Origin: a virus
Lineage: Duplodnaviria > Heunggongvirae > Uroviricota > Caudoviricetes
Virus record (IMG/VR): IMGVR_UViG_3300012943_000030
Coordinates: 43,698-107,697 of that record
Direction: 5' to 3' (one strand)
DNA length: 64,000 nt
Part shown: positions 1-64,000 of the stretch, piece after piece
How positions within the stretch are numbered: the stretch's first letter is position 1
Layout of the letters: every line of letters begins with the position of its first letter
Translations under genes and position numbers: made by a program
The notes under the pieces: generated by a model
What the model was told of the DNA's origin: nothing
The model's input: only the letters and a program-made list of their open reading frames with translations
Database searches by the model: none

Positions 1-678
1 GGCTTCAAGAAGTCCAAGAAGGAAATGTACGCCTTCGGCAAGACGCGCCCAATCACGCTCCTCACCAAGAACGACACGCTAGGCGGCCTTGAGGTCACCT
101 ACCAGTACGTCATCAACCCAAGGACCGGCGCCTGGCTTCTCAACGCCTGCTTGAAGGGGCAGTCACAAGACGACATGGTGCAGTTCACCCAGGGCGATGA
201 TCCTACGTCGCTTGCCAAGAACTTGAAGAAGAAGAACCGCATCACCGCCCACCAGGCAGTCGAGTTCCTCAAGCCGCCAGCAGACAAGGTAACTGAGGGT
301 GCTAAGTCAATTCGTGAGGCAACCGCAGGCCGTCGCCCAACCCCAATTTCTGGTGATTTTGCAGAGTGGAAGGCAGAGATGGTGAAGCGTGGTGCCACAA
401 AGTTCGGTGGGCCACACGGCCCACATGATTTCACCACAACTGCATACAACAAAAATGGTGCTACGCTTGGCTTCTTCAACGCTGATGCCGGTATCGGGTA
501 TGAGGCGATTAAGGAAGAGGAGAACGCAGAAGATCTTCGAGCTCGCCTAAAAGATCTTGACCATGATATCGCCGCCGCCCAGCTAGAAAAGAACCAGGTC
601 AGTGAACTTCGTGGTGAACGCTATCGACTTCGTGAAAAGCTCAAGAAGATTGAGAACATCACCGAGGCCAAGGCCTAA
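1..678 (+). CDS. hypothetical protein (5' end probably outside window); C-terminal coiled coil
   Basis: Frame 1 is open from position 1, upstream of the first ATG at 25. The ORF ends at 678. C-terminal heptad/charged repeats. Confidence 0.45.
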   Translation, partial: GFKKSKKEMYAFGKTRPITLLTKNDTLGGLEVTYQYVINPRTGAWLLNACLKGQSQDDMVQFTQGDDPTSLAKNLKKKNRITAHQAVEFLKPPADKVTEGAKSIREATAGRRPTPISGDFAEWKAEMVKRGATKFGGPHGPHDFTTTAYNKNGATLGFFNADAGIGYEAIKEEENAEDLRARLKDLDHDIAAAQLEKNQVSELRGERYRLREKLKKIENITEAKA

Positions 679-718
679 CCTAGTTTACAACCTGCTCGTG
701 TCATGATATGATCCTGGC

Positions 719-1024
719 ATGAGCACAGTCAATGCTGACAACATAGAGCGACGCGGTACTACCCGCCACCGCGCCAGAACCAAGGTGCATATCAAGAGCA
801 CCCACGGCAAGAAGCGGCTGTGTCAAGCAGTCAACCTCTCTGCTGGCGGTGTTGCCATCGAGACGAAGGACCTCGGCCTCACAAAGAACGAGATCGTTGA
901 GCTTACCTTCGTCATCAATCTCGGTGCAATCGCGAAGATGCATCACCGCAAGGCCAGGGTAGTTCATGTCAAGAACGGCATCACTGGCTTCGCCATGGCC
1001 AGCTACGAAGCTCCGAAGAGATAG
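719..1024 (+). CDS. PilZ-domain protein (putative c-di-GMP binding)
   Basis: N-terminal RRGTTRHRAR (RxxxR) and downstream NLSAGGVAIE (D/NxSxGG) fit the PilZ signature. 101 aa. Confidence 0.5.
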   Translation: MSTVNADNIERRGTTRHRARTKVHIKSTHGKKRLCQAVNLSAGGVAIETKDLGLTKNEIVELTFVINLGAIAKMHHRKARVVHVKNGITGFAMASYEAPKR

Positions 1025-1054
1025 ACAGGTCATCGCAAGGATAGCGTCCCCCGT

Positions 1055-1062
1055 ATAAATAG
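1055..1062 (+). promoter_or_regulatory. T4-like late promoter core TATAAATA
   Basis: Exact TATAAATA about 25 nt upstream of a small ORF. The G/CG-TAAATA motif recurs before many genes. Confidence 0.4.
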
Positions 1063-1083
1063 AGACAGATTGTACAAGCAGAT

Positions 1084-1266
1084 TTGGATGTGATACTATC
1101 CTCTTCTGTTCAAGTAATTCAACACACTGAGACTTCAATGCGTACCACGTTCAGAAACATCACGATGAAAACCTGGCAAGAATGCCAGCGTACCGTCGTG
1201 CGCTTCGAACGAAAGCATGATAATACGCAACTCACCCTCAGTGCAATGGAGAAGACCGGCTTCTAA
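1084..1266 (+). CDS. small hypothetical protein (start uncertain)
   Basis: ORF lies between the late-promoter motif at 1055 and the terminator hairpin at 1293-1328. Confidence 0.2.
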   Translation: MDVILSSSVQVIQHTETSMRTTFRNITMKTWQECQRTVVRFERKHDNTQLTLSAMEKTGF

Positions 1267-1292
1267 AGCCTAAGCTCCAAAAAGGTTTAAGC

Positions 1293-1328
1293 ACTGAGGG
1301 TTCCGAGAGGAACCCTCAGTTCGTTTCC
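1293..1328 (+). terminator. rho-independent terminator
   Basis: Hairpin CTGAGGGTTCC-GAGA-GGAACCCTCAG followed by TTCGTTTCC. Confidence 0.55.
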
Positions 1329-1565
1329 GCAGATGAAAATCTGCCACCCAGTTTCAGAGGTTCTGGGAGAACAAAAAGCTGGACCGCGATGACATCACCG
1401 AGTAGTCTTCAGGTGATCGAGTGCGATAAAGGCAAGATTTTGGTAAAAAGTCCTGCACCTCCGGGTGCAGGCAACCTAATTCAATGTGGCGCTATCATAA
1501 AAGTAATGTCTCGGACTGTGATCCCGACTAAGAGAGGGCAGTACTCTCGCGTCACCCCAATCAAT

Positions 1566-1642
1566 GGCGTGTGTAGCTCAGTTGGTAGAGCCCTGGATTG
1601 TGATTCCAGCCGTCGTGGGTTCGAACCCCATCACTCGCCCCA
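1566..1642 (+). tRNA. tRNA-His(GTG)
   Basis: G-1 plus GCGTGTG acceptor, TAGCTCAGTTGGTAGAGC D-arm, anticodon loop TTGTGAT, GGGTTCGAACCCC T-arm, discriminator C, encoded CCA. Confidence 0.7.
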
Positions 1643-1751
1643 AATATCGATGATGAGCTCATTCAACCGCACCCTAAGCAAGGTGTAGGGAGTTCAAAGT
1701 CCACTGACCGCAATGTCAGTCGCATGGCAGGAACGCGAAAGACTGCCCTTC

Positions 1752-1825
1752 GCTCGCTTAGTACAGTGGTAGTATGCAGCCCTCGTAACGCTGAGACGTC
1801 AGTCCGATTCTGACAGTGAGCACCA
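1752..1825 (+). tRNA. tRNA-Thr(CGT) (atypical TCCGATT T-loop)
   Basis: Acceptor GCTCGCT/AGTGAGC, anticodon loop CTCGTAA, T-arm GTCAG-TCCGATT-CTGAC, CCA encoded. Confidence 0.45.
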
Positions 1826-1833
1826 ATTTCAAT

Positions 1834-1909
1834 GGACCGTTCGACTTCTGGTGAGGTCAACAGGCTTTCACCCTGTTCAGGCGGGTTCGATTCTCCGTAC
1901 GGTCTACCA
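1834..1909 (+). tRNA. tRNA-Glu(TTC)
   Basis: Glu-type 3-bp D-stem (TCGACTTCTGGTGAGGTC), anticodon stem ACAGG/CCTGT with loop CTTTCAC, GGGTTCGATTCTCCG T-arm, CCA. Confidence 0.65.
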
Positions 1910-1917
1910 ATTTCAAT

Positions 1918-1994
1918 GCGCGTGTCGTATAGTGGCTTATTATACCTGGCTCTTACCCAGGCTGACGTGGGTTCGAATCCCACTGCGCGCACCA
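1918..1994 (+). tRNA. tRNA-Lys(CTT) (identity tentative)
   Basis: Acceptor GCGCGTG/TGCGCGC, anticodon stem CCTGG/CCAGG with loop CTCTTAC, T-arm GTGGG-TTCGAAT-CCCAC, CCA. Confidence 0.5.
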
Positions 1995-2002
1995 ATTTCT
2001 GT

Positions 2003-2093
2003 TCCAGTGCCGGACCAATGGTGGTGCCCGCGTCGCTGTTAACGACGAGACAACGAAAGTTGTCGGGAGGTTCGATCCCTCTCACTGGAGCCA
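2003..2093 (+). tRNA. type II (long variable arm) tRNA, apparent anticodon GTT on a Tyr-like scaffold
   Basis: 91 nt. Acceptor TCCAGTG/CACTGGA, anticodon stem CGTCG/CGACG with loop CTGTTAA, extra arm GACAAC-GAAA-GTTGTC, T-arm GGAGG-TTCGATC-CCTCT, CCA. Confidence 0.45.
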
Positions 2094-2100
2094 AATTCAC

Positions 2101-2175
2101 GGGTCACTAGCTCAGCGGTAGAGCACTCGCCTCTTAAGCGATCGGTCCAGGGTTCGATCCCCTGGTGGCCCACCA
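2101..2175 (+). tRNA. tRNA-Lys(CTT)
   Basis: GGGTCACTAGCTCAGCGGTAGAGC closely resembles the E. coli tRNA-Lys scaffold. Anticodon loop CTCTTAA, T-arm CAGGG-TTCGATC-CCCTG, CCA. Confidence 0.6.
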
Positions 2176-2183
2176 ATTTCTGT

Positions 2184-2313
2184 TGCGATGTAGCTCAGTG
2201 GTTAGAGCGCTAAACATCGACTACTACTTTTCGTTGACGTAAGTCAACCGGCTTGTGGTTGGTTATCTCTACGAAAGAAGAGGACCCTGGTTCAACTCCA
2301 GGCATCGCAGCCA
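2184..2313 (+). tRNA. tRNA-like gene (Arg ACG-like anticodon arm) with about 53-nt insertion between D-arm and anticodon stem
   Basis: Acceptor TGCGATG/CATCGCA pairs across 130 nt. Canonical D-arm TAGCTCAGTGGTTAGAGC at the 5' end. 3' part has anticodon arm TATCT-CTACGAA-AGAAG, T-arm CCTGG-TTCAACT-CCAGG and CCA. The inserted segment contains hairpin GTTGAC-GTAA-GTCAAC. Confidence 0.4.
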
Positions 2314-2322
2314 AATTTCAAC

Positions 2323-2397
2323 GGGTTTGTAGCTCAGAGGCAGAGCAGCGGGCTTTTAACCCGACGGTCGAGATTTCAAAATTCTCCAGACCCACCA
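2323..2397 (+). tRNA. tRNA-Lys(TTT)
   Basis: Acceptor GGGTTTG/CAGACCC, TAGCTCAGAGGCAGAGC D-arm, anticodon loop CTTTTAA, T-loop TTCAAAA, CCA. Confidence 0.5.
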
Positions 2398-2402
2398 ATT
2401 TC

Positions 2403-2478
2403 GGATCCTTAACTCAGATGGCTAGAGACCCGCCTTTTAAGCGACGTGACGTCGGTTCGATGCCGACAGGATCCACCA
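2403..2478 (+). tRNA. tRNA (anticodon uncertain, loop CTTTTAA/TTTTAAG; weak anticodon stem)
   Basis: Acceptor GGATCCT/AGGATCC perfect, T-arm GTCGG-TTCGATG-CCGAC, CCA. Anticodon stem pairs poorly. Confidence 0.4.
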
Positions 2479-2486
2479 ATTTCAAT

Positions 2487-2561
2487 GCTCGTATCGTCTA
2501 GTGGTTCGGACGCTACCCTCTCAAGGTGGAGACCGGGGTTCGATTCCCCGTACGAGTACCA
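2487..2561 (+). tRNA. tRNA-Glu(CTC)
   Basis: Acceptor GCTCGTA/TACGAGT, Glu-type D-arm TCGTCTAGTGGTTCGGAC, anticodon stem CTACC/GGTGG with loop CTCTCAA, T-arm CGGGG-TTCGATT-CCCCG, CCA. Confidence 0.65.
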
Positions 2562-2566
2562 ATTTC

Positions 2567-2641
2567 GCACTTGTAGCTCAGTGAAAGAGTACCACCTTAA
2601 CGTGGTGGGGGTCGGTGGTTAAAGTCCATCCGAGTGCACCA
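2567..2641 (+). tRNA. atypical tRNA, apparent anticodon AAC (Val?)
   Basis: Acceptor GCACTTG/CGAGTGC, anticodon stem CCACC/GGTGG with loop TTAACGT, unusual T-loop TTAAAGT, CCA. Confidence 0.35.
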
Positions 2642-2735
2642 AGTTTTGACAACCGGATCGCAATCGAGGGTTATCCTTTCACGATGTCCCCCTCAACCGC
2701 ACTGGACGCAAGTCCCTTTGTTGTCAATTGATTTT

Positions 2736-2810
2736 CCCTGTGTAGTTCAGTGGTAGAACGCCTGGCCGATTACCGGGATGTTGTGGGTTCGATTCCTACC
2801 ACAGGGACCA
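2736..2810 (+). tRNA. tRNA, apparent anticodon GAT (Ile?), loop CCGATTA
   Basis: Perfect acceptor CCCTGTG/CACAGGG, D-arm TAGTTCAGTGGTAGAAC, T-arm GTGGG-TTCGATT-CCTAC, CCA. Confidence 0.45.
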
Positions 2811-2815
2811 ATTTC

Positions 2816-2889
2816 GCTTCTCTAGTTCAATGGTAGAACACCGCTTTCACACGGCGAAGACAATGGTCCGATTCCATTGAGAAGCACCA
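2816..2889 (+). tRNA. tRNA-Val(CAC) (TCCGATT T-loop)
   Basis: Perfect acceptor GCTTCTC/GAGAAGC, anticodon loop TTCACAC, T-arm AATGG-TCCGATT-CCATT, CCA. Confidence 0.5.
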
Positions 2890-2979
2890 AGATCAATTCA
2901 GGGCGATCGCACCGATGCGCGAATCGGTGAGGGTTGGTGGTAATGTAATCCCTGAAGGACAGAACCACCGCAAATTCAT

Positions 2980-3057
2980 GGCTACGTGGCAGAGAGGCCC
3001 ATTGCGACACTCTCATAAGGTGTAAAGTCGTCGGTTCGATTCCGACCGTAGCCACCA
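2980..3057 (+). tRNA. tRNA-Met/Ile2(CAT)
   Basis: Acceptor GGCTACG/CGTAGCC, anticodon stem ACACT/GGTGT with loop CTCATAA, T-arm GTCGG-TTCGATT-CCGAC, CCA. Confidence 0.6.
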
Positions 3058-3148
3058 ACTTCCGTAAATACGCAAGACCACATCCGATCGATGTTTAAGC
3101 TGAGCGCATCAGATACTCCACCACGTGGCTTTTCACAGGAGTAGCGCC

Positions 3149-3361
3149 ATGACGAAGGGAAATTTGAGGGTCGCAATCGACTCTGGACTTGCAATTGCAA
3201 TCGTATCTCTAGCTTTCTGGGTTGGTGTTCAATCTGAAAAGATCAACACTTTGGAAGTTGCTGTAACTAACAGAGGTCGCGTACAAATCAGTATTGAGGC
3301 TGATCACCGCTTGACAAAGTTGGAAGAGCAAATGAAAAACGCGCAGGAAAAGCTTAAGTAA
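3149..3361 (+). CDS. small membrane protein (one TM helix plus coiled coil) inside the tRNA array
   Basis: RBS AGGAG 7 nt before ATG 3149. Hydrophobic segment IAIVSLAFWVGV. Preceded by GTAAATA at 3064. Confidence 0.4.
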   Translation: MTKGNLRVAIDSGLAIAIVSLAFWVGVQSEKINTLEVAVTNRGRVQISIEADHRLTKLEEQMKNAQEKLK

Positions 3362-3369
3362 ACCAATAT

Positions 3370-3443
3370 TGAGGAATCGTCTAGCGGCAGGACGGCGGCC
3401 TTTGACCCCGCGAACCTTGGTTCGAATCCAAGTTCCTCATCCA
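3370..3443 (+). tRNA. tRNA-Gln(TTG)
   Basis: Acceptor TGAGGAA/TTCCTCA, Gln/Glu-type 3-bp D-stem (TCGTCTAGCGGCAGGAC), anticodon loop CTTTGAC, T-arm CTTGG-TTCGAAT-CCAAG, CCA. Confidence 0.6.
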
Positions 3444-3478
3444 AACTTAGCGCGCATGTTAGAAGACGTGCGCCATAT

Positions 3479-3552
3479 TCACGGTTCGTCTAATGGCAGG
3501 ACACTACGCTCTGAACGTAGCAACGAAGGTTCGACCCCTTCACTGTGATCCA
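3479..3552 (+). tRNA. tRNA-Gln(CTG)
   Basis: Acceptor TCACGGT/ACTGTGA, TCGTCTAATGGCAGGAC D-arm, anticodon stem CTACG/CGTAG with loop CTCTGAA, T-arm GAAGG-TTCGACC-CCTTC, CCA. Confidence 0.55.
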
Positions 3553-3558
3553 AATTCT

Positions 3559-3632
3559 TGGGGGATCGTCTAGCGGTAGGACTACAGGCTCTGACCCTGT
3601 CGACATTGGTTCGAATCCAGTTCCCCCAGCCA
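3559..3632 (+). tRNA. tRNA-Gln(CTG) (second copy by eye)
   Basis: Perfect acceptor TGGGGGA/TCCCCCA, TCGTCTAGCGGTAGGAC D-arm, anticodon stem ACAGG/CCTGT with loop CTCTGAC, T-arm ATTGG-TTCGAAT-CCAGT, CCA. Confidence 0.55.
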
Positions 3633-3639
3633 ATTCAAT

Positions 3640-3714
3640 GCCGGTGTGGTGTAGTGGTCTGCACGCGACCCTGTCACGGTTGTAGTAGGGGTTCGATCCC
3701 CCTCATCGGCGCCA
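3640..3714 (+). tRNA. tRNA-Asp(GTC)
   Basis: Acceptor GCCGGTG/CATCGGC, anticodon stem CGACC/GGTTG with loop CTGTCAC (as in E. coli tRNA-Asp), T-arm AGGGG-TTCGATC-CCCCT, CCA. Confidence 0.6.
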
Positions 3715-3720
3715 AATCTT

Positions 3721-3799
3721 GGAGTGTTAGCATAGTCCGGCTTAATGCGCTACCCTGTCACGGTAGAGACCACGGGTTCAAATCCCGTACACTCCGCCA
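3721..3799 (+). tRNA. tRNA-Asp(GTC) (second copy by eye)
   Basis: Perfect acceptor GGAGTGT/ACACTCC, anticodon stem CTACC/GGTAG with loop CTGTCAC, T-arm ACGGG-TTCAAAT-CCCGT, CCA. Confidence 0.55.
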
Positions 3800-3807
3800 A
3801 TTTCAAT

Positions 3808-3885
3808 GCCTCTGTAGTTCAGCCCGGATAGAACGTCTCGCTACGAACGAGAAGGTCGTGGGTTCAAATCCTGCCAGGGGTGCCA
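3808..3885 (+). tRNA. tRNA-Arg(ACG)
   Basis: Acceptor GCCTCTG/CAGGGGT (with GU pairs), TAGTTCAGCCCGGATAGAAC D-arm, anticodon stem TCTCG/CGAGA with loop CTACGAA, T-loop TTCAAAT, CCA. Confidence 0.6.
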
Positions 3886-3901
3886 ATTTCTAAATACCTG
3901 C

Positions 3902-4276
3902 ATGAAGATACAGGAACTCTTTGAGGGCTATGATCCAACAAAAGGTAGGGTACTAGCTAGTGCCACTGACAAGGACGGCTATCGCATAGAGATCCACAGT
4001 CACGTCGAGGAGCCACTGCCTGACCACTTTAAGGGATACAACGAGCTTGGCTACGCGGTAGATCGCTTCGGCACGAAGTACATCTTCGCTCCTGATGGTC
4101 GCTGGGTTCAAGGTGGTTACTGGATGAACTGGCCAGAACCAGAGTGGAAGATTGGGGTTGGAACTTGGCTGAAGACGCCGCTCAGGAAGCGCGCCCAGCT
4201 CGAGGCCGACTGGCAAACACACGCATATGATCCTTTGAAGGTACAGTTCAAGAAGCGCATAAGGGAAAGAAAATGA
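3902..4276 (+). CDS. hypothetical protein
   Basis: 124-aa ORF directly after the tRNA cluster. Trp-rich. Confidence 0.45.
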   Translation: MKIQELFEGYDPTKGRVLASATDKDGYRIEIHSHVEEPLPDHFKGYNELGYAVDRFGTKYIFAPDGRWVQGGYWMNWPEPEWKIGVGTWLKTPLRKRAQLEADWQTHAYDPLKVQFKKRIRERK

Positions 4277-4479
4277 AGGTCAATGATCTTTTCGTTAGAG
4301 GGTCTTCATACCTTTCAGGCGTTGTAAAGGGCAAGCCGCTCAAGGTACGCAACATGTACAGCGCCGCAGATACAGCAGCAGTTGTCAAGGATGGCGCAAA
4401 AGTTTCGACGCAGACGATCACTCTCCGCAATGCAGTTACTGGAAGCATTGTTGGTATGAGATCAGTCGCGCAAAAGTAA
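4273..4479 (+). CDS. hypothetical protein
   Basis: 68-aa ORF overlapping the upstream gene at ATGA. Confidence 0.4.
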   Translation: MKVNDLFVRGSSYLSGVVKGKPLKVRNMYSAADTAAVVKDGAKVSTQTITLRNAVTGSIVGMRSVAQK

Positions 4480-4482
4480 TTT

Positions 4483-4556
4483 GTCTCGTTGGTCTAATGG
4501 TATGACGGTGAGCTGCAACCTCACAGGCGCTGGTCCGATTCCGGCACGAGACTCCA
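4483..4556 (+). tRNA. tRNA-Cys(GCA)
   Basis: Perfect acceptor GTCTCGT/ACGAGAC, anticodon stem GTGAG/CTCAC with loop CTGCAAC, T-arm GCTGG-TCCGATT-CCGGC, CCA. Confidence 0.65.
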
Positions 4557-4564
4557 ATTTCTGT

Positions 4565-4640
4565 TCTCGGGTAGCTCAGCTGGTAGAGCGACACGCTGTT
4601 AACGTGTTGGTCGGGGGTTCGAGTCCCTCCCTGGGAGCCA
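4565..4640 (+). tRNA. tRNA-Asn(GTT)
   Basis: TAGCTCAGCTGGTAGAGC D-arm, anticodon stem ACACG/CGTGT with loop CTGTTAA, T-loop TTCGAGT and discriminator G as in E. coli tRNA-Asn, CCA. Confidence 0.7.
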
Positions 4641-4646
4641 ATTTCT

Positions 4647-4720
4647 AGAGGATTGGTGTAGTGGTAGCGCTGCGGTCTCCAAAACCGCCGGCTGGGGTTC
4701 GATTCCCTAATCCTCTGCCA
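4647..4720 (+). tRNA. tRNA-Trp(CCA)
   Basis: Perfect acceptor AGAGGAT/ATCCTCT, anticodon stem GCGGT/ACCGC with loop CTCCAAA, T-arm TGGGG-TTCGATT-CCCTA, discriminator G, CCA. Confidence 0.7.
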
Positions 4721-4741
4721 AATGAACGATTGATGAGCACG

Positions 4742-4748
4742 GTAAATA
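4742..4748 (+). promoter_or_regulatory. late-promoter-like GGTAAATA
   Basis: CGGTAAATACTCC upstream of the CDS at 4811. Same motif at 6645-6657 (rc), 30884 and 34559. Confidence 0.35.
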
Positions 4749-4810
4749 CTCCTGTCCATCCCGCTCAGCTTATGCTGTGATGAGGATGCTAATCCACATA
4801 GGAGATTATC

Positions 4811-5044
4811 ATGACCTTCAACAATCAGTCCAGCAATGCGTTCGTCGACATTTCGTCCGAACAGTTTCGCACGTACCGCTTTCCAAGTGGCGACGAAGTA
4901 ACAATCGAAAGCCCAACCCACCTCAGTGTCTCAACGAGCGGTCACCGCCTCTTTGATGCAAGCGGTGTATCGCACTACGTGCCGAAAGGTTGGATCCACC
5001 TCAAGTGGAAAGCGAAGGACGGGTCGCCGCACTTCGTCAAGTAA
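4811..5044 (+). CDS. hypothetical protein
   Basis: RBS AGGAG at 4800. 77 aa. Confidence 0.4.
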   Translation: MTFNNQSSNAFVDISSEQFRTYRFPSGDEVTIESPTHLSVSTSGHRLFDASGVSHYVPKGWIHLKWKAKDGSPHFVK

Positions 5045-5050
5045 AGAATT

Positions 5051-5126
5051 CTCTCTGTAGTGAAACTGGATATCATACGGGTGTACGAAGCCTGGGTTGT
5101 GGGTTCGAGTCCCACTGGAGAGGCCA
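5051..5126 (+). tRNA. tRNA-like, apparent anticodon ACG (loop GTACGAA), atypical D-arm
   Basis: Acceptor CTCTCTG/TGGAGAG, T-arm GTGGG-TTCGAGT-CCCAC, CCA. Confidence 0.4.
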
Positions 5127-5233
5127 AGATTGATTTCCAAGGTAAAACATCCCTCACCGGCCATAATGACCTTGGATTGATCCGCGATGCTGTGGTGCTC
5201 CTTCGCGTTATAAAAATCCACCACGCCAAATTC

Positions 5234-5308
5234 TGCCGCTGTAGCTGAGATGGATTAGCGTGACCCTGAAAAGGTCGAGAGGTCGGATCGATACCGACCG
5301 GCGGCACC
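5234..5308 (+). tRNA. tRNA-Phe(GAA) (T-loop ATCGATA atypical)
   Basis: Acceptor GCCGCTG/CGGCGGC, anticodon stem TGACC/GGTCG with loop CTGAAAA, T-arm GTCGG-ATCGATA-CCGAC, discriminator A, CCA. Confidence 0.55.
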
Positions 5309-5450
5309 ACTTTTGACAACCGTTGTGGATTGATTATCTTCGCCAAAACTGAAGGGCCAAGCATCTGGTTATGCGCCGAACTACCGCGAGGTACTAGGAG
5401 ATGGGTTCGAGTCCCGGTCTAAACGTCGATCTGCGCTTTTCGTTGTCGAT

Positions 5451-5690
5451 TTATTCTGTAAGCCAATTCATGAGCGCGAAGACCTTTCGCACGATGCTCA
5501 CGACGGTGAACAAGCACATCATCGGCATGATGCACACCCAGAAAAATGAGCTGATGGTCGGCGGCATCTCAAAGCCCTTCTTCTCAAGCCATTCCTCGAT
5601 CTTGCCTGCGTTCTTCATGGCCCGCACAAACGCGAACATGACGACGCCGAACGCGAACAGACCACACAACGTTGAGATGAGAAATTCCAT
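5451..5690 (-). CDS. small hydrophobic membrane protein
   Basis: 79 aa with 2-3 predicted TM segments. Late-promoter-like GTAAATA lies immediately upstream on the - strand (plus coordinates 5691-5710). Confidence 0.4.
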   Translation of the reverse strand: MEFLISTLCGLFAFGVVMFAFVRAMKNAGKIEEWLEKKGFEMPPTISSFFWVCIMPMMCLFTVVSIVRKVFALMNWLTE

Positions 5691-5701
5691 CTCATATTTA
5701 C

Positions 5702-5777
5702 GCCCTCGTAGCTCAGTGGATAGAGCAGCAAGTTCCTACCTTGCAGGTCGGAGGTTCAAATCCTCTTGAGGGCGCCA
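5702..5777 (+). tRNA. tRNA-Arg(CCT)
   Basis: Acceptor GCCCTCG/TGAGGGC, TAGCTCAGTGGATAGAGC D-arm, anticodon stem GCAAG/CTTGC with loop TTCCTAC, T-arm GGAGG-TTCAAAT-CCTCT, CCA. Confidence 0.6.
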
Positions 5778-5785
5778 AACACAAT

Positions 5786-5861
5786 GCCTCCGTAGCTCAG
5801 TGGACAGAGCGGCAAGCTTCTACCTTGCGGGTCGCGGGTTCAAATCCTGCCGGGGGCTCCA
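5786..5861 (+). tRNA. tRNA-Arg(TCT)
   Basis: Acceptor GCCTCCG/CGGGGGC, anticodon stem GCAAG/CTTGC with loop CTTCTAC, T-arm GCGGG-TTCAAAT-CCTGC, CCA. Confidence 0.6.
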
Positions 5862-5863
5862 AT

Positions 5864-6643
5864 TCAGAGCTTAGGTGCAACGGCTTTCCAGTACTCGCTG
5901 CACATGCTGGTGTGAGAACCTACGCCAGGGTGGATACCATCTCGCGCATGAGGTCGTCTGAAATTTTCTACTGGATATCGAACGAAGTTGTTTCCAGTTG
6001 AGCGTATGAGCTCACTCGCCTGTGGCTCCCAAGCCGCATGATAGGCGTCGCACTCCCAGTGCATGTACAGCGCCTCCATAATGTTGAGGCTTCTCACGCA
6101 CTGATGCTGCGCGAAGTGCGCATCGGTAAACAGCTTGTCTACATCAGCGCAGCTGCTGTTCGGCGTCCACAGCTGACCATTCGCTTTTCCGAAGCAGTAG
6201 TCTCTGCGGTGCATTGATGGAAACAGTGAGAACACCAGCACGGGCTTCACCTTTACGTTCTTGGCGAACCACATTGATGTTGCGGCCATGGTGTCAAATC
6301 CACCACCGCCGAAGGCGATGTTCCAATATGGTATCTTTTTGCCGGTTGCGGCTCGAAGCTTTTCGACCAGCTGGTAGGACCACGTGCTCGTCACTGGAAC
6401 TCCAATCCCTTCTGTTACGCTGCAGCCATTGAATAGAACTGGCAGCTCGCTCTCCTCGCTGAACTCATCGCATCTAAAACCGGCCGAGTTGAAGCTGTAG
6501 CTGAAGTCCTCAGGGCTGAACTGATTTGTCCAGCGAGGGTGCTGCTTTTTGTAGTTGGCTGCCGTGTCAGTTCCACACCACTGGCGAGTTTCACCACGCC
6601 GTGAGTTGATGCAGCCGAGATAATGATCAATGATGGTATCCAT
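5864..6643 (-). CDS. SGNH/GDSL-like hydrolase-family protein (paralogue of 54613..55428)
   Basis: Shares DFxYSFNxxGFRCxEF, GCSxTEGxGxP, IPYWNxAxxGG..DTMA and ARDGxHxG (DxxH) blocks with the ORF at 54613. Late-promoter-like GGTAAATACTCC directly upstream on the - strand. Confidence 0.5.
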   Translation of the reverse strand: MDTIIDHYLGCINSRRGETRQWCGTDTAANYKKQHPRWTNQFSPEDFSYSFNSAGFRCDEFSEESELPVLFNGCSVTEGIGVPVTSTWSYQLVEKLRAATGKKIPYWNIAFGGGGFDTMAATSMWFAKNVKVKPVLVFSLFPSMHRRDYCFGKANGQLWTPNSSCADVDKLFTDAHFAQHQCVRSLNIMEALYMHWECDAYHAAWEPQASELIRSTGNNFVRYPVENFRRPHARDGIHPGVGSHTSMCSEYWKAVAPKL

Positions 6644-6668
6644 GGAGTATTTACCGTGGGGTGCCTAT

Positions 6669-6743
6669 GCGCCCGTAGCTCAGTGGACAGAGCATCGTCA
6701 TCCGAAGGCGAAGGTCGTGGGTTCGATCCCCACCTGGCGCTCC
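6669..6743 (+). tRNA. tRNA-Arg(CCG)
   Basis: TAGCTCAGTGGACAGAGC D-arm, anticodon stem TCGTC/GGCGA with loop ATCCGAA, T-arm GTGGG-TTCGATC-CCCAC, CCA. Confidence 0.55.
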
Positions 6744-6745
6744 AG

Positions 6746-6753
6746 ATAAATAT
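6746..6753 (+). promoter_or_regulatory. late-promoter-like GATAAATA
   Basis: GATAAATATG immediately after tRNA-Arg(CCG), upstream of def. Confidence 0.35.
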
Positions 6754-6843
6754 GTGTACGAGATTTTGCCCTTGTAGTATATTGGTATTACGCGGCTTTG
6801 GTAAGGCTGAAAAAACAGTTCAATTCTGTTCTAGGGCACCACT

Positions 6844-7347
6844 TTGTTGAAGGTACTACACTATCCTGATAAGGCACTGAAGCTTCGAAGCCAGGAGATC
6901 GTTGATGGTCTCACTGATGCTTCGAAGGCGATCATCGCTGAGATGATCCTCCTCATGCGCACCGAGAACGGTGTTGGGCTGTCAGCAATTCAGGTGGGCT
7001 ACCCCTTCCGCATCTTCATCATGGACACGTCGTCCATGAATGGAAAGGTCGTTGGCAAGATCTTCGTCAATCCCGAGATTGTTGAGGCGGCCACCGAGAT
7101 CCTTCCATACAACGAAGGCTGCTTGAGCTTCCCTGGCCTGTTCGCCGTGGTGAAGCGCCCAGCCTGGGTGAAGGTGAAGGCACGCGATGACAACTTTGAA
7201 GAATTCGAACTCACGCTGGACGGCATCGACGCGGTCTGCTTTCAGCATGAACTTGATCACCTGAACGGAATTACGTTCTACGATCACTTGAGCCAGGTCA
7301 AGAAGGAATGGCTCAAGAAGAAGATGAAGAAACTCGGGCTCGCTTAG
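6844..7347 (+). CDS. def: peptide deformylase
   Basis: GVGLSAIQV, EGCLSFPG and QHELDHLNG motifs match the three conserved PDF motifs. 167 aa. Confidence 0.85.
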   Translation: MLKVLHYPDKALKLRSQEIVDGLTDASKAIIAEMILLMRTENGVGLSAIQVGYPFRIFIMDTSSMNGKVVGKIFVNPEIVEAATEILPYNEGCLSFPGLFAVVKRPAWVKVKARDDNFEEFELTLDGIDAVCFQHELDHLNGITFYDHLSQVKKEWLKKKMKKLGLA

Positions 7348-7412
7348 CTCAGTGGTAGAGCACTTCTTTGACATAGAAGAGGTCGTAGGTTCGATCCCTA
7401 CAGCGAGCACCA
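7338..7412 (+). tRNA. tRNA-Val(GAC); its 5' end overlaps the last 10 nt of def, including the stop codon
   Basis: Perfect acceptor GCTCGCT/AGCGAGC, TAGCTCAGTGGTAGAGC D-arm, anticodon stem CTTCT/AGAAG with loop TTGACAT, T-arm GTAGG-TTCGATC-CCTAC, CCA. Confidence 0.65.
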
Positions 7413-7438
7413 CCCCACCAAGATCTTGCCACCAACGC

Positions 7439-7446
7439 CATAAATA
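7439..7446 (+). promoter_or_regulatory. late-promoter-like CATAAATA
   Basis: Upstream of the ORF at 7471. Confidence 0.3.
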
Positions 7447-7470
7447 GACAGTCATCCAAGGCTGTATCCT

Positions 7471-7674
7471 ATGAACACCGGCGAACTTCTTTCCAAGCAG
7501 AGCACCACCGCGGCCAAGATCGCCAATGATCTTGTCACGCACATGCTCAAGCACCTCGCCCCTGAGGATGTAGAGGCCGGCGTCGAGAAGGCAATCAGCC
7601 AGCTCGCCAACAACATCCGTGCTGCAGCGAAGAACGAGCTCAAGTTCCGCCGCATGAAGAGCGCAGCGGGGTAG
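7471..7674 (+). CDS. hypothetical protein
   Basis: 67-aa ORF after the late-promoter motif. Confidence 0.35.
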   Translation: MNTGELLSKQSTTAAKIANDLVTHMLKHLAPEDVEAGVEKAISQLANNIRAAAKNELKFRRMKSAAG

Positions 7675-7891
7675 ACCAGCTTCAGCTGATCGATGACCGC
7701 GTCGCCGAGCTAGGTGAGCGGCTCACTCAAGTTCAAGCTGAGGTACGCGAGCTCAAGCGGCTCAAGCTCTCACCATCACCAGGCCTGCTCGCGCAGGTGC
7801 AAGCAATTTACAACAAGCAAGAAGCATTGGCCCAATCGCGGGAAATGTGGATTGCCATTCTCAGAGAATGTCCACGACTAAAGGAGCGATC

Positions 7892-8566
7892 ATGAAGCGC
7901 ATCATTGAGATCCGTTCCGCCGAGGGCGGAGACGACGCCAAGCTCTTCGTAAGAGACCTGGCCAACGCATACGTAAGGTACCTTCTCAAGGCGGGCTGAA
8001 AGCACCGGGTCGCCTACCCACGCCTGGGAGAAGCCACCATTGAGGTAGAAGGCGATGCCCTCCAGCAACTTGATGGAGAGGCCGGTGGCCACCGCATTCA
8101 GCGCATCCCACCAACTGAGCGAAGAGGACGAGTACACTCGTCCACCATCACCGTTGCCGTCATCAACCCGCTCGTGCAGAGGCGCGTCGAGTTCAATGAC
8201 CGCGACTTCAGGGTGGAATGGTACTCAGGCTCAGGAGCGGGTGGACAGCACCGCAACAAGCACCAAAATTCTTGCCGCATCACCCACGTTCCAAGTGGGG
8301 TCATCATCACGGCCCAAACGCGAAGTCGACAGAGCTCTCTGCAGCAGGCGAAGGACGAGATCCTACGCAGGTTGAATGAGTTCCAGTCGCGTCAGGTTCT
8401 TGATATAATGGCCGCAGATAGGAAGCAGCAGGTGGGCACCGGTGAACGCGCCGACAAGATCCGCACCTACCGCTTCCAAGACAACATCGTCAAGGACCAC
8501 CGCACAGAGCGTCAGGCCCCAGCCGATGCAGTTCTTGCAGGCAACATCCAGCTCCTGTGGAGATAA
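7892..8566 (+). CDS. RF1/PrfH-like peptide chain release factor homologue (domains 2-4, PxT-type PPT, GGQ) with in-frame TGA at 7997-7999
   Basis: RBS AAGGAG then ATG 7892. IRSAEGGDDAKLF..YVRY matches RF domain 2. After the in-frame TGA the same frame continues open with GGHRIQRIPPTERRGRVHSSTITVAV (cf. RF1 [26 protein letters not shown]), SGSGAGGQHRNKHQNSCRITHVPSGV and DRxxKIRTYxF to the stop at 8566. The TGA aligns with the conserved Trp of RF1 (RYAEARRW). Confidence 0.6.
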
Positions 8567-8569
8567 ATA
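8562..8569 (+). promoter_or_regulatory. late-promoter-like GATAAATA
   Basis: Immediately after the RF-like gene stop, upstream of the CDS at 8604. Confidence 0.35.
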
Positions 8570-8603
8570 TGGTGTACGAGTTAACTTACACGCAGGTGCC
8601 ATC

Positions 8604-9089
8604 ATGAAGCTTCACCAACACGCCATCTCACTGACTGAGGCCAAGCAGCTTGACGGCACCGCCGAGGTTGTATCTGCTCTCAAGCAGTACCTCACGGGCA
8701 AGAAGATCGTTGCCTTCGGCAAGGGCGGCGGTGGACTATGGGGCACTGATCATGAGCAGCATGTCTACAATATCTCGAAGGTAAGAAGCACCTATCACGA
8801 CGATGACTTTGTCAGCGTCGACATCTACCTTGATGATTACAGCTCGAGCGGCATCAAGCTTGGCAACTCACTCGAGCATGCAAAGCTCAAGGCAAAAGGG
8901 CAGACCCATCGTGGCGGTCTGATCTACACCGACAGGAACTTCAAGCGCCACCTGAAGGAGCTGATTTCCAAGTCGCCAGCCCTTTCAGCTGCCATCAGGA
9001 GCATTGACTACTCCGAGCAGGGAATGCAGGGCCGCAACTACGTGAACCTCGACGTTACCATTCGCAAGCCGAAAAAGCCAAAGGTCTAA
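8604..9089 (+). CDS. hypothetical protein
   Basis: ATG at 8604 downstream of the late-promoter motif. 161 aa. Confidence 0.5.
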   Translation: MKLHQHAISLTEAKQLDGTAEVVSALKQYLTGKKIVAFGKGGGGLWGTDHEQHVYNISKVRSTYHDDDFVSVDIYLDDYSSSGIKLGNSLEHAKLKAKGQTHRGGLIYTDRNFKRHLKELISKSPALSAAIRSIDYSEQGMQGRNYVNLDVTIRKPKKPKV

Positions 9090-9091
9090 CA

Positions 9092-9400
9092 ATGGAAGAC
9101 ACGCTGTCGCACCTCAACACGGTTGAGGCCATCGCTGATGACGTCATCAGCAAGCTTAGTGATGAGGACAAAACCTGGATAAGGGCACGTCCAATTGAGG
9201 GCGTAGTGGCTCTTCATCATTCAGCTGGCCAGTGGATCAGAAACACGTACGGGCTATGGCACGACAACGCGCTCACCGAGCAGTGGCGCACCAAGCCAGA
9301 AATGCATGACATCCGTGCCGGTGTCGACTACTCTGCCGACCATCCAGATGCTGTGTCAACCATTATCCTCGAGACCATCTGGAAGAAGCTCAACGCATGA
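9092..9400 (+). CDS. hypothetical protein
   Basis: 102-aa ORF, tightly packed. Confidence 0.45.
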   Translation: MEDTLSHLNTVEAIADDVISKLSDEDKTWIRARPIEGVVALHHSAGQWIRNTYGLWHDNALTEQWRTKPEMHDIRAGVDYSADHPDAVSTIILETIWKKLNA

Positions 9401-9720
9401 ACATCAACATCACCTCATCAGCCGCCAAGAAGGTCGCCGCTCTGCTGGCGCAGAACCCTGGCAACGAGGCGCTGCGCGTCTATGTTGAGGGTGGTGGCTG
9501 CTCAGGCATGAAGTACGGCTTCGCCTTCGAGAACCTCGTTGAGGACGGTGACTTCACGGTTGAGAAGGACGGCGTCAAGTTCATCGTGGACGCCATCTCT
9601 GCCAACTACCTTGAGGGTGCTGAGATCGACTACGTCGAGGACCTCATGAGCTCAACATTCCACATCTCCAACCCGAACGCTACCGGCTCCTGCGGCTGCG
9701 GCTCATCGTTTGCCGTATGA
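9397..9720 (+). CDS. HesB/IscA-family iron-sulfur cluster insertion protein
   Basis: VYVEGGGCSGMKYGFAFE and C-terminal SNPNATGSCGCGSSF match the IscA/ErpA signature (three conserved Cys). Confidence 0.75.
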   Translation: MNINITSSAAKKVAALLAQNPGNEALRVYVEGGGCSGMKYGFAFENLVEDGDFTVEKDGVKFIVDAISANYLEGAEIDYVEDLMSSTFHISNPNATGSCGCGSSFAV

Positions 9721-10157
9721 AGCTCTTCGAAGTGGCCCACATAACTGAGCGCGCTGGCTTTTTACCGTACGTCATCGAGAACGATGAGCCGGTGTTCTAC
9801 TTCATGAAACCGTCAAAGCCGAACTACGGCGGTCCTCTCTTCCAGGTTGCCAAGGGCAGAATGGACAAGGGTGAGACGGCGATTGAGACCGCTCTACGTG
9901 AGGCAAAGGAAGAGCTCGGGCTAAAGCGCTCCAACATCAAGCCTGACACAGTGAAGCTCGTGTGGCGCGGCAAGGTCCGTGGTTCCGAGGAAACGTACAC
10001 GCTGTCGGTCTACATGGGTGAGGTCAAGAAGAAAGACAACTTCAAGGAACCGCACCACGAGACCGGCGAGACCGCTTGGCTGACCGCCAAGGAGTTCTCC
10101 AAGCAGGGGCGCCAGCCTCAGCAGCACATCATTCGCAAGGCCGTCGAGCTGATCTAG
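9717..10157 (+). CDS. Nudix hydrolase
   Basis: Nudix box GRMDKGETAIETALREAKEELGL (Gx5Ex7REUxEExGU). Confidence 0.7.
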   Translation: MKLFEVAHITERAGFLPYVIENDEPVFYFMKPSKPNYGGPLFQVAKGRMDKGETAIETALREAKEELGLKRSNIKPDTVKLVWRGKVRGSEETYTLSVYMGEVKKKDNFKEPHHETGETAWLTAKEFSKQGRQPQQHIIRKAVELI

Positions 10158-10200
10158 TTTCTCGGCAGGCCTAATCAAGTTATAATCAGAGGTATCCGAT

Positions 10201-10344
10201 ATGGGAGAGGCAAAGCGCAGAGGAACTTTCGAGCAGCGTCGAGATGCGGCAATTGAGCGCAATCGAAAGGTGCAGGAAGAGGCTGACAGGCTGTTCGATA
10301 TCTGGAAGCAGAAGCAGGCAGCGAAAGAACCATCAAAGCAGTGA
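10201..10344 (+). CDS. small hypothetical protein
   Basis: 47-aa ORF, charged. Not in the ORF track because it is shorter than 60 aa. Confidence 0.2.
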   Translation: MGEAKRRGTFEQRRDAAIERNRKVQEEADRLFDIWKQKQAAKEPSKQ

Positions 10345-10348
10345 GATC

Positions 10349-10501
10349 ATGAGCTACGAGAAAAAGAAAAAGCTGAAGAGAGTAATCTCGCAGCGCGTGG
10401 TGTCGATGAACCGTACCACAACCCACAATGCAGCGCAGCCCGACAAGCAAGGCGCAGTGCTCCGCATCAACAGATTTTCAAGCATCAAGAAGGCAGCATG
10501 A
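10349..10501 (+). CDS. small basic hypothetical protein
   Basis: 50-aa ORF ending at ATGA with the next gene. Confidence 0.25.
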   Translation: MSYEKKKKLKRVISQRVVSMNRTTTHNAAQPDKQGAVLRINRFSSIKKAA

Positions 10502-11025
10502 TGCGCAAGGTCTTCAGCCCTGCGACGAGCGTCGTGTACCTCGACATGGACGGGGTGCTCGCCGATTTTGACAAGTTCGTTCATGACAACATGGGCCGTG
10601 TATTCGTTCACGCTGATGGCCCAGGTGCCGACCTCGACATGTGGAACTTCCTCAAGTCGGTTCCACACATGTACCTCAATCTTGAGCCAACGCCATACTG
10701 TCATGAGCTGGTTGAAGCCGCTAAGGCGCTTGGTGCAAAAGTGGAGATCCTTACAGCGGTTCCACGGCGCGTCGTCATTGAAGAAGCGAACCAAGACAAG
10801 ATTGACTGGGCGCGCAAGCACCTCGGTCCAGACATCAAGGTGAACTTCGGCCCATACTCAGGCGACAAGTGGAAACACGCGAAGCCTGGTGACGTGCTGC
10901 TAGACGACCGCCACAGCAACATTCAAGAGTGGATCAATCACGGAATGGGCTTCGGCATCCTCCATGAGTACAAGGATCACACCAGATCACTGTCGGCGTT
11001 GAAGTCACTTGCTGGCCGGTTCTGA
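10498..11025 (+). CDS. HAD-family 5'(3')-deoxyribonucleotidase-like protein
   Basis: VYLDMDGVLADF (DxDxV motif I), NT5C-like length of 175 aa. Confidence 0.6.
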   Translation: MMRKVFSPATSVVYLDMDGVLADFDKFVHDNMGRVFVHADGPGADLDMWNFLKSVPHMYLNLEPTPYCHELVEAAKALGAKVEILTAVPRRVVIEEANQDKIDWARKHLGPDIKVNFGPYSGDKWKHAKPGDVLLDDRHSNIQEWINHGMGFGILHEYKDHTRSLSALKSLAGRF

Positions 11026-11031
11026 TAAATA
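11024..11031 (+). promoter_or_regulatory. late-promoter-like GATAAATA
   Basis: Upstream of the membrane-protein gene at 11110. Confidence 0.35.
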
Positions 11032-11109
11032 TCCGCATAGGTTTTGACATCATCTCATAAAGCATACGGGCCACGATCAGTGGTCATTTTCATTCTTTAG
11101 GAGATCATC

Positions 11110-11373
11110 ATGGACTTCATGACTTACATTCTGGGCCTGCTCGCAAAGAGCGTCATCAGCCCTTACACCTACGTCGGCATCGTTCTCGGTGCACTTTTCT
11201 CACCACTCTGGATTGCTGCCTACAACTTCGCAAAGTACAAGATCGTCGCAAAGATCCCATTTGCTGCGTTTTTCTTCTCGAAGGTAGAGAGCACTGTCGA
11301 CACCATTCAGGATGCCGCAGAGCCAGTTGCTGACAAGCTTGAGAAGAAGCTCGAGAAAAAGACGAAGAAGTAA
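11110..11373 (+). CDS. small membrane protein (holin-like topology)
   Basis: RBS AGGAG. Two hydrophobic helices plus a Lys-rich C terminus. Followed by a terminator. Confidence 0.45.
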   Translation: MDFMTYILGLLAKSVISPYTYVGIVLGALFSPLWIAAYNFAKYKIVAKIPFAAFFFSKVESTVDTIQDAAEPVADKLEKKLEKKTKK

Positions 11374-11397
11374 GGTCTTCCAACAACGCATCAAATC

Positions 11398-11427
11398 AAA
11401 GGGGCCCAATGGGCCCCTTTTCTTTAC
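11398..11427. terminator. bidirectional rho-independent terminator
   Basis: GGGGCCC-AAT-GGGCCCC flanked by T-runs on both strands, between convergent genes. Confidence 0.6.
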
Positions 11428-12260
11428 TCGAAGGCCACTGCGTCAGTGTACTTCGTTGGCAACTTTGGCATGACGTTGAGATCGCCTAGGATCAGCTTGA
11501 GGTTCTTGAGCGAGATGAAGTACGCCACAAGCGTGGATGAAGGCAGACCCTCATAGTTCGGTATGATTAACGCGTATGAGCGGCCTGAGCCTGGTGCGTA
11601 GACGAGCTTGAACAGGCGGGTTGGAATTGCTGTGCCATCTGGCAGCGCAACGACCTTCCCATCGTAGACAGCGCCGGTCACGATGTAGACCTTACCTTCC
11701 CTGACTGCAATCTTCCTCACACGATCTTCAAGCGACTTCCAAATTCCGTGGTTATTACCAGCCCGCTGCGGCACGATGTTCGTCATGTAGAACGATTGGT
11801 CGGCGGCGATTGGATCATCAGCGACATCTGCAAAGTTCGTGAGGTGACCGCGGTCGTAGCCAGTCCCAACGTACGCCTTCTCCGATGACTGCTTGTCTTT
11901 TGGATAGTCTGGGTCCGCCTTGAACCCAGCGTCACGTTCGGCTGGTTCAATGCTTAGATCATCAGCTGTCAGCACCTCAGCCGACCAGAGCGGGCCCTTG
12001 AAGGTGGAAGAGTAACCGACGACGAAGCTCTTGTGACAAATGATGACCTGATCTTTAGCCTTCGGAAAGGTTTCGGCGTAGACCATTCCTGCACAGTCAG
12101 CCTGGTCGGCCCCATGGGCCGGGGTGGCGACCAAGGCACCACTAAATAGTATGAGAGCCGATAGGATAATTCGGATCTTGCTCATGATGATCTCCAAGCT
12201 GAATATGAACGCTCGGGTATTTACGAGTGACCAAGCTGTCCCGGTGATTACCATCAACAA
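11424..12260 (-). CDS. secreted DNA/RNA non-specific endonuclease (Serratia NucA family)
   Basis: N-terminal signal peptide MSKIRIILSALILFSGALVA. GYDRGHLTNF active-site motif (DRGH). Confidence 0.7.
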   Translation of the reverse strand: MLMVITGTAWSLVNTRAFIFSLEIIMSKIRIILSALILFSGALVATPAHGADQADCAGMVYAETFPKAKDQVIICHKSFVVGYSSTFKGPLWSAEVLTADDLSIEPAERDAGFKADPDYPKDKQSSEKAYVGTGYDRGHLTNFADVADDPIAADQSFYMTNIVPQRAGNNHGIWKSLEDRVRKIAVREGKVYIVTGAVYDGKVVALPDGTAIPTRLFKLVYAPGSGRSYALIIPNYEGLPSSTLVAYFISLKNLKLILGDLNVMPKLPTKYTDAVAFE

Positions 12261-12497
12261 TGGACCTGTAGTTTATCTGCACAGGTCGGTATGATACAAT
12301 CGAACCAGATCAAGCCTGGTTCAAAGGGACTAAAATGAACATTGGACTAGACGTGATCACCGGCGTTTCGTGCGGATTTGAGTACGTGGCGCCAACAGAC
12401 GATGAAGACATGAACACGTTGCTGATCGACATCTTCATCATTCGGCTGCTGATTATGTGGCCCTAATAGAGGAGCGGTTCGTTTGAACCTTTGAACA

Positions 12498-13067
12498 ATG
12501 GCGCTAATTCTCCAACTAGACGCATCTGGCCAGCCGAACAAGTGGATCACGTGGAAGGCTGCCGTCACTTACCATGCCAAGAACCTGGTCGCCTGGGAAA
12601 TCGGTGAGGTAGAGACGGTCGTGAAGGGTGGTACGAGCTCCAAGACTGGATCTCAGACCGTCGTCGTGACGTCATCTATCATGGCAGTGAAGGGCAACGC
12701 GAAGCGCAAGTACCGCGTTCCAGCTCTTGATAATCCGGCGCTGTTTCGCCGTGACCACCACCTATGCGCCTACTGTGGAGACAAGTTCCACGAGGATGAT
12801 CTTACTCGTGATCACATCATCCCGCAGGCCCACAATGGTGAGGACACCTGGATGAACTGCGTGTCAGCGTGCATTCGCTGCAACCAGCGCAAGGATGACC
12901 GCACGCCGGAACAGGCGCGCATGCCGCTGCTGTTCGCACCGTACATCCCGAACAAGGCTGAGCACCTTATCCTGAAGAACCGCAACATCCTTGCGGATCA
13001 GATGGAGTTCCTGCTCTCGTTCGTCGACGAAAAGTCAAGCGTCCGCAGACACGCGGCAAAGAGGTAA
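12498..13067 (+). CDS. HNH endonuclease
   Basis: CAYCGDKF...DHIIPQAHNGEDTWMNCVSACIRCNQRK (HNH with zinc-binding Cys pairs). Confidence 0.7.
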   Translation: MALILQLDASGQPNKWITWKAAVTYHAKNLVAWEIGEVETVVKGGTSSKTGSQTVVVTSSIMAVKGNAKRKYRVPALDNPALFRRDHHLCAYCGDKFHEDDLTRDHIIPQAHNGEDTWMNCVSACIRCNQRKDDRTPEQARMPLLFAPYIPNKAEHLILKNRNILADQMEFLLSFVDEKSSVRRHAAKR

Positions 13068-13071
13068 TAGA

Positions 13072-13638
13072 ATGATAGGCTCACGCATGGAAAAGTTTCT
13101 CGAAGCTCAACGGCGTGGGTCTCTCATCATTGCTTTTCTATCGTCCTTCACTGGTGTTCTGTTGCTTGTCAAGACGTTTCACCACGGCTTCTGGTCGTTC
13201 ATCTTGGCAGCTCTCAGCGCCTACGTCCTCTCGCGCGTCGCGTCTTGGTTCCACTTTCTGTGGCTCCAGCACCGCATCTACAACAACGACCTTCATGCCT
13301 TCATGGAGGACGCGAAGGGGGCCTTCGATCACTTCACCGTGATCTTGAACAAGGCAGACACCGCCATTCTTCAGCAGAAGCTCTATGCTGGCGGCAAGCT
13401 GAACCTTGCAGCTATCTCCCCATTCATGGTGATCGGTGGCCCTGAGAAGCACATCGCCAACTACATGGACGCCAAGATCTACGATTGGCTCGACATGGTT
13501 GGTCAAGATGGCATCAAGCGCCGCTTCAACTACCACTCGGTAGCAACCAAGCCGGAACATCACCATGGAATTCTTCCTGAGGGTTGCATCATCATCCAGC
13601 CTGGCATCATTTATCAGGTTGACGAAACTAGTAAATAG
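13072..13638 (+). CDS. membrane hypothetical protein
   Basis: RBS AGAGG. Two N-terminal TM helices. 188 aa. Confidence 0.45.
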   Translation: MIGSRMEKFLEAQRRGSLIIAFLSSFTGVLLLVKTFHHGFWSFILAALSAYVLSRVASWFHFLWLQHRIYNNDLHAFMEDAKGAFDHFTVILNKADTAILQQKLYAGGKLNLAAISPFMVIGGPEKHIANYMDAKIYDWLDMVGQDGIKRRFNYHSVATKPEHHHGILPEGCIIIQPGIIYQVDETSK

Positions 13639-14234
13639 CCTCACGAGAGTTTACGCCACGCCACCTCTGTGGTACAATTCTCATCTGCAAAGAGTTCATC
13701 GGAACCGGAACAAGTTGATTATCCCAACGGTCCTAACAGGCCGTCAACATTTCTACTTGTACACCCTTTGTTCCATCCTCTGAACTCTTATCCATAAAGT
13801 TTGACTTAGAAAAGTTGTCTCTGTCCGTAGGTGTTGGTTATCCAATATTACACGGTAGGTTTCAGGAGTGGGCCAGCAGCTCATGAATGAATAGGCGCAT
13901 GTACCGAATTGCATGTGGGTTCTCTTGACCGGTCCAGGCGTATGCCGCAACCACCCAACAAGAGATAGTGCGAGGTAGAACACTCGATATTTGCGGGATT
14001 GAAAACCCGATATTTGCTGGCATGAATAGCCAGATTGGCTACCAATGGCTAAATTCATTTGGTGTAGGAACCAGGCGATTACGAAACCTTCGGGTTAGTA
14101 TCCTTGTGCGGACAGTGAAGCTGTTTGCAGCTGAAGTATCCGAAGTCCCGACATCACCCTTTGTCGGAGACAACCTTTCTAAGTCAAGCTTACTTTGCTG
14201 CCACAAGGCAGCCGTCATCAAGGAGTATCACATC

Positions 14235-15854
14235 ATGGCACGCGCATCTTCAATCTACGTTTCAACGAACACTCGCAAGCTGTCGTCAACTTCGACGCCA
14301 CAGACGCAGGCACTGCCTGGCCGTGAGGACGAGATGGTACGCAACTCGGCAGGCGGAATGACCTTCCAGCTTGACCAGTGGGGCTACCTCGACCGCTTCC
14401 TCATTCTCGGCTCTGAGGCTCCTTCGTACTACGCTTCTGCAAAGAAGCTGACGAAGCTCAACTCAGCCAACCTTCTCGCCTGCATCAAGGCCGATGGTAT
14501 CAAGACCGTCGACCGCATCGTTGAGCTGTCGCTTGCTGGCCGTGCGCCAAAGAACGATCCAGCCGTCTTCGCCCTGGCGATGTGCGCTGTTCATGGCAAC
14601 GAGGCTACCATCAAGGCAGCCTACGAGGCCCTGCCAAAGGTATGCCGCATTGGCACGCACCTTTTCCAGTTCGTGTCTGCGCTCGATGAGCTCGGCAAGT
14701 GGAACGCCGCTGCGAAGCGTGGTGTTGCTGCATGGTACACCAAGCGTGGTGAGGACAAGCTGGCCCTCCAGCTGCTCAAGTACCAGCAGCGCGATGGCTG
14801 GGCGCACCGCGACGTGCTCCGCCTGGCGCACGTGAAGCCGCAGACAGAAGTACAGTCGAACCTCTTCCGCTACGTCGTGAAGGGTTCGGACGGTCTCGCA
14901 GAGGGCTCAGTAGTTCCGCAGCTGGTCAACGACTTCGAGGCGCTCAAGGGTGCCGATGCGAAGAAGGCGATCAAGCTGATCGAGAGCAACGATGCAATCA
15001 CTTGGGAGATGATCCCAACTGAGCTGCAGCGTGATGTGAACGTGATGTCTGCCCTGCTCCCAGGCATGGGTATCACCGCGCTCATCCGCAAGCTTGGTCA
15101 GCTGACGAACGTTGGCGTGATCGCACCGCTGTCGGCCGACGCGAAGACCGTTATCGCGAAGCTGTCTGACAAGGAGCTCATCAAGTCTGGTCGTGTTCAC
15201 CCGATCACGATCCTCAACGCCTTCAACACGTACAAGAAGGGCCACGGCGACAAGGGTTCACTCACTTGGAAGCCAGTGCAGCCAGTTGTTGACGCGCTGA
15301 ACGATGCGTTCTACGAAGCATTCGAGTTCATCGAGAGCACCGGTGAGGGCTACCTCATTGGTATCGACTGCTCGGGTTCGATGTGGTGGGACACCTCGCG
15401 CGTCAAGGGTATGAACCTGACCGCAGCAGAAGTTGCAGCCGTCATGGCGCTTGGTCTTGCAAAGCGTGAGCCGAACCACTGGATCGGCGCATTCGGCACG
15501 ACCATGAAGGAGCTCAAGATCACGCCAAAGATGCGCCTCGACCAGGTGTTGAACGTGATGCAGACTTCGATGATGGGTGGTACGGACTGCTCGCTGCCGA
15601 TGACGCACGCGTCAACTCACAAGATGTCAGGCGTGGACAAGTTCTGCGTGTACACCGACAACGAGACGTACGCTGGTCGTGCGCAGCCGGTGGAGACGCT
15701 GGCTCGTTACCGCAAGCAGTACAACCCGAAGGCGAAGCTGATCGTGTGCGGCGTGGCCGCGACCGACTTCACGATCGCTGATCCGAAGGATCCTGGCATG
15801 CTAGACATTGTCGGATTTGATAGCGCTGCACCGCAGCTCATTCAGTCCTTCTAA
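14235..15854 (+). CDS. Ro60-like TROVE-domain protein with C-terminal vWA domain (Rsr homologue)
   Basis: RBS AAGGAG at 14219. N-terminal TROVE-like region. C-terminal vWA MIDAS DCSGSM and GGTDCS. 539 aa. Confidence 0.55.
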   Translation: MARASSIYVSTNTRKLSSTSTPQTQALPGREDEMVRNSAGGMTFQLDQWGYLDRFLILGSEAPSYYASAKKLTKLNSANLLACIKADGIKTVDRIVELSLAGRAPKNDPAVFALAMCAVHGNEATIKAAYEALPKVCRIGTHLFQFVSALDELGKWNAAAKRGVAAWYTKRGEDKLALQLLKYQQRDGWAHRDVLRLAHVKPQTEVQSNLFRYVVKGSDGLAEGSVVPQLVNDFEALKGADAKKAIKLIESNDAITWEMIPTELQRDVNVMSALLPGMGITALIRKLGQLTNVGVIAPLSADAKTVIAKLSDKELIKSGRVHPITILNAFNTYKKGHGDKGSLTWKPVQPVVDALNDAFYEAFEFIESTGEGYLIGIDCSGSMWWDTSRVKGMNLTAAEVAAVMALGLAKREPNHWIGAFGTTMKELKITPKMRLDQVLNVMQTSMMGGTDCSLPMTHASTHKMSGVDKFCVYTDNETYAGRAQPVETLARYRKQYNPKAKLIVCGVAATDFTIADPKDPGMLDIVGFDSAAPQLIQSF

Positions 15855-16093
15855 TGAGACGCCTCCTCTCATCTCTTCTCAAGTTCCTCAGGGAAAGTTG
15901 GGAAGAGATGGGAGAAGCCTCAGTTGCCTCCTCCATGCAGATGGAAGGATACACTGACTTCGAGATTGATCTCGAGTTAAATAGGCTTAGGAAGTGGAAG
16001 GAGAAGTCCAATGTTCAGCATGTTGACGAACCTCACGAAGGCAGCAGTAGCGACAGCTCTGACGCCGGTAGCCGTAGCGGTAGACATCGTTAA
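15854..16093 (+). CDS. hypothetical protein
   Basis: 79-aa ORF. Gene calls in 15.85-16.43 kb are ambiguous (overlapping frames). Confidence 0.25.
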   Translation: MRRLLSSLLKFLRESWEEMGEASVASSMQMEGYTDFEIDLELNRLRKWKEKSNVQHVDEPHEGSSSDSSDAGSRSGRHR

Positions 16094-16165
16094 GCTGCCA
16101 TCAACAGCGTACAACAACGAGCCAGCGTTTGGTGAAACTGAGAAAATGCTCAAGACGGCAGGCGA

Positions 16166-16360
16166 ATGCGTAGAAAAAGCAGTCGAACCGGAGTAGACAA
16201 GCCCGACGAGAAAATCGTCGAGGTAAAGTCAAAGGCTGAGGTGATAGAGCTCTTCGGTACACCGAAGGATTTCACTGAAGACGAGCTTCGTGGCTTTTGG
16301 AACGCGTTCAGAACACCGCTGGTTCCTATTCGGCGAGTGCCACCAAAACGCAGGACATAG
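16166..16360 (+). CDS. hypothetical protein
   Basis: 64-aa ORF. Confidence 0.25.
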   Translation: MRRKSSRTGVDKPDEKIVEVKSKAEVIELFGTPKDFTEDELRGFWNAFRTPLVPIRRVPPKRRT

Positions 16361-16427
16361 TTTATGATCGGGGTGAGTAGGTTAGAATGATCTCTCACCC
16401 TTTGTTTTACCTCGAAGATGGGCAAAC

Positions 16428-16640
16428 ATGAAAGTTCACGTTACCTACAAGACCCCTGACGCTGTTCACTTCGGCGTTGTTGACGCCCTCGCCGATGTAG
16501 AGTGTACTCCTGAAGAACGGCGCACAGACTACGAGGACCTCAATGAGGCCGTACTCGCCATACTCGGTTCTGACGAGTACCTCACCGTCATCATCGACAC
16601 TGAAGAGAAGTCGGTCACCTTCAAGAAACCTCACCGATGA
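16428..16640 (+). CDS. hypothetical protein
   Basis: 70-aa acidic ORF ending at ATGA with DHFR. Confidence 0.4.
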   Translation: MKVHVTYKTPDAVHFGVVDALADVECTPEERRTDYEDLNEAVLAILGSDEYLTVIIDTEEKSVTFKKPHR

Positions 16641-17176
16641 AACTCAACATCATCGCCGCCGTTGCGCTCAATGGTGTCATCGGCGACAGCAGAACCAACA
16701 CGATCCCTTGGCACCTGCCCGCGGATCTGTTCAACTTCAAGCGCGTCACAGCTGAGAAGACCGTCGTCATGGGTCGCAGGACCTTTGAGAGCATTGGTCG
16801 TCCGCTGCCAAAGCGCAAGAACATCGTCATCACCTCTGATCCTCAGTTCAAGTGGCGCCACAAGGTCGCAACATTCACCACCCTCGCTGATGCCTTGGCC
16901 CAAGAAGAAGGCGAGGTGTTCGTCATCGGTGGCCAGAAGATCTACGAAGAGGCCTGCTCACTTCGGCCTGACGTGTTCTACATCACGGTCGTCAATGCCC
17001 AACCAGAAGGTGACGTCAAGTTTCCATATGATGGGTGGCAGTTCAAGGGAGGCATCTTCATGCCGATTGGCTGCTCAGCGCTCTACTACAACCGCTACAC
17101 ATCTCCTGAGCTGAACGAAAATGGCTACAGCTACCAATTTACCGAGTTCTCAAAAGATCCTCCGCCTACACCTTGA
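16637..17176 (+). CDS. folA: dihydrofolate reductase
   Basis: IAAVALNGVIG...PWHLPADLFNFKRVT...VMGRRTFESIGRPLPKRKN closely matches E. coli FolA. Confidence 0.85.
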   Translation: MKLNIIAAVALNGVIGDSRTNTIPWHLPADLFNFKRVTAEKTVVMGRRTFESIGRPLPKRKNIVITSDPQFKWRHKVATFTTLADALAQEEGEVFVIGGQKIYEEACSLRPDVFYITVVNAQPEGDVKFPYDGWQFKGGIFMPIGCSALYYNRYTSPELNENGYSYQFTEFSKDPPPTP

Positions 17177-17708
17177 CACGGAGTTCACTGACTTCGCCAA
17201 GGCAGACATGATCTCAATCGGCCTAGCCGCGTCTACCGACTTGACGTTCTATGCTGAGAACCTGGACTTTGATCAATCGCTGTCATCTGTTTGGGTCATT
17301 CAGAACATCTATCCCCTGCTCGACCATGTCAAGTATGGCATGAAGCGTTCCACGCTTGTGGCTCGACTTTGGGAGTGGCTTGATGAGCTGCCGTCAGAGA
17401 AGTTTGCAGTCGTCGTTGACTACCCTACTGACTGGCTCCTCTTCAAAGCCCATGGTCTCGCTGACCATCCAAAGTTTAGCCATGTTGAGTTTATATTCGA
17501 CAACATCTCGCGCTTCGCACGGCAGTCGCTTGCTGAAGGGATGGCGCTCGATGAGGTTACCGCCGTCTATCAGCGCGGTGTTGAGACCTTCCAGAAAGCG
17601 CTCGAGGATTACTTTTCGGACCCAGCAGTGGTCCGACATCACGCGCTTCATGACGCCATTGGCAACATGAAAGCGTACACTAAGCTGACCATCGACTACG
17701 GGATCTAA
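17121..17708 (+). CDS. DEDDh (DnaQ-like) 3'-5' exonuclease
   Basis: LHLDTEFTD (exo I, DxE) and HHALHDAIGN (exo III, Hx4D). Start uncertain, overlaps the DHFR 3' end. Confidence 0.5.
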   Translation: MATATNLPSSQKILRLHLDTEFTDFAKADMISIGLAASTDLTFYAENLDFDQSLSSVWVIQNIYPLLDHVKYGMKRSTLVARLWEWLDELPSEKFAVVVDYPTDWLLFKAHGLADHPKFSHVEFIFDNISRFARQSLAEGMALDEVTAVYQRGVETFQKALEDYFSDPAVVRHHALHDAIGNMKAYTKLTIDYGI

Positions 17709-17709
17709 C

Positions 17710-17928
17710 ATGACCACCTACAGAGTTGACATCATTGAAAGCGAGCGGGGCTGGGGACAGAAGGTAGACGAGCGCAGGTACTTCAGCGGTCCAAACGCGC
17801 TGAAGGAAGCCGAGGCCTTCGTCACTGACCACAATCGCAAGAGCATGCCGCCAGGACCAGTGCCTGACATCTACTGGCGCGCCGACACCCCGTTCCTCGT
17901 GCCCGATGAAGAGGCACCGAAGAAGTGA
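17710..17928 (+). CDS. hypothetical protein
   Basis: 72-aa ORF. Confidence 0.35.
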   Translation: MTTYRVDIIESERGWGQKVDERRYFSGPNALKEAEAFVTDHNRKSMPPGPVPDIYWRADTPFLVPDEEAPKK

Positions 17929-18125
17929 AAGAGCCAATCTCAGAGACTGGCCCATGGAACGTCTGCGACTGGAGCAAGGATGGGACAAGCGTAGTCGTAC
18001 TTCAGTCTGACGACTTTCAACATGATGTTGCCCTGTATATCGGCGGCGACTTCTGGGACCATGAGCAGAAGCTTGAATATGCCCATTCACTCTGCTCGCG
18101 CATGAACCGGATGCCACCTGCCTAA
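17925..18125 (+). CDS. hypothetical protein
   Basis: 66-aa ORF, ATGA overlap. Confidence 0.35.
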   Translation: MKEPISETGPWNVCDWSKDGTSVVVLQSDDFQHDVALYIGGDFWDHEQKLEYAHSLCSRMNRMPPA

Positions 18126-18141
18126 TCCCTGTTGAGCCCAC

Positions 18142-18212
18142 ATTATGTTAAATAGGTTGGCAGTTAACATAACTGCCAACCTGTGTACATGCCCCAGACT
18201 TCTTGATATGAT
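18142..18212 (+). promoter_or_regulatory. conserved phage promoter P1 (TTATGTTAA/TTAACATAA inverted half-sites, -35 TGTACA, -10 TATGAT)
   Basis: ATTATGTTAAAT..GTTAACATAAC..CCTGTGTACAT-N18-TATGAT. Member of the 6-copy family. Confidence 0.55.
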
Positions 18213-18241
18213 GCCTCCACGTTGAACACTTGGAGACCGAG

Positions 18242-18814
18242 ATGAAGAAGTCCATCATTGTTCTTGCCCTCATGGTTGCTACGGCATCCATCGCCCAGGG
18301 CATTGACAGCCGCGCACCTGAAGGTGCCACTGGTCCCGGCGTGCAGTTCACAAAGCGCGTTCGTGGAACCATCATCGGCGTCGGCTCGCCGATCTATCGC
18401 AACGTCGTTGTTGCCGTCGATTGCCCCAAACCAAAAGAACGTGAGCGTCACAGCGTCGTGAACCCTGGCACGGCCGTCGGCGCCGTAGTAGGTGGCGTCG
18501 CTGGTCGAGCCATTGGCAAGAACACAACATCCACCGTGATAGGCGCCGTCGCAGGCGCGGCGGTCGGAAACGAGATTGATCGACGCGCCGACGAGCGGCG
18601 CTATTCTGCCCCAGACGCCAACGGCTGCGTCTCGATATTCGAGCAGCAGATCGTCGGTTGGAACTACACGGCTGCCCAGCTCTGCCCACGCAATCAGGCT
18701 CAGCCGATGGACGAGGTGTGCGGAATACAGGCGCATGGCATCAAGACCCGTCAGCCGAACATCGGTGACGACACCACGCTTATCGTTGTATCAACAGTCT
18801 ACGCAGGAGAATGA
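18242..18814 (+). CDS. glycine-zipper (Gly-zipper 2TM-type) outer-membrane lipoprotein-like protein
   Basis: Signal peptide MKKSIIVLALMVATASIAQG. GxxxG-rich AVVGGVAGRAIG...IGAVAGAAVGNEID. Confidence 0.5.
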   Translation: MKKSIIVLALMVATASIAQGIDSRAPEGATGPGVQFTKRVRGTIIGVGSPIYRNVVVAVDCPKPKERERHSVVNPGTAVGAVVGGVAGRAIGKNTTSTVIGAVAGAAVGNEIDRRADERRYSAPDANGCVSIFEQQIVGWNYTAAQLCPRNQAQPMDEVCGIQAHGIKTRQPNIGDDTTLIVVSTVYAGE

Positions 18815-18999
18815 ACATGGACACGTTTTTCCGACTGGATACGCTGCTCTTCAGGGGCTTCATCCTTATCGTCGCAGCCTTCATGTTCATGTTTGATATG
18901 ATCGAACTCGCAATCATGCACGTGGTGCTGATGTTCACGCACGCGTATTACCGCTCGCGGCTCGCGATGAACTCGTTCAAGATTTTCCTCTATAGCTGA
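18811..18999 (+). CDS. small membrane protein
   Basis: 62 aa, one long hydrophobic helix. Confidence 0.35.
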   Translation: MNMDTFFRLDTLLFRGFILIVAAFMFMFDMIELAIMHVVLMFTHAYYRSRLAMNSFKIFLYS

Positions 19000-19021
19000 C
19001 AGGCTGCTGGCAGGCGCTGTT

Positions 19022-19050
19022 GGGCCAGGGAAACCTGGCCCATTTTCTTT
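19022..19050 (+). terminator. rho-independent terminator
   Basis: GGGCCAGG-GAAA-CCTGGCCC followed by ATTTTCTTT. Confidence 0.6.
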
Positions 19051-19999
19051 AGCCTAGAGCCTGATCGGTTGAGCAAGATGGCGCGGCAATCGCTGAGGTA
19101 AGCGGTGAGCCGGTTGCGCGGAGGTGGCTAAGAGTTGCCACCGTTCCAGCCTGAGCCACGTCGTAGTAGGCGTTGGCATGATCTTCGTTGAAGTTACAGG
19201 CAATCTCTATGTAGGTACCCTTGGCACCGTTAACTCCGGCAATCGACGCTGCCTTGGCATAAACGCCGAGGGAGTTTGCTGAGTAAGCACCTGAACCAGA
19301 CACTGTAAAAATCTGCTGCCAGCTGGTTGTCAGCTCGTAATAGCCAATGCTGCTGCCTGTACCGTTGCCTGAAAGCTTTGTCGTTGAGTGAGCCCTGAAC
19401 GCGATGTTCAGGTTGTTCAACATGGTATTCCAGTCGATGTCCTGCGGTGAGCCGGTGTTTGGGTGGGCTAGAGCCAAGCGAAGCTCGCCGCCAGTGTTGA
19501 AGAAGTGACGAGCTGCATTCTCTGATGCAAACGATGTTCCGAAAACACACTGAATGAACGTGTTCCACGTAGTGCTGCGCGTTGTGCTTGCTGCAGACGA
19601 AGTCAGCGTCATGTTGCCGATCTGATAGTTCAGGCGGTTCGTGTCGAGCGTGCTGAGAATATCTGGGAAGCTTTTGCTGTCGCCTGCTTGATGCGCAACG
19701 ATGGGCGCACCGGCTGCCACCTGTGCAGCAGATGGAAGAGCTGTCGTTGAGGTGTTCTGCCATGAGCAGAGGTTTGATACAACGGTCTGAAGAGTTGACC
19801 AGCTTTGAGCGGTATTACCAGCGCTGAGGGCGGTAAGAGCAGGCGATGACTGACCGTATCCACGGTCTCCATAGCCAATGCCCCAGAGATATCCAGCCAC
19901 AGCAGTGGCGGCCGCTCCATTTCCTGCAGCAGTTCCCGTAAGACCTGCTAGCGCATTGTAATCAGCGGCTCTAACTGTCTGGCCGTGAGAGTAGCTCAT
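19049..19999 (-). CDS. tail fibre protein (C-terminal/receptor-binding part)
   Basis: Gly/Ala/Thr/Ser-rich. RBS GAGAG on the - strand. Adjacent to the large fibre gene. Confidence 0.55.
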   Translation of the reverse strand: MSYSHGQTVRAADYNALAGLTGTAAGNGAAATAVAGYLWGIGYGDRGYGQSSPALTALSAGNTAQSWSTLQTVVSNLCSWQNTSTTALPSAAQVAAGAPIVAHQAGDSKSFPDILSTLDTNRLNYQIGNMTLTSSAASTTRSTTWNTFIQCVFGTSFASENAARHFFNTGGELRLALAHPNTGSPQDIDWNTMLNNLNIAFRAHSTTKLSGNGTGSSIGYYELTTSWQQIFTVSGSGAYSANSLGVYAKAASIAGVNGAKGTYIEIACNFNEDHANAYYDVAQAGTVATLSHLRATGSPLTSAIAAPSCSTDQALG

Positions 20000-20019
20000 T
20001 CTATAGTCTCTCTTCTAAC

Positions 20020-22224
20020 TTAGGCGTATGTCGCGTTCAACACTACATATGAAGGGTTTGCATCGAGCTGCACGAACATGATGTTTGCACCCTGCGCAAG
20101 GCTGAATGCCGTGTTGACGCCGAGACCACCTCCGCCACCAGGGAAGATCTGACCTCCAGATGGTGGATAAACGTTGACAGCCGAACCAGAGTAGTTCATA
20201 ACGATGAACGTTGTGCCTACTGAGTTTGGCAGCTTCACGCCTGCGCCGCCGCCAGCGGCGACGTGGTTGATCTCAGCTGCAAGCTGCAGAGCGCCAGACT
20301 GGTCTGAGCCAGTAGCGGTAAGGCTTGCACCTACTGATCTCTTGACGTATGTCGTTACCTGAATTGAACCAGGTGCGACGAACGTTGATGGGATCGAGAT
20401 TGTGATGGAGCCGGTTGCACCAGATACTGAGACCTGGTTTGAAGTACCAGCAAGTGCCGTAACGCCGGCGTTGTTGAGCGTAACGGTGCCACCGAGTGAT
20501 ACCGAACCACCACCCGACATGCCAGTTCCGGCCGTAACCGTGAGCGAGCTGTTGGTGAGAGCTGCATTTGGAATGCCGCTGAAGTTGGTACCAGTGAGGG
20601 TTGGTGTGGTCGTGTAAGCTGGCGTACCACCAGAAGCGGCGAGAACGCCGGTGCCAGTAGCGATGAAGCCAGTTGTACCAGCACCAGTCTGATAGACGAG
20701 GCTGTTTGCTGCGCCGCCAGCAACGTTCGTTGCGGTAGTTGCAGAGGTGGCCGAAGCGACGGTACCGGTCACGCTGATCGTGATCGCACCAGTTGCAGCC
20801 GACACGTTGATGTTCGTGCCGCCAGTGAGGTTCGTTACACCAGTGTTAGAGATCGTGACTGCGCCAGTTGCGCCAGATACGTTGATACCTGTGCCACCAG
20901 CAACCGACGTCACGCCAGTGTTGGAGATAGTTGTGCCAGCAATGTTGATGCCGCTGCCAGCAAGGTATGTGCCTGGACCACCGAACTGAGTGAAGACAAG
21001 GTTGCTGGTACCGATCGTGATCGAGCCAGTCGTTGTCTGTACCCACTGTGTGGTAGCCTGCGAACCTTCCTGAATGAAGGTGCTGTCGCCAGCAACAACT
21101 TCACCGGCTGGTGAGTTGTCAAAGTCGTCTGCACGGGTAAGGACCCAGTTAGCAGTTGTCTGCGTAACAACGTACACACCGTTCTGCTTGGCATCTGACT
21201 GGTCCTTGACGAGAACGCGGTCAGTTACGACAAGAGTTACACCGTCAACAGCTGCCATCGCGCCAGATCCAGTGAGGGTAGCGCCGGTGCCCGAGACACC
21301 GTTGTCATACGTGGCTGAAAGGTTGACAGTCGTTGCAGCACGGCAGGCAAGGTGAACGTTCATGCCAGAGGCGACGTTGTCCACATAGCCCTTGGTTGCA
21401 ACGTGGCTGCTTACCGTTGGCATCGTGTTCTGTGTGATGGCGTTGTTGAACGTCCATGAGCCAGAGATGGTCTCGTTTGCAGCGACGCGAGCAAGAGTTG
21501 CACCATCGGTGATCTGCGCTTCGAGGATCGTCAGCGCAGCTTCATGCTGTGTGACGCTGGCCTGTGAGATGCGACCGTTGGCAAAGGTGCCTGAGGTAAC
21601 AGCTGAGGCGTCAATTGCGATTGTCGTGTTTGACGCTGCGGTCAAGCGACCCTTTGCATCGACAGTAAAGGTAGGAACGCTTGTTGCGTTACCATACGAA
21701 CCAGCACCAACGGCGGTGTTGGCAAGCGTGGTTGAGATGGAGGTAGAGCCAGAACCGGATACATCACCTGAGAGGGTGATTGTCTGGTTTGCGCTAAGGA
21801 ATGTTGAAGTGTCAAGCGACCATGTGTTCGCTGCGGTCTTGCGCAGGAGACCAGAGGTAGCTGAGATGGCGCCGATAGCTGTAAGGTCGGCGTCGAGTGG
21901 CTGTGCATCTGAGATGCCATAGCCTGAGAGAGTGGTCGGGTTGGTGCCAGCTGAGACAAGGCCCTTAGCAGTAACTGTGACTGACTTGTAGGTGCCTGGT
22001 GTTACGATGTCAGCAAGAACGTCGCTGATGTCATCGCCTTCTGCAATCTGGCGGAACCAATCACCACCAGTGTACACATAGAGGCCGACCGGATTTGCAT
22101 CCACATCGTCATCAATGAAGAATAGCTCACCCTCATTCGGCGATGCCGGGAATACTGATCCGGTGTCTACGACTAGGTTCTGGACCTCAGAACCTTCTAC
22201 AAGCTTGATACCATCGAATAGCAT
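20020..22224 (-). CDS. large tail fibre protein
   Basis: RBS AGGAGTG plus ATG (MLFDGIKLV). Late-promoter-like CATAAATA on the - strand at 22262-22275. Repeats GVT..GGTNINVSAATGAITIS and TVDAKGRLTAASN. Confidence 0.65.
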   Translation of the reverse strand: MLFDGIKLVEGSEVQNLVVDTGSVFPASPNEGELFFIDDDVDANPVGLYVYTGGDWFRQIAEGDDISDVLADIVTPGTYKSVTVTAKGLVSAGTNPTTLSGYGISDAQPLDADLTAIGAISATSGLLRKTAANTWSLDTSTFLSANQTITLSGDVSGSGSTSISTTLANTAVGAGSYGNATSVPTFTVDAKGRLTAASNTTIAIDASAVTSGTFANGRISQASVTQHEAALTILEAQITDGATLARVAANETISGSWTFNNAITQNTMPTVSSHVATKGYVDNVASGMNVHLACRAATTVNLSATYDNGVSGTGATLTGSGAMAAVDGVTLVVTDRVLVKDQSDAKQNGVYVVTQTTANWVLTRADDFDNSPAGEVVAGDSTFIQEGSQATTQWVQTTTGSITIGTSNLVFTQFGGPGTYLAGSGINIAGTTISNTGVTSVAGGTGINVSGATGAVTISNTGVTNLTGGTNINVSAATGAITISVTGTVASATSATTATNVAGGAANSLVYQTGAGTTGFIATGTGVLAASGGTPAYTTTPTLTGTNFSGIPNAALTNSSLTVTAGTGMSGGGSVSLGGTVTLNNAGVTALAGTSNQVSVSGATGSITISIPSTFVAPGSIQVTTYVKRSVGASLTATGSDQSGALQLAAEINHVAAGGGAGVKLPNSVGTTFIVMNYSGSAVNVYPPSGGQIFPGGGGGLGVNTAFSLAQGANIMFVQLDANPSYVVLNATYA

Positions 22225-22334
22225 TTCTAGCACTCCTAGTAAGACGTGTCGCCAGCTGTGCGACTTTTCTCTTTTCATATTTATGCCAGGACGATGAAAG
22301 CAAGCGTAAATACAATATCGTCCTGAGGTATCCT

Positions 22335-23198
22335 ATGATCTCGTTTAAGCAGTTCCTAACGGAAGGTGGCCATGCAACGGCAAAGTATAGCACTGAGCGC
22401 GCCACGCAGAAGGATGTCAAATCTGCCATCGATTTTGTGTCAAGGGCGACTGGTATCTCACCGACCCAACTCAAAAATAGCTTGCTTGGATCAACTCGGC
22501 TGACAGCCAGCGGTAAGAAAGAAGACAGCGGTGATATCGACATCGCGCTTCCATACGATGACGCGAATGTTTCTGACGTGCACCGCAAAATGATGAAGGC
22601 CGTCAATGACGAAGGCCTCTTCAACGCCGGCACAAAGGTTGGCTCATACGCAGTTCCAGTCAATGGCAAGAAGGTCCAGGTTGACCTCATGTTTGTTGAC
22701 AACATGAACTGGGCAAACTTCATCTATCACTCGGCGCAGGGAGATGGTTCAAAGTACCCAGGCGCAGTACGCAACATCATTCTCTTCACCGCGCTTGCCC
22801 ACACTCAGGAACCTGGCAAGGACTTCATCATTCGAGACAGCTCCGGCAGAACCGTAGCTCGCGCCTCGCGGTCGATCACCCTCGCTGACGGCATGAAGCG
22901 TCTCTTCAAGTACGCGAAGCCTGGCAACAAAACGCTTGACAAGGTATCACCAGAGAAGCTGCGCGACTTCCTCAAGACCATCAATCAAGACGCTGAGTTC
23001 TCCGACAAGGAAGAGCCAACGAGCGACCCATCAAAGATCGTCTCATTCATCTTCGGCTCAGGTGTGAAGCCTGAGGACGTCACCACGGCAGAGGACGTCA
23101 TCAAGCTTGTGAAGAAGCTGAAGAATGGAAAGCGCATCCTGAAGGTAAGCAGGTCAGAGCTAGAGAAGGCGCACCTACCAGTTCCTGACGAGCTGTAA
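22335..23198 (+). CDS. Pol-beta-superfamily nucleotidyltransferase-like protein
   Basis: LGSTRLTASGKKEDSGDIDIAL fits the hG[GS]x9-13DhD signature of minimal/CD-type NTases. Confidence 0.4.
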   Translation: MISFKQFLTEGGHATAKYSTERATQKDVKSAIDFVSRATGISPTQLKNSLLGSTRLTASGKKEDSGDIDIALPYDDANVSDVHRKMMKAVNDEGLFNAGTKVGSYAVPVNGKKVQVDLMFVDNMNWANFIYHSAQGDGSKYPGAVRNIILFTALAHTQEPGKDFIIRDSSGRTVARASRSITLADGMKRLFKYAKPGNKTLDKVSPEKLRDFLKTINQDAEFSDKEEPTSDPSKIVSFIFGSGVKPEDVTTAEDVIKLVKKLKNGKRILKVSRSELEKAHLPVPDEL

Positions 23199-23269
23199 GT
23201 TTTCCGGGCGCTCAGCCTATGATATGATTGGTGGTAAGAACAAGCATCGCCGCAGCACGGCGACCACCA

Positions 23270-23914
23270 ATGAACCTCAATAAGATCACCGACCAGATCC
23301 TGCACTTCGAGGCAGAGACGCTGAAAGAGCTCACGCTCACCTTTTGCCGGGTGCAGGAGTTCTACGAAAGTCCGCACGCTAACATACGTGAGAAGAAGTT
23401 CGACCTCTTCGACTTCATCTTCACTCACATGGACGATGACGGTGAACTCGCCTACTTCTACTCGTGGCACGGCTTCAACTTCCACAGCCACGTCTACGGC
23501 CGATGGCTTAAGACAAAACCAACCTTGACGCCGCTCGAGCGCAAGCTCGTCAAGGACATCAAGAAGAACACCGACAGCCGGCCATTCTACGTGATCGCCA
23601 CGGTGAAGGGCATAGGTTCAGCGCTGCATCATGAGATGGCCCACGCGATGTTCTTCCTCTATGAGGACTACAAAGCTGAGGTTCTAGCAGCGATAAATCA
23701 AATAGACCCGGAGCTGCAGGGTGCGTTCAACCGCGGGCTCTATGAGATGGGGTATGGTGAGGAGGTCTTCCAAGACGAGACCCATGCCTACCTCGCGACG
23801 AGCTCAGATGCGTACCTAATGGAGACATTCAGCATTGATGCTGATGAACATCGAGACACCATCAATACCTTCGTCAGCATCTTCGAAAAGTACAACAACA
23901 AAGTGAGAAAGTAA
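23270..23914 (+). CDS. hypothetical protein with HExxH metallopeptidase-like motif
   Basis: ALHHEMAHAMFF. The start at 23270 or 23228 is uncertain. Confidence 0.4.
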   Translation: MNLNKITDQILHFEAETLKELTLTFCRVQEFYESPHANIREKKFDLFDFIFTHMDDDGELAYFYSWHGFNFHSHVYGRWLKTKPTLTPLERKLVKDIKKNTDSRPFYVIATVKGIGSALHHEMAHAMFFLYEDYKAEVLAAINQIDPELQGAFNRGLYEMGYGEEVFQDETHAYLATSSDAYLMETFSIDADEHRDTINTFVSIFEKYNNKVRK

Positions 23915-24658
23915 ATGCTAGGACTAAGCCTCAAGACCTCGAACGTGCGCGACCTTTTCAAAGCGCTTCTGGAAACCAAACAATTCACCTCTGTCAATCG
24001 CGAGGCCAGCCTCCTAGGTTTTACCGGCGCAACGACAATCGAGATCGTTGGTGCCTCATTCATCGCTGACGAACCATCCATCTTTGGCGAAGTGAACCAT
24101 GACTACGTGCAGCGAGAGGAAGAGTGGTACAACTCCATGTCGCTGAACGTCAACGACATTCCTGGTGGAGCCCCTCAGATCTGGAAGACGGTTGCAGACA
24201 AGGACGGCTTCATCAACTCGAACTACGGCTGGTGCATCTACTCGGCCTCGAACGGCTTCACTCACTACGATGACGTGATGAACCAGCTCATTGACAACGA
24301 CTGTCAATACAACCGCGCCCTCATTGAGCTTCGCAAGAACCCAGAGAGCCGGCGAGCCATGATGATCTACACCCGTCCATCTATGTGGCTGGACTACAAC
24401 AAGAATGGCCGCTCAGACTTCATGTGCACGAATGCAGTGCAATACTTGATCCGCAATGGTAAGCTGCACGCTATCGTGCAAATGCGTAGCAACGACGCGG
24501 TGTTTGGCTACAAGAACGACTGGGCCTGGCAGCACCATGTGCTGACGAAGCTTGCCGCTGACCTTGAAGTCCCAGTTGGTGACATCCATTGGAATGCCGG
24601 TTCACTTCATGTCTACGCCCGCCACTACCACCTCGTAGATCCAAACTACACTGCATGA
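23915..24658 (+). CDS. thymidylate synthase (ThyA) family enzyme (ThyA or dNMP hydroxymethylase)
   Basis: RRAMMIYT..FMCTNAVQYL..QMRSNDAVFGYKNDWAWQHHV aligns with ThyA [38 protein letters not shown] (catalytic Cys retained). Confidence 0.65.
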   Translation: MLGLSLKTSNVRDLFKALLETKQFTSVNREASLLGFTGATTIEIVGASFIADEPSIFGEVNHDYVQREEEWYNSMSLNVNDIPGGAPQIWKTVADKDGFINSNYGWCIYSASNGFTHYDDVMNQLIDNDCQYNRALIELRKNPESRRAMMIYTRPSMWLDYNKNGRSDFMCTNAVQYLIRNGKLHAIVQMRSNDAVFGYKNDWAWQHHVLTKLAADLEVPVGDIHWNAGSLHVYARHYHLVDPNYTA

Positions 24659-24831
24659 AGCAGGACGATTGGAAGCCTGTAAGCACTGGTGATTATCTCG
24701 CCGACATGCAGATCACCTTCGAACAGGCTGTAGACTTCTGGACAATTGTGTGCCATGAAGATCAAGAGAAGGGCCGAGAAGCTGCCATCAAGAGAATTGA
24801 AGAATACAGGAGAGAACATGAAGACGTGTGA
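24655..24831 (+). CDS. small hypothetical protein
   Basis: ATGA junction with the thyA-family gene. Confidence 0.3.
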   Translation: MKQDDWKPVSTGDYLADMQITFEQAVDFWTIVCHEDQEKGREAAIKRIEEYRREHEDV

Positions 24832-25060
24832 GTGCAAGGTATGTGTTGATGAGCGGCGTTGGAGAGATGCGCTCAACATCACAACACCTGAGGCTGAGAA
24901 GGTCTTCAGAGAAATGATCATGCGCCTCGAGGCCGCTGAGACAGACGCGTGCGTTTCAAGCGAAATCTTCAAGGGGCGGTGGCCAGGTTCACAAGAGATC
25001 CTAGAGAGATCACTTTCAATCGTGCGTCAGTCTCAAAACGACGCAACCTGCGCCTGCTAA
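24818..25060 (+). CDS. small Cys-rich (zinc-binding?) protein
   Basis: RBS AGGAGAG. CECKVC...C..C motifs. Confidence 0.3.
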   Translation: MKTCECKVCVDERRWRDALNITTPEAEKVFREMIMRLEAAETDACVSSEIFKGRWPGSQEILERSLSIVRQSQNDATCAC

Positions 25061-25163
25061 ATAAAACGCTCATTCACGAGCCGCAGATTACGCGTTGTGC
25101 CAGCTATGGTATAATGTGGGACACGTGCACTCGTGCATGGAAATTCAACAACATGGAGATTAT

Positions 25164-25733
25164 ATGAAGAAGACAATTATCGCCCTCGTCGCCACCCTCG
25201 CTGTCGGTGTAGCTTCGGCTGCAGACCTCAGCTCAGTTGGCGAAACTGGCAAGGTTGTTACTGCTGAGACTTCGTTTGACGTCAGCAATGGCATCAACTA
25301 CGAAGGCGCATCACTGGGTGGCCAGCTGAACCTCGGTGCCAAGGGCTCGATCGCTCTTGACGTGGCATCTGACAAGAACTTCAGCGACGCACTCGTGACA
25401 GCAACCTACGCGAACGGTGGCAACATCGGTCCTGTGAAGCTCGTCGGCGCACTGTCGCTTGGTCGCGTTATCGATGCTGAAGTCAACGGTGCCGCCCTGG
25501 CAGTTGAAGGTCAGTTCAAGCTGGTCGGTCCGTTCGTCGGCTTCGTCGGCGGTCAGGAAGCCCTCCTGTTCGGTGACAGCCGCTTTACTGGTGCTGCTCG
25601 CGTGTCAACGGCTTCGGCTGGTACGTACGTGAAGCTCGGCTCACTGGTTGGCAAGGTTGGCTACGGTCGCAGCTGGTACGGCTCAGGCATCCACAGCAAC
25701 GGTGTTGTGGCTTCACTCAGCCTCAAGTTCTAA
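25164..25733 (+). CDS. secreted Gly/Ala/Val-rich protein (outer-membrane or periplasmic?)
   Basis: RBS GGAG. Signal peptide MKKTIIALVATLAVGVASAADL. C-terminal ...SLSLKF (beta-barrel-like terminal Phe). Confidence 0.5.
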   Translation: MKKTIIALVATLAVGVASAADLSSVGETGKVVTAETSFDVSNGINYEGASLGGQLNLGAKGSIALDVASDKNFSDALVTATYANGGNIGPVKLVGALSLGRVIDAEVNGAALAVEGQFKLVGPFVGFVGGQEALLFGDSRFTGAARVSTASAGTYVKLGSLVGKVGYGRSWYGSGIHSNGVVASLSLKF

Positions 25734-25754
25734 GCTCTAACGAGCCTGAACGGA

Positions 25755-25782
25755 AAGGGCGGGCAACCGCCCTTTCTTTTGC
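25755..25782 (+). terminator. rho-independent terminator
   Basis: AAGGGCGG-GCAA-CCGCCCTT followed by TCTTTTG. Confidence 0.6.
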
Positions 25783-25796
25783 CTCGAGGTTGGTGG

Positions 25797-25826
25797 TTTA
25801 CTGGTGATCACTCATGTGGTACAATG
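25797..25826 (+). promoter_or_regulatory. sigma70-like promoter TTTACT-N17-TACAAT
   Basis: Located right after the terminator and before the CDS at 25854. Confidence 0.4.
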
Positions 25827-25853
25827 GCCACACGGTCTTCACAGGTGGTCGTT

Positions 25854-26252
25854 ATGATCCAGTTTTTCTTCACTCGCGCTGAACTCGAACAGCTCCTAAA
25901 GGAGCTTGATGCCAAGGTGGATCAGCCACGGATCGTACGGGCGCCAATGAGCGAGAACATCCCGAACGAAGTGCAGACGATCTACATCACCCGTCGCAAC
26001 ATCAAGACCCTCCTGTCGAAGCTCAACCGAGCAGAAGCCGGTGAGCCGACGGCGTGCACTGTGATCAAGCGAGACACAGAACACGCAACCTACCCGTGCT
26101 CATGTGAAGCGATGCTTACAGCGCTTACCGCGGTGGACCGTGTTCCACTGGGCATCGACGGCGCCATCATCTACGCCCTTGAAGACGATGAGTACTACGT
26201 CGACCGTGAGCCTGGCCCAGTTCACCACAGGGACATAGGAGCGCTCTTATGA
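25854..26252 (+). CDS. hypothetical protein
   Basis: RBS AGGTGG. 132 aa. Confidence 0.45.
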   Translation: MIQFFFTRAELEQLLKELDAKVDQPRIVRAPMSENIPNEVQTIYITRRNIKTLLSKLNRAEAGEPTACTVIKRDTEHATYPCSCEAMLTALTAVDRVPLGIDGAIIYALEDDEYYVDREPGPVHHRDIGALL

Positions 26253-26566
26253 AGATCGAGCTTGACAATAGCTATCGCTCCCAGTGGGAGTTGATCTGCA
26301 AGAAGGTCATTGCTGCCATCAAGGCAGAGCGCAAGAAGCGGAACGACGAGATCGACGCCGACCTGGCAGCCATGAACCCATTCAAGCGCTGGCTTTACGC
26401 TAGCAGCGACAGCGTCATCACCGAGAAGGTCCTAGCAGGCCTGCACGCTGACAAGACGTTTGAGCTGGCGCGTGTACTTCTGCTCGCCGTCAATGACGCT
26501 AACACGAACGTAATCACGCTGACCGCCCACGAATACGACATGTTGATCGACTGGTCGCGCGACTGA
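26249..26566 (+). CDS. hypothetical protein
   Basis: 105 aa, ATGA overlap. Confidence 0.45.
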   Translation: MKIELDNSYRSQWELICKKVIAAIKAERKKRNDEIDADLAAMNPFKRWLYASSDSVITEKVLAGLHADKTFELARVLLLAVNDANTNVITLTAHEYDMLIDWSRD

Positions 26567-26803
26567 ATGGGCGTTCACTGTCATGCTGGCACCATGGAAG
26601 GTGGGCTGACGCCGATCTGCAACCGCTGCATGATCACGCTGTGCTGGGACATAAGCGAGCAAGAGTACGAAGAGCACCAGAAGTTCTGGGATGCTTGGAT
26701 CTGCGAGGAATGTAACGGCGGCGAAAAGTTCAGCAAGAGCTTCTACGAGAAATACACAACAAAAGAACATGAAGTACCTTTCACAAACGACCGCCGCATT
26801 TGA
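26567..26803 (+). CDS. small zinc-ribbon-like protein
   Basis: CHAG...CNRC...CEEC Cys/His pairs. Confidence 0.35.
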   Translation: MGVHCHAGTMEGGLTPICNRCMITLCWDISEQEYEEHQKFWDAWICEECNGGEKFSKSFYEKYTTKEHEVPFTNDRRI

Positions 26804-28496
26804 CCGCCTCGGCTTCAAGCCAAGAGCTGGACAGCTAGAAGCTGTCAACAGCATCCTTGAGGCCTTCATTGACGAGAAGGCCAAAAACGTCATCCTCAAC
26901 GCCTCAACCGGCACAGGCAAGTCCATCATTGGTGCAGCAGCCGCCGAGGCCCTGACTGCCGCCCGTGGTGCGCCAGACAACTCGATCAAGTCGTCCATCT
27001 CGCTGACAGCCACCAACGTTCTCGCAAAGCAGTACGGTGCCACGTTCGCTGAGCTTGAGAAGTACGGCAAGTACATCATGATCAAGGGCGCCAGCAACTA
27101 CGATTGCGACGCCCTCTCAACGCCAGCCGAGCCCACCTTCGCCGACGCCTGTGCCTGGTTCACGATGATCAAGGATAAGTCCTTCGAGGCCACCCTTCAG
27201 AGCACCTGCAACCAGTGCGAGTACCTGAAGATCAAGCAGAAGAAGAACCTGGTTCGCCACCTCACAACGAACTACTCATACTACTTTGTTGACCGCATGT
27301 ACACGGGTAAGTTCGAGAACCGCGACCTCATCGTCTGGGACGAAGCTCACCTTGTCAATGATCTATTCAGTGAGCACAACGCCATCTACTTCTCACAGAA
27401 GCGTATGCAGCAGTTCGCCGAGGAGATCAACACGACCGTCGGCTTGACTGACGTGAAGATAGCCAAGCTGCTGCAGTCCCTCGCGAAGGACTGTGGTACG
27501 CCAGGCAAGATCACTGAGGTCAACTACAAGGCCTACCTCAACGCCCTCATGGAGGTCTACACCTACGCGAAGGAAGCAGGACAGGCTGCAGCGCAGACGG
27601 CGCTCAGCTCGGGCCACCCGCAGAAGTACACGAAGCTGACGCGCTTTGCCAAGAAGTACGAGGGCCTCTGCTGCAAGATTGACGACCTCTTCAACTACGA
27701 CTACGAGCACGTGTTCGAGTACAAGGAAGAAGACAAGGCCGTCTCCATCAAGCCGATCTTCGTCGGCTCAATGATCGAGGCGCTGCAGTCAGCTGATCAC
27801 AACCTCTTCATGTCGGCAACGGTCTCAGAAGAGTTCATGGTGAAGACCCTGAACCTCGACCCGGCGCAGACGAAGTTCATCAAGCTGCCACCATCATTCC
27901 CGAAGGAGAACAAGGAGGTCGTGTTCTTCGACCCGCTCTCGCTCGGCTACAAGTCGCTGCAGGACCCGAAGGTCGTTGCTCAGCTGCGCAAGAACGTGGC
28001 GAAGGTCGTCAAGCACCACGTTGATGCTGGTGATCGCGGTATTATCCTGACGCCAAGCTTCAAGCTGCAGAACGAGATCGTGGCAGAGATCATCAGCGTC
28101 AAGGGCTACAAGCTGTTCGAGCATCGTCAAGGCGAGAAGCTTGAGCACATCCTCACGGCGTTCAAGTCGTATGCTGGTGGCCCAGCCGTGCTGATCTCAC
28201 CATCCATGTTTGAAGGCATCGACTTGCCAGGCGACCTTTCACGGTTCCAGGTGTTGGTGAAGGCGCCGTTCCCATCGCTTGGCGACAAGCGCATGAAGTT
28301 CATTCTTGACAAGCACCCGTCCATCTACAACATCATCACCGTGATGAAGGCAGTGCAAGGTGCTGGCCGTTCTGTCCGCTCAGCTGAGGACCACGCCACC
28401 ACGTACTGCATGGACGCTAACCTTCAGCGCCTGTGGACTGGCCACTTCAATGTGTGGAAAGACGAGTTCAACACGAGGTTCACCAAGTTCCTATGA
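26769..28496 (+). CDS. DinG/Rad3-family ATP-dependent DNA helicase
   Basis: Walker A NASTGTGKS, DEAH box VWDEAHLVND, C-terminal helicase motifs (VLVKAPFPSLGD, QGAGRSVRS). Confidence 0.7.
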   Translation: MKYLSQTTAAFDRLGFKPRAGQLEAVNSILEAFIDEKAKNVILNASTGTGKSIIGAAAAEALTAARGAPDNSIKSSISLTATNVLAKQYGATFAELEKYGKYIMIKGASNYDCDALSTPAEPTFADACAWFTMIKDKSFEATLQSTCNQCEYLKIKQKKNLVRHLTTNYSYYFVDRMYTGKFENRDLIVWDEAHLVNDLFSEHNAIYFSQKRMQQFAEEINTTVGLTDVKIAKLLQSLAKDCGTPGKITEVNYKAYLNALMEVYTYAKEAGQAAAQTALSSGHPQKYTKLTRFAKKYEGLCCKIDDLFNYDYEHVFEYKEEDKAVSIKPIFVGSMIEALQSADHNLFMSATVSEEFMVKTLNLDPAQTKFIKLPPSFPKENKEVVFFDPLSLGYKSLQDPKVVAQLRKNVAKVVKHHVDAGDRGIILTPSFKLQNEIVAEIISVKGYKLFEHRQGEKLEHILTAFKSYAGGPAVLISPSMFEGIDLPGDLSRFQVLVKAPFPSLGDKRMKFILDKHPSIYNIITVMKAVQGAGRSVRSAEDHATTYCMDANLQRLWTGHFNVWKDEFNTRFTKFL

Positions 28497-28972
28497 CCAT
28501 CGCAATCTACCCAGGTACCTTCGACCCGATTACCAACGGCCACCTCGACATCGCCATACGCGCAGCCGAGATGTTTGATAAGGTCATCGTCGCCGTCCCA
28601 GAGAAAAGCTCTAAGAACACCATGTTTAGTTTTTGTGAGCGTGTTGCTCTTCTAGAAGCTGTCTTCGCTGATGTACCAAGAATTCAGGTACACGGCTATG
28701 ATGGTCTGACTGCTGCGCATGCCAAGTTCAACGGCTGTTCAGCCATGATCCGTGGTCTGCGCGCCACATCTGACTTCGAGTATGAGTTCCAGCTGGCTCA
28801 CATCAACCAGCACCTAGCACCATGGCTCGACACCGTTCTTCTGCCAGCCAGAACTGATCACACGTTCATCTCGTCAACGATGATCCGTGAGATGATCCGC
28901 TATGGAACCGACATCAGCCCATTTGTACCGCCAGCCGTAGCTGCTGCCGTAGCGGCCAAGCAAGGAGCATAA
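28493..28972 (+). CDS. coaD: phosphopantetheine adenylyltransferase
   Basis: MTIAIYPGTFDPITNGHLDI and the rest of the 159-aa protein match CoaD. ATGA overlap with the helicase. Confidence 0.8.
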   Translation: MTIAIYPGTFDPITNGHLDIAIRAAEMFDKVIVAVPEKSSKNTMFSFCERVALLEAVFADVPRIQVHGYDGLTAAHAKFNGCSAMIRGLRATSDFEYEFQLAHINQHLAPWLDTVLLPARTDHTFISSTMIREMIRYGTDISPFVPPAVAAAVAAKQGA

Positions 28973-28973
28973 G

Positions 28974-29270
28974 ATGAATTCATTGAAACCATTTCTGAGG
29001 TTTGTGACCCGTGGTGGTGAGAACGGCAAGGTCGACCTCATCATTGGTACGACGTTCAAGGGAACCGACTGCCCGCTCAAGCCAGACACGACATACGAAA
29101 TTCGCGACATCATGGACGAGCTCGTGATCATGGAGGTTGGCAAGAGCGCGATGGATGAAAAGATGTGGGGGCATGACGTCAGCTCTCTCATCGAGTGTTA
29201 CAAGTCGCGCCTGTTCCTCACTGAGGCTGAGTACAAGCGCGCCTGCGAAAGCGGAGCTGCCAAGGAATGA
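28974..29270 (+). CDS. hypothetical protein
   Basis: 98 aa. Confidence 0.45.
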   Translation: MNSLKPFLRFVTRGGENGKVDLIIGTTFKGTDCPLKPDTTYEIRDIMDELVIMEVGKSAMDEKMWGHDVSSLIECYKSRLFLTEAEYKRACESGAAKE

Positions 29271-29593
29271 AGGTCTTCATTTCAAGCCCATACAGCGGCG
29301 ATGTGACCGGCAACATCAAGCGCCACATGGACGCTGCTGACAGCTTGATGAACCTCGGGTACATACCGTTCATGGGGCTGCTTGTGCACTTCCATGACAT
29401 CGTTCACCATCGTCCGTATGAGGACTGGTTGAAGTACTGCATGGCGTGGATTGAGGAGTGCGACTGCGTCCTTCGTTTACCTGGCGCATCTTCTGGCGCC
29501 GACGCTGAAGTTGCTCGTGCCCATGAGCTTGGCATTCCAGTGTTCACGTCAATTCCTGACCTCGTCAGGTTGAGCGGAAAGGTTGTATCTTGA
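29267..29593 (+). CDS. hypothetical protein (nucleoside 2-deoxyribosyltransferase-like fold?)
   Basis: 108 aa, MKVFISSPYSGD... pattern. Weak. Confidence 0.4.
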   Translation: MKVFISSPYSGDVTGNIKRHMDAADSLMNLGYIPFMGLLVHFHDIVHHRPYEDWLKYCMAWIEECDCVLRLPGASSGADAEVARAHELGIPVFTSIPDLVRLSGKVVS

Positions 29594-29610
29594 GACAAGC
29601 AGGTGATACT

Positions 29611-29730
29611 ATGGAGCAATCACAATTACGCGAACGACGCCGACAGAGGGCTGAGTTCGTCATGAGCCTCATCAGAACGGTGGCTGCTGTGATCGCTGCA
29701 ACCGCTCTGATCATCTCACACTGGAAGTAA
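29611..29730 (+). CDS. small TM protein
   Basis: 39-aa ORF with basic N terminus and one hydrophobic helix, directly before the kinase gene. Confidence 0.2.
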   Translation: MEQSQLRERRRQRAEFVMSLIRTVAAVIAATALIISHWK

Positions 29731-29731
29731 C

Positions 29732-30310
29732 ATGACACCACAAGTATTCGGCATCGAAGGTCTTGACCGCCTTGGGAAGAGCACGCTCATCCAAGGTATC
29801 ATGGACAAGCTTGGCTTCTATCAGGTGGTCCACTTTGCGAAGCCGCAACGCCTGAAGATCTACGACAGCGCTATCAGGGAGCACGGCATCCCAGAGGGGT
29901 CGCAGTCAGCGTATCTCTACCAGGCAGAGAGCTTCCGCAACTCAATGCTGCTTGCCAACTCTGGCGCTCGCATCATCTTCGACCGCTGGCATATCGGTGA
30001 GGTTGTCTACTCACCAATGTACCGCGGCTACAGCGGTGACTACGTGTACCAGCAGGAGCTGAACACGCGGCTCGACCATCACCCGAGCCTGCGACTGATC
30101 CTCCTCATCGAGGACTTCAAGAGTGCCCGCCACTTCATCGATGATGGGCAATCGCTAGGCCCAATCGAGAAGCGTGAGGAAGAGCAGGGTCGCTTCATCG
30201 CCGCTCTCGAGCGCTCAAACATCAAGGACAAGCGCCTCGTGGTAGTCACCAATCCGAAAACCGGTGGCTTCCATTCGAAGGAAGAAATTCTCGAGTGCGC
30301 GCTGTCATGA
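29732..30310 (+). CDS. thymidylate kinase-like dNMP kinase
   Basis: P-loop FGIEGLDRLGKST (cf. Tmk xIEGxDGxGKST). 192 aa. Confidence 0.6.
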   Translation: MTPQVFGIEGLDRLGKSTLIQGIMDKLGFYQVVHFAKPQRLKIYDSAIREHGIPEGSQSAYLYQAESFRNSMLLANSGARIIFDRWHIGEVVYSPMYRGYSGDYVYQQELNTRLDHHPSLRLILLIEDFKSARHFIDDGQSLGPIEKREEEQGRFIAALERSNIKDKRLVVVTNPKTGGFHSKEEILECALS

Positions 30311-30525
30311 GCTCCAAGCTGACCCTCACCCAGGCGCTCTGCATCACCCACGCTGGCTGGATCACTGAGGCTGAGCACACTCTGTACCTTGAGGCTCAAT
30401 CGCTGGTCTACAAGGAGGCGCGGCGCCACAAGATCGATCGTGAGATCGAAGCGCTGACGTCTAACAACCAAGAAAAGCTTGAGGCCCTACGGAAGGAACG
30501 GGCTGATCTAGGAGAAGCCTCATGA
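30295..30525 (+). CDS. hypothetical protein
   Basis: 76 aa. Confidence 0.35.
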   Translation: MRAVMSSKLTLTQALCITHAGWITEAEHTLYLEAQSLVYKEARRHKIDREIEALTSNNQEKLEALRKERADLGEAS

Positions 30526-30854
30526 GCTTCAATGACCGCCCAATGCACCTCGGAGATCTCAAGATCTGCCGCAAGCACGCCCACACAGACAACAGCGTGA
30601 TCGTCCCAGTGTGGATCACGCAGTCAAATCTCGATGGACTTCAGGCCCTCATTCACGTGGTCGAGGGAATGAACCGCGATGGCAAAGGTCAGCTGTCTGG
30701 TTCCTTCGAGCTCGTCATGTTCTACCGCAACCTCGTCAACTGTATTCGCGAGGCTGAGCGAGTAGCGGTTGAAGAAGCACCAGATACACCAGCCCCAGAG
30801 CAGCGGGTGGCGCCAGCGGCGGGCGTCAACGCTCATGGTCAGCGAGACGGTTAA
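30522..30854 (+). CDS. hypothetical protein
   Basis: 110 aa. Confidence 0.4.
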   Translation: MSFNDRPMHLGDLKICRKHAHTDNSVIVPVWITQSNLDGLQALIHVVEGMNRDGKGQLSGSFELVMFYRNLVNCIREAERVAVEEAPDTPAPEQRVAPAAGVNAHGQRDG

Positions 30855-30883
30855 GTACTGATCCACCCGCGGTCGGATGCTCG

Positions 30884-30890
30884 GTAAATA
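30884..30890 (+). promoter_or_regulatory. late-promoter-like CGGTAAATA preceded by shared element ACTGATCCACCCG
   Basis: The same two-part element recurs at 34530-34566. Confidence 0.35.
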
Positions 30891-30918
30891 ACCCGTCCCA
30901 CTTGGAGCATAAAGAATA

Positions 30919-32088
30919 ATGAAGAAGATCCTCATCACAGGGTTCAACAAAAACCAGTGCACGCGTAAGTTCTACCTGCGCCAGCAGCTCAAGGTTGTTC
31001 CATCACACTACTCGCTCTTCAACTGCCTGACGGCAATGGAGTACGAGGTAGAGCAGCGGCAAGTGACGCTGGGTGAAGACCTCAGCGGCTATGATGAGGT
31101 GATCGTCTTCATCGCTGGTCCGCGCCAGCTTGTCGCCACTACCGTGTTCGAGGGGCTATGGGCCATCTCGCAGCGCCCAGATTGTATCCTTGCCTTCGAC
31201 GACTGGCAGGTGCCAGATCTTTTCAAGGGCGTTGCCAAGTGCGAGGACTGGAGCGAGCTCTCAGCTGACTTCATTCTCGGTGTCAACAAGAAGACTGACG
31301 CGGACCTCGAGCCGTACCAGAACCAGCTGCTCGCGGCCATTAAGGTGATCACGGCCAAAAAGAACCGCATGCTTATCAGCGCGTTCCGCACTGAGCACCT
31401 CAACGACGCGGCCAACTTTGGCCCACAGCTGCTGTTCGACAAGATTGATTACCCTCGTGATCGTCTGTTCGTCTACAACCCGAACCCATACCATCGCAAC
31501 CGCACAAGCACCGACGCGCTGCATGAAGGCGCCGAGGACCCAACGTGGAACCCACCGATGGACCTTCTTTTCCAGAAGGCACCACCTCCGCTCCACAAGG
31601 AACGTCGCTTCAACTTCGCCAGCCTTGTACAGTCGAAGACGCAGAAGTGGCTCAAGAAGCAGGGCTACACGGGCAATCCAAAGAACGACGAGGAGGGAAC
31701 TATCGGCGAATGGCCAGTAGACCTCTACGGCTCAAAGGCCGAGACGCAGAAGCGCCTGACTGAGGACGAGATGGTCCTAGTCATCAACCGAGATTGGGGC
31801 TGCCTCATGCCAGGCTATGAGCATGCTGGTTCTGGCTGGTGGAGAGCACGCCCACTGCAGTGCGCTGATGCCCACAGCATCCTCATTGGTGATAAGAAGG
31901 AGCTCGCTGTTTACTACGGCGCCGACTTCCCATACCTTGATCTGACTGCTACTGACATCACTGAGGCCACAGACTATGAGCTGGCACAGATCGCCGTTGC
32001 TCAATCACAGGCGCTCTACAGGCTCCACCCGCTCGACAAGCTGCCACAGCAGGCAGAACTCAACGCCATTCTGAGGGCACAGAAATGA
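30919..32088 (+). CDS. hypothetical protein; possible GT-B DNA glucosyltransferase-like (T4 bgt-like N terminus)
   Basis: N-terminal MKKILITGFNKNQ and YDEVIVF resemble T4 beta-glucosyltransferase MKIAIINMGNNV / YDRLIVV. 389 aa. Lies next to glf. Confidence 0.4.
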   Translation: MKKILITGFNKNQCTRKFYLRQQLKVVPSHYSLFNCLTAMEYEVEQRQVTLGEDLSGYDEVIVFIAGPRQLVATTVFEGLWAISQRPDCILAFDDWQVPDLFKGVAKCEDWSELSADFILGVNKKTDADLEPYQNQLLAAIKVITAKKNRMLISAFRTEHLNDAANFGPQLLFDKIDYPRDRLFVYNPNPYHRNRTSTDALHEGAEDPTWNPPMDLLFQKAPPPLHKERRFNFASLVQSKTQKWLKKQGYTGNPKNDEEGTIGEWPVDLYGSKAETQKRLTEDEMVLVINRDWGCLMPGYEHAGSGWWRARPLQCADAHSILIGDKKELAVYYGADFPYLDLTATDITEATDYELAQIAVAQSQALYRLHPLDKLPQQAELNAILRAQK

Positions 32089-33113
32089 AGATCTTGATAG
32101 TTGGAGCCGGACTTGCTGGTGCTACAGTTGCCCGCGTTCTCGCCGATGCTGGTCATGAAGTGAACGTCATTGACAAGCGAGGCCACATCGCCGGCAACGC
32201 CTATGACTTCACCAATGAACACGGCATCCGCGTTCACAAGTATGGCTCACATATCTTTCACACGAGCAATGACGAGGTCTGGAACTTCCTGAACCGCTTC
32301 ACATCGTTCGAGCCATACAAGCACAAGGTGAAGGCGCTACTGGCCGATGGTCGCTACGCCACCCTGCCCGTCAACCGCGAGACGAAGGCAATGGTTGGTG
32401 AGGAGAACGTTCTCGACATCTTCTTCAAGCCGTACACCCTCAAGATGTGGGGCATGCCGCTCGAAGCACTAGACCCATCAATCATCAAGCGCGTTCCAAT
32501 CCGCGATGACGACAATGAGTTCTACTTTCCGAACGACACGTACCAGGGTATGCCCACAAATGGCTACACGGCCATGGTTGAGAAGATGCTGGACCATCCA
32601 AGCATCTTCGTCAAGACCGGTTGCACGTTCAGCAAGATATTCGAAGGTATGTTTGACCACATCTTCAACTCAATGCCGATCGACGAGTACTACGATTTTG
32701 AGTTCGGCGAGCTACCGTACCGCTCGATCAAGTTCACTACGTTCGACCTACCAATGTCGCGCGTGCTGCCGACACCCGTCGTCAACTTCACCCACAACGG
32801 TCCGCACACCCGCATAACCGAGTGGAAGAACTATCCAGTTCACGGCAAGAACGATAGCATCACCACGCTGACGCTTGAAGAACCGTGTGACTACCGCTAC
32901 AACAACAAGGAGCGGTACTACCCGGTCAAGGACGTTGACGGAAAGAACCGCGAGACGTACAAGAAGTACGCGGCTATCCCAAATGAGAAGACGACGTTCA
33001 TTGGTCGCTGTGGGCAGTACGTCTACATCGATATGCACCAAGCAGTTGGCAGCTCGCTAGCCACCGCCAAGAGGTTCCTGCGTGAAAAAGAAGAGCTTGC
33101 TGTCGCGAGCTGA
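32085..33113 (+). CDS. glf: UDP-galactopyranose mutase
   Basis: MKILIVGAGLAGATVA...IDKRGHIAGNAYD...HKYGSHIFHT...ELPYRSIKF...HTRITEWK align along the full length with E. coli Glf. Confidence 0.85.
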   Translation: MKILIVGAGLAGATVARVLADAGHEVNVIDKRGHIAGNAYDFTNEHGIRVHKYGSHIFHTSNDEVWNFLNRFTSFEPYKHKVKALLADGRYATLPVNRETKAMVGEENVLDIFFKPYTLKMWGMPLEALDPSIIKRVPIRDDDNEFYFPNDTYQGMPTNGYTAMVEKMLDHPSIFVKTGCTFSKIFEGMFDHIFNSMPIDEYYDFEFGELPYRSIKFTTFDLPMSRVLPTPVVNFTHNGPHTRITEWKNYPVHGKNDSITTLTLEEPCDYRYNNKERYYPVKDVDGKNRETYKKYAAIPNEKTTFIGRCGQYVYIDMHQAVGSSLATAKRFLREKEELAVAS

Positions 33114-33378
33114 ACTTGACGCCTGCGCCGCCTGCATAGAAAACTTGCGCATCATCCGCAAGTTCAGGAAGGATGCTGAGTGGCTTCCGATCAATCCAGA
33201 GGACGTGCTTGCACTTCTGCCTCGCACCATTAGCGATGAAGCGATTTACAGAACGTGTTACAATATGTTCGTCCGCATTCAATGGTCATGCTCAGTGAAG
33301 CAGGACCGAACGTGGCTGCCAGTCATTGCTGACCTGCAGGCGCTCATGATGTGGCCAATCTCAACAGAACAAGCATGA
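33082..33378 (+). CDS. hypothetical protein
   Basis: 98 aa. Confidence 0.35.
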   Translation: MKKKSLLSRAELDACAACIENLRIIRKFRKDAEWLPINPEDVLALLPRTISDEAIYRTCYNMFVRIQWSCSVKQDRTWLPVIADLQALMMWPISTEQA

Positions 33379-33887
33379 AGCCGCGCTACACAAAGCAAAG
33401 AACCAAGAGCGACTGCGGGCCGGTCGCCATCCTGAACGTCATCAAGTGGGCTGGCATCAGGGCCACGTATGGTTCATCCATTGAGTACATAAAGAGCATG
33501 GCACGTTATCGGCATACTGAGGACTTCTCAGGTACCCACCAATGGGACCTGCGCCGCGCCCTCAACCGTATGAGCCGTGGTAGACTGAAGACGCGAACTA
33601 TCCCAGTCGTGCACCTCGACCAACTGACTAAGCACATCAACGCAGATGGTGCTTTCATCCTCTATCATGCTATGAGCGACAGCGACGCCCACTACACGAC
33701 GGTCGTGAAAGGCGAGGATGGTAAGTTTGACTGGATCAACATGGGTCCAGCCACAGTCATCTCGATTACGCCAGAAGAATTCGAAAAGAAGGTCATGTCA
33801 ACACAGCGCCTACACGATCAGGTCGTTGCGCTCCTCATCAAGAAGACACCAAAGCTATGCAGCCACACGTCACGAAGCCGGTCCTGA
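33351..33887 (+). CDS. hypothetical protein (papain-fold/C39-like cysteine peptidase?)
   Basis: KSDCGPVAILNVIKWAG resembles the Cys motif of C39-like peptidases. A downstream His is present. Confidence 0.35.
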   Translation: MANLNRTSMKPRYTKQRTKSDCGPVAILNVIKWAGIRATYGSSIEYIKSMARYRHTEDFSGTHQWDLRRALNRMSRGRLKTRTIPVVHLDQLTKHINADGAFILYHAMSDSDAHYTTVVKGEDGKFDWINMGPATVISITPEEFEKKVMSTQRLHDQVVALLIKKTPKLCSHTSRSRS

Positions 33888-34513
33888 TCACCTTCACCTC
33901 GCCGACCTGCTCAGGTAAAAGCTACCTGCTCAGCTACATTCGAGATGTTGCTAAGCTGCCATGCTTTGTCTCCACCACCACCCGCCCGCAGCGCAGAGGT
34001 GAGGTTGATGGCGTCGACTACTTCTTCATCACCGATGAGCGCTCAAAGGAAATTGAAGCAGCAGATGGTTTCGCCGAGCTCATGACGTTCCGAGGTTTCC
34101 GTTACGGTGTTACCAAGGAAGAATTCAAGAAGAAGCTGGACATGGGAATGGCCTTCCTCGTGGTAGAACCCGAGGGTATCCATCACTACGCGAAGCCAGC
34201 TCTCGATGTCGGTGCTCTGTGGATCAAGTATTTTGTGGACGTGCCACAGGAAGTACGCATCAAGCGCTTCAAGGACCGCTTCATCAAGGACGCAATTGAC
34301 TGCGTGGAGCCGATCTCGCTCAGCAAGGTCATTGACAACTACCTCAACCGCTTTCAGAGCATGCTCGGACCAGAGACGCGCTGGAAGGCGATGCACGAGT
34401 GGGACGACATCCTCGACGGCGAGCTCGACCCAGAAAAGAACCTTGACAGGATCAACACTGATGTCGCTAAGGTTCGCATTCATGATGCGATTTACGGACC
34501 ACAGACTGGATGA
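33857..34513 (+). CDS. guanylate kinase-like nucleotide kinase
   Basis: TSPTCSGKSYL, VSTTTRPQRRGEVDGVDYFFI and EF..GFAE motifs match Gmk. Confidence 0.6.
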   Translation: MQPHVTKPVLITFTSPTCSGKSYLLSYIRDVAKLPCFVSTTTRPQRRGEVDGVDYFFITDERSKEIEAADGFAELMTFRGFRYGVTKEEFKKKLDMGMAFLVVEPEGIHHYAKPALDVGALWIKYFVDVPQEVRIKRFKDRFIKDAIDCVEPISLSKVIDNYLNRFQSMLGPETRWKAMHEWDDILDGELDPEKNLDRINTDVAKVRIHDAIYGPQTG

Positions 34514-34593
34514 CGTTTATAGACTGATCCACCCGTGATCCGGTGCGGGTCTCACCACCGGTAAATACATGCACAACGAGAAAAATAACAAGC

Positions 34594-35205
34594 ATGACTA
34601 CCAAGACATTTTGGATTGATGACATCAAGGACCTACACACCAAGTTTGGTGTTCGTGAGGTCATTGAAACCCTCTCACCAGAGAACCTCAAGGCCTTCAT
34701 TGACTTCCGTCTGAAGTTTCTTCAAGAGGAGCTTGACGAAGCCAAGGAAGCTACAGAGGCTGAGGACGTCGTTGACGCAATGATCGACCTTTGCGTCGTT
34801 GCGATCGGCACCCTCGATGCTGTCGGCGTTGACAGCCAGATTGCCTGGGACCGCGTTCACAAGGCCAACATGTCGAAGCAGCGCGGCATCAAGAAAGAGC
34901 GGCCAAATCCGCTCGGTCTGCCAGACCTCATCAAGCCAGAAGGCTGGACGTCACCGCAGCACTACGACAACACCGGTATCTTGATGCGCACCTACGGTGT
35001 CCCAACGAAGTGGATCAAGCAGGTGGACTTTTCCTTTGGCACTTCATCTGAAGCTCGCGTTGAGTGGATCGATAAGTTCACCGGCAAGAAGACTGTTGAG
35101 GTCATTCGCGGTAATGATGACATCGCGCTCATCACGAAGATGATGCTTGAGCAACAGAAGCTTGTTGAAGCTCAACCGCTACCAGAGGCCAGCAATGGAA
35201 ATTAA
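34594..35205 (+). CDS. MazG-like nucleotide pyrophosphohydrolase
   Basis: EELDEAKEATEAEDVVDAMIDL (EExxE...D metal-binding helix pair). Late-promoter motif at 34559. Confidence 0.55.
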   Translation: MTTKTFWIDDIKDLHTKFGVREVIETLSPENLKAFIDFRLKFLQEELDEAKEATEAEDVVDAMIDLCVVAIGTLDAVGVDSQIAWDRVHKANMSKQRGIKKERPNPLGLPDLIKPEGWTSPQHYDNTGILMRTYGVPTKWIKQVDFSFGTSSEARVEWIDKFTGKKTVEVIRGNDDIALITKMMLEQQKLVEAQPLPEASNGN

Positions 35206-35371
35206 GATCAAGCACGACGATGGTGAGTACACCATCCCAGTCAAGGTTGAGGTGCCATCATTTGCTTGCACCATCAGCTTCACGATGGAAACCCTTCAGG
35301 ACCTCATCGCCGCAGCAAAGGCTGGCGGCATGAACATCGAGCTTACAGGCCCTGATCGTCGCCATCTCTAA
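35195..35371 (+). CDS. small hypothetical protein
   Basis: 58 aa, overlaps the mazG-like stop. Confidence 0.3.
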   Translation: MEIKIKHDDGEYTIPVKVEVPSFACTISFTMETLQDLIAAAKAGGMNIELTGPDRRHL

Positions 35372-35457
35372 CGATTTGAAGCAAGCTGCTTCAAACAGTG
35401 TCGCCTAGGCGGCCTGAATTTTGAAAATCGATGCATAAGAAATAGGAGTTAACTCAC

Positions 35458-35733
35458 ATGTCCAAGTCAATCGCAACTGCACAGCGCTCGAAGGCTTACA
35501 AGGCTCTTCTCGCTGCTGGCCTCAACGACGTGACGACCGATCGCCAGGCTGCCAATGGCTCACTCGCCTTCACTGGCAAGTTCAAGGCTGGCCGCAAGAC
35601 GATCCGCCCAACGTACGTTGTGACCGCCGCTGGCGCCGTCATCAGCAACGAGTTCGTTGCTCGCAATGTCGACACGTACAGCGAAGGCTTCCAGGCCGTC
35701 GCAGAGCTTCTGACCAAGCGCCTCGCCGCCTAA
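35458..35733 (+). CDS. small abundant-type protein (own RBS and strong terminator)
   Basis: RBS AGGAG. 91 aa, Ala/Lys-rich. Confidence 0.45.
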   Translation: MSKSIATAQRSKAYKALLAAGLNDVTTDRQAANGSLAFTGKFKAGRKTIRPTYVVTAAGAVISNEFVARNVDTYSEGFQAVAELLTKRLAA

Positions 35734-35774
35734 GTCAAGAAGTCCATTTAACCTGTAATCTTCAGGTTGAAACC

Positions 35775-35810
35775 AGGGCACCTAGCGCAGGTTAGGTGCC
35801 CTTAGTTTTG
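35775..35810 (+). terminator. rho-independent terminator
   Basis: AGGGCACCTAGC-GCAG-GTTAGGTGCCCT followed by TAGTTTTG. Confidence 0.55.
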
Positions 35811-35862
35811 TCTCAGGTTTGTGCATGATAGAATGTCCTCATTGTTTGTATCGGAGGTTCGT

Positions 35863-36150
35863 ATGATACTTCTTCGCCTGTTGGCCATTCTTCTGATTTT
35901 TGGCCTGGTCGTTCTGCTCGTGTTGCAGGTCATTCTCCCGGCCATCGATGGTAGGAAGTTGTTCCCGGCATTTCGCAAGAATGAACTTGCACGCGCCGTC
36001 GAAACTACACGCGACGAGGTGGAAACACTTCGTGAGCACAACGCGAACCTCTCTGAACTGACACGATTGCAGGAGCAGAAGCGCGCCCTCGAGGAAGTCG
36101 CTGCACCTACTTCTGCTGCCGAACCAGCCGCAGAAACGAAGTCCGAGTAA
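35863..36150 (+). CDS. membrane protein with C-terminal coiled coil
   Basis: RBS GGAGG. MILLRLLAILLIFGLVVLLVLQV TM helix. Confidence 0.45.
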   Translation: MILLRLLAILLIFGLVVLLVLQVILPAIDGRKLFPAFRKNELARAVETTRDEVETLREHNANLSELTRLQEQKRALEEVAAPTSAAEPAAETKSE

Positions 36151-36186
36151 TTTTCGCCCACACTTTCATCACGAGGAGAGATACAC

Positions 36187-37434
36187 ATGGTTGATGCTGT
36201 AAATAATTTGGCTCGTAGAGGCATGCTGGTAATCGTTGCCGTTGTTGCAGCGATACTGGTGGGCATCTACACGCTCACGCAGATGTGGGTCGATGTCGAC
36301 GCCAGCGAGATCGTAGTCGTGCAGGCGCCGATCAGCGGCAAGCTTTCGGTGTACGTTGATCCGGGCTGGAAGTACCAGGGGTTCGGAACGGTCACTCGCT
36401 ACCCACGTCGCGCGCAGTTCGCCTTCCTCGTCAAGCGTGAAGGTGAAGCTCATCGTGAAACTGACGAGAGCATTGCAACTCGCTTCAACGACGGCGGCCA
36501 CGGCAACATCTCTGGCTCCATCAACTGGGCGATGCCCCTGTCGCCGGACAAGGTGATCGCGCTGCACAAGGACTTCCGCGGCTTCGAGGCCATCGAGCAG
36601 CAGCTCCTGCGCCGCGCCGTTCAGAAGGTCGTGTTCAACGTCGGCCCAACGATGTCCTCAACTGAGAGCTCAGCTGAACGTCGCCCTCAGATCCCGACGT
36701 ACATCGATGACCAGCTCGAGAATGGCCCATACTTGACGAAGACGGTGCAGCAGGTCGTGAAGGACCAGATCACCGGCCAGGACAAGCAGGCCAACATCGT
36801 GATCATCGCCACTGACGACACTGGCAAGCCGGTTCGTGAGGCTGTCTCGCCGCTCACCAACTACGGTCTGCAGCTGCAGCCGGTGTCCATCGAGGACATC
36901 AAGTACGATCCAGTCGTTGAGAACCAGATCAAGCAGCGCCAGGACGCGACGACGCAGGTGCAGATCAGCATTGCGAACGCTCGTAAAGCTGAGCAGGAAA
37001 CCATCACGACCGAACAGCAGGGTAAGGCCGCTGCTGCAAAGGCCAAGTGGGAGCAGGAGACCATCAACGCCAAGGAAGTGGCCGAGGCCGAGAAGAACAA
37101 GCAGATCGCCCTGCTTGCAGCTGAACAGGCCGTCGAGTACAAGCGCAAGCTGATCCTCGAAGGTGAAGGTGAAGCCAAGAAGCGCGAGCTGATCCTGAAC
37201 GCCGACGGCGCCCTCACGCAGAAGCTTGAAGCCTATGTGAAGGTCAACACTGCCTACGCGAATGCCATCAGCACGGCTCAGCCGGGCGCATGGACACCTT
37301 CGGTGATCATGGGTGGTGGCTCTGGCAAGGATATGGGTTCAGCCCAGGCCCTGGTTGAACTGCTCACATCGAAGACTGCCAAGGAGCTTGGCACCAGCCT
37401 CGATATTGAGCGCGGGACCTCTGCTAAGAAGTAA
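36187..37434 (+). CDS. SPFH/band-7 (prohibitin/flotillin-like) protein
   Basis: N-terminal TM helix, SPFH core, and long Ala/Gln/Glu-rich coiled coil (AKWEQETINAKEVAEAEKNKQIALLAAEQA). Confidence 0.7.
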   Translation: MVDAVNNLARRGMLVIVAVVAAILVGIYTLTQMWVDVDASEIVVVQAPISGKLSVYVDPGWKYQGFGTVTRYPRRAQFAFLVKREGEAHRETDESIATRFNDGGHGNISGSINWAMPLSPDKVIALHKDFRGFEAIEQQLLRRAVQKVVFNVGPTMSSTESSAERRPQIPTYIDDQLENGPYLTKTVQQVVKDQITGQDKQANIVIIATDDTGKPVREAVSPLTNYGLQLQPVSIEDIKYDPVVENQIKQRQDATTQVQISIANARKAEQETITTEQQGKAAAAKAKWEQETINAKEVAEAEKNKQIALLAAEQAVEYKRKLILEGEGEAKKRELILNADGALTQKLEAYVKVNTAYANAISTAQPGAWTPSVIMGGGSGKDMGSAQALVELLTSKTAKELGTSLDIERGTSAKK

Positions 37435-37453
37435 GCAGCGTCTCTTCAAGATC

Positions 37454-37484
37454 GGGGACCTCCAAGAGGTCCCCTTTCTTTTGT
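37454..37484 (+). terminator. rho-independent terminator
   Basis: GGGGACCTC-CAA-GAGGTCCCC followed by TTTCTTTTG. Confidence 0.6.
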
Positions 37485-37497
37485 CCGGTCCCAGGAC

Positions 37498-37505
37498 GAT
37501 AAATA
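37498..37505 (+). promoter_or_regulatory. late-promoter-like GATAAATA
   Basis: CCCAGGACGATAAATAG. Nearly identical context at 45675-45688. Confidence 0.35.
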
Positions 37506-37543
37506 GCTCATTGAGATCCGACTGACACAAGGACCGGCCACCA

Positions 37544-39334
37544 ATGAAACTTGTCAACCTGTATGAGCGCGAAGAGAAGTCCGAGACAGCCTCAGTAGCG
37601 CTGCCGAAGATTGCCTCCTACATAGGCGGCCAGCTAGGCTCGCAGCTCACCAAGGTTATCAGCCATGAGCACTACCACAACAGCGCTGGAACTGGTCATG
37701 GTGTTCGCTACGTCATCAATGGAACTCCTCGCTGCATACGCTTCAATTGGTCATCTCCTTCAGAGATGGGCAAGCTGACGCGCATGAAGTCTATCGACGT
37801 GTTCAACGGCAAGTCGTCAGATCCAAGCTTTACGATCAAGACCGATGGCATCAGCATTCTTCAGGCCCTCCCAGTCGTCATTAACCTTCTGCAGCACCCA
37901 ACGCTTGGAAAGTTCCAAGCGTTCCCAGCCGACCCTAAGCAGGTCCTCAGCGCATCAGAAGATGTGAGCGAAGCTGCACGCGCCACGCATCAGGAGAAGA
38001 TTTACCCTGATACAAAAGCTGGCATCAAGGACTATCTGAGAGACAATGTAAGCAAGCAGTACGTTAAGCTGCTTGACGATCCAAAGACACGATACAAGAT
38101 GGACCAGTGGGTTCATGGTGTATGGGCGGTTGATTTTGCACCAGGCACTCGCTTCATTGTCTATCTTGCTGGCTACAAGGATCCACATGGTAAGGTGCGC
38201 GAATACAACGATTTCGAAAGCGGTGAAACGCCTGACAAGGAAAAGATTGGTGAGAGCTTTATCGTTGAGGTGAAGGCAGGCTCGTTCACTGCCGCCCAGG
38301 CGCTTGATGACTTCCTTCACAAGCTCTCCTCTGGCAAGTCATTCACGCGCTCCGAGTTCGCAAGCAACTACCACATCAACAACGTTGGTATCTTTGACAC
38401 CATCGTCAGCAGCTTCAAGAACCGCATCAGGCTTGATGGTAAGCGCGTATCGCTGGCCAACAACAAGAACCTTGACACGCTTAAGGATACCATTCTCTCA
38501 AAGGCCGGTATCGTTGAGGTGGTGAAGGGCGGCTCAAAGGAAACCTACCTCAAGTCCGACAAGGAAGAAGAGGTAGAGAAGGACGACAGCCCTAAGGTGC
38601 CGTTCGGCGATACCCTCAAGCACATTGAGCAGCTCGTCGGCGCCCTCATCAAGGGACCAGTCAAGTCCATCTTTATCGCTGGTAAGTCTGGCGTCGGTAA
38701 GACGCAGACAGTTGAGCGCACGCTCCACCAGCACGGCCTCACCGACGGCAGCGGTTATTTCAAGAACACTGGTACGGCTTCTGCAGCCGGTGTTTACCTT
38801 CTTCTGTTTCATCACCGCAATGACATCGTTCTGTTTGACGACAGCGACGGCGCGCTCAGCGACATTGACGCGCGCAACCTCATCAAGGCGGCGACCGACA
38901 ACAAATCGGTCCGCAAGATGGTGTGGAACAAGAAGTCCTCATTCATCTATGACGCTGATGATCCAAATGCAGCGGAATATGAGAAGGACATGTCGATGGC
39001 ACCGAACCACTACGATTTCAAGGGTCGCGTCATCTTCATCTCAAACCTTCCACTAAAGAAGCTTGACCCAGATGGAGCTCTCCGAAACAGAGCATTCATC
39101 ATCAACGTTGACCCATCAAGTGATGAGCTGTCTACCTACCTCGACAAGATCCTCAAGGACATCCCTATTAGGGACGGCCGTGATCTATCGCTGGAAGAGC
39201 GCAAGAAGGTTCTCGATGTCGTGAGAAAGTCACGTCGCGGCGACCCAACGCCACGCAAGCTTGCTCGCGCGCTCGAGCTTGCCGCCTCACACTGGGACTC
39301 GAACTGGGAAGAACTGGTCAACCTCTACGCTTGA
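37544..39334 (+). CDS. P-loop NTPase (AAA-like ATPase) protein
   Basis: Walker A IFIAGKSGVGKTQT and Walker B-like IVLFDDSDG. 596 aa. Confidence 0.55.
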   Translation: MKLVNLYEREEKSETASVALPKIASYIGGQLGSQLTKVISHEHYHNSAGTGHGVRYVINGTPRCIRFNWSSPSEMGKLTRMKSIDVFNGKSSDPSFTIKTDGISILQALPVVINLLQHPTLGKFQAFPADPKQVLSASEDVSEAARATHQEKIYPDTKAGIKDYLRDNVSKQYVKLLDDPKTRYKMDQWVHGVWAVDFAPGTRFIVYLAGYKDPHGKVREYNDFESGETPDKEKIGESFIVEVKAGSFTAAQALDDFLHKLSSGKSFTRSEFASNYHINNVGIFDTIVSSFKNRIRLDGKRVSLANNKNLDTLKDTILSKAGIVEVVKGGSKETYLKSDKEEEVEKDDSPKVPFGDTLKHIEQLVGALIKGPVKSIFIAGKSGVGKTQTVERTLHQHGLTDGSGYFKNTGTASAAGVYLLLFHHRNDIVLFDDSDGALSDIDARNLIKAATDNKSVRKMVWNKKSSFIYDADDPNAAEYEKDMSMAPNHYDFKGRVIFISNLPLKKLDPDGALRNRAFIINVDPSSDELSTYLDKILKDIPIRDGRDLSLEERKKVLDVVRKSRRGDPTPRKLARALELAASHWDSNWEELVNLYA

Positions 39335-39350
39335 TTTAGGAGCCGATCGA

Positions 39351-40190
39351 ATGTCATTTGCACTTATCATTGAGCTGCTTGAGGAAGCCTCTCAGAAGGA
39401 GAAGCGCTTCGAGTATCTTGAGAAGATGCTTGAGCCTAACTGGAAGGGCGTTGAGGGCTACAAGAAGCTGAAGGACTTTCTCAAGGCCGTTATGGATGCC
39501 GATCCTACAAAGAACGGCGCCTACATGCAGTGGATTGCCCAGCGCATCATCAAGTCTCCGGATCACAACCGTGCCGAGGACCTTGACCGCCTTAAGAACG
39601 ATCTTGAGCTCTTCGGTGAGCACAAGGCAAAGCTCGAGGTCAAGGACATCAACGCCTACAAGACGTTCGGCGACCTCTTCACTGCCATTGAACCGCACAC
39701 CAAGCCGCGCGAGCTGACCGCCGACGAGAAGAAGGCGAAGAAGGCAGAAGAAGAAATCGCGAAGGCAAAGGAAGGCATTGAGGACGTTTATGCTGGTCCA
39801 GATGGCTGGATCAAAATTCCTACGACCAAGAAGGCCGCATGCTTCCTCGGTCAGAACACCCGCTGGTGCACCGCAATGCGTGACGCTGGCCACTTTGACA
39901 GCTACAACCGCACTGATAAGCTCTTTGTCATCTACGACAAGGCGCAGAAGGCCCGCTTCCAGCTTCACTTCAACTCTGGCCAGTTTGCTGACGAGGCAGA
40001 CCGCACCAAGGGGTTGAAGACCATTCCAGAATGGGCGCGCAAGCCAATTATTGAATGGTACAAGAAGAACACAAAGCACCTCGGCCTCAAGCACGTGTTC
40101 GCCTTCGCTGAGCTTGGTGATACAAGCGCTGCAAAGGGTACTGATCACGAAGAGGTCATTGCCATGATGAAGCAGTACGGAGTTCTGTGA
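39351..40190 (+). CDS. hypothetical protein
   Basis: RBS AGGAG. 279 aa. C terminus ...IAMMKQYGVL. Confidence 0.5.
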   Translation: MSFALIIELLEEASQKEKRFEYLEKMLEPNWKGVEGYKKLKDFLKAVMDADPTKNGAYMQWIAQRIIKSPDHNRAEDLDRLKNDLELFGEHKAKLEVKDINAYKTFGDLFTAIEPHTKPRELTADEKKAKKAEEEIAKAKEGIEDVYAGPDGWIKIPTTKKAACFLGQNTRWCTAMRDAGHFDSYNRTDKLFVIYDKAQKARFQLHFNSGQFADEADRTKGLKTIPEWARKPIIEWYKKNTKHLGLKHVFAFAELGDTSAAKGTDHEEVIAMMKQYGVL

Positions 40191-41047
40191 TGCGCTTCAA
40201 GGATTTCTTCGAAGCACCAACCACCACCAAGGACCAGACTGGCGTCGACCTTGGCATTGACCTTGACGGTCCAAAGTCAAAGGGCGATCTCACCAAGGCT
40301 GAGAGGCCGAGCGACAAGAAAAGCGACGCCAAGACGTCGCGCAAAACGGCTTCAGCTGCTACAACAACACGCAAGGTAGCCACGGCTACCATTGACCCAA
40401 ACAAGGTGCCCGACTTCAATCCAGATGATCTCGACATGAGCGCTGAGATTGATGACGATGAGGCTGCCCGCCGCGCAGGTCATGGGGCAGCACCTACTCA
40501 TGGCGCGGCGCCTGAGATCAAGCCAACGTCACAGAACCTGCCAGCTATTATTCAGACGGCACTCGCTACACTCGGCAAGAAGCTGAAAGGCATCGACCCT
40601 GCAGACATTGAGTGGCACATGGTCAAGCACCTGCCTGGCTATCTCGCAAAGCCGATCCGCACGATGGGCCGCAAGGTGTTTGAGCCATTCACCAAGACGC
40701 CGATCGAAGACATTCAGGTAATCGCCAACGTTGGTGGTGGACCAAACACGGATGCCGAGATCAACGCGATCTCAAAGTACGTCACCTCACACGGCACGCG
40801 CGAGCGCGACATTGAGCTGGCGTTCGAGAAGGTACTTCCTGGTTACAACGCGCAGGTGGTTGTGTACAACTGCCTTGGTTACACGTTCTTCCTTGTGAAG
40901 GACTTCGCAGGCAACTACATCTATAGCTGGCCTGAGAAGGACACATCACTACCAGAGTGGCAGAAGCAGCTTGGTCATGATGCAAAGCAGCTCGCCCATG
41001 ATGGGGCTGATGAGCTCAACGCCATGATGAAAAAATACGGGATCTAA
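40187..41047 (+). CDS. hypothetical protein
   Basis: 286 aa. C terminus ...NAMMKKYGI resembles the previous gene. Confidence 0.5.
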   Translation: MMRFKDFFEAPTTTKDQTGVDLGIDLDGPKSKGDLTKAERPSDKKSDAKTSRKTASAATTTRKVATATIDPNKVPDFNPDDLDMSAEIDDDEAARRAGHGAAPTHGAAPEIKPTSQNLPAIIQTALATLGKKLKGIDPADIEWHMVKHLPGYLAKPIRTMGRKVFEPFTKTPIEDIQVIANVGGGPNTDAEINAISKYVTSHGTRERDIELAFEKVLPGYNAQVVVYNCLGYTFFLVKDFAGNYIYSWPEKDTSLPEWQKQLGHDAKQLAHDGADELNAMMKKYGI

Positions 41048-41048
41048 A

Positions 41049-42350
41049 GTGCTAGTAAAAGACCTGCTCATCGAGAAACTTGGAACACTGAGCCAGCTAA
41101 AGCTCGGAAGGCTAGCTCGCGTTCTAAATCAGTCCTTCGATACCAACAGAAAAGATGGTCGCGTGAAGGCGGAACCAGTCGGTAAACGCTTCAAGAACCT
41201 TGAGCGCCGTCAGACACACTGGGACATGGGTCTCGGTTCCGAGTCCGAAATTGCTGATGTTGGTGAGGTCAAGAGCATCGCCGATCTACGGCGTGCCTAC
41301 CGCAAGCACGAAAACAAAATTGGACAGGCGTTCGCCCTCTACGCAAAAGGGAAGGCCATCGCGTTTGGTATCTTCTCAGACGACAAGATTGGTAAGCAGG
41401 TGCAGAACGGCATGTTCGCATTTGACCTCTCACCGTTCAAGGACGAGATTGAAAAGGACCACGCTGATCGTCTTGCGAAGGCAACAGACCACGAGAAGAG
41501 ATGGGGTAGCATCAAGCCTATCGAAATGCAGTCTGCCCACACCGCGACTGCTCATAAGTATGGTGGTCACCCTGATTACACGCGCACTGAGTTTGAAGTC
41601 GAACACGAGGGTAAGCCTGTCGAGGTGCACTACTTGAAGGGCTTTATTGATGATGCCGTAAGGCTGAACGGTGGAAAGCCACTGACAGCCAAGCTCGTTC
41701 TCACCGATGAGGAGGGTCGCGCAAAGCGCAGGGCCCGCCAAGATGAGAAGTTCAAGGGTGATGAGAAGTTCGGCGGGCTTGAGGACTTGAAGAAGCGCCT
41801 CGCAAGCTACAAGATCTCCAAGAAGCCAACAGCTGATAGCATTGAAGACTTCCTCAAGGCCGTGCTAAGCGGTCCAGGAAAGATTGTTCAGTTTGCTGGA
41901 CGCGGCTATTCGACGACGCCAGGTCAGTCATATGATCATGACAAGATGTCACCAGAGGCGCTGTTGAATGGTCGGCCATTCTCAATCAATTACAGCGCAA
42001 AGGACCCAGGCGTCCACGACACGCTCTACGTGCACTATGCGTTTGACAACGAGACGGGCACGCTCGCACCATTCAAGGCCACATGGACTGACCCTAAAAC
42101 TAGAACGTCTAGGTCAGGTACTCTAGATGCAAGGCGCCGCTTGAAGCATGACCTCAACATCAAGAAGGCTGACAGCAATGAACACATCATCGCAGCCATC
42201 CTAAAGAAGGTCAAGGACCAGCAGCTAGATGATGCCATGCTCGGCATTGAGCTGGCGCGCAAAATTGGTAAGGACCTTCCAGAATTCAAGGCCATTGAGA
42301 AGAGCATTGCTGCTTCAAAGAAATCAAAGGGCGAAGACGATGAAGGTTAA
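41049..42350 (+). CDS. hypothetical protein
   Basis: 433 aa, GTG start per ORF track. Charged. Confidence 0.45.
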   Translation: MLVKDLLIEKLGTLSQLKLGRLARVLNQSFDTNRKDGRVKAEPVGKRFKNLERRQTHWDMGLGSESEIADVGEVKSIADLRRAYRKHENKIGQAFALYAKGKAIAFGIFSDDKIGKQVQNGMFAFDLSPFKDEIEKDHADRLAKATDHEKRWGSIKPIEMQSAHTATAHKYGGHPDYTRTEFEVEHEGKPVEVHYLKGFIDDAVRLNGGKPLTAKLVLTDEEGRAKRRARQDEKFKGDEKFGGLEDLKKRLASYKISKKPTADSIEDFLKAVLSGPGKIVQFAGRGYSTTPGQSYDHDKMSPEALLNGRPFSINYSAKDPGVHDTLYVHYAFDNETGTLAPFKATWTDPKTRTSRSGTLDARRRLKHDLNIKKADSNEHIIAAILKKVKDQQLDDAMLGIELARKIGKDLPEFKAIEKSIAASKKSKGEDDEG

Positions 42351-43347
42351 CGAGCTACTGCAGGAAGTTAGCTACAGCGATGCTGAGAAGTGGCTGCTAG
42401 GTCCTGTCAAGGAATGGGCTAAAGAGTATGGGCTGACGCCTGAGATAGTTGCTACAGCCATGGACCAGGTGCGCAAGCTTCCTGTCTACAAGGAGCTCGA
42501 AGAGCTTGGTCTCAAGGAACTCAATGTTCCAAAGCAGCGTCGCAACGGCACGTTCAATTTCAAGTTCGGTCGCCGCTGGAAAAGCGATCAAAAGGATCTC
42601 AATCCATCATCGTACCTCGTTTACGGCAATGGCCAGATCCGCACTGCGCGTCTATCACAGAAGCGCGGCGGCGATTACGGTTCCACATCTTCAAAGCCAG
42701 ACGTTGGGTTCGGCTTTACGCGTCTGACAACGCCTAAGCCACAGCTGAACAAGAAGGACCCACTCGGTTCTCTCGTTGCTACGTACGCCGCGTCGCTTGA
42801 GCACCTCAAGCAGATCAGAATAAAGTCGAAGAAGTATCAGGAGCCGGATAATCTCTACGCTAGGGAGATTTTGGCAACACCAGAGCTCGTGGCTGGCATG
42901 AAGGCCGGTGATGAAGAGGCTTTCAAGAAACACGCTAAGAACATCAAGAAACATATTGATAACAGCAAGCAGACGTATGGTGCGCGACAGGCTCTTGAAA
43001 CCCTGCGCAAGCGTGGCCTCAAGTCACCACACCACAAGGACGTATCAGACTATCTCGACAAAGCAGACATAGCTCATAAGATCGGCATGAAGGGCCATGA
43101 GATAGACGGCTTGATCGCTCACGACCCGGAGCTACTGCGTAAGTTCATGACAAAGCTTTTGGCTTCGCTGAAGTCTGAAATCGGCGGCTACTATAGCGGC
43201 TTCGAACACACCAAGAAGATTATGGACATGGCTGAGCGCCTTGGAATTGCTGATGCTCTCAGTAATGAGTTCAAAACAATCAAGAAGAGCATTATTCAGA
43301 GTAAGAAGCAGCAGCACGATGACGATCCTGATTACGCGGAATACTGA
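42340..43347 (+). CDS. hypothetical protein
   Basis: 335 aa. Confidence 0.45.
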   Translation: MKVNELLQEVSYSDAEKWLLGPVKEWAKEYGLTPEIVATAMDQVRKLPVYKELEELGLKELNVPKQRRNGTFNFKFGRRWKSDQKDLNPSSYLVYGNGQIRTARLSQKRGGDYGSTSSKPDVGFGFTRLTTPKPQLNKKDPLGSLVATYAASLEHLKQIRIKSKKYQEPDNLYAREILATPELVAGMKAGDEEAFKKHAKNIKKHIDNSKQTYGARQALETLRKRGLKSPHHKDVSDYLDKADIAHKIGMKGHEIDGLIAHDPELLRKFMTKLLASLKSEIGGYYSGFEHTKKIMDMAERLGIADALSNEFKTIKKSIIQSKKQQHDDDPDYAEY

Positions 43348-43351
43348 GCCC

Positions 43352-43419
43352 ATTTAACATAACGGCCCAGTTAACATAACTGACTAACCTGTGTACATTC
43401 CCCGGGCCTGTGATAGAAT
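43352..43419 (+). promoter_or_regulatory. conserved phage promoter P2 (two TTAACATAAC copies, -35 TGTACA, -10 TAGAAT)
   Basis: ATTTAACATAAC..GTTAACATAAC..CCTGTGTACAT-N16-TAGAAT. Confidence 0.55.
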
Positions 43420-43425
43420 GGCCCC

Positions 43426-43746
43426 ATGAAGACAGCTCGAAAGCGCCGGTCGGACAGGGTTCACCTGATCTACGTTCTCACGAACACCATCACTGGTGAA
43501 GAGTACGTTGGACTGACGGTACGGCTTGATCGTTCAGGCAAGAAATCACTTGCTGCCCGTTGGGCTCGCCACGTCGGCCGCGCCCTCCTTCACAACAAAG
43601 ACTGGAAGCTGTGCGCGTCGATACGTGAGCACGGCCGATCGTCGTTCACTGCCAGAATTTTGCAGTTCGTTCACGGCAAAGCAGAGGCCTATGCCGTTGA
43701 AACGCGTTTGAGAAACACCGGCCTCTTCAAGCTCAATACCAACTGA
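43426..43746 (+). CDS. GIY-YIG nuclease-domain protein
   Basis: RVHLIYVLTN..GEEYVGLT..R....H pattern. The ATG lies only about 7 nt after the -10 box (leaderless, or start further in). Confidence 0.5.
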   Translation: MKTARKRRSDRVHLIYVLTNTITGEEYVGLTVRLDRSGKKSLAARWARHVGRALLHNKDWKLCASIREHGRSSFTARILQFVHGKAEAYAVETRLRNTGLFKLNTN

Positions 43747-43934
43747 TGAAGGACATCACGATGAACGTCAACATTCGCAATCTGCTGCTGGACGATGAGG
43801 ACCTTGAGATGACTGGAACGTTCCAGCGCATGCCGAGGAAGCCTCGCTTCGACGACGAAGTTCGTCGCACTGCAATCAAGAAGAAGCAGAGCCATCGCCC
43901 GGCTCAGGATCGTCGCGAAGTTGAAGCTGCTTGA
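43746..43934 (+). CDS. small hypothetical protein
   Basis: 62 aa. Confidence 0.25.
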   Translation: MKDITMNVNIRNLLLDDEDLEMTGTFQRMPRKPRFDDEVRRTAIKKKQSHRPAQDRREVEAA

Positions 43935-44581
43935 CGCACGTTGATGGACGGGCTCCTAAGGAGCCCTATCAACATCTTTTGCCTGGGGTAATCTCGGTCA
44001 AAAAATTCTTGAGCGTCATGCATGCTCAGGATAAAACGACCAAGAAGTTCAACCGGCGGAAGAGAGCCATCGACGACATGGTGCTCTTGAAGAAGATGTC
44101 TGTAGAAGAAGGCATCGAGTACATCAAGACCCAGCCATGGCGCAAGAAGGACGGCCACATCGTTGAGTGCACCACGAAGATGAAGGCCGTCAGGGTCCGC
44201 ATGTTCGCCAGTGGGCAAACGACGTGTGTGAAGTGCGGACTTGAAGGAATTTACTTCCGAATTGAACGACACAAGAACGACAGCGTCATGCCGTTCAGCG
44301 TTAACCTCTATGGCATCGACAAGTATGGCATCGAGACCATGCTTACGTGGGATCACATACTTCCACAGTCGCTGGACGGTGGCAACACCATCGAGAACGC
44401 ACAGTGCATGTGCCGACCGTGCAATGAAAAGAAGGGCAACAAGATGTCCTTGATGGACATAATCGGCGTCGCAACACATCCGCGGCCAGCCCAAATCTGG
44501 AAGAACCACCAGCTTCAAAGAATGCGTTTCGCCGACATTATCTGCTCGGCTCAGGCCGCATACAACAGGCTTGGAAAATAG
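43931..44581 (+). CDS. HNH homing-type endonuclease
   Basis: CVKCG...WDHILPQSLDGGNTIENAQCMCRPCNEKKGNK. Confidence 0.7.
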   Translation: MTHVDGRAPKEPYQHLLPGVISVKKFLSVMHAQDKTTKKFNRRKRAIDDMVLLKKMSVEEGIEYIKTQPWRKKDGHIVECTTKMKAVRVRMFASGQTTCVKCGLEGIYFRIERHKNDSVMPFSVNLYGIDKYGIETMLTWDHILPQSLDGGNTIENAQCMCRPCNEKKGNKMSLMDIIGVATHPRPAQIWKNHQLQRMRFADIICSAQAAYNRLGK

Positions 44582-44656
44582 GAGCCAACCTTTCCAATCT
44601 ATGTACAGTTTCAATCGTTCGTAATACAATCTAACATCGCTTGAAGAGGGGATACC

Positions 44657-45103
44657 ATGCTGCAAGAAATCTCGAAGATCACGAAGCTGCCATATGATGT
44701 GGCTCGCCCAGACACTCTCGCCCTCCTGCGCCGCATTGAGCGCAAGCTTCCGGTCGAGGTGAACGTCGATCTTCTCGACCGTACTTTCCGCTCGCAGGTG
44801 CTGGACGCTGCCAAGGTCGTTGACGCTGAAGGGCCGATCGTCGAGGAAGAGCAGAAGCCACAGGGCCCACGCGTCCTCAAGATCAAGTCGTCGATAAAGG
44901 GCAAGCGCTGCGAGGTGCCGGCTCCAAATGGTCGTCGCTACGCCTTCGGACCGAAGTGGAACGACAGCGTGAAGCGTGCCCGTGGTATCTGCCTCCATGA
45001 CAAGGAGAAGCTTGATCACCATGCGAGGATCGTCCTCGACCTGAAGAACCCAGAGAAGCACACTGACCTCGAGCTCTGTGCCCTCCTGGGTGCAGTCCTC
45101 TAG
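44657..45103 (+). CDS. hypothetical protein (paralogue of 45204..45602)
   Basis: Shared FGPKWNDSVKRARGICLHDKEKL versus FGPKWLASVKSGAGIAVHPSNMPKL. Confidence 0.45.
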   Translation: MLQEISKITKLPYDVARPDTLALLRRIERKLPVEVNVDLLDRTFRSQVLDAAKVVDAEGPIVEEEQKPQGPRVLKIKSSIKGKRCEVPAPNGRRYAFGPKWNDSVKRARGICLHDKEKLDHHARIVLDLKNPEKHTDLELCALLGAVL

Positions 45104-45107
45104 ACAC

Positions 45108-45158
45108 ATTATGTTAAATCACGAAGTTGTGTACATTTTCTAGAACATGATCTAGAAT
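45108..45158 (+). promoter_or_regulatory. conserved phage promoter P3
   Basis: ATTATGTTAAAT..GTTGTGTACAT-N17-TAGAAT. Confidence 0.55.
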
Positions 45159-45203
45159 GGCCACAGTTCGAAAGTGTTTGTTTCTACAACTGATGAGGAG
45201 ATG

Positions 45204-45602
45204 ATGACAATGAGCAAGCAGCCGAAAGTTGGTGATCTGGTTGTGAAGGCCGTGGAACTGGGCATGAGCGATGAAGCCGCCGTCCGCGCCCTGATCAAGA
45301 AGAGCAACGTCCGTTCGTTCAAGCGCCTGCAGGAAGTCGTGTCGAAGGTGCTGGCACGTGTCGCCAAGACCGGCGGCCAGCTGCGCGTCGCGAAGTTCCG
45401 CAGCAAGGTCGTGCACGCTGAAGGCAAGCGCGGCTTCCAGTTCGGTCCCAAGTGGCTCGCTTCGGTCAAGTCGGGCGCCGGCATTGCCGTCCACCCGTCA
45501 AACATGCCGAAGCTGCTGAAGACCGCCGAGAAGTACAACGTTTCGGTGCCGGCGAAGGCTACCCAGGTGGAGATCGCCGCGGCGGTCGCCAAGGCGCTGT
45601 AA
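45204..45602 (+). CDS. hypothetical protein (paralogue of 44657..45103)
   Basis: RBS GAGGAG. 132 aa. Confidence 0.45.
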   Translation: MTMSKQPKVGDLVVKAVELGMSDEAAVRALIKKSNVRSFKRLQEVVSKVLARVAKTGGQLRVAKFRSKVVHAEGKRGFQFGPKWLASVKSGAGIAVHPSNMPKLLKTAEKYNVSVPAKATQVEIAAAVAKAL

Positions 45603-45627
45603 TACAGCACCTGCCTGGTCGAGTGAA

Positions 45628-45656
45628 AGGGCCCTCACGTAGGGCCCTTTCTTTTG
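45628..45656 (+). terminator. rho-independent terminator
   Basis: AAGGGCCC-TCACGT-AGGGCCCTT followed by TCTTTTG. Confidence 0.6.
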
Positions 45657-45680
45657 CCTCGGACCTGACAGTCCAGGGCA

Positions 45681-45688
45681 CGATAAAT
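45681..45688 (+). promoter_or_regulatory. late-promoter-like GATAAATA heading the biosynthetic island
   Basis: CCAGGGCACGATAAATATG 6 nt before the ATG at 45694. Confidence 0.35.
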
Positions 45689-45693
45689 ATGAG

Positions 45694-46476
45694 ATGAAAT
45701 TTGCCTTTTGCATCTCAGGACAACCACGAACTTGGAAGAAGTGCTACAAGAGCTGGTATCAGCTCTTCGATCGGTTCGGCAGCGTTGACACATTTCTCCA
45801 TGCCTGGGACTTCAACAGCCAAGCCCGCTACAAGGCAGAGTACGTCGACAATGAACCCAAAGAAACTCCTGTTCCAAAGGAAGAGCTGAATGAGATGCTT
45901 GCCGCGCTTCAGCCAAAGAAGTTTATCATCGAGAGCAAGCGCGATGTGGAGCTCACCTGTGCCACTGGCCGAACCATTGCGCCGTACGCTCATCCACAAT
46001 ACTACGGTATTTGGAGAGCTGCTCACCTCAAGCGCCAGTATGAGATCGAGAACGATTTTCAGTATGATGTTGTTGTTCGGCTGAGGACTGACCTTCTGCT
46101 GCCGCAGCAGTGGGAACCGCTCTCAGCGAACCTGAGGTTTGATCCTTTAATTCTCATGGGAACGCCGCCAAATACCATCTTCACGGCGCAGAATGTTTTC
46201 ACACCTGGTGTTGGTCACCGCGTTAACGACATGTTCTTTTTTGCAGACAGCCTAACATACGATCATGCGGCTGCGTTCTACACAAGCTTCACCTACATAC
46301 AAGAAGACGTTGCTGTCCCACAGCAGAAGGATTACCCACCAGAGATGGCGCTCTACTTCTACTTTGCATCACTTGGCATTACCAACGTTGCTATGCCAAT
46401 GCGCGAGATAAAGATCATGCGTGATGAAGAGCACCTCCACCGCGTCGGCGAGCTGCAGAACTATGAAACAGCTTAA
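45694..46476 (+). CDS. uncharacterized family A protein (transferase-like; SGQxRTW / FxHxWD motifs)
   Basis: Shares N-terminal CISGQPRTW...FLHAWD and mid YDVVVRLRTD blocks with the ORFs at 46463 and 53280. Confidence 0.5.
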   Translation: MKFAFCISGQPRTWKKCYKSWYQLFDRFGSVDTFLHAWDFNSQARYKAEYVDNEPKETPVPKEELNEMLAALQPKKFIIESKRDVELTCATGRTIAPYAHPQYYGIWRAAHLKRQYEIENDFQYDVVVRLRTDLLLPQQWEPLSANLRFDPLILMGTPPNTIFTAQNVFTPGVGHRVNDMFFFADSLTYDHAAAFYTSFTYIQEDVAVPQQKDYPPEMALYFYFASLGITNVAMPMREIKIMRDEEHLHRVGELQNYETA

Positions 46477-47287
46477 CGTCGCAGTCTGTGTTTCAGGCCA
46501 ATCACGCACATGGCAGGCCGGGCTCGGGTACATGAAGGCATTCTTCAACTCACCACGCTGCAACGTGAAGTTCTTTGCTCACACGTGGGATGAGAACCAC
46601 TACAAGCAACCAGGACATGCTAAGGGCTGGAAACCATTTATTGAGGTGAAGCTAAACGCCAAGGTGCTAAGGCGTCAACTACTTGCGGCCGATGTCCGTT
46701 TTGAAGAACTCGTTGTTGATAAGCAGATCGCACCTCGAGAACAAACAACACGCACTAACTCCACGTATTTCACATCCTGGGCACCGATGTTTAAGAGCGC
46801 GGCGCTGTCGATGGCCATGAAGACGCGTTATGAAGTAGAAAACAACATGACGTTTGATGTAGTTTTCAAGACACGCTTCGACGTTGCCTATGATCCGAAT
46901 TTCACCGTTGAACACTACATTCCGGTTGACATCATCCCTGACGGCATCTATGTTCACACGACTAATTTTCAGAGTGAGTTTAGAATGCCCGTGCTCAGCG
47001 ATATTGCGTACTACGGATCATCAAGGGCGATGAACGTCCTTGACAGCTTTTGGTTCTACTACGACAATGGTCGCTTCCTTGAGATGCTTGACTATTCAGA
47101 CTACAACAGGGCGTACGATCTCGTCGGCCCTGGCGTGCTGCTGTACAAGTGGGCTACCATGAAAAACTTGAAGATCATCTCAAACCTTAGGCACTTCAAC
47201 CCGGTTCCAATACGTGCCCATGTGGCCGACGCCTTCCACCCCGACGGATACAAGCGCATCATCAATGCATACACGGACAACGAATGA
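46463..47287 (+). CDS. uncharacterized family A paralogue
   Basis: VCVSGQSRTW..FFAHTWDENHYK. Confidence 0.5.
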   Translation: MKQLNVAVCVSGQSRTWQAGLGYMKAFFNSPRCNVKFFAHTWDENHYKQPGHAKGWKPFIEVKLNAKVLRRQLLAADVRFEELVVDKQIAPREQTTRTNSTYFTSWAPMFKSAALSMAMKTRYEVENNMTFDVVFKTRFDVAYDPNFTVEHYIPVDIIPDGIYVHTTNFQSEFRMPVLSDIAYYGSSRAMNVLDSFWFYYDNGRFLEMLDYSDYNRAYDLVGPGVLLYKWATMKNLKIISNLRHFNPVPIRAHVADAFHPDGYKRIINAYTDNE

Positions 47288-48183
47288 CAAAGATCCTCCT
47301 AACGAACGGCGATAGCTGGACCTATGGTAGCGAGATCGCATGTCCAGAAATTCTTGTCATACCTGGCGAGCAGGGTTATGGCATGGCCAATCGCTACAAG
47401 AAAGGAATGTTCGACACGTTCCCGATCAACGACTACTACCGCATACCTCGCATCTGGCCTACGCACCTGTCGAAGCTCCTCGATATGAAGGACGTCAACA
47501 TCTCATGGCCCGCCCGATGCAACGACAACATCTGTGATGCAACTATCGGATGGGTGCTGAAGTTTCTCAATGACGGTGGTGATCCGAAGGACCTGCTGGT
47601 CGTGATCGGCTGGTCAAGCCCAGAGCGGAAGCGCATCCTCGTTGAAGACCTGAACGACGATGTCTACATGTACACGTTCTGGCCGTTCATGAGCACTGAG
47701 GACCAGTACTATGACATGCACGCAGCGAAGCAGTACTTCAAATTCTACGTACAGCATCTATGGTTCGAGCGTGAGTTCCTTGCTCGGTACGTTGAGCAGA
47801 ACTTTACGCTGCACACCTTCCTATCATCCCGCGGCATCAAGCACAAGTTCTTCAACGCCTTCTATCTCTATGCGCATGATCCAATACCAGTGTTTGAATG
47901 GAAGGATGTTGATCTCGCCGAAATCATCTCATCGTGGAAAACCCCAAAGAAGAAGCTCAAGGGGTATTATGAGCAGACGTGGCAATCAGATGACATGGCT
48001 GACTGCACTCTCAACCAGTGGAATTCAATTCCGGAAGATGTGTTTCTCTGGAAGAACACGCTGCGCTCGTTCAAATCGTACATTGATACGTCAATCCCAA
48101 ATCACAGTGATCGCATGATCAACATGCACCCAGCTCCAGATGGACATGAGGTTTGGGCCAAATATCTGGCGACGATCCTATGA
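47284..48183 (+). CDS. SGNH/GDSL hydrolase-family protein
   Basis: Block I LLTNGDSWTYGSE and block V HPAPDGHEVWAKYLA (DxxH). Confidence 0.6.
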   Translation: MTKILLTNGDSWTYGSEIACPEILVIPGEQGYGMANRYKKGMFDTFPINDYYRIPRIWPTHLSKLLDMKDVNISWPARCNDNICDATIGWVLKFLNDGGDPKDLLVVIGWSSPERKRILVEDLNDDVYMYTFWPFMSTEDQYYDMHAAKQYFKFYVQHLWFEREFLARYVEQNFTLHTFLSSRGIKHKFFNAFYLYAHDPIPVFEWKDVDLAEIISSWKTPKKKLKGYYEQTWQSDDMADCTLNQWNSIPEDVFLWKNTLRSFKSYIDTSIPNHSDRMINMHPAPDGHEVWAKYLATIL

Positions 48184-48959
48184 AGCGCCTAATAATCTGT
48201 GGAGACAGCTTCAATTGTGGGATCGGCTGTGAGAACCTCTATACCCAGCCGTACGGCGTGCTGCTCGCTAAGAAGCTCGGCTATGAGCTCATCACGCTGG
48301 CTAGAGGTGGTGGTAGCAACTACACAACGCACCTACAGGTAGAATATGCTGTTGAGAAGCTCAACCCATCGATCATCATTATAGGAACAACTTCATTCGA
48401 TCGCTTCGAGTGGATATCTGAAGGTAAGCACCTGCCAGGTGCGCCTTCGGCTGCAAACATCAACTACCACCAATATCCACCACACAACACGCCGTTCAAT
48501 GAGCATGGTCCAACAGATCACTTCTTCAGCGGTAAGGCGGAATACAACCCGATGATCTTGACGGAACAGGCGGGTGGCATTGATTACTTTGTGCAGCACC
48601 GGAACAAAGAGGGAATGGCAGCCTACTTTGAGCGCTACCACAATGAGCCGGTGAAAAAGCTTCAACTCATGGTTGACTACTACGTTCACGCATGTGATGA
48701 GCGCATCAAGCAACAGTATGATGTAGCCGTGCTGTTCAAGTCTTACATTAAGGCCACGAGGGCAGGAATAAGGTGCGTAGTCCTCACAAACGAACCAGAG
48801 CTTATGAAGCTTGTTGGCCCAGCTCGCACTCACGAGATGAGTTGGTTCGAGCTGAGCCGCACGTATCCTGACAGAGTTGGTTCTGGTCATGCAAGCCCGG
48901 AGGCGCACGCTATGGTGGCTGACCAGCTCTACACAAAGATCACAGGAGGCGCGACATGA
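48180..48959 (+). CDS. SGNH/GDSL hydrolase-family protein
   Basis: LIICGDSFNCGIG and C-terminal GSGHASPEAHAMVA. Confidence 0.55.
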   Translation: MKRLIICGDSFNCGIGCENLYTQPYGVLLAKKLGYELITLARGGGSNYTTHLQVEYAVEKLNPSIIIIGTTSFDRFEWISEGKHLPGAPSAANINYHQYPPHNTPFNEHGPTDHFFSGKAEYNPMILTEQAGGIDYFVQHRNKEGMAAYFERYHNEPVKKLQLMVDYYVHACDERIKQQYDVAVLFKSYIKATRAGIRCVVLTNEPELMKLVGPARTHEMSWFELSRTYPDRVGSGHASPEAHAMVADQLYTKITGGAT

Positions 48960-49074
48960 AACGACTTAGAGAATTCTTCAAGGTGCTGATCTACAAGGTC
49001 CGCGCCCACTACCGCTACAAGAAAAAGCTCAAGGAAATCAGGAAGCGTGATCCCTACATCTACAAGTAACCATC

Positions 49075-49821
49075 ATGATTAAAAAGATCTATGCGAGCGG
49101 CTGTAGTTGGACGGCCGGAAATGGAATTGAAGATGATCCACTTTATGCTGGTGTTCACAAGTCAAAAGTGAACACCTACATACATACCTGGCCGGTGCAT
49201 CTTGGTAAGGAGCTCGGCGTATCTGCCATCTACAATGATGCCACTGGCGGCGGAAGCAACGCAAGAATTCTGCGCAAGCTTATCGACTTCACTCGCCGTC
49301 TACCGGAAGAAGAGCGTGAAACTACGCTCGTGGTCATTGGATGGACGAGCGTGGAGCGCAGCGAGATCTTCATAGATCACAAGTCGCAACATACGCCAGA
49401 TGGATGGTACCGCTTTAACGCGACGCAGAAGTTCGATAGCTACCTTCAGGGGCTGCCAGTTGACAAGGTCAACGACATCTGCGAATTTCAACGATCGTAT
49501 CTGGCGAATGCGTATGAGCACAAGGGATGTGTGGAGGTTTTCTACCAACAGCTGTACCTTGCGAAACACCTGCTCATGTCCCTAAACATTCCATTCATAT
49601 TCTTTGCTGGATGCTGCTCTATGGACTTCCAGCCTAACAAGCTCGTCCAAAAAGATCTTGATGATCCACACATCATTGACATGGTCAATCTCACGATGCA
49701 CAATTGGTTGCGCATGAACAACATCAAGATCGGCCCATCAATACATCCACTGATTGATGGGCATCAAGCATGGGCTAAATATCTGGCATCAGAGCTTATC
49801 TCTAGAAAGATTATCACGTGA
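49075..49821 (+). CDS. SGNH-like hydrolase-family protein (Cys variant of GDS)
   Basis: IYASGCSWTAGNG and C-terminal HPLIDGHQAWAKYLA. Confidence 0.55.
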   Translation: MIKKIYASGCSWTAGNGIEDDPLYAGVHKSKVNTYIHTWPVHLGKELGVSAIYNDATGGGSNARILRKLIDFTRRLPEEERETTLVVIGWTSVERSEIFIDHKSQHTPDGWYRFNATQKFDSYLQGLPVDKVNDICEFQRSYLANAYEHKGCVEVFYQQLYLAKHLLMSLNIPFIFFAGCCSMDFQPNKLVQKDLDDPHIIDMVNLTMHNWLRMNNIKIGPSIHPLIDGHQAWAKYLASELISRKIIT

Positions 49822-50540
49822 CACTTATCATCTGCATGGCCGGGTTCAATACTCGCTTTCACGACGCGGGATTTGATCTACCGAAGTACCTGCTGCCGTA
49901 TGGTAGGTCGACTGTAATCGCCGAAATTTTGGCTAACCTGTCAGAAGTTCACAGCCCATCCGAGATAATTTGTCTTGCGAACATTCGCGACAGCTATTTC
50001 TCTGGCAAACTGACAGCAGAGGTAGAACAGTTCGGTGCGTTCGTGCACTACATTCGCGACACCAAGGGACAAGCACATACTGCTGCCATTGGTGCCGAGC
50101 TGACCACACAGCCAGGTCCACTGCTCATTCATAATGCCGACACAGTGCTTCTGAACCGCAATCTCGCAGAGATCGAAGCTGCTCTTCGCGTCAACACGGC
50201 GTACGTCGACGTGTTCGATGGTCAAAATCCGGCCTACTGCTTCCTTGATATTGGTGCAGACAACCGCGTGCTCAGCATCGCTGAGAAGAAGAACATAACC
50301 AAGTTCGCCAGCTCCGGGCTCTATGGCTTCAGCAGCGCAGAGCGCTATCTCGAGTTGTATCGTGAAAGTCTAATGACGTTTCAGGGACCAGAGATTTTCA
50401 TCTCTGATGTGCTCGCAACAACAATCAAGTGTGGAACTGTTGTGGCAAATTCACTGAACCCTGCTCATAACACGGTTGTCATTGGTAGCCCGCAAGAATA
50501 TCTGACAGCATTGGAGAGCCACAATGATCACTCAACTTAA
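49818..50540 (+). CDS. sugar/alcohol-phosphate nucleotidyltransferase (LicC/NTP_transferase-like)
   Basis: N-terminal ICMAGFNTRF (G-x-G-x-R NTase motif), LicC-like length of 240 aa. Confidence 0.6.
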   Translation: MTLIICMAGFNTRFHDAGFDLPKYLLPYGRSTVIAEILANLSEVHSPSEIICLANIRDSYFSGKLTAEVEQFGAFVHYIRDTKGQAHTAAIGAELTTQPGPLLIHNADTVLLNRNLAEIEAALRVNTAYVDVFDGQNPAYCFLDIGADNRVLSIAEKKNITKFASSGLYGFSSAERYLELYRESLMTFQGPEIFISDVLATTIKCGTVVANSLNPAHNTVVIGSPQEYLTALESHNDHST

Positions 50541-51492
50541 AGGTGGGTCGCTCAGCTCTACAACTCTCCACGCTGGAGATGGTCTGCCATTTGTTCGTAA
50601 GTCCATCAACAACAGCAAGAACAGAGAATATGGTTACACGCGCTGGTACTCGCAGCTGAAGAAGCTGCAGCAGATAAATGCTGCGGTGCCAGGCCTTGCA
50701 CCGGACCTGCTTAGGGTAGGCGTTGACCGCAAACAGTCGTACTTCGACATAGAATTCCTTGAAGGCTACACCAACATCAAGACCCTCCTGTGTGAGAGAC
50801 AGCTAAGTGATGAAGATATCGCCAAGATCCACGCCGCCGTTTGGTGTTCATTTGACAAGCTTCATGCTATAAAGATTGACCGTATTCAAGGCGCTCCTAG
50901 CCTGTACTTCCGTGAGGAGATATGGCAGAAGCTGGAGGACGCAGAGCTCAACATGGAGTTTGCACGGTTCGAAGAGGAGGTGCTGCACTCGCTAAACGGC
51001 GAGCTTGTCCCTCGAATTTGGACCCACATTAACGCCATTGAGCAGTACTTCTCGGAGCTGGTGCTCCCATCTGAAGAGCTCATTCATGGCAACCCAACGC
51101 TTGAGAACCTCATGTACTCGTTTCATGATGATGAGGTAGTGTTCATCGATGTCTACTCAGAGAGCTGCATTGACAGCAAGCTGCTTGACTACGCGCAGGT
51201 GCTTCAGTGCTCGCGCAGCTATTACGGCTTCATCAATGACAATGATGTGGTGGTCAACCACGGTGCGGTAGAGCATTCTCTTACCATTCCAATCAACCTC
51301 AAGAAGTTCAACGACATGTTTGAGGCTGAGCTTGAGCGCAGAGTGCCGCAGCACCGAAAGACCATCGCGCTGCTTGAGGCATCGCAGTTTATCCGCATGC
51401 TACCGTTCAAAGTGCTTGCTGGAGATATTGACAAGGCAAAGTTCTTTTACACTCTCGCGTGCAAACTCTTTCACGAGGCGATGCGCCCATGA
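50524..51492 (+). CDS. APH/choline-kinase-family phosphotransferase
   Basis: LIHGNPTLENLMY (HGD..N Brenner-like) and VVFIDVYSE (DxE) motifs. 322 aa. Confidence 0.5.
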   Translation: MITQLKGGSLSSTTLHAGDGLPFVRKSINNSKNREYGYTRWYSQLKKLQQINAAVPGLAPDLLRVGVDRKQSYFDIEFLEGYTNIKTLLCERQLSDEDIAKIHAAVWCSFDKLHAIKIDRIQGAPSLYFREEIWQKLEDAELNMEFARFEEEVLHSLNGELVPRIWTHINAIEQYFSELVLPSEELIHGNPTLENLMYSFHDDEVVFIDVYSESCIDSKLLDYAQVLQCSRSYYGFINDNDVVVNHGAVEHSLTIPINLKKFNDMFEAELERRVPQHRKTIALLEASQFIRMLPFKVLAGDIDKAKFFYTLACKLFHEAMRP

Positions 51493-52667
51493 ACCTACAA
51501 GAAGACTTTCAGAATTTCAAGCGTAGATGGCTCGTCAACACGCAACAGCCAGTCTCGTTTCAGGTGCAGTATTCGAGCGACATCTTCAATCCGAAAAACC
51601 ATGACCTCGCTAGCTACGGCACGTCAGTTCGTCGCATTGTGGTTATCGACAAGACGGTCAATGAGCTCTATGGCATGCAGCTCAAGCGGTATTTCTTTGC
51701 TCTTGGTGAGATCAATGTGGTGCTCCTCGAGATAGATGCCACTGAAGAAAACAAGACATGGGAAAACGTAGACACGGTCCTGAAGTTCTTTGAAGAGCAC
51801 GGCGTGCTGCGTCGGTCAGAGCCGATCATTGCCATCGGTGGTGGCGTGCTGCTTGATCTCGTAGGCTTCTGTGCCAGCATCTATCGTCGCGGCATCCCAT
51901 ACATCAAGGTGCCGACCACACTGCTTGCGATCGTTGACGCCTCTGTGGGATCAAAGGTCGCAGTTAACCACCTTGATCGCCGCAACCGCATTGGCGGTTA
52001 TTACCCACCTATCGTATCGCTGTTGGACCGCCGCTTCATCAAGACGCAGTCAGAGCGTGAGGTCGTGAATGGCCTCGCTGAGATCTTCAAGCTCGCGCTG
52101 ATCAAAGATGCAGAGCTGTTCACGATCCTAGAAGAGAACGCTGAGCAGCTTATTGAGGAGCGCTTCCAGTATGGAGCCGTACCAGTCCGGGTAATCAACC
52201 TCGCCATCACTGGCATGGTAGACGAGCTCGCGCCAAACCTATGGGAGAAGAAGCTTGACCGCTGCGTGGACTTCGGCCACTCATTCAGCCCACTCATTGA
52301 AATGAAGAACCTACCAAACCTGCTACATGGTGAGGCCGTCGTGCTAGATTGTCTGTTCAGCTCGTGCATTGCATTTAATCGAGGCTTCATTGACGGCGCA
52401 ACGCTCTCTCGCATTTTCTCTACAGCCAGGTTGCTAAAGCTTCCGACATATCATCCTGACTTTACTGATGTTCAGTTTCTTCTCAGCGCTCTAAGAGATA
52501 CAATGAAGCATCGAGATGGCAGACAGTTCCTCCCAGTACCAATCAGTATTGGAAACTATGTCATCATCAACGACGTCACAGACGCAGAAGTGGACAAAGC
52601 AGCCACACTCTTCAAGGAGCTCCATGAAAACAGCAGTCATCACAGGGACCAGCAAGGGGCTGGGTAA
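51489..52667 (+). CDS. 3-dehydroquinate-synthase-like sugar-phosphate cyclase (DHQS/DOIS/EEVS superfamily)
   Basis: GGGVLLDLVGFCASIYRRGIPYIKVPTTLLAIVDASVGSKVAVNH...RNRIGGYYPP matches AroB [45 protein letters not shown]...KNMIGAFYQP. Confidence 0.75.
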   Translation: MNLQEDFQNFKRRWLVNTQQPVSFQVQYSSDIFNPKNHDLASYGTSVRRIVVIDKTVNELYGMQLKRYFFALGEINVVLLEIDATEENKTWENVDTVLKFFEEHGVLRRSEPIIAIGGGVLLDLVGFCASIYRRGIPYIKVPTTLLAIVDASVGSKVAVNHLDRRNRIGGYYPPIVSLLDRRFIKTQSEREVVNGLAEIFKLALIKDAELFTILEENAEQLIEERFQYGAVPVRVINLAITGMVDELAPNLWEKKLDRCVDFGHSFSPLIEMKNLPNLLHGEAVVLDCLFSSCIAFNRGFIDGATLSRIFSTARLLKLPTYHPDFTDVQFLLSALRDTMKHRDGRQFLPVPISIGNYVIINDVTDAEVDKAATLFKELHENSSHHRDQQGAG

Positions 52668-53289
52668 AGCAACTGCCGAGCGCCTTTTGGCTCTCGGTTG
52701 GAAGGTTGTTGGGCTCGCGCGCAGCAAGACAGACATTGTTGATGAGAACTTCCTTGGCATAGAGATAGACATCACGAACTATTCTGACGTCATCTACTTC
52801 TCGAAGTCATTCAAAGGGAAGGCTGACCTGCTCATCAACAACGCTGCTATTTTCAAGATGGCTCCATTCGAGAGCTGCAGCCGCCAAGACATTGATGACG
52901 TCATTGACACGAACGTGAAGGCTTCAATGTACATGACGAGGTTCGGCCTTGAGTACCTGAACAAACCATCACGCATCATCTTCATCAACTCGGTCGCCGG
53001 GCTTGGTGAGCTCCGCGGGCAATCAATCTACTGTGCTTCAAAGTACGCGCTCACTGCCTTCGCTGGCGTCCTTGGTAAGGAGCTGAGGGAAGCGGGCATC
53101 AGGGTGAGCAGCATCCACCCTGGCGGCATCGACACACCCCTTTGGAATGAGAGCAACCCGTATCCACTCGACATCAGCCAGGCACTGTCAACTGCTGAGG
53201 TTGTTAGGGCCGTCGAGTTCATCATCGACGCCCCACACAACGTTGATTACAAGACAATCAAGCTGTTCCCATCGGTCGAGTGGCACTAA
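52624..53289 (+). CDS. short-chain dehydrogenase/reductase (SDR)
   Basis: TGTSKGLG dinucleotide-binding motif, NNAA, YxxxK region (YCASKYAL). Confidence 0.7.
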   Translation: MKTAVITGTSKGLGKATAERLLALGWKVVGLARSKTDIVDENFLGIEIDITNYSDVIYFSKSFKGKADLLINNAAIFKMAPFESCSRQDIDDVIDTNVKASMYMTRFGLEYLNKPSRIIFINSVAGLGELRGQSIYCASKYALTAFAGVLGKELREAGIRVSSIHPGGIDTPLWNESNPYPLDISQALSTAEVVRAVEFIIDAPHNVDYKTIKLFPSVEWH

Positions 53290-54053
53290 TGAAGGTAGCA
53301 ATCTGCTACAGCGGCCAGTTACGAACCGGCCTGAAGGCGCTAGAGAACCAACGGCTGTTCATAGACGTCGCAGCAGATTATTTCCTTCATACCTGGACAC
53401 ACAACACCAACAAGCGATTTGTGATCAACGGCGCTGAGGCAACAGAGGTGCCCGCCAACATCATCAGCGCGTATGTTGCACAGCTTAAGCCGAAGGCGTA
53501 CTATGTTGAGGATCCGACCGTGCTTAACATGCACGGTACAAACTTGGCTTGGAAGGGGCTCTACTATTCATGGCTGAAGAGCCTAGAATATCGGCGACAG
53601 TACGAGGCTGCTCTAGGGATAAAGTACGATGTCGTAGTGAAGATGCGACCCGACATCATCTTCAAACCTGGCAGAAAGCTGAGCGCCGTCATTAAGCAGG
53701 CGCTTAGAGAAAACGCGTTCATCCTAGAGAATGGCCTTTGGAACCCACCATATTCTACTGTCGTTGACGACGTGTTTTGGGCCGCGCCAACAAAGATCAT
53801 GGACATAGCGAGCGAATACTACTGGCACCTACCAGAGCATACTGCCGATCCAGGTGGTGGGCTCGGTGCCTTCCTTACGCAGCGCGACATAGCAATTGGC
53901 CGTGTCCCAGATGGGTGCTATTCAATTCTGCGCGCTGAGGCTGATCACCTGTCGCCAGTTGCCGACTTTGACAAGTGCTTCGAGCTTGAGCGCGAGCTGT
54001 ACCATACCATCCCTGTTGCTAACCCAAGTGGTTCACCTGCCTTTTACCGCTGA
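53280..54053 (+). CDS. uncharacterized family A paralogue
   Basis: ICYSGQLRTG..FLHTWTHN, and YDVVVKMRPD. Confidence 0.5.
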   Translation: MALMKVAICYSGQLRTGLKALENQRLFIDVAADYFLHTWTHNTNKRFVINGAEATEVPANIISAYVAQLKPKAYYVEDPTVLNMHGTNLAWKGLYYSWLKSLEYRRQYEAALGIKYDVVVKMRPDIIFKPGRKLSAVIKQALRENAFILENGLWNPPYSTVVDDVFWAAPTKIMDIASEYYWHLPEHTADPGGGLGAFLTQRDIAIGRVPDGCYSILRAEADHLSPVADFDKCFELERELYHTIPVANPSGSPAFYR

Positions 54054-54067
54054 GTAAATACTCGCGT

Positions 54068-54613
54068 ATGTCAAACATCTACTTTACGTCCGACCTGCAT
54101 TTCGGACACGAAAATATCATCAAGTACTGCAATCGCCCATATTCATCTGCGCAGGAGATGGATGAAGGGCTCATTCAGAATTGGAACGCGCGAGTACGCC
54201 ACAACGACATTGTATACGTCCTAGGCGACGTCTTCTTCTGTCAGGTGGACAAAGCGAAGCAGATCATGCATCGCCTCAATGGCAGCAAGCGCCTCGTGTT
54301 GGGCAACCATGACAAGCTCATTCGAAACCAGAAGCCGCTTCAGTCAATGTTTGAGGTGATCTTCCCAGATCTGTGGCATGAGACGATTGAGGGTACCTAT
54401 GTGGCGATGTGCCACTACCCGCTGCTCACGTGGCACAAGGCCCATCGCGGCGCCTACAACCTCCATGGTCACTGTCACAACACCATCCCCTTCGACACAA
54501 CGCGCAGGCGTCTAGACGTTGGCGTTGATGCTCAAGGTTACGCACCAATTCTTTGGCAAGAAATAAAGCGAAAGCTTGACAAAATAGAGCCAGGCGATCC
54601 GCGAGATTACTGA
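54068..54613 (+). CDS. calcineurin-like metallophosphoesterase
   Basis: DLHFGH, GDVFF and GNHD motifs. Confidence 0.75.
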   Translation: MSNIYFTSDLHFGHENIIKYCNRPYSSAQEMDEGLIQNWNARVRHNDIVYVLGDVFFCQVDKAKQIMHRLNGSKRLVLGNHDKLIRNQKPLQSMFEVIFPDLWHETIEGTYVAMCHYPLLTWHKAHRGAYNLHGHCHNTIPFDTTRRRLDVGVDAQGYAPILWQEIKRKLDKIEPGDPRDY

Positions 54614-55428
54614 TGGACAGTTATGACCCAATGTTTTGGTTTTTGAAGGGGTCAGCTGAGCCACGTGTTGTACAATGGCACAGCACCGATACAGCTGAAA
54701 GCTACAGCGAAGATTTGGTCTCCGGCAAAAACCCATTCAAGCCTGGTGATTTTGATTACTCATTCAATGCCAACGGCTTTAGGTGTGAAGAGTTCAATCT
54801 TCCATCTGATCTACAGACGGTTTTCTGTGGGTGCAGCAATACTGAGGGGGTAGGCTTACCTCTAGAAAATGTATGGGCCCACTGCGTTCTTCAGCAGATG
54901 AGGGAAAAAACAGGGCTGACCATTCCGTATTGGAACACCGCTGTGTCTGGCGGTGCCGTAGATACGATGGCATCACAGCTGTTCTACATCCATCGCAAGA
55001 CAAAAATACGGCCCAAGCTTGTCATCGGCTGGATCCCACCGCTCTATGTTAGAGACTTCTCATTCCGCTCAAGCAAAGAATTTCACTACTCGAATGTTCC
55101 GGGCTCTCGACACCCAGTATTTGTTGATGAGCTGATTACGCCTGTCTTCACTGACAAATACTTCTACCACCATCAGGCCGTTAGAAGCCTAAGAATGATC
55201 TCACTGATCTGTGAAATGTGGGATGCCAAGATGGTTATGGCGTGTAGAGGTGGCTCTGGATTTGACGTGATAAGCTCGCAGCTTCAAGGCTTCACACATG
55301 TTCAAATTCCGCAGCTTAGAACGTGCGATGCGAGAGATGGCATGCACTATGGTGCCCCATTCCACAAGGAACTCGCAGGCAACTTTTGGAAAAAAATAGA
55401 ACCGCTGCTTAGCGAGCTTCAGCCGTAA
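54613..55428 (+). CDS. SGNH-like hydrolase-family protein (paralogue of the - strand gene at 5864..6643)
   Basis: FCGCSNTEGVG, IPYWNTAVSGG, ARDGMHYG. Confidence 0.5.
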   Translation: MDSYDPMFWFLKGSAEPRVVQWHSTDTAESYSEDLVSGKNPFKPGDFDYSFNANGFRCEEFNLPSDLQTVFCGCSNTEGVGLPLENVWAHCVLQQMREKTGLTIPYWNTAVSGGAVDTMASQLFYIHRKTKIRPKLVIGWIPPLYVRDFSFRSSKEFHYSNVPGSRHPVFVDELITPVFTDKYFYHHQAVRSLRMISLICEMWDAKMVMACRGGSGFDVISSQLQGFTHVQIPQLRTCDARDGMHYGAPFHKELAGNFWKKIEPLLSELQP

Positions 55429-56041
55429 ACTCAGACATCTTACCATCCTCATCGATGAGGTAGGCGCGGAAATCAACGTTAGGGTATTCGTGCTTCAGCT
55501 GAATGAAGTACGTTAGGTTCGTCTTGCTGTCATCGTACATGTAGCACGCATCATAGTCATGTGCGTCAAGGTAGCGACGAGCGACGGAGTTCTTGCGCTC
55601 TGCCGGTGATGCACCCTTGCCATGCTCAGCATGGTTGGCCTCGATGTTGTCAATGTCGATGCCATGATCCCTAAAAGTATCGTGGAATGTTTCCTCATCA
55701 TCGAGGATGCCACGTGCGGTGCTGATGATCACCTTTGAGCCGGGTGTCAGGTTCAGCTTCACCTTGTTGTGCAGACGAACGAGCGTCTGGATCATCTTCG
55801 TGATAGGTGTGCTCTCTGAGTTGAACTTCTCAGCGTCTGTGAATTCGCCGTAGTCGAAGCGCTCACCATCACCGAGCTTGTAGTCGTTGAATTCTTGGCT
55901 CGTAAGGGTACGGGCAATCTTCCCGTCTTTTACGACACGAATTTGAGCAGTGGTTCTGAAGAGCGTGTCGTCGATATCAAACACGTACAACGTGCCGCCG
56001 CTCTTCTTGCGTTCAATAAGATACTGTTTGAAACTCGCCAT
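55409..56041 (-). CDS. HAD-superfamily phosphatase-like protein
   Basis: VFDIDDTLF motif I (DxDxT). Confidence 0.55.
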   Translation of the reverse strand: MASFKQYLIERKKSGGTLYVFDIDDTLFRTTAQIRVVKDGKIARTLTSQEFNDYKLGDGERFDYGEFTDAEKFNSESTPITKMIQTLVRLHNKVKLNLTPGSKVIISTARGILDDEETFHDTFRDHGIDIDNIEANHAEHGKGASPAERKNSVARRYLDAHDYDACYMYDDSKTNLTYFIQLKHEYPNVDFRAYLIDEDGKMSEFTAEAR

Positions 56042-56626
56042 TTAGAGCTCTTTTCCTCTCCAGAAAATCCTGCCTATGTCAGGCTCATGAGCTCCAAGCG
56101 AACTGAAATCTTCAGGGATGATCCCTTCTTCACGCAGCTTCTCAAAGAAGCGTACGTCAAGGCTGTGCGCTCGGTGCCCGCCATTCATTGCGATGTGAAC
56201 TGGAACCTTTACGTCGCCCATGCCCAACAGCTGCAGTGCCTCCATCCTAGCTCTACCATCATGGGTAGCCACCTCTGCCAGCGGCTTCTTGCTGCCGTCT
56301 TCCAAGCTCACGTTGAGCTTTAGCGTTGGTGGTCCAAGTGGTACTTGGCGCTTGATGAGGTCTACGATCTGCTGTGCTGTCTCAGTGCGATCACCAGTAG
56401 CGGCAAGGTGGAGGAAATCGGCAGGCGTCAGCTCCATCGCAAAGCCAAGATACTTGATGTCCTGATTGTTCGGGACCGCGCCGACACCGTGCTCGCTGTC
56501 AAACGCGACCTGACCAACCTTGTATCGGTCGTCAATGTTCTTTGCTGATGGCTGCTGCAGCGCCGAGAATTCCGCCATCGTTAGGCTGGCTGGTTCATGC
56601 TGCTCAAACAGTTCAAACACCTTCAT
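56042..56626 (-). CDS. hypothetical protein (ParB/Srx-like nuclease fold?)
   Basis: ATHDGRARMEAL resembles the ParB GxxRxxA box. Weak. Confidence 0.35.
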   Translation of the reverse strand: MKVFELFEQHEPASLTMAEFSALQQPSAKNIDDRYKVGQVAFDSEHGVGAVPNNQDIKYLGFAMELTPADFLHLAATGDRTETAQQIVDLIKRQVPLGPPTLKLNVSLEDGSKKPLAEVATHDGRARMEALQLLGMGDVKVPVHIAMNGGHRAHSLDVRFFEKLREEGIIPEDFSSLGAHEPDIGRIFWRGKEL

Positions 56627-56686
56627 ATCGTATCACTCAAGCCTTCGAAGGAAATCTTCAATCAGGTATTTACGCGGTGCTTGTCC

Positions 56687-56734
56687 ATTTAACATAACGG
56701 CCAGATGTACAGGTTGGGCACAGCAGGTTATAAT
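56687..56734 (+). promoter_or_regulatory. conserved phage promoter P4
   Basis: ATTTAACATAAC..GATGTACAG-N17-TATAAT. Confidence 0.55.
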
Positions 56735-56765
56735 GGTCCTACCAAAGCTGTCTGAGGGTACCGTC

Positions 56766-57302
56766 ATGAGGATGTGGTTGATACAACGCGCGAAGATCAT
56801 TCACCCGCTGGCTGAGCCCACCGCTCGCATCAGCGATGCTGTTCGCTTCGACTACATGGGTTCCGCCGAGTTTGAGTTCGGTGCCTTGCCAAAGTCTCTG
56901 CGCGACATGCAGGCAGTGGACGCCCTCATCACCATCCGTACCCTTAACCACATCAAGGACGACCAGGACCGCTCAGTGCGCGTGCTGTCGGCCCTCGACG
57001 ACAAGCAGTTCGCCGAGTACAACTCACTGCTCATTGACCTCCGCGCCGACAAGGTGCGCCTCAAGGAGTGGAGCAAGTTCGCGGCTGAAGAGCCGAAGAA
57101 GGCGCCGCCCTACGTCAAGAGCAACGCTGAGCTGCGGCGCTGGACGGCCCAGCAGGCTGAGCGCGACATCTGGAAGCCTGACTTCTGGTGGGACATCAAC
57201 AACAACACCATGTTCTCCTTCAACAAGGAGTTCATGAACCGCCTCCACGACTACCTGCACGCCAGCTGGGTGTGGATGGACGAGCAGAAGAAGGCATCAT
57301 GA
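56766..57302 (+). CDS. hypothetical protein
   Basis: RBS GAGGG. The ORF-track upstream extension overlaps the promoter, so the start is set at 56766. Confidence 0.45.
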   Translation: MRMWLIQRAKIIHPLAEPTARISDAVRFDYMGSAEFEFGALPKSLRDMQAVDALITIRTLNHIKDDQDRSVRVLSALDDKQFAEYNSLLIDLRADKVRLKEWSKFAAEEPKKAPPYVKSNAELRRWTAQQAERDIWKPDFWWDINNNTMFSFNKEFMNRLHDYLHASWVWMDEQKKAS

Positions 57303-57754
57303 AGAAGGGAGAGATGCTGAACGCGATGTTGGTCCTCGCGACCAACAAGCACGCTGGTCAAATGGACAAGGGTGGCCACCCCTACATTCTCCACCCCCTC
57401 GCCGTCATGACGATGCTGAACTCAGAGGACGAGGAGCTGATGTGCGGTGCCATCGGCCATGACCTCATCGAGGACACTGACACCACGTACCATGAGCTGA
57501 AGGAAGCTGGCATGACGGAGCGCGTCGTCAACTGCATCCGCTGCCTGACAAAGCTTCCTGGTGAAACATACGATGAGTACAAGGCAAAGGTCAAGAGCAA
57601 CGCTGATGCAGTGCGCGTGAAGCTCTGCGACCTCCGCCACAACACCGACATTCGACGCCTGCGCGGCGTCGCCGAAAAAGATATTTCAAGAATGGCCCGC
57701 TATTTCCACTTCTACATGGAGCTGCAGGCGATCATCAAGGAGCCCTGCAAGTGA
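57299..57754 (+). CDS. RelA/SpoT-type HD-domain (p)ppGpp hydrolase-like protein
   Basis: LATNKHAGQMDKGGHPYILHPLAV matches the HD_4 signature AxxAHxGQxRKxGEPYIxHPL. HD...D residues present. Confidence 0.6.
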   Translation: MKKGEMLNAMLVLATNKHAGQMDKGGHPYILHPLAVMTMLNSEDEELMCGAIGHDLIEDTDTTYHELKEAGMTERVVNCIRCLTKLPGETYDEYKAKVKSNADAVRVKLCDLRHNTDIRRLRGVAEKDISRMARYFHFYMELQAIIKEPCK

Positions 57755-58278
57755 AGACGTACTACTCCTATGAGGAGATCGAGAGCACGGTCAAGAAGAT
57801 CGTGGCTGAGGAGTTCAACACAGAGGTTCACCTGCTCAGTCTCGGTACCTCATTTCGCGCCGACCTAGGAACTGACAGCCTCGACACCGTTGAGCTTGTG
57901 ATGGCCCTCGAAGAGGCCTTTGACTTCAACATATCTGATGATGACGGTGAGGGTATTGAGACGCTCGGTGATGCCGTCAACTTCGTGTGCAAGCACTTCA
58001 ACATTGAACCAAAGACAACGAAGCTCATTGAAGGTTTCTCGTTCCGCTCTGCCATCGAACAGCGCGCCATTCACTTCATGACCGTGTATGGCTTCGACGG
58101 TATGCGCTGGAGCAGCGTGAAGGAATGGCTCTTCAAGGAAACAGGTGGAGATGTGAGCACGAAGAAGGGAAAGGCCGCCGTCAAGAGGGTGCAGCCAGAG
58201 ATCATCACCACACTTTCCGATCCGAAGCTCCTCGAGCTGTATGAGCTCGTCGTTCGTCAGCACAGCAAGCAGATGTGA
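57751..58278 (+). CDS. protein with N-terminal acyl-carrier-protein-like domain
   Basis: LGTDSLDTVELVMALEEAFDF (DSL phosphopantetheine attachment motif). Confidence 0.45.
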   Translation: MKTYYSYEEIESTVKKIVAEEFNTEVHLLSLGTSFRADLGTDSLDTVELVMALEEAFDFNISDDDGEGIETLGDAVNFVCKHFNIEPKTTKLIEGFSFRSAIEQRAIHFMTVYGFDGMRWSSVKEWLFKETGGDVSTKKGKAAVKRVQPEIITTLSDPKLLELYELVVRQHSKQM

Positions 58279-58526
58279 GGTGCACCATGCTACGTGAAGC
58301 TCTCAGTGAAATTTTCAATTGGAAGAAAAACCCGCATGGCGTGTTCTTTCTCGCCATCCCACTGGCCATCATGGGGTTCGGCCTCGTCGGTCTGCGCGCC
58401 TTTCTGGAGCTGAAGCTCAATGGTGATCCGTGGTACTTCGTCATCGCCCTCGGCGGGCTGGCGCTGTTGATCGTGGCCCTCATGCCGATGCGCCACATGT
58501 TCTCAGATCTTGCGGATAGGCTGTAG
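58275..58526 (+). CDS. small membrane protein
   Basis: Two hydrophobic helices. Confidence 0.4.
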   Translation: MRCTMLREALSEIFNWKKNPHGVFFLAIPLAIMGFGLVGLRAFLELKLNGDPWYFVIALGGLALLIVALMPMRHMFSDLADRL

Positions 58527-58530
58527 GCGC

Positions 58531-59781
58531 TTACATGAACTCGAAGCACACCTTCGGGTTGTTCACATACCAGCCAACAACGTCGTTCTGAGTAGCGACG
58601 ATCTCGAAGTAGTTTCCGGCCGTCACAGGAACCCAGCCAGAGTTCAGCGTGCCGTGAGGTGGAACACCTGTTGCGTTTCCACCATAGAACGAGCTCTTCC
58701 AAACATCCTGTGAGAAGTTGTTGTTCTGACACACACGCAGCGTCCACGCCTTGTTGGCAGATGTAATTTCAAAGTCAGCAGTAAAGCTTACCTTCATCAG
58801 CGTCTTTCCAGCTGGCACAGTGAAGCGCGTTGGCTGTCCAGCATCGTGAATGGCGTCTGTGTCGTATGTTTCAGTCGAGAATGGAATTGCAGTAGCAGTC
58901 GATGCGGCGCACAGCGCTGCGTTGAATGCACCAACCGCCAAGCAACCTGAGTATGTGAAGCCACCACCTGAGCCGTTGCTCGCTGCCGTGACGCGACCCT
59001 TCGCGTCAATGGTAACATTCGCGTTCGTGTAAGAACCAGCGGTAACGCCAGAGTTGGCAAGCGTGGTGCCGAAAGAACCGGTGCCTGCGCCAGTGACATC
59101 ACCGGTAAGCGTGATTGTTTGGTCGCCAGTGTTGGTGCCTGATGAGCTACCAGTGTGCGTGCCTGAAAGGTTGCTGCCTGTGACGGCGCCCGATGCTGCG
59201 ACCGACGTAGGTGTGATTGCACCAAGACCAAGCGTGATGGTGCCGTTCGACGTAATAGGTGAGCCAGAGACGCTGATGCCATTATTGCCTGATACGCCAA
59301 CGGACGTGACGGTGCCTGCGCCGCCAGAGCCGTTGCTCGCTGCCGTGATGCGGCCTTGAGCGTCGATGGTAATGTTTGCGAGGGTGTATGAGCCAGCGCC
59401 AGGACCAACGTTAGGAAGATTGATCGTGATCGTACCTGTTGAGGTGATAGGCGAGCCAGAGACGCTGATTGTCGATGAGGCGACACCAACAGAGCTGACG
59501 CTACCTCCACCACCGCCACCAATAGAAGCCCATGACTGTGTAGCGTCGAACACCTTCAGCTCATTGTTTGGGTAGTCGAACCAGATCTGACCGACCGTCA
59601 TGTTGTTCGGTGGATAGGCCGACGCGAAGTTCTCAAGAAGGCGTAGCACGTTCTCCTGAGGGTACGCGCTGGAGAGAGCGAGTGAGGTTGACGATGTGTT
59701 GAGCGCGCCGTCAGCGATCGAGATCGTTTCCTTTCCAGGAATTCCCTCGAGGTTCTTGCTGGTCCAGTCTACCTTGTACAT
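58531..59781 (-). CDS. tail fibre protein
   Basis: Poly-Gly tract, repeats ITIDAQGRITAASNGSGG / VTIDAKGRVTAASNGSGG shared with the fibre gene at 20020. Confidence 0.6.
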   Translation of the reverse strand: MYKVDWTSKNLEGIPGKETISIADGALNTSSTSLALSSAYPQENVLRLLENFASAYPPNNMTVGQIWFDYPNNELKVFDATQSWASIGGGGGGSVSSVGVASSTISVSGSPITSTGTITINLPNVGPGAGSYTLANITIDAQGRITAASNGSGGAGTVTSVGVSGNNGISVSGSPITSNGTITLGLGAITPTSVAASGAVTGSNLSGTHTGSSSGTNTGDQTITLTGDVTGAGTGSFGTTLANSGVTAGSYTNANVTIDAKGRVTAASNGSGGGFTYSGCLAVGAFNAALCAASTATAIPFSTETYDTDAIHDAGQPTRFTVPAGKTLMKVSFTADFEITSANKAWTLRVCQNNNFSQDVWKSSFYGGNATGVPPHGTLNSGWVPVTAGNYFEIVATQNDVVGWYVNNPKVCFEFM

Positions 59782-59801
59782 GCGTCAGCTCCAGTTTATC
59801 A

Positions 59802-60071
59802 ATGCAGGCAATCAGTGTAGTATTTATCGTCTCTGACCTAGGAGTACCCATGCGCGTAGTCATTCAACCTGGCGATACCCTCGAGGTCTGCTTCGCCGAT
59901 GAAGAGGGTAACGACCTCGACGGCGACGTCATCGTGAAGTTCACCGGAGATGAAATCCGAGTTGAAAGCGACTGGGAGGACAGCGACGGCCGCAAGGGCC
60001 TCCTGTACTCAGAGCGTTTCGGAGATGGTCGCGACAGTGATCTTGAAGCACTGCTTCTACCGAACCAGTAG
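59802..60071 (+). CDS. hypothetical acidic protein
   Basis: 89 aa. Confidence 0.35.
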   Translation: MQAISVVFIVSDLGVPMRVVIQPGDTLEVCFADEEGNDLDGDVIVKFTGDEIRVESDWEDSDGRKGLLYSERFGDGRDSDLEALLLPNQ

Positions 60072-60074
60072 CTC

Positions 60075-60566
60075 GTGGACATCAAGAGACTAATCAGTAG
60101 TATGGACATCAAATCAGGCAGCGGCTACCCAGCTAACTGCCTATCCAATTTTGCACCACACCCATTTGTGTTTGATGGCGTCAAGTGCTCCTCGATGGAG
60201 GGACTGCTGCAGGCCTTCAAATTCAAGGAAGAGCACATGCAGGTGGAGGTGTGCAAGCTCGTTGGTGTTGCCGCCAAGCGGAAAGGCAAGCACAAGAATT
60301 GGCAGGAGCGACAGACGCTTCACTGGAAGGGGGTGGAGTACGAGCGCAAAGGTCTTGAATACCAGGAGCTCCTAGACCGCGCCTACCAGGCCATGTGTGA
60401 TCAGAGCGAAGGTTTCCGCAACGCGCTGCTTCATACTCAGAACGCCGTGCTAAAGCATTCGATCGGTCGCACAAAGCAGGCAGACACCGTCCTTACGCGC
60501 AATGAATTTTGCTCGCGCCTCATGAAGATGCGGCGCGTTCTTCAAACACAAGGTGTTCTCAAATGA
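60075..60566 (+). CDS. NADAR (YbiA/DUF1768) domain protein
   Basis: YPANCLSNFAPHPFVFDGVKCSSMEGLLQAFKF matches the NADAR core. Confidence 0.6.
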   Translation: MDIKRLISSMDIKSGSGYPANCLSNFAPHPFVFDGVKCSSMEGLLQAFKFKEEHMQVEVCKLVGVAAKRKGKHKNWQERQTLHWKGVEYERKGLEYQELLDRAYQAMCDQSEGFRNALLHTQNAVLKHSIGRTKQADTVLTRNEFCSRLMKMRRVLQTQGVLK

Positions 60567-60943
60567 ATGACGTTCTTGACCAGAACGGACCAATGGGCAT
60601 GGTGTACTACTTCCTCATCCCACTCGCCATTGGTATCGGCTTTCTGATGTGGCGCGAAACGTGGCCATCTATCAAGGCGCGCCGCGCCGCCGAGAAGCTT
60701 CAAGATGCAGAAGACAACAGGAAGCGCGAAGAAGAGAACGAGAGAACGCGCCAAGAGATGGCCTCGGTTCTTGCCGCAGGCAATGAAGCTGAAAGACGGC
60801 ACCACTACCTATCAATGAAAGCCGAGCTCAGCGCCAGCGAGGCCGCACAGCTGGCCGCCTTGACGGCTCGTCTCGGGTATGGTATGACAAAGGTAGTCGT
60901 TCATCGAGAAGCATGTCGCAACGACGGCTGGTGGGGCGACTGA
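60563..60943 (+). CDS. membrane/coiled-coil protein
   Basis: N-terminal TM helix VYYFLIPLAIGIGFLMW. Confidence 0.4.
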   Translation: MNDVLDQNGPMGMVYYFLIPLAIGIGFLMWRETWPSIKARRAAEKLQDAEDNRKREEENERTRQEMASVLAAGNEAERRHHYLSMKAELSASEAAQLAALTARLGYGMTKVVVHREACRNDGWWGD

Positions 60944-61104
60944 TGATCGAGATAAAGTGCGACTGCTGCGGCGCAGAGCTCAAAGAGCCGGGCGGCCTTG
61001 CCTTCTCACCACCAGCTGAGGGTAGCTGGTTCGTTATGAAGTACCACTTCTGCATCAGGTGCTGGGAAAATGTTCTCGGCCTTCTCTCAGCAAATAGGAT
61101 ATGA
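60943..61104 (+). CDS. small zinc-ribbon protein
   Basis: CDCCG...CIRC. Confidence 0.3.
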   Translation: MIEIKCDCCGAELKEPGGLAFSPPAEGSWFVMKYHFCIRCWENVLGLLSANRI

Positions 61105-61105
61105 C

Positions 61106-61324
61106 ATGATCGTCTACGTCTACTTCACTGACAAGAGCTACAAGAAGCAGATGACCGTCGCCTACACGAACGGTCAGCAACCGACGATCCCACGTATTGG
61201 CGAGCAGGTGACGCTTCACAACTGTGAGCGACCGCTCATGTTGAAGGTGACGCGCGTGCTGCACGAGTACCGCTTCCATGAGGACAAGGACCATGTCCAC
61301 GAGGTCTACGTAGAGCTGCGGTAG
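61106..61324 (+). CDS. hypothetical protein
   Basis: RBS AGGA. 72 aa. Confidence 0.35.
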   Translation: MIVYVYFTDKSYKKQMTVAYTNGQQPTIPRIGEQVTLHNCERPLMLKVTRVLHEYRFHEDKDHVHEVYVELR

Positions 61325-61376
61325 ATTATTGTTAAATGGCCAACCTGTGTACTTCACCACAGGTTCGTGATAAGAT
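61325..61376 (+). promoter_or_regulatory. conserved phage promoter P5
   Basis: ATTATTGTTAAAT..CCTGTGTACT-N17-TAAGAT. Confidence 0.5.
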
Positions 61377-61408
61377 AGATCTATCTCAGCAGAAGCCCGA
61401 GGAAAATC

Positions 61409-63373
61409 GTGGTCAAGACCATCGAGCAGAAGTTCAAGAAGTTGTCCGAGGTAGAGCATGTGTTGCTCCGCCCGGGCCGCTACATTGGCGCAATCACGCC
61501 ACATACCGAAACCGCCCACGTCTATGACCTCGCGACGAAGCGAATGGTCAAGAAGGAAGTCACCTACAATCCTGGCTTCATCAAGCTTTTCGATGAGGTC
61601 ATCTCCAACTCAGTCGACCACTCGAAGCGTCCTGAAGGCAAGCACCTCGACACCATCCGCGTCGAGGTAGACGCCGAGAAGGGAGAGATCAGCATCTACG
61701 ACAACGGCGGTATCCCTGTTGTCAAGCACAAGGAATACAATCAGTGGATCGCTGAGATGATCTTCGAGCTGCGCGCTGGCTCCAACTTCGACGACAACGA
61801 CCAGGCGATGCTCACTGGTCAGAATGGTGAAGGTGCTGCCCTCACCAACATCTTCTCCGAGAAGTTCATCGTCGAGACCTGCGACGGCAAGCAGAAGTTC
61901 AAGATGGTCTTCGAGGCGAACTCGCAGGACCGCAAGCCACCAAAGATCACCGACGCTGAAGGCACGAAGGGTTACACGCGCATCACATGGCGCACCGACT
62001 TTCCGAAGCTCGGCATGACCGGCATCGACCAGGACAACCTTGACATGCTGCTCAAGCGCGTCGTCGATGTGGCAGGCATCAACACTCACCTCAAGGTCTA
62101 CTGGAACGGTGATCGCATCCCGACCCGCACGTTCAAGGACTACGTCGAGCTCTACACCGGCGAGGAAGGCGAGTATGCCTTCGACCAGACTGACAACTGG
62201 CGCGTCGCCGTGGCAGCCGCTGCCACCGATGCTGACGGCTTCCAGCACGTCTCATTCGTCAACGGCACGAACACGAAGATCGGTGGAACGCACGTCACGT
62301 ACGTCATCAACCAGGTCGTGGACGCGCTGCGCGAATTCATCAAGAAGCGCCACAAGGTGGAGGTCAAGCCGGCCGACATTCGCCAGCACCTCACCCTCTT
62401 CCTTGACTGCAGCATCGTCAACCCTCGCTACTCGTCGCAGACGAAGGAAGACCTCATGACCGAGGTCAAGGACTACAAGACGACGTGGACGGTGCCAGAC
62501 AAGATGATCCACAAGATCGTCAAGTCGTCCATTATCCAGGCCATCCTCGACTGGGTGCTGGCAAAGCAGAAGATGGAGGAGCTGCGCGATCTTCGTAAGC
62601 TCAACAAGGACCTCGACAAGGCCAACCCCAAGCGCATCGACAAGTTCAATGATGCCAGCGAGAAGATCGACCGCAGCAAGTGCACGCTCTTCCTCGCCGA
62701 AGGAGACTCGGCCTCGAAGTCCCTCTTCGCCACCGCAGACCACTCGCTGGTTGCAACCTTCCCGCTCAAGGGCAAGCCGCTCAACGTACGCGAGAAGGAA
62801 ATCGCCCGCGTGCTCGGCCTTGACAAGCGGAAGGAAGGCAAGACGGAGCCAAACGAAATCCAGAAGATCCTCACGATCATCGGCCTGCAGATCGGCGTCA
62901 AGGTCAACACGCTTCGCGAGCTGCGGTTCGGACGTGTCGCCTTCGCCACAGACGCTGACGTCGATGGCGCCCATATCTCTGGCCTGCTCATCAACCTCTT
63001 CGACCACTTCTGGCCGGAGCTCTTCGAGATGGGCTTCGTCCACATCCTCCGCACGCCGATCGTGAAGGTGTACGTGAAGGACAAGGTCGCTCACGAGTTC
63101 TTCACTGAGCGCGAGTTCAAGGCGTGGGTGAAGAAGGACGGCGAGAAGCTGCGCGGCTGGACGCATCGCTACTTCAAGGGTCTCGGCACGACGAAGACAC
63201 CAGACTTCAAGCCCTACATGGAGAACCTGGACAAGTACCTCTTCAAGATCACCGTCCGCGATGCTGCCGATAAGGCTGCAATCGACCTCGCGTTCAACGG
63301 CCAGCGGGCAGATGATCGCAAGTCCTGGCTTGAAACGCCAGCCGCCAACTTCGAAGAATTCATCGAGGCCTGA
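61409..63373 (+). CDS. type II DNA topoisomerase large subunit (GyrB/T4 gp39-like ATPase plus TOPRIM)
   Basis: GHKL ATPase motifs (NSVDHSKR, GQNGEGA), TOPRIM EGDSA (LFLAEGDSASKS). Confidence 0.8.
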   Translation: MVKTIEQKFKKLSEVEHVLLRPGRYIGAITPHTETAHVYDLATKRMVKKEVTYNPGFIKLFDEVISNSVDHSKRPEGKHLDTIRVEVDAEKGEISIYDNGGIPVVKHKEYNQWIAEMIFELRAGSNFDDNDQAMLTGQNGEGAALTNIFSEKFIVETCDGKQKFKMVFEANSQDRKPPKITDAEGTKGYTRITWRTDFPKLGMTGIDQDNLDMLLKRVVDVAGINTHLKVYWNGDRIPTRTFKDYVELYTGEEGEYAFDQTDNWRVAVAAAATDADGFQHVSFVNGTNTKIGGTHVTYVINQVVDALREFIKKRHKVEVKPADIRQHLTLFLDCSIVNPRYSSQTKEDLMTEVKDYKTTWTVPDKMIHKIVKSSIIQAILDWVLAKQKMEELRDLRKLNKDLDKANPKRIDKFNDASEKIDRSKCTLFLAEGDSASKSLFATADHSLVATFPLKGKPLNVREKEIARVLGLDKRKEGKTEPNEIQKILTIIGLQIGVKVNTLRELRFGRVAFATDADVDGAHISGLLINLFDHFWPELFEMGFVHILRTPIVKVYVKDKVAHEFFTEREFKAWVKKDGEKLRGWTHRYFKGLGTTKTPDFKPYMENLDKYLFKITVRDAADKAAIDLAFNGQRADDRKSWLETPAANFEEFIEA

Positions 63374-63527
63374 TAGTGGTCAAGCAGCGAAAAACGCCAC
63401 GCACCGACCGCGTCGCAACTGACGGATGGAGCGGGGATGCCGCCGCCGTTCCAGTTGAATTTGCCCAAAAGCTGGAACTTGAACTCCAGGACGCGAAGCG
63501 CGAGCTTCGCAAGCTGAGGAAAAACAA

Positions 63528-63857
63528 ATGAACAAGACGGACGCAGAGCGAGCCTACTTCTCGAGGATGTACGGACAGACGCATCACGTCTCGTCTGTCG
63601 AGAAGCTGCCAAGTTCCGCGATTTACATCGTGCTGCAGAACGAGCAGCGCTCATACACTGACCCATACCACGACACCAACCCGTCGGGCATGAACACGAT
63701 CACTGACAGCCACCTTGGTGTGATATGGTTCGAGACCGAAGAGGCGCTCAACTGGTGGATCCTCAAGGAGAAGGAGGACCGCAGCGGCAAATCGTACCGC
63801 GTGTTCCACCTTCGGCCCGTGGAGGTGGAGATCAAGTCATCGGTCAAGATCACCTAA
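63528..63857 (+). CDS. hypothetical protein
   Basis: 109 aa. Confidence 0.4.
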   Translation: MNKTDAERAYFSRMYGQTHHVSSVEKLPSSAIYIVLQNEQRSYTDPYHDTNPSGMNTITDSHLGVIWFETEEALNWWILKEKEDRSGKSYRVFHLRPVEVEIKSSVKIT

Positions 63858-63893
63858 GGGCACATTATGTTAAATGTACTTCCCGTCAGGTTC
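63854..63893 (+). promoter_or_regulatory. conserved phage promoter P6
   Basis: ATTATGTTAAATGTACT-N17-TATAAT. Confidence 0.55.
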
Positions 63894-63932
63894 ATGGTAT
63901 AATGGGTTATGGCAACCAAGGGAACCAACACG

Positions 63933-64000
63933 ATGACTGACCACGCTGCCCACAACAGCCGCCAGATCCGCGCGCAGCACTTCATGAACTCAGCGTTCAA
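63933..64000 (+). CDS. hypothetical protein (3' end outside window)
   Basis: ATG about 40 nt downstream of P6. Open to the window end. Confidence 0.25.
   Translation, partial: MTDHAAHNSRQIRAQHFMNSAF

Follow-up and report, generated by a model that had tools for sequence, protein, structure and literature searches.

An in-frame UGA conserved in an RF1-like release factor gene of phages: a candidate readthrough switch in a factor without domain 1

The DNA analysed here, a window of 64 kb from a jumbo phage of the Caudoviricetes, encodes a class-I release factor (RF) gene flanked by def and by an array of 29 tRNA genes (Table 1). Its neighbours are def, tRNAs, DUF6794, an Fe-S biogenesis gene and NUDIX, in agreement with an earlier note on this DNA, which had placed the gene in a translation module. 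The same note had described one reading frame interrupted by a single in-frame TGA, and re-reading of the sequence confirmed these coordinates: the TGA at codon 36 is the sole in-frame stop, the sequence around the site is GCG GGC TGA AAG, and frame 0 is continuous across it. Among cultured and GenBank phages no close DNA relatives of the window were found, tRNA-Val being the only match.

A GGAG-type Shine-Dalgarno sequence is located ahead of the start in nearly all of 80 relatives, which places the start of the gene at ATG 7892, without domain 1. An upstream frame-0 ORF (7566/7680-7895) had been suggested to be domain-1-like. This could not be upheld: BLASTP against E. coli RF1 gave E = 4, the ORF alone had no Pfam PCRF match, and fusion to the RF extended the PCRF match by only 6 bits. 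Conservation of the ORF is limited to the nearest relative (L001), and the other relatives have unrelated upstream genes. As a detached domain 1 it was therefore rejected.

Table 1 Features of the release factor locus (positions in the window)
Feature	Position	Strand	Remarks
Phage tRNA-Trp(CCA), candidate near-cognate UGA decoder	4647..4720	+	ARAGORN
def	6844-7347		flanks the RF gene
Shine-Dalgarno AAGGAG	7881..7886	+	read directly; 5 nt 5' of ATG
Domain-1-less RF1-like class-I release factor gene	7892..8566	+	224 codons counting TGA; terminator TAA
Start codon ATG of RF gene	7892-7894	+	AAGGAG ahead
ORF1, codons 1-35 MKRIIEIRSAEGGDDAKLFVRDLANAYVRYLLKAG, with the beginning of the codon-recognition domain	7892..7996	+	
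AEGGDDA motif (family signature GGxD)	7919..7939	+	
In-frame TGA, codon 36, putative recoding site at the conserved Trp of RF1	7997..7999	+	
ORF2, in frame with ORF1 (188 codons); remainder of domain 2, domains 3-4	8000..8563	+	
PPT tripeptide (RF1-type PxT codon-recognition loop)	8108..8116	+	within RIPPTE
GGQ catalytic motif	8240..8248	+	invariant in family alignments A4 and A5
TAA terminator of RF gene	8564..8566	+	

The protein is a member of the bacterial class-I release factor superfamily, with both Pfam domains above gathering thresholds: PCRF (PF03462; 79.7 bits, cutoff 24, E = 3e-22) and RF-1 (PF00472; 69.1 bits, cutoff 35, E = 4e-19). The best NCBIfam match is prfA (196 bits). The RF1 profile match spans only positions ~107 to 340, so the architecture is not that of full-length RF1, and the scores fall short of the RF1 equivalog cutoffs (NF001859, 196 vs 400; TIGR00019, 195 vs 423). 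The protein is further still from RF2 (TIGR00020, 117 vs a cutoff of 370; tripeptide PPT, not SPF). The earlier description of an RF1-type factor lacking domain 1 is borne out by the PCRF and RF-1 matches, the PPT and GGQ motifs and the Shine-Dalgarno-preceded start at domain 2. Its PrfH-like label had to be abandoned: the PrfH model TIGR03072 scored 53 against a cutoff of 167, a solved PrfH chain gave only 36 bits to the window protein, the PxT loop is kept, and no RtcB gene adjoins; RtcB was likewise absent near the gene in Thalassospira and Jiella. The best PDB matches by phmmer are RF1 chains, and in these alignments the TGA falls on the Trp of the GW/RW motif in RF1 of T. maritima, S. mutans and E. 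coli, as had been read from the sequence before.

RF1-type specificity of the factor is suggested by the top score of the RF1 profile, the PxT loop and the structural match to RF1. An AlphaFold model, made for a 65%-identical family member rather than for the window protein, matched ribosome-bound T. thermophilus RF1 with TM 0.92 and rmsd 2.0 Å, compared with TM ~0.82 for RF2. PPT also occurs in full-length RF1 of Saccharibacteria and other Patescibacteria. We infer that the factor would read UAA and UAG. The GGxD signature at the codon-recognition residue counts against a firm assignment of stop specificity. Its Asp is invariant in family alignments A3, A4 and A5, whereas the canonical RF1 examined always have Glu (GGxE), with GGDEA or GGEEA in solved chains and in Patescibacteria RF1; this Asp/Glu residue contacts the stop codon in RF1/RF2 structures. 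The tripeptide motif showed no covariation with the kind of internal stop, as PPT occurs with TGA, TAG and TAA.

The TGA at codon 36 is present in all 80 closest viral relatives, which share 54-85% identity. All 81 clade sequences inspected (73 of them distinct over the 228 nt compared around the TGA) have TGA at this codon, never TGG, TAA or TAG, and in a neighbour-joining tree the codon-36 TGA sequences form a single block of 81 distinct proteins. A TGA of the same type was found in 89 loci of a wider survey, and the same TGA recurs in ~100 independent contigs, which come from many different metagenomes, as well as in the genomes of isolates. Bacterial assemblies (L168 and L170-L176) have it too, the alphaproteobacterial carriers being Jiella, Thalassospira, Gemmobacter, Rhodovibrio and Sphingomonas/Sphingobium assemblies; Jiella sp. 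LLJ827 and Rhodovibrio sodomensis DSM 9895 are among the carrier strains. Where database proteins had been called with W at codon 36, the underlying DNA was TGA in all three cases checked.

Purifying selection acts on the protein on both sides of the TGA. Over the 35 upstream codons the 73 distinct sequences have a mean pairwise amino-acid identity of 72%, and pairwise nucleotide identity is 78% at codon positions 1 and 2 versus 45% at position 3. After the TGA, frame 0 remains open for 185-196 codons in every member. An invariant TGA in 81/81 sequences, despite only 45% third-position identity, is conservation far beyond chance, and codon 36 looks like a deliberate readthrough switch rather than a broken gene or an error. 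In the 81 sequences the TGA is followed by A (56), G (18) or C (7), never by T. UGA-A is also the commonest context at the true terminators of the window (A in 14 of 31), so the +4 position does not discriminate a recoded UGA. The gene itself ends in TAA in 76 of 81 distinct members (94%) and in TGA in only 3, which fits expression at times when UGA is leaky.

A stop codon inside the RF gene is not peculiar to this clade. A sister clade has, at the same codon, a prfB-type +1 frameshift cassette with the consensus CGGAGG-nnn-CUU-stop-C; CUU is present in 43/43 distinct cassettes, and the stop is TGA in 35, TAG in 5 and TAA in 3. The family has roughly 400 viral members, and the wider survey comprised 100 readthrough-type and 39 frameshift-type loci. 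In other huge-phage clades one or two in-frame TGAs are located at other codons of the RF gene, and the neighbouring long ORFs of the same phages have no in-frame TGA. As these stops are confined to the RF gene, a stop-codon gate seems to have arisen repeatedly in the family. The window gene has no frameshift cassette, i.e. neither a CUU slippery codon nor a conserved Shine-Dalgarno-like stimulator.

Elsewhere in the window TGA acts as a normal stop, as the earlier note had stated: the 57 non-overlapping ORFs of at least 120 aa end in TGA (31), TAA (21) or TAG (5), which makes TGA the commonest terminator (54% of long ORFs). One upstream gene family keeps the same end residue with TGA or TAA depending on the phage. 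Genome-wide reassignment of TGA (code 4) was rejected on these two grounds and for want of a UCA tRNA in the window and in 60 related loci. Selenocysteine recoding was rejected as well: no SECIS-like structure was detected, no tRNA-Sec is present among the window tRNAs, and homologues have Trp, not Cys, at this position. RNAalifold found 0 conserved pairs 3' of the TGA, the fold energy of the window is ordinary (z = -0.72), and the only Rfam match was tRNA-Val.

The search for a UGA-decoding tRNA proposed in the earlier note gave no UCA-anticodon tRNA among the 29 tRNAs identified by ARAGORN in the window, i.e. in 64 kb of a source genome of at least 198 kb, nor in 60 related loci scanned, many of them with tRNA arrays. 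A collection-wide search with a Trp-like UCA anticodon-arm pattern returned at least 120 unrelated matches, and no RF contig is among the matches listed. The tRNA-Trp of the window has an ordinary U11:G24 pair and no A24, and was rejected as a Hirsh-type tRNA. Of 60 relatives scanned, 11 have a tRNA-Trp(CCA) gene no more than 3 kb from the RF gene. Among bacterial stops UGA is the leakiest, tRNA-Trp being the tRNA that reads it (PMC7918605), and tRNA-Trp(CCA) is the most likely candidate decoder of the codon-36 UGA. With no stimulatory element detected, readthrough may be expected to reach only a few percent.

We propose, with a probability of roughly 60%, that programmed UGA readthrough, probably with insertion of Trp by tRNA-Trp(CCA), couples synthesis of the factor to UGA termination. 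Of the options raised in the earlier note, programmed readthrough with a regulatory role is strongly favoured, as the TGA does not vary within a clade that is both large and diverged. Under this proposal, synthesis of the full-length factor with domains 2-4 would require ribosomes to read through the UGA. Most ribosomes would terminate at codon 36 through host RF2 and free a 35-residue peptide, and a minority would insert an amino acid, most likely Trp from a near-cognate tRNA-Trp(CCA), which the phage encodes too, and complete the 224-residue factor. The fraction would be set by competition between RF2-type termination and tRNA-Trp, so that the UGA could serve as a gate by which the level of the phage factor is tied to the capacity of the infected cell to terminate at UGA. 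Such a gate would follow the logic of the prfB UGA, by readthrough rather than by +1 frameshift. An RF1-type factor does not itself read UGA, and the proposed feedback is consequently indirect and hypothetical: in the favoured version, limiting RF2 would raise readthrough, more RF1-type factor would be made, and the extra factor could handle termination at UAA (and UAG), leaving RF2 available for UGA. The occurrence and efficiency of readthrough, the Trp insertion and the feedback are predictions from comparative sequence data. The occasional TAG or TAA in the frameshifting sister clade is not accounted for by sensing of host RF2 alone. Overexpression of release factors is harmful, and prfB is autoregulated through its own UGA (PMC12421855).

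The feedback could also be direct. The phage factor itself may recognise UGA, as an RF2-like or omnipotent factor, and terminate its own synthesis at codon 36, and the GGxD beside the PPT loop, with its invariant Asp, might be the basis of such an activity. Across the family the internal stop is overwhelmingly UGA, in readthrough-type and frameshift-type loci alike; this mirrors prfB, in which the internal stop corresponds to the factor's own specificity (PMC12421855), and the cassette of the sister clade is exactly of the prfB type. The TAG and TAA variants share the PPT loop, which a factor reading all three stops would explain, and with over half of the phage's long ORFs ending in TGA, a UGA-reading activity would be useful to the phage. 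However, in sequence and structure the factor is clearly nearer to RF1 than to RF2, the first residue of its tripeptide is Pro as in RF1 and not Ser as in RF2, and PPT is found in ordinary full-length RF1 of Patescibacteria. We regard direct autoregulation as possible, though rather doubtful. An unlikely alternative is a dedicated suppressor, in which a phage UCA tRNA encoded outside the window decodes the UGA and the factor is made only after expression of that tRNA, on the pattern of the code-switch modules found in TGA-recoded phages. The RF gene does sit inside a large tRNA array, the window is only part of the genome, and in stop-recoding phages suppressor tRNAs accompany RF genes (Borges et al., 10.1101/2021.08.26.457843); nevertheless, the tRNA searches described above (window, 60 related loci, listed anticodon-arm matches) gave no such gene linked to an RF gene, and as TGA is the commonest true terminator and alternates with TAA, an efficient suppressor would damage most phage proteins.

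Gene callers predict a 35-aa ORF and an ORF of 130-184 aa on long contigs, as would be expected if the factor were split into two real products, a 35-residue peptide and a separately initiated C-terminal protein that might arise by termination-reinitiation, with or without assembly of the two. This is very improbable: there is no conserved start codon 3' of the TGA across the clade (the next codons being ACT, GCT, AAG, CTC and ATC), and the first in-frame start in the window, GTG 8174, would delete most of the codon-recognition domain. Moreover, all members keep frame 0, which separate genes would not need, the sister clade needs its +1 shift to continue the same protein, and the model of the 65%-identical member shows an unbroken RF1 domain 2 fold through residue 36. 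Least probable of all is an artefact or decay, be it sequencing or assembly error, recent pseudogenisation, code 4 or selenocysteine. TGA and TGG are one transition apart, and the only other assembly retrieved, an ENA contig, is identical to the window and hence not independent. Recurrence in ~100 independent contigs and isolate genomes and selection on both halves, though, effectively exclude the pseudogene and the error, both of which the earlier note had considered; orthologues have UGA in every clade member inspected. Translation with code 11 yields dense long ORFs, mostly ending in TGA, and nothing resembling a SECIS element or tRNA-Sec accompanies a site at which homologues have Trp. In practice, the comparative data refute artefact and decay.

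The favoured reading, programmed UGA readthrough, has its closest parallel in prfB. Both are class-I RF genes with an early in-frame stop, nearly always UGA, conserved over a large clade, and the likely purpose in both is to couple factor synthesis to termination efficiency; the phage sister clade even has the same cassette and spacing, with an SD-like CGGAGG, 3 nt and CUU UGA C. In contrast to prfB, which needs a +1 shift, the window gene continues in frame 0; its site is in domain 2 (codon 36), whereas that of E. coli prfB is in domain 1 (codon 26); and the RF1-like (PxT) phage factor, on present evidence, would not recognise its gating codon. According to Atkins et al. (2016, PMC5009743), no bacterial RF2 gene is known in which the frame continues unshifted past an in-frame UGA, nor is there a known counterpart in RF1, although a version with same-frame UGA readthrough was once proposed. 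Prince et al. (2025, PMC12421855) detected no programmed recoding in prfA. Our search of the literature on phage RF recoding found no published UGA readthrough switch for a bacterial-type RF gene.

Virus-encoded RF genes translated past internal stops have a precedent in Mimivirus and Megavirus, in which, according to Jeudy et al. (2012, PMC3521657), the internal stops of a class-I RF gene are passed by readthrough and frameshifting; these authors take this as autoregulation of the bacterial style. That gene is an eRF1/aRF1 homologue of a eukaryotic virus and combines both events, whereas the phage family has a bacterial-type RF1 homologue without domain 1, and each of its clades uses either readthrough or +1 frameshifting at one shared codon.

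Bacteriophage Qbeta provides a leaky UGA of another kind: low-frequency reading of a UGA by tRNA-Trp gives the A1 protein, a required longer phage product. There the UGA is the terminator of a functional coat protein, to which readthrough appends a C-terminal extension in a fixed ratio. The two systems would share a phage gene with a leaky UGA and a longer product made by tRNA-Trp; in the phage RF, by contrast, the stop is inside one folded domain at a conserved Trp codon, and the short product is only 35 residues, with a probably regulatory role.

Stop-recoded phages resemble the window in having an RF1-type gene by tRNAs and an in-frame TGA that would have to be read as sense. Throughout the genomes of these phages the late genes have recoded TGA, a UCA suppressor is encoded, and the code-change genes themselves (suppressor tRNA, RF1/RF2 and aaRS) keep to the standard code (Borges et al., 10.1101/2021.08.26.457843). 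In the window, on the other hand, TGA serves as the main terminator, the tRNA searches gave no suppressor, and the RF gene is the only gene seen with apparent recoding. PrfH (RFH) likewise lacks the N-terminal domain 1 and keeps a domain-2-like module and GGQ (Burroughs & Aravind 2019, PMC6514570); it differs in having no PxT/SPF tripeptide and in working with RtcB to rescue damaged ribosomes, whereas the window protein retains PxT and has no adjoining RtcB.

Recoding within RF genes is textbook translational autoregulation, known so far as the prfB +1 frameshift and from one giant-virus eRF1 gene. The phage family appears to supply the readthrough version in ~100 diverged sequences, and its sister clade independently uses the prfB cassette. 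In the RF genes of the family a putative stop-codon gate is almost always present and takes one of three forms: UGA readthrough without a change of frame, as proposed for the window gene, a +1 frameshift of the prfB type at that codon, or in-frame UGAs at other codons. If the interpretation holds, this would be a natural system for the tuning of UGA readthrough without an RNA stimulator, and would show phages sensing and adjusting termination capacity during takeover. It would also raise the matter of an unusual stop specificity in a domain-1-less factor with a changed codon-contact residue, and reveal a systematic annotation error, the genes being split (35-aa ORF plus truncated ORF) or silently translated with code 4.

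A further, quite tentative suggestion is that jumbo phages and some alphaproteobacterial genomes encode a distinct domain-1-less RF family (GGxD plus PPT) which reads UGA or all stops. If these factors do read UGA, the window gene would be the first case in nature of the readthrough version of RF autoregulation that has long been hypothesised, and would encode an altered-specificity factor used by phages to control termination. The question can be put to the test directly in cultured carriers such as Gemmobacter caeni DSM 21823 and Thalassospira xianhensis MCCC 1A02616.

The release-factor (RF) gene and the features discussed with it are listed in the table below. The coordinates assigned in the earlier note to the start, the internal TGA and the end of the frame all proved correct when re-read in the sequence. 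The conceptual product matches the Pfam families PCRF (E 3e-22) and RF-1 (E 4e-19), and scores best with the RF1 models of NCBIfam (196 bits), followed by RF2 (117) and PrfH (53); each score lies under its equivalog cutoff, since only the region of domains 2-4 is present. In phmmer alignments with solved RF1 chains of T. maritima, S. mutans and E. coli, the TGA aligns precisely with the GW/RW Trp, as had been proposed. Directly 5' of the gene are the tRNA array (29 genes), the peptide deformylase gene def (6844-7347) and tRNA-Val, the neighbourhood that had been described. The lack of domain 1 was likewise recognised correctly: an ATG preceded by a Shine-Dalgarno sequence stands at the same place in all relatives inspected, and the missing domain is therefore a family trait. 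The label 'PrfH-like' has to be dropped, as the protein differs from PrfH in its sub-cutoff score, its retained PxT and the absence of RtcB next door. An ENA contig (ERZ27256383 k141_234680, 198 kb) is identical to the window.

Coordinates of the RF gene, of tRNA genes in the window and of sites in related loci
Feature	Position	Strand	Remark
tRNA-Asn	2003-2093		window; unusually long, 91 nt
tRNA-Met	2980-3057		window; unusually long, 78 nt
tRNA-Asp	3721-3799		window; unusually long, 79 nt, anticodon at position 37
tRNA-Arg	3808-3885		window; unusually long, 78 nt
tRNA-Trp(CCA)	4647-4720	+	window tRNA array; candidate decoder
Shine-Dalgarno AAGGAG	7881-7886	+	5' of ATG at 7892
RF reading frame	ATG 7892 to TAA 8564-8566	+	224 codons counting TGA
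In-frame TGA	7997-7999	+	sole one in the RF frame; read from sequence
PPT tripeptide	8108-8116	+	RF protein motif
GGQ	8240-8248	+	RF protein motif
Cassette CGG AGG GGU CUU UGA C	about 1585-1600		GenBank LR745208.1 (L081), frameshifting relative
In-frame TGA	1624		LR756504.1 (L082), low-GC huge phage
In-frame TGA	1630		LR756502.1 (L083), low-GC huge phage

The IMG/VR scan returned 254 RF relatives, and inspection covered the best 80 loci per scan. These 80 are 54-85% identical and sit for the most part on contigs of many different metagenomes; several contigs measure 320-520 kb. Every one of the 80 carries an in-frame stop at the window's codon. With the window included it is TGA in 81/81 sequences, 73 of which are distinct over the 228 nt compared around it, and TGG, TAA or TAG was found at codon 36 in none of this set (window and best 80 of 254 relatives). 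Across the 35 codons 5' of the TGA the mean pairwise amino-acid identity is 72%, but the third-position nucleotide identity only 45%, and 3' of it conserved residues go on in the same frame. It follows that both halves are read in a single frame and that purifying selection acts on each. A sequencing error or a recent pseudogenisation, both considered in the earlier note, do not account for these data: the same TGA recurs across many metagenomes, and both halves are constrained. The comparison speaks for genuine recoding at this TGA, a site strongly conserved in a distinctive family of phage RFs.

The clade, again with TGA at this codon, is also represented in genome assemblies of Jiella, Thalassospira, Gemmobacter, Rhodovibrio, Sphingomonas and Sphingobium, all of which use the standard genetic code. 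Cultured carriers are Jiella sp. LLJ827, Thalassospira xianhensis MCCC 1A02616, Gemmobacter caeni DSM 21823 and Rhodovibrio sodomensis DSM 9895 (loci L170, L171, L173 and L175). The G. caeni gene lies inside a phage-like tRNA array, where ORFs resembling Pth2 and Thg1 were noticed by eye only; the context in Jiella and Thalassospira is not obviously phage.

Elsewhere in the window TGA is a normal stop, in agreement with the earlier note. Code 11 yields a dense cover of long ORFs, the 57 ORFs of 120 aa or more that do not overlap one another end in TGA (31), TAA (21) or TAG (5), and one upstream gene family ends in TGA or TAA, depending on the phage, at the same end residue. Reassignment of TGA in these phages is ruled out by these three observations. 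The RF gene itself ends in TAA in 76/81 clade members, which fits expression when UGA is leaky, whereas a sister clade that requires a +1 frameshift at the homologous codon has no such bias (TGA 18, TAA 20, TAG 5). Database proteins of the family that appear full length with W come from contigs of about 1 kb; the DNA has TGA in 3/3 checked, which means that gene calling had applied code 4. Annotations of long contigs instead show a 35-aa ORF and a truncated ORF of 130-184 aa. Code-4 translation and gene splitting therefore make the recoding invisible in protein databases, a systematic artefact among the family's entries (P0001-P0120), with a false Trp on short contigs and a split gene on long ones. 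Separately, window ORFs 16662-17114 (150 aa) and 17121-17708 (195 aa) share a frame with only a TGA and two codons between them, and are overlapped in another frame by ORF 16637-17176; they could be a further readthrough candidate or simply neighbouring genes.

Neither a suppressor tRNA nor an RNA structure was found in the DNA examined (the 64-kb window and related loci). The UGA-decoding tRNA raised in the earlier note did not materialise: a UCA anticodon is absent from the 29 tRNAs of the window and from 60 related loci, many of which include tRNA arrays, and when the whole collection was searched by pattern for a Trp-like anticodon arm with UCA, no RF contig was among the matches listed. 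RNAalifold detected no conserved pairs in the 100 nt 3' of the UGA, the fold of the window sequence is no more stable than that of shuffled controls (z = -0.72) and Rfam matched tRNA-Val only; a SECIS element or stimulatory hairpin is therefore unlikely. Local conservation around the stop is confined to GGY-UGA-(A/G/C)NN-NNC-CGC. The base 3' of the internal stop is never T; UGA-A, however, is the most frequent context among the window's true terminators as well. The most economical decoder would be near-cognate tRNA-Trp(CCA), because homologues have Trp at this position and UGA is read at low frequency by tRNA-Trp (PMC7918605). Its gene occurs near the RF gene in many of the 60 related loci; the window copy lacks a Hirsh-type A24.

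Distant homologues have in common the short architecture, the PPT and an invariant Asp in GGxD (window 7919-7939, AEGGDDA). The Asp is conserved across the whole family (alignments A3-A5), whereas all canonical RF1 examined here carry Glu in its place (GGxE). That Glu is a stop-codon contact in solved RF1/RF2 complexes; the replacement could change codon specificity. Among 164 RF-family loci classified, 100 have a same-frame TGA (89 at the window's codon), one a same-frame TAG, five two or more in-frame TGAs, 48 require a +1 frameshift at the homologous codon and ten are uninterrupted. The frameshift sites of the sister clade (L081, L084, L088, L091, L094-L167) are prfB-type cassettes with prfB spacing and the consensus CGGAGG-nnn-CUU-stop-C; we found no description of them. 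CUU is present in 43/43 distinct cassettes, the stop is TGA (35), TAG (5) or TAA (3), and C follows it in 33. The low-GC huge phages LR756504.1 and LR756502.1 each have one in-frame TGA, at other codons, and some further low-GC contigs have two (L082, L083, L115, L123, L127, L128 and L164 in all). Long ORFs neighbouring the RF gene in the low-GC loci contain no in-frame TGA; these phages therefore do not seem to be code-4 phages, and their TGAs appear specific to the RF gene. In a neighbour-joining tree, the 81 distinct proteins of the window type fall into one block next to the frameshifting lineages.

The domain-1-like coiled-coil ORF that had been suspected 5' of the gene is not a detached domain 1. 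This frame-0 ORF, open from 7566 and overlapping the RF start by ATGA (7892-7895), has no PCRF match of its own in Pfam and no similarity to RF1 domain 1, and is conserved only in the window's nearest relative (L001), where it starts with TTG; other relatives have unrelated genes in its place. The window has CCG at the position of that TTG, and no ATG, GTG or TTG before 7797. A 67-aa ORF (7471-7674), absent from L001, precedes it and would need a -1 shift to join. The arrangement at 7471-7895 could reflect a non-canonical start, frameshifting or decay. The tRNA array holds many duplicates (Lys x4, Gln x3, Arg x5), and its odd tRNA calls could be introns, extended loops or miscalls. In two relatives, tmRNA genes lie directly 3' of the RF gene (L019, 3660-4123; L032, 4183-4604), which suggests that the tRNA arrays house a module for termination and ribosome rescue.

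We favour a factor with UAA/UAG specificity acting in an indirect, hypothetical loop. Most ribosomes would terminate at codon 36 via host RF2, while a fraction would decode the UGA, probably with Trp, and go on to finish the factor; given this competition between RF2 and tRNA-Trp, yield would rise when UGA termination is inefficient. A phage with 54% of its long ORFs ending in UGA may overload RF2 and thereby raise the RF1-type factor, which would take over UAA and spare RF2. The specificity is favoured because the sequence is closer to RF1, the normal full-length RF1 of Patescibacteria likewise has PPT, and the model of a 65%-identical family member (pLDDT 88) superposes best on ribosome-bound RF1 (TM 0.92, rmsd 2.0 A). 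Under the main rival, which we consider rather unlikely in the face of this RF1 likeness, the factor would regulate its own synthesis directly, by recognising UGA itself or all three stops. Such autoregulation is suggested by an internal stop that is nearly always UGA, by the prfB-type cassette of the sister clade, by gates with TAG or TAA in factors whose PPT loop is unchanged, and by the Asp of GGxD.

In logic, the closest known system is the prfB frameshift. A version with UGA readthrough in the same frame had been considered at one time, but no bacterial RF2 gene has it and RF1 has no known counterpart (Atkins et al., PMC5009743); prfA showed no programmed recoding (Prince et al., PMC12421855). 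The only virus-encoded precedent is the eRF1-type gene of Mimivirus/Megavirus, with one readthrough and one frameshift (PMC3521657). Surveys of huge phages and stop-recoded phages (including 10.1101/2021.08.26.457843) name RF1/RF2 genes and not internal recoding, a review of RF evolution (PMC6514570) does not mention phages, and we found no published description of recoding in phage RF genes in the literature searched. The window site would represent a new form of RF-gene recoding. Judging from the variety of gate types and the tree, a stop-codon gate has been invented or remodelled several times in this gene. This speaks for a regulatory role coupled to termination and against an accident tolerated at one Trp codon.

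What the first reader, a model, noticed from the sequence alone, without database searches (positions are those of the whole stretch)
13639..15854. Ro60/TROVE-vWA (Rsr) homologue preceded by about 590 nt of non-coding DNA: candidate phage Y-RNA locus
The 539-aa ORF (14235..15854) combines a TROVE-like N-terminal region with a C-terminal vWA domain (MIDAS DCSGSM, GGTD), the architecture of bacterial Rsr/Ro60. Bacterial and phage Ro60 genes are typically adjacent to Y RNAs (YrlA-type, with tRNA-like modules). Upstream is an unusually long, lower-GC, ORF-poor stretch (13639-14234). It contains direct repeats (CGATATTTGC twice flanking GGGATTGAAAACCC), a hairpin CCGACA..TGTCGG and a late-promoter-like AGTAAATAG. 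This phage also carries a huge tRNA array and an RF homologue, so an RNA-surveillance or tRNA-like decoy RNA is plausible.
Basis: partly seen in the sequence, partly recalled or inferred. Interest (0 to 1): 0.7.

Follow-up and report, generated by a model that had tools for sequence, protein, structure and literature searches.

The report
Two Y-like RNAs upstream of Ro60
The ~590 bases in front of this jumbo phage's Ro60 gene encode two conserved, folded RNAs built like the Y RNAs that partner Ro60 in bacteria and animals; one is about three times longer than the 80-130 nt of characterised Y RNAs.

Summary
ORF 14235-15854 is a full-length Ro60 (TROVE + Ro60 vWA; E 1e-97 to 1e-107 to solved Ro60 structures). 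The 596-nt gap upstream is non-coding, lower in GC and conserved.

The gap holds two RNAs on the Ro60 strand. E1 is ~100 nt (13690-13789) and E2 is ~395 nt (13797-14191). They follow a conserved sigma70-like promoter (13650-13678).

Both RNAs share one closing module: a terminal stem, then C|CG(N)AG, a second helix and UUAUC on the 5' side, and CCRAY..UUUUG| on the 3' side. Covariation supports it (93-96% of cells paired against 75% in shuffles).

Rfam Y_RNA and YrlA models find nothing here, and E1/E2 have no tRNA-like domain. However, a covariance model built only from E1 finds 69 elements beside Ro60 genes of distant phages and bacteria, all on the Ro60 strand. One of them is an element Rfam itself scores as a Y-RNA/sbRNA relative.

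E2 carries a ~300-nt multi-hairpin insert with CGAA/GAA loops. It occurs upstream of Ro60 in 46 fetched loci (about 38 distinct sequences), many on large phage contigs (up to 368 kb).

A probable third Y-like RNA with a T-arm lies in the tRNA array (5314-5449).

Verdict: a Y-RNA locus, as a new variant of a known kind. Expression and Ro60 binding are untested.

The parts
14235..15854 (+). Ro60 (TROVE + Ro60-type vWA with MIDAS DCSGSM) gene, 539 aa
   Evidence: Pfam PF25045 3.6e-55 and PF05731 1.4e-32. Full-length matches to solved Ro60/Rsr structures. 370 phage records carry homologues at <=42% identity.
13650..13678 (+). Sigma70-like promoter TTTACG-17 nt-(TG)TACAAT; predicted start near 13685
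   Evidence: Consensus scan. Hexamers and spacing are conserved in L001/L010 (TTTACT-17-TAGAAT) and partly in other relatives. Function is inferred.
13630..13638 (+). AGTAAATAG, a TATAAATA-like motif overlapping the stop codon of the upstream ORF
   Evidence: (T/C/A)(A/G)TAAATA is conserved at this place in relatives. It is not enriched window-wide. Role unknown.
13690..13789 (+). E1, a small Y-like RNA of ~100 nt. Outer stem AAGAGUUCA (13690-13698) / UGAACUCUU (13781-13789). Inner stem GGAAC (13701-13705) / GUUCC (13770-13774). CGGAA motif 13706-13710. P2 helix from 13711. UUAUC 13719-13723. Variable apical hairpin. 3' junction ..CACCCUUUG.
   Evidence: nhmmer family of 11 loci. Alignment A9: 96.2% of cells paired against 74.8% in shuffles, 11/14 pairs with double changes. 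CM R1 scores this site at 57.8 bits.
13797..14191 (+). E2, a giant Y-like RNA of ~395 nt. Terminal stem P1 13797-13825 / 14163-14191. Junction CG 13826-13827. P2a GG 13830-13831 / UC 14154-14155. P2 GUUGG 13833-13837 / CCGAC 14148-14152. UUAUC 13838-13842. 3' junction ACCCUUU 14156-14162.
   Evidence: nhmmer finds it in 44 of the phage/metagenome loci, always on the + strand and upstream of Ro60, plus L103 and L104. P1: cognate flank duplexes average -33 against -12 kcal/mol for non-cognate. P1 top, P2a and P2: 93.3% paired against 74.8% in shuffles, 11/15 pairs with double changes. CM R2, built from the E2 termini only, finds E1 elements elsewhere.
13897..13916 (+). E2 hairpin Ha: GCAUGU / GCAUGU stem with loop ACCGAAUU (a CCGAA loop)
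   Evidence: The stem covaries across relatives and the loop (G)CCGA(A/G) is conserved.
13971..14033 (+). E2 tandem hairpins separated by (G)AUAUUUGC linkers. H1 13971-13986, loop GUAGAACA. H2 13994-14009, loop AUUGAAAA. H3 14017-14033, loop AUGAAUA.
   Evidence: Compensatory changes: CGGG/CCCG becomes UGGG/CCCA in L001. The H3 helix scores among the best covarying helices. Relatives carry GUCGAAUA, ACCGAACA and CGAA loops. CGAA occurs 59 times against 34 +/- 5 in shuffles.
14040..14068 (+). E2 hairpin H4 (UACC..GGUG) followed by the conserved GUAGG
   Evidence: RNAalifold on A6: 4 of 7 pairs keep pairing through double changes (AU:7, CG:7, GC:7 at one pair).
14140..14146 (+). CCGAAGU, the conserved C(C/U)GAA(A/G)U motif just 5' of the P2 3' strand
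   Evidence: Conserved in 30+ sequences. It may pair with the YUUUG of the 3' junction, which would make a pseudoknot; support is only one-sided or weak covariation.
14194..14214 (+). Pre-RBS hairpin UUUG-CUGCC-ACAA-GGCAG-CCG, 6 nt before the RBS
   Evidence: UUUGCUG and CAGCCG are invariant or nearly so, with a covarying stem. It stays with Ro60 when ORFs are inserted between E2 and Ro60.
5314..5449 (+). E3, a probable third Y-like RNA with a tRNA-like T-arm, directly after tRNA-Phe. GACAAC|CGUUG..GAUUAUC ... D-like arm, GNRA hairpin, GGGUUCGAGUCCC ... UUUUCG|UUGUC.
   Evidence: R1 gives 16.1 bits, E 0.1 in the window and 25.1 bits, E 3e-5 at the syntenic site of the related phage (L141). Compensatory changes: GCAU/AUGC to GUAC/GUAC, GCGA to GUGA. 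Its own fold energy is not unusual, z = -0.08.

Best explanation
The gap encodes two non-coding RNAs of the Y-RNA kind, E1 (~100 nt) and E2 (~395 nt). They are transcribed with Ro60 from the promoter at 13650-13678.

Shown: each RNA closes with a long stem formed by its own 5' and 3' ends. The stem is capped by a conserved module. On the 5' side it reads C|CG(N)AG, second helix, UUAUC. On the 3' side it reads second helix, (C)A..UUUUG|. The same module closes Ro60-adjacent Y-like RNAs of bacteria, where the motif is the canonical CCGAAG..GGUUAUC..CUUG.

Inferred:
- This module is the Ro60 docking site.
- The long perfect stems (about 29 bp in E2) are cut by a double-strand-specific RNase such as RNase III. 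This would release the RNAs and leave the Ro60 mRNA with its conserved 5' hairpin.
- The part inside the module is the effector-binding domain. In E1 it is a small hairpin.
- In E2 it is a ~300-nt array of 6-8 hairpins, many displaying CGAA/GAA loops. This array would tether Ro60 to further proteins (an exoribonuclease such as PNPase, or more Ro60 rings), and would gate Ro60's access to misfolded RNAs during infection by a phage that brings 29 tRNAs of its own.
For: Ro60 identity.

Conservation and strand:
- E2 was found by iterative nhmmer in 44 phage/metagenome loci plus 2 MAG contigs. It is always upstream of Ro60 and always on its strand, down to ~51% Ro60 identity.
- E1 lies directly upstream of E2 in 11+ loci.

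Structure:
- The + strand of the gap folds with z = -5.3.
- E1 helices: 96.2% paired against 74.8% in shuffles, slid controls 24-48%.
- E2 P1 top/P2a/P2: 93.3% against 74.8%, slid controls 34-49%.
- E2 P1 cognate flank duplexes -33.2 against -11.8 kcal/mol, cognate ranked first in 18/23.
- H4 covaries.
- G.U cells outnumber A.C cells 38:7 and 13:3, which fits a + strand RNA.

Homology to Y RNAs:
- CM R1, built from E1 only, gives 29 + 40 hits beside Ro60 in bacterial MAGs and distant phages, all on the Ro60 strand.
- These include L117 3298-3357, which Rfam independently scores above gathering as RF01656, the nematode sbRNA family that the literature treats as homologous to Y RNAs.
- They also include longer matches such as L117 3421-3548, which contains a YrlA-type D-arm.
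- L117 and L130 read P1-C|CGAAG..GGUUAUC..CUUG|-P1.
- CM R2, built from the E2 termini only, recovers E1 elements of other loci.

Independence from the Ro60 start: ORFs are inserted between E2 and Ro60 in L037, L038, L041 and L047.

Precedent: Thermus phage phiLo encodes two Y-like RNAs upstream of its Ro60, found by CGAA motifs, that bind it in vitro (PMC12135203). Y RNAs are modular, with a Ro60-binding stem plus an effector module (10.1101/312249). YrlA-like RNAs lie within 4 kb of Ro60 on the same strand (PMC4201824).
Against: - No Rfam Y_RNA, YrlA or sbRNA hit in the gap or anywhere in the window, even at E<=5-10. The same library does detect Y-like RNAs beside Ro60s of 41-47% identity and weakly in mycobacteriophage I3.
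- The motif at the stem top in the window is CGGAA (E1) and CGUAGG (E2), not the canonical GNCGAA(N)G.
- E2 is about three times longer than the 80-130 nt of characterised Y RNAs.
- No terminator separates E2 from Ro60, so the stretch could act only as part of the mRNA.
- E-values from the custom models are rough.
- Alignment A8 was hand-anchored to the proposed structure.
- There are no data on transcription, processing or binding.
Confidence: 0.72

Rival explanations
1. The ~550-nt stretch is a cis-acting 5' leader of the Ro60 mRNA, for example an autoregulatory site where Ro60 binds its own message or a stability element. It would not be a source of free RNAs.
For: It is always upstream and on the same strand. 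No terminator-like site lies between E2 and the start codon. A conserved hairpin sits right before the RBS. One promoter would serve the whole unit.
Against: E2 (and E1 where present) stays intact when an 80-110 aa ORF or a 247-aa GIY-YIG-like ORF is inserted between it and Ro60, while the pre-RBS hairpin stays with Ro60. Elements with the same module lie downstream of Ro60, or in tandem, in bacterial loci such as L117 and L122-L124. The long terminal stems look like excision signals. The two readings are not exclusive: M. smegmatis YrlA and YrlB are processed from one precursor upstream of rsr.
Confidence: 0.15
2. A conserved structured RNA unrelated to Ro60 binding (another ribozyme, riboswitch or phage sRNA) that merely shares a neighbourhood with Ro60.
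For: No curated RNA family matches. E2's size and its multi-hairpin array are unlike the described Y RNAs covered by the papers read here. Binding is untested.
Against: The linkage is tight across ~51-100% Ro60 identity and many contigs. The closing module is shared with Ro60-adjacent RNAs of unrelated bacteria and with an Rfam-recognised Y/sbRNA-type element. All 69 model hits are on the Ro60 strand. Rfam found no group I intron, tmRNA, RNase P, 6S, GOLLD, ROOL or HEARO signature.
Confidence: 0.08
3. A DNA-level feature: remains of a mobile element with terminal inverted repeats, a replication or packaging signal, or a transcript of the minus strand.
For: A 29-bp inverted repeat flanks E2. 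An HNH endonuclease gene lies two genes upstream. A minus-strand promoter-like site lies at 13747-13718. The minus strand also folds below shuffles, z = -3.1.
Against: Helices keep pairing through G.U pairs that would be A.C on the other strand (38:7 and 13:3). The U.G in GUUGG/CCGAC is kept in 18/23 sequences. The stems covary in sequence while their position is fixed relative to Ro60, with no target-site duplications or scattered copies: there is one E1 and one E2 in the window. The minus-strand promoter lies in a hairpin that is absent from L001.
Confidence: 0.05

Closest known systems
Simple bacterial/phage Y-like RNAs (Salmonella and M. smegmatis YrlB; Thermus phage phiLo Yrl1/Yrl2; unnamed elements beside Ro60 in Planctomycetes, Vicinamibacterales and Myxococcota MAGs)
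   Same: 80-130 nt. Terminal stem made of the 5' and 3' ends. CGAA-type motif at the top of the stem. Encoded next to Ro60 on the same strand, often in tandem and upstream. E1's covariance model finds the MAG elements directly.
   Different: The window's E1 has CGGAA rather than CGAA(G); other members of the same family have CGAAG, CGUAG or CGAUAG. No model or sequence of YrlB or Yrl1/2 was available here for a direct comparison. Binding is untested.
YrlA (Rfam RF02553), the tRNA-like Y RNA
   Same: Ro60-adjacent and on the same strand. It shares the closing module, including the YUAY (UUAU) element. R1 also picks up longer matches that carry YrlA-type arms, such as L117 3421-3548.
   Different: E1 and E2 lack the T-arm (GCGGGuUCGAgaCCCGC) and the D-arm (GUAGCUCA..GGUAGAGC) that carry most of the model's score. 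There is no hit at E<=10. E3 has a T-arm and a D-like arm, but in the order D...T rather than T-AS-D, and it lies 8.8 kb from Ro60.
Deinococcus radiodurans Yrn1 and metazoan Y / nematode sbRNAs (RF00019, RF01656)
   Same: Modular plan: a Ro60-binding stem plus an effector module made of stem-loops. In Yrn1 the effector module binds the KH/S1 domains of PNPase. An RF01656 hit above threshold beside a planctomycete Ro60 is also the best non-self hit of the E1 model.
   Different: No Rfam hit in the window. The GGUCCGA/UUGACC helix is not present as such. E2's effector module is ~300 nt with 6-8 hairpins, against ~50-80 nt.
Multi-hairpin protein-sponge RNAs (CsrB/RsmZ type): works-like only
   Same: An array of short hairpins, separated by a repeated linker, each showing the same short loop motif (here CGAA/GAA; there GGA). 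This is the anatomy of a multivalent protein-binding RNA (own knowledge).
   Different: No sequence relation. The bound protein here is unknown. This is an analogy of anatomy only.

Membership tests
Ro60 / TROVE protein family | TROVE (HEAT-repeat ring) domain | tested here: met
   PF05731 1.4e-32. Aligned over residues 14-539 to Rsr 2nvo and 23-539 to X. laevis Ro60 1yvp.
Ro60 / TROVE protein family | C-terminal Ro60-type vWA domain with a MIDAS motif | tested here: met
   PF25045 3.6e-55, residues 373-539. DCSGSM and GGTD read in the sequence.
YrlA (Rfam RF02553) | Covariance-model score at or above gathering (69 bits) | tested here: not met
   No hit in 13500-14400 at E<=10 nor anywhere in the window at E<=5. 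Positive controls give 34-39 bits beside other Ro60 genes.
YrlA (Rfam RF02553) | tRNA-like domain: T stem-loop, acceptor-like stem-loop and D stem-loop, in that order | tested here: not met
   Nothing in E1/E2 resembles GGGUUCGA..CCC or GUAGCUCA..GGUAGAGC. E3 (5314-5449) has a T-arm and a D-like arm but in the opposite order.
YrlA / bacterial Y RNAs (Chen et al. 2014) | 5' motif GNCGAAN0-1G near the top of the terminal stem | tested here: inconclusive
   The window has AACCGGAAC (E1) and UCCGUAGG (E2). Family members have ACCGAAG (L084), ACCGUAG and ACCGAUAG. Bacterial relatives found by R1 have GCCGAAG. Same position, variable sequence.
YrlA / bacterial Y RNAs (Chen et al. 2014) | Conserved YUAY after the 5' stem | tested here: met
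   UUAUC is invariant or nearly so in E1 (A9) and E2 (A8). It is also present in L117 and L130.
YrlA / bacterial Y RNAs (Chen et al. 2014) | Encoded within ~4 kb of Ro60 on the same strand | tested here: met
   E1 and E2 end 446 and 44 nt before the Ro60 start, on the + strand. This holds in all 46 E2 loci. E3 is 8.8 kb away on the same strand.
Y RNA (general definition) | Long stem formed by pairing of the 5' and 3' ends, containing the Ro60 site | tested here: met
   Stems are supported by covariation and by the cognate-flank duplex test. That the module is the Ro60 site is inferred.
Y RNA (general definition) | Size 80-130 nt | tested here: not met
   E1 at ~100 nt fits. E2 at ~395 nt does not.
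Y RNA (general definition) | Stable transcript physically bound by Ro60 | not testable with these tools
   Needs RNA-seq or northern blots and Ro60 pull-down or EMSA.
Metazoan Y RNA / sbRNA (RF00019, RF01656) | Covariance-model hit | tested here: not met
   No hit in the window. RF01656 does hit L117 3295-3358 at 48.7 bits (gathering 38), and E1's model hits the same element.

The most novel reading that the evidence does not exclude
E2 is a new class of giant, multivalent Y RNA. A standard Ro60-docking stem carries a ~300-nt scaffold of 6-8 hairpins whose CGAA/GAA loops recruit several Ro60 rings and/or host or phage RNA-processing enzymes. Together with E1, and with a tRNA-like Y RNA (E3) embedded in the tRNA array, it would form a phage-encoded RNA surveillance or repair particle. 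That particle would protect or remodel the tRNA/rRNA pool during jumbo-phage infection.
Probability: 0.3. Interest if true: 0.8.

Novelty: new variant of a known kind. Interest (0 to 1): 0.6.

Why it matters
- Y RNAs are the obligatory partners of Ro60, but bacterial and phage examples are known almost only as the tRNA-like YrlA class. Their effector proteins are mostly unknown.
- This locus gives a covariance-model-defined family of simple Y-like RNAs. It links phage, bacterial and Rfam-recognised Y/sbRNA-type elements through one shared docking module.
- It also gives a ~395-nt Y-like RNA with an elaborate, conserved effector domain, found with Ro60 in fetched loci that include 320-370 kb phage contigs.
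- If E2 binds Ro60, it is a natural handle for finding what phage Ro60 particles recruit and why tRNA-rich jumbo phages carry them.
- It also shows that Rfam-based screens miss a sizeable part of Y-RNA diversity.

Tried and rejected
1. Rfam at gathering threshold and at E<=10 over the gap, and at E<=5 over the whole window: only tRNAs and noise.
2. GenBank phage DNA searches with the locus and with the gap, near and distant: no match. Only Ro60 protein-level hits at <=42% identity.
3. The metagenome scan returned only the contig already known plus one 45% relative.
4. MAFFT alignment with the 56-58% relatives L002-L004: these have a protein ORF and a short gap instead of E1/E2, so they gave no information.
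5. Local hairpins GUUGG-UUAU-CCAAU and CCGACA/UGUCGG: rejected in favour of the long-range GUUGG/CCGAC pairing and of P1. Reasons are the compensatory changes (GUUAG/CUGAC, AUUGG/CCAAU, AUUGG/CCGAU) and the fact that the local alternatives are not positionally conserved.
6. A helix YGAAR/YUUYG around the P2 3' strand (a pseudoknot): only one-sided or weak covariation. Left open.
7. UUAUC pairing with GAUAG: broken in L001 and L013, so rejected.
8. N-terminal extension of Ro60 from GTG 13968: rejected. The RBS and ATG are conserved, homologues start at the same Met, and the upstream region has 1-nt indels.
9. Reverse association test (E2 without Ro60) by DNA pattern: every pattern specific enough matched <35% of known E2 sequences, so it was not run.
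10. Two pattern scans meant to fetch relatives of E3 gave chance hits only: a tRNA-Pro and a coding region. A protein-anchored fetch succeeded instead.
11. TATAAATA as a window-wide promoter motif: not enriched.
Full report
THE OBSERVATION. The ORF at 14235-15854 (+) is a bona fide Ro60. Pfam gives the Ro60 vWA domain (3.6e-55) and TROVE (1.4e-32). The protein aligns end to end with solved Ro60 chains: 9nen 5e-107, Xenopus 1yvp 7e-105 and Deinococcus Rsr 2nvo 6e-97.

The preceding ORF ends at 13638, which leaves 596 nt. GC there falls to 0.45-0.49, against 0.55-0.64 on either side. The window also holds 29 tRNA genes at 1567-7412.

THE GAP IS CONSERVED AND FOLDED. No GenBank phage matches the DNA. 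Phage Ro60 homologues there are at most 42% identical.

A 358-kb IMG/VR contig (L001, Ro60 83% identical) carries the same gap. The gap is conserved as well as or better than the flanking genes. It shows 1-nt indels and visible compensatory changes.

As RNA, the + strand folds 5.3 sd below dinucleotide shuffles; the - strand folds 3.1 sd below.

The large protein collection holds many Ro60s of 60-83% identity. Eight of them were traced to contigs. All show the synteny HNH endonuclease, an unknown ~180-aa protein, a 420-610 nt gap, then Ro60.

A Ro60-profile scan of IMG/VR added 80 loci.

TWO ELEMENTS. Iterative nhmmer splits the gap into E1 (window ~13692-13787; 11 loci, more at weaker scores) and E2 (~13818-14225).
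- E2 was found in 44 loci (36 distinct sequences). It is always on the Ro60 strand and always upstream of Ro60, down to ~51% Ro60 identity.
- Two further E2 copies lie on small MAG contigs.
- The window has one copy of each element.
- A conserved sigma70-like promoter precedes E1: TTTACG-17-TGTACAAT at 13650-13678.
- No terminator-like site follows E2.

STRUCTURE. Both RNAs close on themselves. In E2 the 29 nt before 'CG' (13797-13825) pair with 14163-14191.

Across 23 sequences the cognate 5'/3' flanks form duplexes of -33.2 kcal/mol on average. Non-cognate combinations give -11.8. The cognate partner ranks first in 18 of 23.

Above this stem sits a conserved junction (C|CG..), a 2-bp helix P2a, and a 5-bp helix P2 (GUUGG 13833-13837 with CCGAC 14148-14152). 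P2 covaries: GUUAG/CUGAC, AUUGG/CCAAU and AUUGG/CCGAU.

On an anchor-padded alignment, 93.3% of cells pair against 74.8% in shuffles. Eleven of 15 pairs show double changes, and slid controls give 34-49%. That alignment was fitted by hand, so it leans towards the structure.

E1 has the same plan in miniature. An ordinary MAFFT alignment of 15 sequences gives 96.2% paired against 74.8%, with all nine P2 pairs changing on both sides.

G.U cells outnumber A.C cells 38:7 and 13:3, as expected for a + strand RNA.

Inside P2, E2 carries:
- UUAUC;
- a hairpin with a CCGAA loop (13897-13916);
- a variable domain;
- three tandem hairpins separated by (G)AUAUUUGC linkers (13971-14033).
- a strongly covarying hairpin UACC..GGUG followed by GUAGG;
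- variable hairpins;
- C(C/U)GAA(A/G)U just before the P2 3' strand.

In relatives the hairpin loops read GUCGAAUA, ACCGAACA or CGAA. Over 23 E2 sequences CGAA occurs 59 times, against 34 +/- 5 in shuffles. The sequences are related, so this is only suggestive.

IS IT A Y RNA?

The library is not blind, however.
- It finds a partial YrlA in mycobacteriophage I3 (36 bits).
- It finds YrlA-like hits beside Ro60 in several MAGs.
- It finds RF01656 (nematode sbRNA, described in the literature as homologous to Y RNAs) above its gathering score, directly after a planctomycete Ro60 (L117).

YrlA's score comes from its T- and D-arms, and E1/E2 have nothing of the kind. So they are not YrlA.

Reading the Rfam-detected elements shows the same closing module as E1/E2: stem-C|CGAAG..GGGUUAUC ... 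CAACUUG|-stem. This is the GNCGAAN0-1G and YUAY of Chen et al. (PMC4201824).

The link was tested formally.
- A covariance model built only from the 15 E1 sequences (R1) found 29 elements at E<=1 in bacterial/MAG loci and 40 at E<=0.1 in phage loci. All 69 are on the Ro60 strand.
- These include the RF01656-scored element of L117 (32.8 bits), tandem copies, and longer matches that contain tRNA-like arms.
- A model built only from the two ends of E2 (R2) recovers E1 elements of other loci.

E1 and E2 therefore share a module, and that module is the one closing Ro60-adjacent Y-like RNAs elsewhere.

LEADER OR FREE RNA? In L037, L038 and L041 a small ORF lies between E2 and Ro60. In L047 a 247-aa GIY-YIG-like ORF does. 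In each case the conserved pre-RBS hairpin (UUUG-stem-CCG; window 14194-14214) stays with Ro60.

In bacterial loci the related elements also lie downstream of Ro60.

This argues against a leader that must abut the Ro60 start. It fits RNAs cut out of a common precursor, as described for M. smegmatis YrlA/YrlB. The near-perfect ~29-bp stem of E2 is a plausible RNase III substrate; this is inference only.

A THIRD ELEMENT. R1's only other hit in the window is 5314-5449 (+), immediately after tRNA-Phe (16 bits, E 0.1).

It has the module (GACAAC|CGUUG..GAUUAUC ... UUUUCG|UUGUC). Inside the module it has a D-like arm, a GNRA hairpin and a T-arm GGGUUCGAGUCCC.

The syntenic site in the L001 phage scores 25 bits. 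It shows compensatory changes: GCAU/AUGC to GUAC/GUAC, GCGA to GUGA and UUCGAGU to UUCGAAU.

This looks like a tRNA-like Y RNA with an arm order different from YrlA. It rests on two sequences only.

MECHANISM (inferred). Y RNAs are modular. The terminal stem docks on Ro60, and the loop domain tethers an effector or gates the Ro60 cavity (10.1101/312249).

Thermus phage phiLo Ro60 binds two upstream-encoded Y-like RNAs, and with them host PNPase (PMC12135203).

By analogy, E1 and E2 dock on the phage Ro60 through the shared module. E2's ~300-nt hairpin array is an enlarged effector domain, possibly multivalent. What it binds is unknown.

VERDICT. The interpretation as a phage Y-RNA locus is supported by comparative evidence, but not as YrlA-type.

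E1 is a new member of a known kind. E2 is a new variant: a giant Y-like RNA. Nothing is known about expression or binding.

Noticed in passing
window 5314-5449 (+); L141 1820-1957 (-): Probable third Y-like RNA, directly after tRNA-Phe in the tRNA array. It has the E1/E2 closing module plus a D-like arm, a GNRA hairpin and a tRNA T-arm. It is conserved, with compensatory changes, in the related 358-kb phage.
   Followed up: partly
L006 (Ga0265297_10023811) 210-263, 681-739, 1856-1916, 2654-2713, 4617-4677: A contig with a 45%-identical Ro60 carries a type III hammerhead (58 bits, above gathering) and four twister-P1-like matches (37-55 bits, below gathering) between its genes. All are on the Ro60 strand and two flank Ro60 itself. 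R1 also hits 2863-2920 just before Ro60.
   Followed up: no
L037 1229-1501, L038 788-1290, L041 1089-1501, L047 750-1501: ORFs inserted between E2 and Ro60: a small protein starting MEKLS (about 80-110 aa) in three loci, and a 247-aa GIY-YIG-like homing-endonuclease-type ORF in L047.
   Followed up: partly
window 14194-14214: Conserved hairpin with invariant flanks (UUUGCUG ... CAGCCG) 6 nt before the Ro60 RBS. It is kept even where the stem sequence is replaced (GUUGAC..GUCAAC in L037/L038/L041). Possibly a processing site, an mRNA-stability element or a regulatory site.
   Followed up: partly
L113 (MAG labelled Polyangiaceae) 378-1425 and 3164-4588: Ro60 is embedded in a dense tRNA array (about 17 tRNA hits), with a YrlA-like hit and R1/R2 hits. 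It looks like a phage contig binned into a bacterial MAG. L103 (Oscillatoriales MAG) and L104 (Acinetobacter MAG) carry E2 and are probably phage too.
   Followed up: no
window 2003-2093 and 1834-1909: ARAGORN calls a 91-nt tRNA-Asn(GTT) that Rfam's tRNA model does not report. It also calls a tRNA-Glu that Rfam scores only as a weak tRNA-Sec match. These may be unusual or interrupted tRNAs.
   Followed up: no
window 12498-13067 and 12991-13638: An HNH endonuclease (HNH_5 3.5e-15) followed by a ~180-215 aa protein with no Pfam match. The two are syntenic upstream of the Y-RNA/Ro60 unit in all close relatives. The two ORFs overlap by ~77 nt as listed.
   Followed up: no
window 13747-13718 (-): Best-scoring sigma70-like site of the region (TTGACG-18-GATAAT, 10/12) lies on the minus strand inside E1's apical hairpin. 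That hairpin is absent from L001, so the site is probably fortuitous.
   Followed up: partly
window 13920-13965: E2 sub-domain UUCUCUUG..CAAGAGA encloses ACCGGUCCAGG. This contains UUGACC and GGUCC, the two halves of the metazoan Y-RNA Ro-binding helix, side by side. It is conserved only among the closest relatives. Significance unknown.
   Followed up: no
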